IMG/VR virus record: IMGVR_UViG_2663762627_000006
Direction: 5' to 3' (one strand)
DNA length: 6,538 nucleotides
Source of the DNA: a virus
Taxonomy: Duplodnaviria; Heunggongvirae; Uroviricota; Caudoviricetes
The notes under the pieces are model-generated. The model did not search any database. It was given only the letters and a program-made list of their open reading frames with translations, and was not told the origin of the DNA. Positions 1 through 6,538 of this stretch are shown in pieces (position 1 is the stretch's first letter; each line of letters opens with the position of its first letter). The position numbers and the translations under genes were made by a program.

Positions 1-234
1 GTTGAGGCCAACGCCCATAATGCGGGCGGTTGCCCGGCATCCAACACCATTCATGGCCATATCAATGATTTTCTGGTGTGTACCGGGTTGAGAAGCGGTG
101 TAAGTGAACTGCAGTTGCCATGTTTTACGGCAGTGAGAGCAGAGATAGCGCTGATGTCCGGCAGTACTTTTACCGTTACGCACCACGCCTTCAGTAGCTG
201 AGCAGGAGGGACAACTGATGGAGATGGAAGCCAC
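1..234 (-). CDS. insA: IS1 InsA (transposase N-terminal protein / transposition inhibitor), 5' 78 codons; 3' end lies outside the window
   Basis: GTG start at 234 on the minus strand; translation [78 protein letters not shown] runs with no stop to position 1 and matches the IS1 InsA zinc-finger/HTH protein as I remember it, with a few substitutions. Confidence 0.85.
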
Positions 235-289
235 GGGAGCACCTCAAAAACACCATGATACACTAAATCAGTAAGTTGGCACCATTACC
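1..289 (-). mobile_element. IS1 insertion sequence, left-end portion (element continues beyond the window start); terminal inverted repeat ends at 289
   Basis: Reverse complement of 259-289 reads ggtaatggtgccaacttactgatttagtgta, matching the IS1 left inverted repeat (ggtgatgctgccaacttactgat...) with 2 mismatches; the whole 1-289 stretch is recognisably IS1 with scattered substitutions, so it is a diverged IS1 isoform. Confidence 0.9.
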
Positions 290-291
290 AG

Positions 292-468
292 GATGCGGAG
301 CATGGTGAGGCTGGTCACTTCACTTCCATCGAGCAAGAATATCCCCAGATACTCAACAGAGCGCGAGCAATCCTCGCCCGAGAAACGGCACATGTAAAAC
401 TTCAGCCGTGGCAGGATGATAAGTGGAGTCGAGTATTGCCGCATTTACCTCAGAATCTGTTTCAATAA
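292..468 (+). pseudogene. Orphan 3' gene fragment (58 codons plus TAA) with no in-frame start, abutting the IS1 end; probably the C-terminus of a gene truncated by the IS1 insertion
   Basis: Frame open from inside IS1 through 292 to TAA at 466-468 (..DAEHGEAGHFTSIEQEYPQILNRARAILARETAHVKLQPWQDDKWSRVLPHLPQNLFQ*); no ATG/GTG in frame before the last ~11 codons; G+C looks host/phage-like, unlike the AT-rich cassette that follows. I do not recognise the product. Confidence 0.3.
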
Positions 469-486
469 AGGCGCTAGTTAGTAAGG

Positions 487-512
487 CTTCCGTCATTCTG
501 CGATGACGGAAG
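487..512 (+). other. Perfect 10-bp inverted repeat hairpin (cttccgtcat / tctgcg loop / atgacggaag) about 20 nt after the orphan fragment's stop; possible residual terminator or operator
   Basis: Exact reverse-complement arms 487-496 and 503-512 with a 6-nt loop; no U-tract follows on either strand. Confidence 0.3.
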
Positions 513-570
513 TGCGGGCTGCGTACGGGAGAGCAATTGTATGAATAATATAAATATTCCGCTCACTCCA

Positions 571-632
571 TATAGCGATTTCTGATACAAACTTATCTAT
601 TGTGGTAAAATTATAGAAACAAACTTATAGCG
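571..632 (+). promoter_or_regulatory. Repeat-containing AT-rich region immediately upstream of the HNH-domain gene: direct repeat acaaacttat at 587-596 and 619-628, tatagcg at 571-577 and 626-632; candidate promoter/operator
   Basis: Direct repeats read from the sequence; 32-bp repeat spacing is about three helical turns; position is 10-70 bp upstream of the ATG at 643. No convincing Shine-Dalgarno precedes the ATG. Confidence 0.25.
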
Positions 633-642
633 TACTAACCAT

Positions 643-1425
643 ATGGACAATATTAATAAACACGGGCTCTCAAGAAGAATACCTGAGACAATAAAACGTC
701 AGATAAGGCAAAGGTGCGGCTTTGGCTGTGTAATTTGTGGATTTGGATTTTATGATTATGAGCATTTTAAACCTGACTTCGTTGATGCCAAAATACATGA
801 TCCGAATGGAATGACACTTCTTTGCTCCCAATGCAATCAAAAAAGAGCTCGTGGTAGACTTTCAGCACAGACAGTGGAAATAGCTGACAGAAATCCCAAG
901 TGCTTACAGGCTGGTTTTGCAAATGAAATGTTTGATTTTCATAATGAGCCTATAACAGTAAAATTTGCAGGAGTGACGTTTCATAACTGTCAAAATTTGA
1001 TTGTAGTCAACGAACAACCCATTCTTTCTGTGAAACCTTCACCCATACCACATGGACCGATGCTTTTATCAGGAATTTTCTGTAATTCTATTGGTAAGGA
1101 GACTTTACTGATAGATGAAAATGAATGGAAAGCTAAATCAGACAATTGGGATGTGGAGTGTACCGGCCCGCGTATAACAATACGACGTGGGCCAGGAGAG
1201 TTTGCCCTCGTTCTAAAAATGGAACCTCCAACAGGATTGATTGTTGAGCGTCTTGATATGTTGTATGAAGGGGTCAGGATGAAAGGAGATAAAGATCTGC
1301 TGGAAGTTTCGATTAATGGAGGTCCCTTGCACAGATGGCAATCATGCTCAATGTCAAATTGCCATACAGGGCTTGCGATTCAGGGCGGTATTAGAGCTGC
1401 TAATGATCCTTTGTATTGCGCCTAA
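643..1425 (+). CDS. HNH-motif nuclease-like protein (260 aa): N-terminal HNH/zinc-finger module (about residues 25-66) plus uncharacterised ~190-aa C-terminal domain; AT-rich, compositionally foreign
   Basis: Complete ORF ATG..TAA. Residues 25-66 fit the HNH pattern: C29-x2-C32, E40-H41 (candidate general base), N55, C61-x2-C64-N65 (GCVICGFGFYDYEHF...HDPNGMTLLCSQCNQ). Two 60-nt samples I hand-counted (643-702, 961-1020) are about 37% G+C, against a clearly GC-richer rusA sample. The C-terminal domain matches nothing I recognise and ends with a Cys/His cluster (HRWQSCSMSNCHTG). Confidence 0.75.
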   Translation: MDNINKHGLSRRIPETIKRQIRQRCGFGCVICGFGFYDYEHFKPDFVDAKIHDPNGMTLLCSQCNQKRARGRLSAQTVEIADRNPKCLQAGFANEMFDFHNEPITVKFAGVTFHNCQNLIVVNEQPILSVKPSPIPHGPMLLSGIFCNSIGKETLLIDENEWKAKSDNWDVECTGPRITIRRGPGEFALVLKMEPPTGLIVERLDMLYEGVRMKGDKDLLEVSINGGPLHRWQSCSMSNCHTGLAIQGGIRAANDPLYCA

Positions 1426-1467
1426 ATCCACTAAATTGATTTTCAACAATCAACTTGCCATAATTAA

Positions 1468-1504
1468 GTCACCGGAGTTTGAACTCCTCCGGTGACTTCT
1501 GCGC
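1468..1504 (+). terminator. Terminator-like hairpin downstream of the HNH-domain gene
   Basis: Perfect 10-bp GC-rich stem gtcaccggag (1468-1477) / ctccggtgac (1487-1496) with 9-nt loop, followed by ttct; lies 43 nt after the stop codon and just before ylcH. Confidence 0.5.
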
Positions 1505-1519
1505 TAAACGGGGACGTTT

Positions 1520-1621
1520 ATGCGCACATACAATCCAACCTCTCTTCTCCATTCACAGATGCAGAAATGCACCTGCGATATTTTGCATCCAGCGTTTGAT
1601 CTCTGCGGAGGTGAAGCGTGA
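1520..1621 (+). CDS. ylcH: Small protein YlcH-like (33 aa)
   Basis: ATG at 1520, TGA at 1619-1621 overlapping the ybcN GTG start (GTGA); translation [33 protein letters not shown]; length and position match my recollection of K-12 ylcH upstream of ybcN. Below the ORF-track size cutoff. Confidence 0.45.
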
Positions 1622-2073
1622 ACCTCCCACAAGATGGTATCAAATTGCATCGCGGTAACTTCACCGCTATCGGTCGGCAGATCCAGCCTTATCTGGAGGA
1701 CGGCAAATGCTTTCGCATGGTGCTTAAACCGTGGCGCGAGAGACGCAGTCTTTCCCAGAATGCACTCAGCCACATGTGGTACAGCGAAATCAGTGAATAC
1801 CTCATCAGCAAGGGTAAAACGTTCGCTACTCCAGCTTGGGTAAAAGATGCTCTCAAACACACATATCTCGGTTATGAAACCAAAGACCTGGTTGATGTCG
1901 TAACCGGTGATATCACCACTATCCAGTCGTTACGCCATACCTCCGATCTTGATACCGGAGAGATGTATGTCTTCCTGTGTAAGGTTGAAGCCTGGGCGAT
2001 GAATATTGGTTGCCACCTGACTATTCCACAGAGCTGCGAGTTTCAGCTGCTGCGCGACAAGCAGGAGGCGTAA
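1618..2073 (+). CDS. ybcN: YbcN / NinB-family protein (151 aa; lambda Orf-like recombination protein, reported as DNA base-flipping protein)
   Basis: ORF track 1618..2073 with GTG start preceded by GGAGG at 1606-1610; motif [17 protein letters not shown] resembles the NinB motif; length and synteny match DLP12 ybcN. Confidence 0.75.
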
Positions 2074-2243
2074 TGGCTACACCGCTTATTCGTGTCATGA
2101 ACGGACACATCTACAGAGTACCAAATCGTCGTAAGCGTAAACCTGAGCTGAAGCCATCCGAAATACCAACACTGCTCGGATATACCGCCAGCTTGGTTGA
2201 TAAAAAATGGTTGCGACTGGCAGCAAGGAGGAGTCATGGCTGA
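2073..2243 (+). CDS. ninE: NinE (56 aa)
   Basis: ATG at 2073 overlapping the ybcN stop (TAATG); translation [56 protein letters not shown]; the track ORF 2010..2243 is the same frame with an N-terminal extension that lies inside ybcN. Confidence 0.75.
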   Translation: MATPLIRVMNGHIYRVPNRRKRKPELKPSEIPTLLGYTASLVDKKWLRLAARRSHG

Positions 2244-2526
2244 TTTGAGAAAAGCAGCGCGTGGTCGGGAATGCCAGGTAAGAATCCCTGGCGTATGTAA
2301 TGGCAACCCTGAAACGTCTGTACTGGCACATATCCGGCTGGCTGGATTGTGCGGTACCGGTATCAAACCGCCAGACCTGATTGCCACCATTGCATGTTCT
2401 GCCTGCCACGACGAAATCGACCGCCGCACACATTTTGTCGATGCTGCATATGCAAAAGAATGCGCGCTGGAAGGTATGGCGAGAACACAGGTTATCTGGC
2501 TGAAAGAGGGGGTTATTAAGGCGTGA
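2236..2526 (+). CDS. ybcO: YbcO (96 aa; DUF1364, Cys-rich putative zinc-binding nuclease)
   Basis: ATG at 2236 preceded by aggagg (2225-2230); overlaps the ninE stop by 8 nt; translation [64 protein letters not shown]...; the track ORF's earlier start at 2197 has no better RBS. Confidence 0.8.
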
Positions 2527-2885
2527 ATACCTACAGCATCACATTACCCTGGCCTCCGAGCAATAATCGCTATTACCGCCATAATCGCGGGCGCACGCAC
2601 ATCAGCGCAGAGGGGCAGGCATACCGCGATAACGTCGCCCGAATCATTAAAAACGCAATGCTGGATATCGGCCTGGCTATGCCTGTGAAAATCCGCATTG
2701 AGTGCCACATGCCGGATCGCCGTCGCCGTGACCTGGATAATCTGCAAAAAGCCGCTTTTGACGCACTCACTAAAGCAGGTTTCTGGCTGGATGATGCTCA
2801 GGTCGTTGATTACCGCGTTGTGAAGATGCCTGTTACCAAAGGTGGGAGGCTGGAACTGACCATCACCGAAATGGGGAATGAATGA
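2523..2885 (+). CDS. rusA: RusA Holliday junction resolvase (120 aa)
   Basis: GTG start overlapping the ybcO stop (GTGA); protein [47 protein letters not shown]...[31 protein letters not shown] matches E. coli RusA nearly residue for residue as I recall it. Confidence 0.9.
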
Positions 2886-3022
2886 TGTTTGAGTTTTATA
2901 TGGCAGAACTTCTTCGCCACCGCTGGGGGCATCTGCGCTTATATCGTTTCCCCGGTTCTGTTTTGACCGATTACCGAATACTGAAGAATTACGCCAAAAC
3001 CCTGACAGGAGCAGGAGTATGA
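2882..3022 (+). CDS. ylcG: Small protein YlcG-like (46 aa)
   Basis: ATGATG at 2882-2887 overlapping the rusA stop; translation [49 protein letters not shown] at 3020-3022; length and position match DLP12 ylcG. Below the ORF-track cutoff. Confidence 0.5.
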
Positions 3023-3107
3023 AGTCAGAGATAACAATCAACTAATACTGTTTTGTTGATTTTTGCTTGTGATTGGCGTTCTGGTCTGATTTTTGTGGAG
3101 TAAGTTG

Positions 3108-3491
3108 ATGCGTGATATTCAGATGGTTCTTGAGCGTTGGGGAGCGTGGGCGGCTAATAATCATGAAGATGTGACCTGGTCGTCCATTGCCGCCGGTTTT
3201 AAGGGATTAATTCCTTCAAAAGTAAAATCTCGCCCGCAATGTTGTGACGATGACGCGATGATCATTTGCGGGTGCATGGCCCGTCTGAAAAAGAACAACA
3301 GCGATTTGCACGATTTATTAGTAGATTATTATGTAGTCGGTATGACATTCATGTCACTGGCAGGTAAGCATTGCTGCTCTGATGGTTATATCGGGAAAAG
3401 GTTACAGAAGGCTGAGGGCATAATTGAAGGGATGTTAATGGCATTAGATATCCGGTTAGAGATGGATATCGTTGTTAATAACTCTAATTAA
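3108..3491 (+). CDS. quuD: Q-like late-gene antiterminator (127 aa), Cys-rich
   Basis: ATG at 3108 with GGAG 8 nt upstream; [24 protein letters not shown]...; Cys clusters [13 protein letters not shown] and HCCSDG suggest zinc binding; sits between rusA/ylcG and the lysis genes as quuD does in DLP12. The track's TTG start at 3093 adds 5 residues and is less likely. Confidence 0.7.
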
Positions 3492-3508
3492 TATGCCAAT
3501 TGTTTACT

Positions 3509-3542
3509 AAAAATTATTAAAAATGGGGCGTTGAGACGCCCC
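3509..3542 (-). terminator. Rho-independent terminator for minus-strand (nmpC-direction) transcription
   Basis: 7-bp GC stem ggggcgt (3525-3531) / acgcccc (3536-3542), loop tgag; on the minus strand it is followed directly by auuuuuaauaauuuuu (plus 3509-3524 is aaaaattattaaaaat). On the plus strand it is followed by A-rich sequence, so it should not terminate rightward transcription. Confidence 0.5.
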
Positions 3543-3581
3543 CAAAAATAAAGGGTAATATATAACAGAAGGTTTATATAG

Positions 3582-3630
3582 TTAGAAGCAAGGTTGTGCT
3601 TCTAAAGGAAGTGGCTTGAGGGAGCCACTT
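3582..3630. other. Two further stable hairpins between the convergent terminators
   Basis: ttagaagca/tgcttctaa (9-bp stem, 3582-3605) and aagtggct/agccactt (8-bp stem, 3609-3630, loop tgaggg); neither is followed by a U-tract on either strand. Possible Q-utilisation/pause structures or 3'-UTR elements; function not determinable from sequence. Confidence 0.3.
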
Positions 3631-3672
3631 ATATGTTGGGGAGGCAACGCCTCCCGCAACATATCTTTTTCG
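3631..3672 (+). terminator. Rho-independent terminator for plus-strand transcription from the quuD side (candidate tR'-like late terminator)
   Basis: Long hairpin atatgttggggaggc / aac loop / gcctccc(g)caacatat, about 15 bp with one bulge (3631-3664), followed by ctttttc (3665-3671); ends 9 nt before the nmpC stop codon on the opposite strand. Confidence 0.55.
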
Positions 3673-3680
3673 TAATCAGA

Positions 3681-4778
3681 TTAGAACTGGTAAACCAGAC
3701 CTACAGCAACGATGTCATCAGTGCTTACACCGAGTGCTTTAGTGAAGTCATTTTTGTCAAGCAGGTTGATTTTGTAATCAACGAAAGTAGACATATTTTT
3801 GTTGAAGTAATAGGTTGCACCTACATCAACATATTTGACTAAGTCCTGATCGCCCCATACTCCAAGATCTTTACCTTTAGATTGCAGGTAAGCAACGGAC
3901 GGACGCAGACCGAAATCGAACTGATATTGTGCAACAGCTTCGAAGTTTTGGGCTTTATTAGCAACGAAGTGATCAGCAAATACAGTCATATTCTGGGTTT
4001 CAGAATAGGTAGTGGCCAGGTAAATGTTGTTAGCGTCATATTTCAGACCTGCGGCCCAAACTTCTGCATTTTTACCGGAAGCAAATACTTCAGGAAGAAC
4101 TTTCCCTGCATTAACTTGAGTGTCGGTACGATCAGATTTCGCATAAGTTGCACCGATACCGAATCCTTCGTATTCATAGGTAGCAGAGAAACCGAAGCCA
4201 TCACCGTTACCTTCAGTGTAGTTATCGAAATCGCTACGATCGTTTTTGCCTTGGTACTGAGCAGCAAAGTTCAGACCATCAACCAGACCAAAGAAGTCGT
4301 TGTTACGATAGGTTGCAACACCAGTGGTGCGACCAGTCATGAACACATCTGTTTGGGTCCAGGTATCGCCACCGAATTCTGGCAGAACGTCAGTCCACGC
4401 ACCGATGTCGTATGCTACACCGTAGTTACGGCCGTAATCGATTGAGCCGTAGTCACCGAATTTCAGGCCTGCAAATGCAAGACGGGTTTTGTCTTTGGAG
4501 GAACCTTGAGATTCAGCGCGGTTGCCTTTGAATTCATATTCCCACTGACCGAAACCAGTCAGTTGATCGTTGATTTGGGTTTCACCTTTGAAGCCAAGAC
4601 GGGCATAAGTAGTATCACCATCATCTGCATCATTAGAGGAGAAGTAGTGCTTGGCATTAACTTTCCCGTACAGATCCAGCTTGTTACTGTCTTTATTATA
4701 AATTTCAGCTGCCTGAGCAGACATCGCCATCAGTACTGATGCAGCTACAGCAGAAATTGCCACTGTTAATTTTTTCAT
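3681..4778 (-). CDS. nmpC: General outer-membrane porin NmpC / Lc (OmpC/OmpF/PhoE family), 365 aa, apparently intact
   Basis: ORF track 3681..4778 minus; signal peptide [23 protein letters not shown] then AEIYNK; porin hallmarks throughout and a C-terminal aromatic residue (..VGLVYQF); orientation opposite to the phage genes and position between Q and lysis genes as in DLP12. Confidence 0.88.
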
Positions 4779-5367
4779 CGTGAGCCCTTTTTTTTGAACT
4801 ATTATTAAAAAATGATGTCACTGCGCGATAAATATTCATCTAATCAATGTGATTATTTCAAGATGTAAGTTTTGGTTTCTCGTTTGATTTGTGAAGTAGA
4901 TCTCTATTTTTATCTGAACTTTTTTCTATCGAATCCTATTCATAGCTCTTGGCTGAATAAAAATAAATCTATTAGCCAATTTATATTAACGGCTGTTATT
5001 TATAAGTGCTCTATAATTTGAAGGTTCAATTTAAATCGGCTAAAAATAACACTGGAAATTATTTGTTGGTTATTTGTTGAGGTTTTCTTATGTATTTGTG
5101 GTGGTGTTTTGAACACTCGGTAGCATTCTCATAAATATCATTCAGTGGTTTACGTACGTAAAAAATTGGTTATGCTGTTAAGAGTGGTTACTTCGTCACA
5201 CAGCTTAAACCCGCCGTCGAGCTGGTTTTTCCATTTTTTGAGTCTCGATATTAGCTGATAACTCAATACCTGAGTTATTCACTGACTCCGAGTCTGTTAC
5301 GTTTCTGCTTTTTTGCGATACGTTGTATTCCCTCAATTTACACCCGCTTTGTCTGCGAGGTGGGGTT
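4779..5367. promoter_or_regulatory. 589-bp AT-rich divergent intergenic region; expected to hold the nmpC promoter (minus) and promoter/leader for the lysis genes (plus); contains a consensus TATAAT at 5012-5017
   Basis: No ORF of any length with a convincing RBS; strongly AT-rich; perfect -10 hexamer tataat at 5012-5017 on the plus strand with no good -35; holin RBS gaggtgggg at 5356-5364. Confidence 0.35.
5059..5080 (+). repeat. Tandem direct repeat ttatttgttgg / ttatttgttga (11 nt x 2) in the nmpC-essD intergenic region
   Basis: Adjacent copies at 5059-5069 and 5070-5080, 10/11 identical; followed by a G/T-rich tract tgtatttgtggtggtgtttt. Confidence 0.4.
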
Positions 5368-5583
5368 ATGAAATCCATGGATAAGTTAACAACGGGTGTC
5401 GCCTATGGCACCTCAGCAGGTAGTGCCGGTTACTGGTTTTTACAGCTGCTCGATAAAGTCACGCCCTCACAGTGGGCAGCAATAGGTGTGCTGGGTAGCC
5501 TGGTATTTGGCCTGCTGACGTACCTGACAAACCTTTATTTCAAGATTAAAGAAGATAAGCGCAAGGCTGCGAGAGGTGAATAA
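5368..5583 (+). CDS. essD: Phage-21-type pinholin / antiholin with dual-start motif (71 aa from ATG 5368; 68 aa from ATG 5377)
   Basis: [71 protein letters not shown]; two in-frame ATGs separated by Lys-Ser; SD gaggtgggg upstream; stop overlaps the endolysin start (TAATG). The track ORF start at 5323 is a spurious upstream extension. Confidence 0.9.
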
Positions 5584-6080
5584 TGCCTCCATCATTACGA
5601 AAAGCCGTTGCTGCTGCTATTGGTGGCGGAGCAATTGCTATAGCATCAGTGTTAATTACTGGCCCAAGAGGTAACGATGGTCTGGAAGGTGTCAGCTACA
5701 TACCATACAAAGATATTGTTGGTGTATGGACTGTATGTCACGGGCATACAGGAAAAGACATCATGCTCGGTAAAACGTATACCAAAGCAGAATGCAAAGC
5801 CCTCCTGAATAAAGACCTTGCCACGGTCGCCAGACAAATTAACCCGTACATCAAAGTCGATATACCGGAAACAATGCGCGGCGCTCTTTACTCATTCGTT
5901 TACAACGTGGGTGCTGGCAATTTCAGAACATCGACGCTTCTTCGCAAAATAAACCAGGGCGATATCAAAGGCGCATGTGATCAGCTACGTCGCTGGACAT
6001 ATGCTGGCGGTAAGCAATGGAAAGGTCTCATGACTCGTCGTGAGATTGAGCGTGAAATCTGTTTGTGTGGTCAGCAATGA
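5583..6080 (+). CDS. rrrD: SAR endolysin (T4-lysozyme-like muramidase with N-terminal signal-anchor-release domain), 165 aa
   Basis: Gly/Ala-rich weakly hydrophobic N-terminus ([20 protein letters not shown]) followed by the catalytic E-x8-D-x5-T arrangement ([18 protein letters not shown]); immediately downstream of the pinholin. Confidence 0.9.
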
Positions 6081-6538
6081 ACAGAGTAACCGCGATTATC
6101 TCCGCTCTGGTTATCTGCATCATCGTCGGCCTGTCATGGGCTGTTAATCATTACCGTGATAACGCCATTACCTACAAAGCCCAGCGCGACAAAAATGCCA
6201 GAGAACTGAAGCTGGCGAACGCGGCAATTACTGACATGCAGATGCGTCAGCGTGATGTTGCTGCGCTCGATGCAAAATACACGAAGGAGTTAGCTGATGC
6301 GAAAGCTGAAAATGATGCTCTGCGTGATGATGTTGCCGCTGGTCGTCGTCGGTTGCACATCAAAGCAGTCTGTCAGTCAGTGCGTGAAGCCACCACCGCC
6401 TCCGGCGTGGATAATGCAGCCTCCCCCCGACTGGCAGACACCGCTGAACGGGATTATTTCACCCTCAGAGAGAGGCTGATCACTATGCAAAAACAACTGG
6501 AAGGAACCCAGAAGTATATTAATGAGCAGTGCAGATAG
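6077..6538 (+). CDS. rzpD: Rz i-spanin (inner-membrane spanin subunit), 153 aa; stop is the last codon of the window
   Basis: ATG at 6077 overlapping the endolysin stop (ATGA); [60 protein letters not shown]... N-terminal TMD plus coiled-coil periplasmic domain, near-identical to lambda Rz as I recall it. Confidence 0.9.
6297..6479 (+). CDS. rzoD: Rz1 o-spanin (outer-membrane lipoprotein), 60 aa, entirely embedded in the +1 frame of Rz
   Basis: [24 protein letters not shown]... lipobox VVGC with Cys20; proline-rich mature part ([13 protein letters not shown]); classic embedded Rz1 architecture. Confidence 0.85.

Follow-up and report, generated by a model that had tools for sequence, protein, structure and literature searches.

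A prophage-borne, two-domain HNH protein of Escherichia coli is a candidate single-gene anti-phage nuclease

The open reading frame (ORF) at positions 643-1425 (plus strand, stop codon included) of the 6,538-nucleotide stretch of prophage DNA analyzed here, hereafter the window, encodes an HNH plus beta-domain protein of 260 aa. We believe this protein to be a self-contained two-domain nuclease, carried as mobile single-gene cargo, that protects the lysogen against other phages, and we give this reading a probability of roughly 60%. The evidence for it consists of the predicted fold, the conservation of the catalytic and zinc-site residues, the mobility of the gene as a single unit and its location in a hotspot. 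The family to which the protein belongs is an uncharacterized, widespread group of single-gene HNH nucleases and a good candidate for anti-phage defense. A preliminary description of this DNA had proposed that the protein starts with a zinc-finger HNH module, in which Glu-His replaces the usual Asp/His-His and an Asn the last His, and continues with a domain whose fold is not recognized; this overall architecture was borne out by our analyses.

The 6.5-kb window covers the region from nin to lysis in a DLP12-like lambdoid prophage of E. coli, and its sequence is 98.9-100% identical to chromosomal prophages of sequenced strains. It begins with an IS1 end (positions 1 to about 289, with InsA on the minus strand), which is followed by the C-terminal remnant of a P22AR-type antirepressor gene (298-468) and then by the ORF. 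The genes 3' of the ORF are, in order, a 33-aa ORF, ybcN, ninE, ybcO, rusA, ylcG and quuD, after which come an ompC/nmpC-like porin gene on the minus strand and the genes for the essD holin, the rrrD lysozyme and Rz/Rz1. Homology breakpoints and base composition delimit a variable cargo module at 520-1435 (plus strand), made up of an AT-rich leader and the ORF, whose GC content is 38-43% compared with about 50% in the flanks. Within the leader a consensus scan alone (9/12 matches) gave a weakly supported candidate sigma-70 promoter at 582-611 (plus strand; CTGATA-18-TAAAAT, with a TG before the -10 element). The module is bracketed by two stable plus-strand hairpins, both of which are part of the conserved flanks: one on the left at 486-513 (-19.2 kcal/mol, z -3.9), which is also found in locus L100, and a 12-bp hairpin without a U-tract on the right at 1466-1498 (-20.4 kcal/mol, z -4.8), in a stretch of flank that is common to K-12-type DLP12 prophages.

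The ORF is a real, strongly conserved gene. It lies on the plus strand, starts with ATG and has 260 codons before the stop, and RefSeq has the same coordinates in E. coli E24377A and names the product "hypothetical protein" (WP_001301145.1). There are several hundred full-length homologs, and the N-termini of 48 homologs align to the ORF's own Met. The protein also matches PHROG 6544, a group of unknown function, with an E value of 3e-141; no mention of WP_001301145 was found in the searchable literature or in the DefensePredictor supplements. As had been remarked, there is no Shine-Dalgarno sequence before ATG 643, and none was found before the Enterobacter homolog either. This is not a property of the family, however, since good sites precede the Pseudomonas (taggaggagctATG), Klebsiella-phage and Vibrio cholerae homologs. 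The absence is thus local to E. coli and Enterobacter, and the idea that it serves to keep the translation of a toxic nuclease under tight control is not supported.

The assignment of residues 1-92 (643-918, plus strand; pI 9.2) as a basic zinc-finger HNH, or His-Me finger, nuclease domain is supported by structure prediction. An AlphaFold2 model built on 49 diverse homologs was confident (mean pLDDT 89.1, pTM 0.79) and placed in this region a strand at residues 38-41, ending in E40-H41, a second strand at 57-60 and a helix at 62-69 that contains C64-N65, an order corresponding to the beta-beta-alpha-metal arrangement. The modeled N-terminal domain matches the structures of Cap5, EcoKMcrA, IscB, ScoMcrA, TagI, the GVE2 HNH protein and ZRANB3. 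Similarly, when the BFVD collection of predicted viral structures was searched with Foldseek, the top matches were almost all HNH domains, none of them with an E value ≤ 0.001. The predicted fold therefore upholds the zinc-finger HNH claim, whereas the sequence profile is only marginal: Pfam PF01844 aligned residues 29-68 of the ORF protein to model positions 1-44 with a score of 14.4 bits, below the cut-off of 21.4 (E 0.043). Matches to Pfam HNH models were likewise below threshold in 22 of the 49 close homologs (best E 0.0069), and a distant full-length member of the family, P0162, exceeds the PF01844 cut-off with 25.0 bits. A search of NCBIfam with the ORF protein returned no match, the defense models of PADLOC-DB v2.0.0 (2023) gave nothing beyond a chance-level match to PtuB (E 0.04), and searches of solved structures by sequence, using either the single protein or the family profile, gave chance-level matches to a staphyloxanthin protein and HIV gp160 only.

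To describe conservation we used two sets of sequences, a close set of 49 homologs with 50% identity or more and a wider set of 139 family representatives. Conservation defines a core motif, C29-x2-C32, E40-H41-F-K-P44, H52 and C61-x2-C64-N65 (727-837, plus strand), and the residues named in the preliminary description (C29-x2-C32, E40-H41, N55 and C61-x2-C64-N65) are all at the positions that it gave. In the close set C25, C29, C32, E40, H41, H52, C61, N65 and C87 are found in every sequence and C64 in nearly every one, which establishes the E40-H41 pair and N65 as genuine features. In the wider family C29, C61 and H52 are present in 139/139 representatives and C32 and H41 in 138/139, while position 64 is Cys in 115/139 and His in 24/139 and position 40 is Glu in 103/139, Asp in 23/139 and His in 11/139. 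The catalytic-type His, H41, ends strand 1 and is preceded by Glu, Asp or His, and the family retains a His or Asn after the second CxxC together with a Cys4 or Cys3His zinc site. The proposal that N55 is the motif Asn did not survive this comparison: the position varies even among the close homologs, and it is H52 that is the invariant residue of the loop. Across the 139 representatives position 55 varies among D, E, N and A and position 56 among G, K, A and N, so that no structural Asn is conserved in the loop before strand 2.

Judged by these alignments, the family as a whole has the character of a canonical CxxC...(E/D/H)H...CxxCH enzyme, and the predicted His-Me finger active site and zinc brace of the ORF protein seem to be intact. 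Position 65 is His in 124/139 and Asn in 5/139 of the wider set but Asn in 49/49 of the ORF's own clade, which is why the E-H...N arrangement is a clade-specific variant of "HNN" type with a fixed His-to-Asn change at this position. Such a change could in principle lower activity. Sites of the Asp/His...Asn kind are active in Cas9 (D839/H840/N863) and in T4 endonuclease VII (D40/H41/N62), where they bind Mg2+, in contrast to the His-rich sites of colicins, which prefer Zn or Ni. Because those sites are active, it is more likely, by analogy, that the E40/N65 pair signals a change of metal preference than that it signals inactivation. The natural variation between His and Asn, and among Glu, Asp and His, at the metal site provides a ready set of His-Me finger enzymes in which the choice of metal can be studied.

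The remainder of the protein is made up of an all-beta domain of about 17 strands at residues 93-250 (919-1392, plus strand), which is acidic (pI 5.5), and a non-conserved, low-confidence tail at residues 251-260 (1393-1422, plus strand; pLDDT <50 at 256-260) that contains C259. As had been anticipated, this part of the protein, about 170 residues, has no family or fold match. The domain gave no match in Pfam and no sequence match in the PDB, internal repeats were looked for in it and not found, it has no neighbor among solved structures, and it resembles neither the McrA reader nor SRA, PUA, EVE or SBD readers; a NUMOD, helix-turn-helix or other DNA-binding module was also not detected. It is nonetheless as strongly conserved as the nuclease domain in the 139 representatives, among which N160 and D170 never vary and E161, W162, W169, G175, R181 and L189 almost never do. 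The difference in charge between the two domains is general, with a family-wide median pI of 5.4 (mildly acidic) for the C-terminal domain versus 9.0 for the HNH domain. Some relatives are extended at the C-terminus, by TPR repeats, by a CxxCxxCC domain or, in a Vibrionaceae subfamily, by a SEC-C zinc motif. The Cys/His cluster with which the ORF protein was said to end is not a family feature, as C235 is found in 23/49, C240 in 39/49, H241 in 5/49 and C259 in at most 2/49 of the close homologs, in which the C259 column is mostly Glu, a gap or Asp.

The conservation of the C-terminal domain across phyla favors a conserved ligand, and its acidity, along with the lack of a known reader fold, argues mildly against it reading DNA directly. 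The suggestion that it is a sensor or target-recognition domain is plausible. We would go further only tentatively, in proposing that the domain is a previously undescribed fold that senses infection, or else a novel type of reader for non-self DNA, in a widespread single-protein immune system.

The location of the gene provides the basis for the proposed defense role. Of the 5,426 complete E. coli genomes, 81 (about 1.5%) carry the full cargo module. When the window is compared with DLP12-like prophages that carry other cargo, homology ends within 448-519 and resumes exactly at 1436, placing the right junction ten bases past the stop codon of the ORF. Elsewhere in E. coli the same slot is occupied by a homolog of BstA (PADLOC E 3.6e-121), by a HEPN protein (Pfam HEPN; PADLOC PDC-M28A-like) with a 133-aa partner, or by an unknown protein of 169 aa. 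BstA is a prophage abortive-infection protein, as has been established experimentally (PMC8585504). Alternating cargo between the same flanks is the pattern of a variable defense hotspot. Besides the genes for BstA and the HEPN protein, two unknown genes were seen in this slot, which has the antirepressor gene on one side and ybcN on the other.

An exhaustive profile search indicated that the family is much larger than its E. coli representation, with 2,696 clusters at 50% identity, of which 830 had E values below 1e-30; nearly all of the family matches listed at the top of this search are full-length. The distribution is phylogenetically patchy, and family members are rare on plasmids (7/72,556) and in sequenced phage genomes (1/50,697). 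We surveyed the four nearest ORFs on each side of the gene at 81 non-redundant loci, which span Proteobacteria, Cyanobacteria, Planctomycetes, Actinobacteria, Chlamydiae, Deinococcus and one archaeal bin (Methanothrix). No conserved neighbor was found in these 81 loci: a single neighbor family was present in as many as three of them, and all three are cyanobacterial. A further 77 loci from IMG/VR had 53 distinct neighbor pairs, and no conserved partner or immunity gene was found in either the 81 genomic or the 77 IMG/VR loci.

The individual settings of the gene are diverse. In V. cholerae and V. sinaloensis it is the single ORF of a cassette in the chromosomal integron, with attC repeats on both sides, in Hafnia it is situated at the end of a P4-like satellite, adjoining the primase, and in Undibacterium it adjoins HicAB and a transposase. 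In a Pseudomonas prophage it lies on the strand opposite to the early genes, and in an Alcaligenes prophage a gene for an HNH protein and then one for a DUF4238 protein come after it. The 245-aa protein beside the Alcaligenes member was considered as a paralog and rejected, as it is unrelated and its HNH is C-terminal. Direct neighbors at individual loci include ApeA, a type IV restriction enzyme, Schlafen/AlbA_2 and HEC-05/06, and in distant taxa many neighbors are ordinary housekeeping genes. The gene occupies variable "defense" slots in prophages, in a P4-like satellite and in chromosomal integrons, and it is this location, as single-gene mobile cargo in defense hotspots, that leads us to the defense reading.

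We infer nuclease activity, its metal preference, the defense role and gating or targeting by the C-terminal domain as parts of the following mechanism. The N-terminal domain would be a DNase of His-Me finger (HNH) type, with a Cys4 zinc site formed by C29, C32, C61 and C64 as its brace, H41 as the proposed general base, and E40 and N65 as the residues that hold the catalytic metal; such a carboxylate/amide site, like those of Cas9 and T4 endonuclease VII, should favor Mg2+ or Mn2+. The acidic all-beta C-terminal domain, which does not belong to any known type of catalytic module, would most likely decide when, or on what, the nuclease acts. Since there is no immunity partner and no methyltransferase, the cell's own DNA would have to be spared either because the C-terminal domain confines cleavage to a non-self feature or because it keeps the nuclease off until infection. 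The mechanism can thus be framed in two versions, direct restriction of a non-self DNA feature, which would be type IV-like, and infection-triggered release of the nuclease, which would resemble abortive infection.

Four other explanations of the protein were weighed, and each is less likely than a defense nuclease. It could be a nuclease of the phage lytic cycle that is expressed with the early-right operon, to the advantage of its own phage, and acts in NinG/Rap-like recombination or junction processing, or in the degradation of host or competitor DNA. The gene is in the nin region in E. coli, Enterobacter and a Klebsiella phage, co-oriented with O/P and with ybcN-ninE-ybcO-rusA, and this shared orientation in three lambdoid contexts makes lytic-cycle expression possible; there is also a weak similarity to NinG-type HNH proteins in PHROG and BFVD. 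We consider this explanation unlikely, given that the family also occurs in integron cassettes, at the end of a P4-like satellite and beside housekeeping genes of many phyla, that the Pseudomonas prophage copy has the opposite orientation, that a single one of the 50,697 phage genomes carries the family, and that what replaces the gene in the E. coli slot is BstA or HEPN cargo, not recombination genes. A selfish module of the addiction or toxin type, in which a nuclease toxin is checked by a small protein or RNA antitoxin, or by its own C-terminal domain, and stabilizes its carrier, would account for the presence of the gene in integron arrays and beside HicAB, where stabilizing toxin-antitoxin cassettes are common, and for the weak translation signals in E. 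coli, and an acidic C-terminal domain could mask the basic nuclease domain. Yet no small neighboring ORF is conserved, the V. cholerae cassette is a single ORF and the E. coli module has just a 10-bp tail past the stop codon, so that we regard this as distinctly unlikely; moreover, addiction and defense roles are compatible with each other.

It is very unlikely that the gene encodes a free-standing HNH homing endonuclease whose C-terminal domain binds a long specific target and which spreads by cutting alleles that lack the gene. The order of an N-terminal nuclease and a second domain would suit such an enzyme, as would an AT-rich gene cleanly inserted between conserved phage genes and a motif of HNN type, which is known in I-HmuI. 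Against this, no neighbor or target gene recurs across the 81 plus 77 loci, no DNA-binding module was detected and the C-terminal domain is acidic, strong purifying selection acts on both domains across phyla, and the family is nearly absent from virulent phages but present as integron cassettes; neither the DNA-binding modules of homing endonucleases nor a constant target gene, intron or intein was found. That the protein is instead a degenerate, non-catalytic HNH-like protein, for instance a DNA-binding regulator in which N65 and the loss of the canonical Asn abolish cleavage, we hold to be highly improbable. Such degeneration might explain the Pfam score below threshold, the lack of conservation at the canonical Asn position and the Asn at position 65 of the ORF's clade where the wider family has His, but E40, H41, H52 and N65 are invariant in 49/49 close homologs and Asp/Glu-His...Asn sites are active in Cas9 and T4 endonuclease VII.

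If the defense reading is true, the known immune repertoire would gain a compact, partner-free nuclease of 260 aa, and a new protein fold would be linked to the control of an HNH nuclease. In addition, the prophage slot that holds the gene would be defined as a defense hotspot open to mining for further cargo.

Among known defense systems, the similarity to PtuB of Septu and to the HNH protein of retron-Eco7 (TIGR02646) is not significant (PADLOC PtuB E 0.04), and unlike those systems the family has no PtuA ATPase or retron partner at its loci and no NCBIfam match. Sirona and Nemetona are HNH-like, anti-phage integron cassettes of V. cholerae N16961; both are described as single-gene cassettes with a distant relationship to His-Me/HNH nucleases and NinG, and Sirona is found in 34 genera of Pseudomonadota (bioRxiv 10.1101/2024.07.02.601686). 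The ORF family likewise occurs as Vibrio integron cassettes. No V. cholerae N16961 homolog was present among the best 120 matches in searches seeded with two Vibrio members of the family, and a close relationship to Sirona and Nemetona is unlikely. It is possible that the ORF family overlaps a system that has already been named.

The nearest architectural precedent is DS-7/SVIR (WP_225403053.1) from the DefensePredictor study (PMC13092281), a validated single-gene defense system of E. coli that combines an N-terminal Cap5-like HNH domain with a beta-rich C-terminal domain. The C-terminal domain of DS-7 is a baseplate-like DUF2634 and differs from that of the ORF protein. Homology between the two proteins was considered and rejected (hhalign probability 0.3%).

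The remaining comparisons are with EcoKMcrA and Cap5. EcoKMcrA, the type IV enzyme of the e14 prophage (PDB 6ghc), is likewise a prophage-borne, single-gene protein of similar size that has no partner methyltransferase. Its domain order is reversed, with an N-terminal reader and a C-terminal HNH, whereas the ORF protein has its HNH at the N-terminus and a C-terminal domain that is unlike the McrA reader and acidic. No relationship between the two was found at the sequence level, and of the features of type IV McrA-like enzymes the family has the solitary nuclease gene (81 loci) but no recognizable modified-base reader domain. Cap5, the HNH-SAVED effector of CBASS (PDB 7rwk), has an N-terminal HNH under the control of a C-terminal sensor, the same order as in the ORF protein, but the HNH part alone aligns (98 residues) and the C-terminal domain has no SAVED match. 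Also unlike Cap5, there is no neighboring cyclase (CD-NTase) or conserved partner at the family loci, and hence no evident source of a cyclic-nucleotide trigger. The ORF protein would, by analogy, work most like EcoKMcrA and sensor-gated HNH effectors such as Cap5, but the second-domain and partner comparisons that define each of these systems fail for both.

The cargo slot occupied here by the HNH protein gene lies between flanks that are conserved, and each of these carries a stable hairpin, at 486-513 on the left (-19.2 kcal/mol, z -3.9) and at 1466-1498 on the right (-20.4 kcal/mol, z -4.8). Neither of these two slot-flank hairpins has a U-tract; for the hotspot, they could serve as insulators, as terminators or as boundaries for recombination. 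An ORF of 33 aa (1520-1621) that overlaps the start of ybcN is also part of the conserved flank and not of the cargo, based on the fact that it is annotated in all of the slot variants examined.

Other E. coli strains have different genes in this prophage slot, which code for a HEPN protein together with a 133-aa protein (L099, 2955-3751), an uncharacterized 169-aa protein, WP_000990013.1 (L100, 1914-2423), and a homolog of BstA (L101, 1878-2807; all three loci are from other DLP12-like prophages). Those alternative cargo genes of the E. coli slot that have no assigned function are themselves defense candidates.

At the left end of the window (1-297), a P22AR-type antirepressor gene is cut off at ~289 by an IS1 end, in which the minus strand encodes InsA (Pfam matches Zn_ribbon_InsA and HTH_Tnp_IS1). 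In E. coli E24377A the same antirepressor gene is split by an IS66 element, with homology to the window restarting at 298, indicating two different IS insertions no more than ~10 bp apart. In the interval 3681-5100, the prophage also contains an intact gene for an OmpC/NmpC-type porin of 365 aa on the minus strand and, preceding it, a very AT-rich stretch (27-34% GC, about 4800-5100).

Within the HNH protein, two cysteines, C25 (codon at 715-717) and C87 (901-903), are invariant in all 49 close homologs, whereas only 53 of the 139 representatives of the wider family have Cys at both positions. C25 and C87 are a clade-specific pair, situated outside the canonical CxxC...CxxC site, and they could form either a disulfide or an additional pair of metal ligands.

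Other relatives carry added domains. A subfamily from Vibrionaceae, Aeromonas and Providencia, named "SEC-C metal-binding domain-containing protein" by NCBI, retains the canonical CxxCH and has gained a C-terminal SEC-C zinc motif; one such member is found in an integron array of Vibrio sinaloensis (locus L045, 5272-6204). In further relatives, the added pieces are TPR repeats (P0132) or a CxxCxxCC domain (P0143). In an Alcaligenes prophage (locus L009, 8983-11338), two more genes come after the family member: the first encodes a 245-aa protein that is unrelated to it but has a C-terminal HNH domain of its own (PF01844, 31.5 bits), and the second a DUF4238 protein. The three make up a small island, with the lysis genes of the phage on one side and its tail genes on the other.

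Follow-up and report, generated by a model that had tools for sequence, protein, structure and literature searches.

The 6,538 bp stretch of DNA analysed here (the window) very probably carries an intact nmpC allele (the gene known as lc in phage PA-2) in the late-regulatory part of a lambdoid prophage of the DLP12 type, positioned on the opposite strand between Q and the S-R-Rz/Rz1 lysis genes. Intact prophage porins of the nmpC/lc type are already known and this one is no departure from the published picture; publications of 1985–86 already gave the prophage location, the disruption of the K-12 copy by IS5 and how nearly identical lc and nmpC are (Highton et al.; Blasband et al., as they are cited in PMC3333887 and PMC11677980).

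The porin coding sequence occupies exactly positions 3681–4778 on the minus strand in the list of open reading frames and is complete from ATG to stop (365 codons plus the stop codon), as an earlier note on this DNA had described it. The ORF matches the Pfam Porin_1 profile (PF00267) over its full length (profile positions 1–337 of 337; E=1e-156, 522 bits with a cut-off of 23.7) and scores 526.5 bits with the NCBIfam 'porin OmpC' subfamily (cut-off 484); the cut-offs of the NCBIfam PhoE and OmpF equivalogs are not reached. A signal peptide is encoded by codons 1–23 (positions 4710–4778, minus strand) with cleavage after AQA, and a 69-nt sig_peptide is annotated at the matching position in the PA-2 record (J02580). 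Mature OmpC chains in the PDB start aligning at residue 24, giving a mature N-terminus of AEIYNK, and the mature protein (A24–F365) aligns over its entire length with the crystallised OmpC and OmpK36 (E of about 1e-135). The translation includes the loop-3 constriction motif PEFGGD at residues 133–138, and the C-terminus (...VGLVYQF) aligns as the same as that of OmpC, with the aromatic outer-membrane insertion signal present. The signal peptide, porin hallmarks and C-terminal phenylalanine that the earlier note had listed are thus all in place. The profile match, the Sec signal peptide with its AxA motif, PEFGGD and the C-terminal aromatic residue put the product in the general bacterial porin family (OmpC/OmpF/PhoE class), and the ORF is a real gene and not a chance reading frame. 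The end-to-end alignment to solved OmpC structures suggests that the protein would form a trimer of 16-strand beta-barrels with channel conductance. Two ORFs lie antisense over the gene, one of 187 aa (3882–4445, plus strand) and one of 69 aa (3633–3842, plus strand), the latter being 'ORF1' in the 1986 PA-2 record; neither has any sign of being a gene, and both are most likely shadow ORFs. A PADLOC search of the porin gave no defence-system match.

In a four-way protein alignment of the window porin with WP_000737266.1 of E. coli SE11, PA-2 Lc and the K-12 NmpC fragment, it is 100% identical to the SE11 protein, shares 363 of 365 residues with Lc (R99 and V154 are H and F in Lc), and shares 344 of 346 residues with the K-12 fragment (G149 and T151 are Q and A in K-12), which bears out the earlier naming of the gene as nmpC. 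At the nucleotide level at least 30 complete E. coli genomes, SE11 and AW1.7 among them, have a 100% identical gene annotated as 'porin' (WP_000737266.1), identity with PA-2 lc (J02580) is 99.5%, and genes that are 98–99.5% identical are present in the temperate coliphages PhiR26_1, PhiR30_1, Kati, Turner, mEp332 and Chlobot. This near-identity, the location on the opposite strand between Q and the lysis cassette, and a conserved control region with CRP sites (see below) are the features of the NmpC/Lc prophage porins. Like the window porin, PA-2 Lc (protein 2) is 365 aa long with the same signal peptide, and its gene lies upstream of and divergent from the lysis genes; it differs by the two substitutions and by a few upstream base changes, and whereas PA-2 is a phage, the window comes from a bacterial chromosome, with its prophage broken by IS1 at the left edge. 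The general porins OmpC, OmpK36, OmpF and PhoE also share with it the full-length homology to 16-strand trimeric porins, PEFGGD and the C-terminal signal, although they belong to the core genome whereas the window porin is prophage-carried. The main differences from OmpC are around residues 180–230 and include an 8-residue insertion in OmpC. OmpD of Salmonella has been regarded as corresponding to NmpC in E. coli (PMC3333887).

A second common prophage-porin allele (locus L005, 16583–17665), which is annotated as 'ompC' or 'OmpD' and corresponds to window positions 3681–4778, encodes a 360-aa protein. Residues 1–181 are 100% identical to those of the window porin, and the two diverge in short patches at approximately 182–190, 220–232, 268–272, 308–311 and 340–352, the last of which contains the position of the K-12 IS5 insertion. 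We take these patches to be the extracellular loops L4–L8, and the pattern resembles a mosaic of varying surface loops.

The earlier note described the K-12 copy as cryptic and disrupted by IS5 near its 3′ end, and this is correct. In MG1655, nmpC (b0553) is annotated as a pseudogene, in which IS5B (1195 nt) separates a fragment of 1040 nt from one of 58 nt. The insertion is after codon 346 with duplication of a CTAA target (codons 346/347), and the junctions read ...TTCACTAA/GGAAGGTGCGAA... and ...TTCGCACCTTCC/CTAAAGCACTC (also given as ...GACTTCACTAA/GGAAGGTGCGAA... and ...TTCGCACCTTCC/CTAAAGCACTCGG...); the last 19 residues, including the C-terminal YQF, are consequently lost in K-12. With the K-12 junctions and feature table as guides, the equivalent position in the window is a single unoccupied CTAA at 3739–3742 (minus strand; codons T346/K347), and the window reads GACTTCACTAAAGCACTCGG without interruption, i.e. 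the site is empty and the gene insertion-free as had been claimed. The comparison with K-12 nmpC and PA-2 lc that the note had proposed shows the reading frame to be free of frameshifts, internal stops and insertions when set against PA-2 Lc, and the gene is intact.

This intactness is real but ordinary. Among 5,426 complete E. coli genomes the porin gene is matched in 3,582 (about a third have no match), with one to five copies per genome in those that have it, and 2,463 of the 5,426 contain at least 80% of the gene in one uninterrupted piece. An 80-nt probe across the K-12 nmpC::IS5 junction matched fully in only 285 of the same 5,426 genomes, and the 15 junction matches listed are all in K-12 laboratory strains or strains of unstated origin (MG1655, C600, J53, ER1709 and others). 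In E. coli nmpC is as a rule uninterrupted, and K-12, with its IS5-broken copy, departs from that rule.

The interrupted form is also present in phage 434B (OL657227.1), a sequenced laboratory derivative of phage 434, in which positions 4108–7699 (locus L006) contain the Q-nmpC::IS5-S block of K-12, its IS5 after codon 346 included. The 434B record marks a crossover in ylcG, and the phage evidently gained the DLP12 late region by recombination with a K-12 host. A viable phage therefore tolerates the 2.3 kb of nmpC::IS5 between Q and S.

Taken as a whole, the window is the late-regulatory part of a lambdoid prophage of the DLP12 type. At its left edge is the end of an IS1-family element (positions 1–288, with the inverted-repeat end at about 288 and an InsA-like frame on the minus strand), a stretch to which thousands of additional matches to E. 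coli chromosomes and plasmids are due. The element adjoins the last 180 nt of a gene for a P22AR-C-terminal-domain protein, and because this gene is whole in AW1.7, IS1 truncates it in the source strain. The next gene is a 260-aa ORF (643–1425, plus strand) with a cysteine-rich N-terminus (CGFGCVIC...CSQC) that corresponds to phrog_6544, a family of unknown function; it has no match in Pfam, NCBIfam or PADLOC, and its residues 10–71 give a weak match to HNH endonucleases (E=6e-4). To the right of this the order is ybcN (NinB-like), ninE, ybcO, rusA, ylcG, quuD, the porin gene (on the opposite strand), essD, rrrD and rzpD/rzoD. The quuD gene (3108–3491, plus strand) encodes a Q-type late antiterminator distantly related to Q21 (Pfam Phage_antitermQ, E=1e-53; Q21 in the PDB, E=8e-8) and is annotated in SE11, AW1.7 and K-12. 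On the other side of the porin gene, essD (5368–5583, plus strand) encodes a class II (phage 21-type) holin with a dual-start motif MKSM (Pfam Phage_holin_2_1, E=3.5e-35, and annotation of related genomes), rrrD (5583–6080, plus strand) is annotated as a lysozyme/endolysin (Pfam Phage_lysozyme, E=1e-45), and rzpD (6077–6538, plus strand) encodes the i-spanin (Pfam Phage_lysis, E=3e-54), with the o-spanin lipoprotein gene rzoD (6297–6479, plus strand, in the ORF list) embedded within it; both spanin genes are annotated in K-12 and AW1.7. Flanked by rusA-ylcG-quuD and by essD-rrrD-rzpD/rzoD, the porin gene was rightly described earlier as prophage-borne.

The Q-porin-lysis order is the same in K-12, SE11, AW1.7 and phage 434B. 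The K-12 prophage DLP12 (qsr') has the same neighbours on both sides of nmpC (ybcN-ninE-ybcO-rusA-ylcG-quuD and essD-rrrD-rzpD/rzoD) and an identical 3′ flank, but it carries IS5B where the window site is empty, and it has ybcL and ybcM upstream of ybcN whereas the window has the 260-aa gene; DLP12-type prophages seem to hold variable accessory genes in this slot upstream of ybcN. In SE11 the block sits in a full-length lambdoid prophage at a tRNA-Arg gene, with heads, tails and integrase. The closest genome is that of AW1.7 (99.9% over positions 289–6538), in which the block is part of a remnant of about 15 kb that adjoins ybhC and has a truncated integrase. The IS1 at the left edge of the window indicates some decay of the prophage, and since the window starts in IS1 and the AW1.7 region is in a decayed prophage, the surrounding phage may be defective.

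Other outer-membrane cargo is found in comparable positions in related lambdoid phages. In Lambda_ev087 (locus L007), which has a related Q gene, a gene for the lipocalin Blc (3050–3574) follows Q on the opposite strand, as the porin does, and in 434B (locus L006) a gene for the lipid A deacylase LpxR (2693–3652) lies at or near the post-Q position, also on the opposite strand.

The 3′ flank of the porin gene is a hairpin-rich spacer of about 190 nt that extends from quuD to the porin stop codon (3492–3680) and is 100% identical in the window, K-12 and PA-2. It folds into five consecutive stem-loops that are far more stable than shuffled controls on both strands (z=-5.8 for plus, z=-8.8 for minus). 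A terminator scan identified a minus-strand intrinsic terminator at 3525–3542 (GGGGCGTCTCAACGCCCC followed by a T-run), a predicted canonical terminator for the porin transcript. The longest of the hairpins (at about 3630–3672, plus strand) is followed by CTTTTT and could act as a terminator of read-through from Q. A search of the whole window against Rfam (E≤1) matched no known RNA family, and the five hairpins are therefore not a described RNA.

The porin and essD start codons are separated by a divergent, AT-rich control region of 589 nt (4779–5367; GC content 0.28–0.30), which on its minus strand comprises the porin promoter region and 5′ UTR, as judged from the alignments and J02580. The upstream region aligns with PA-2 without gaps and with about 10 scattered differences, and relative to the window K-12 has a 16-nt deletion far upstream. 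In the 200 nt nearest the porin start there is a single nucleotide change from PA-2, and one nucleotide change plus one A of an A-run from K-12; this A-run is directly upstream of the porin start codon and has the same length in the window and PA-2, with one A fewer in K-12. At about position 4946 the window has a T where both K-12 and PA-2 have a C. Two CRP sites annotated in J02580 map to 4887–4907 and 5183–5203, inside the gapless PA-2 alignment. No consensus promoter emerged from a simple sigma-70 scan of the two intergenic regions flanking the porin gene, and it is from the identity to K-12 and PA-2 that we infer a CRP-dependent porin promoter.

The same region also appears to serve the lysis genes. 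A DLP12 lysis-cassette reporter spanning '-121 to +650' has been described, and control by RpoE reported (PMC7918800). The forward primer of this fragment maps to window position 4706 (position 10754 of the K-12 locus) and the reverse primer lies inside essD, which places the cited start of the lysis cassette at about 4827 (plus strand), some 50 nt past the start codon of the porin gene and on the opposite strand. By our own reading there is a sigma-E promoter-like motif, GAACTA-N16-GTCACT, at 4796–4823, which would fit the reported RpoE control. With so little space between the lysis start and the start codon of the porin, the porin and lysis-gene promoters may be back to back or overlapping, and a single control region appears to drive divergent transcription of the porin and the lysis genes.

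A Q-dependent pR′ is not annotated in the 434B record, and comparisons locate none, in that Lambda_ev087 lacks informative homology downstream of its related Q gene and the porin-less phages share only the holin gene with the window. The one positional anchor is the primer mapping of the '-121 to +650' fragment. Candidate sites of Q action are the start at about 4827, a TTTACG-N16-TATGCT sequence near 5150–5177, and the Q-porin spacer; if Q acts from the spacer, late transcripts would run antisense through the porin gene. We give only an outside chance to the combined proposal that the shared control region makes porin and holin/endolysin expression mutually exclusive through transcriptional interference and that, separately, porin-allele variation reflects an ongoing receptor arms race among lambdoid phages. 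Under mutual exclusion the porin would be expressed in the lysogenic state, with CRP and at 37°C, and the holin and endolysin would be expressed with envelope stress and Q. Variation among the prophage-porin alleles clusters in short patches in the C-terminal half.

The opposite orientation, a terminator and a probable promoter of its own, and a slot that has different cargo in related phages are characteristic of a moron. We propose that the porin gene would be an autonomous unit of this kind, transcribed in the lysogen from its own CRP-activated promoter, with the intrinsic terminator of the Q-porin spacer ending the transcript. Sec would export the precursor and BAM would insert it as a general-diffusion porin, a trimer of 16-strand barrels that adds to or partly replaces OmpC/OmpF, and the changed outer-membrane permeability and phage/colicin receptor set would amount to lysogenic conversion. 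Phage PA-2 adsorbs to OmpC, and production of Lc lowers OmpC/OmpF, with a superinfection-exclusion benefit for the phage. Several published observations concern the function and control of NmpC in other strains. Channel conductance (Hindahl et al. 1984, as cited in PMC8544407) and increased sensitivity to colicins and phages (Pugsley & Schnaitman 1978, as cited in PMC8544407) have been attributed to NmpC, and it is linked by association to heat resistance in AW1.7 (as cited in PMC8544407 and PMC12890032). By analogy, a lysogen of the source strain would be expected to express the gene and to have an altered porin profile and altered phage and colicin sensitivity; that the porin is 'functional' in this strain, as the earlier note put it, is likewise something we infer from the intact sequence.

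The gene could instead be intact but silent, transcriptionally or post-transcriptionally 'quiescent' under most conditions and with little physiological effect, which we regard as unlikely although it merits weighing. The low GC content of the control region (0.28–0.30) is typical of DNA silenced by nucleoid proteins; against this, lc of PA-2, with a near-identical control region, was reportedly discovered in the 'protein 2' work through its abundant protein product. The nmpC gene of E. coli B is called 'quiescent' in the title of Prilipov et al. (1998), as that paper is cited, and an intact gene thus need not be expressed under laboratory conditions. Repression of the nmpC promoter, PnmpC, by OmpR, IHF and MprA (PMC11677980) and the targeting of nmpC mRNA by the sRNA RybB (PMC3333887) are also in keeping with silence. 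However, this same promoter, which CRP activates, is active in K-12 as 5′ RACE shows and drives the nested IS5 transposase there (PMC11677980), nmpC mRNA in K-12 is strongly induced (16.5-fold) upon a shift to 37°C (PMC8544407), and in CFT073 a temperature of 37°C favours the NmpC copies in RNA as well as in protein, with NmpC protein detected (PMC12890032).

Inactivation of the porin by its residue differences (R99 and V154 relative to PA-2 Lc, G149 and T151 relative to K-12) is very improbable. Residues 149–154 are just past the loop-3 constriction motif, but each of the variable residues is shared with one of the two other alleles, and all of the hallmark motifs are intact. Moreover, the genomes (at least 30, all complete) that have this exact protein at 100% nucleotide identity are described as unrelated, and such conservation argues for purifying selection. 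We give practically no credence to the porin being a core chromosomal ompC/ompD paralogue and not phage cargo, a reading that could appeal to the NCBIfam OmpC subfamily placement and to annotations calling some related alleles 'ompC' or 'OmpD' but that is refuted by the phage context within the window, with phage late-region genes on both flanks, and is further countered by the gene being in the same slot in sequenced plaque-forming temperate phages and being carried by the full-length SE11 prophage, and by a copy number of one to five per carrier genome with about a third of genomes lacking a match.

The identification of the gene as an intact nmpC/lc allele carries little weight as a discovery, and the exact allele is present in many finished genomes as 'porin'. 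Its value is for annotation, in that the gene should be called nmpC/lc, an intact prophage porin, and not ompC/ompD or a pseudogene, and K-12 is a poor reference for nmpC. Since the gene is uninterrupted in most of the E. coli strains that carry it, nmpC may have a part in outer-membrane permeability and in which phage and colicin receptors are displayed, and perhaps also in heat tolerance.
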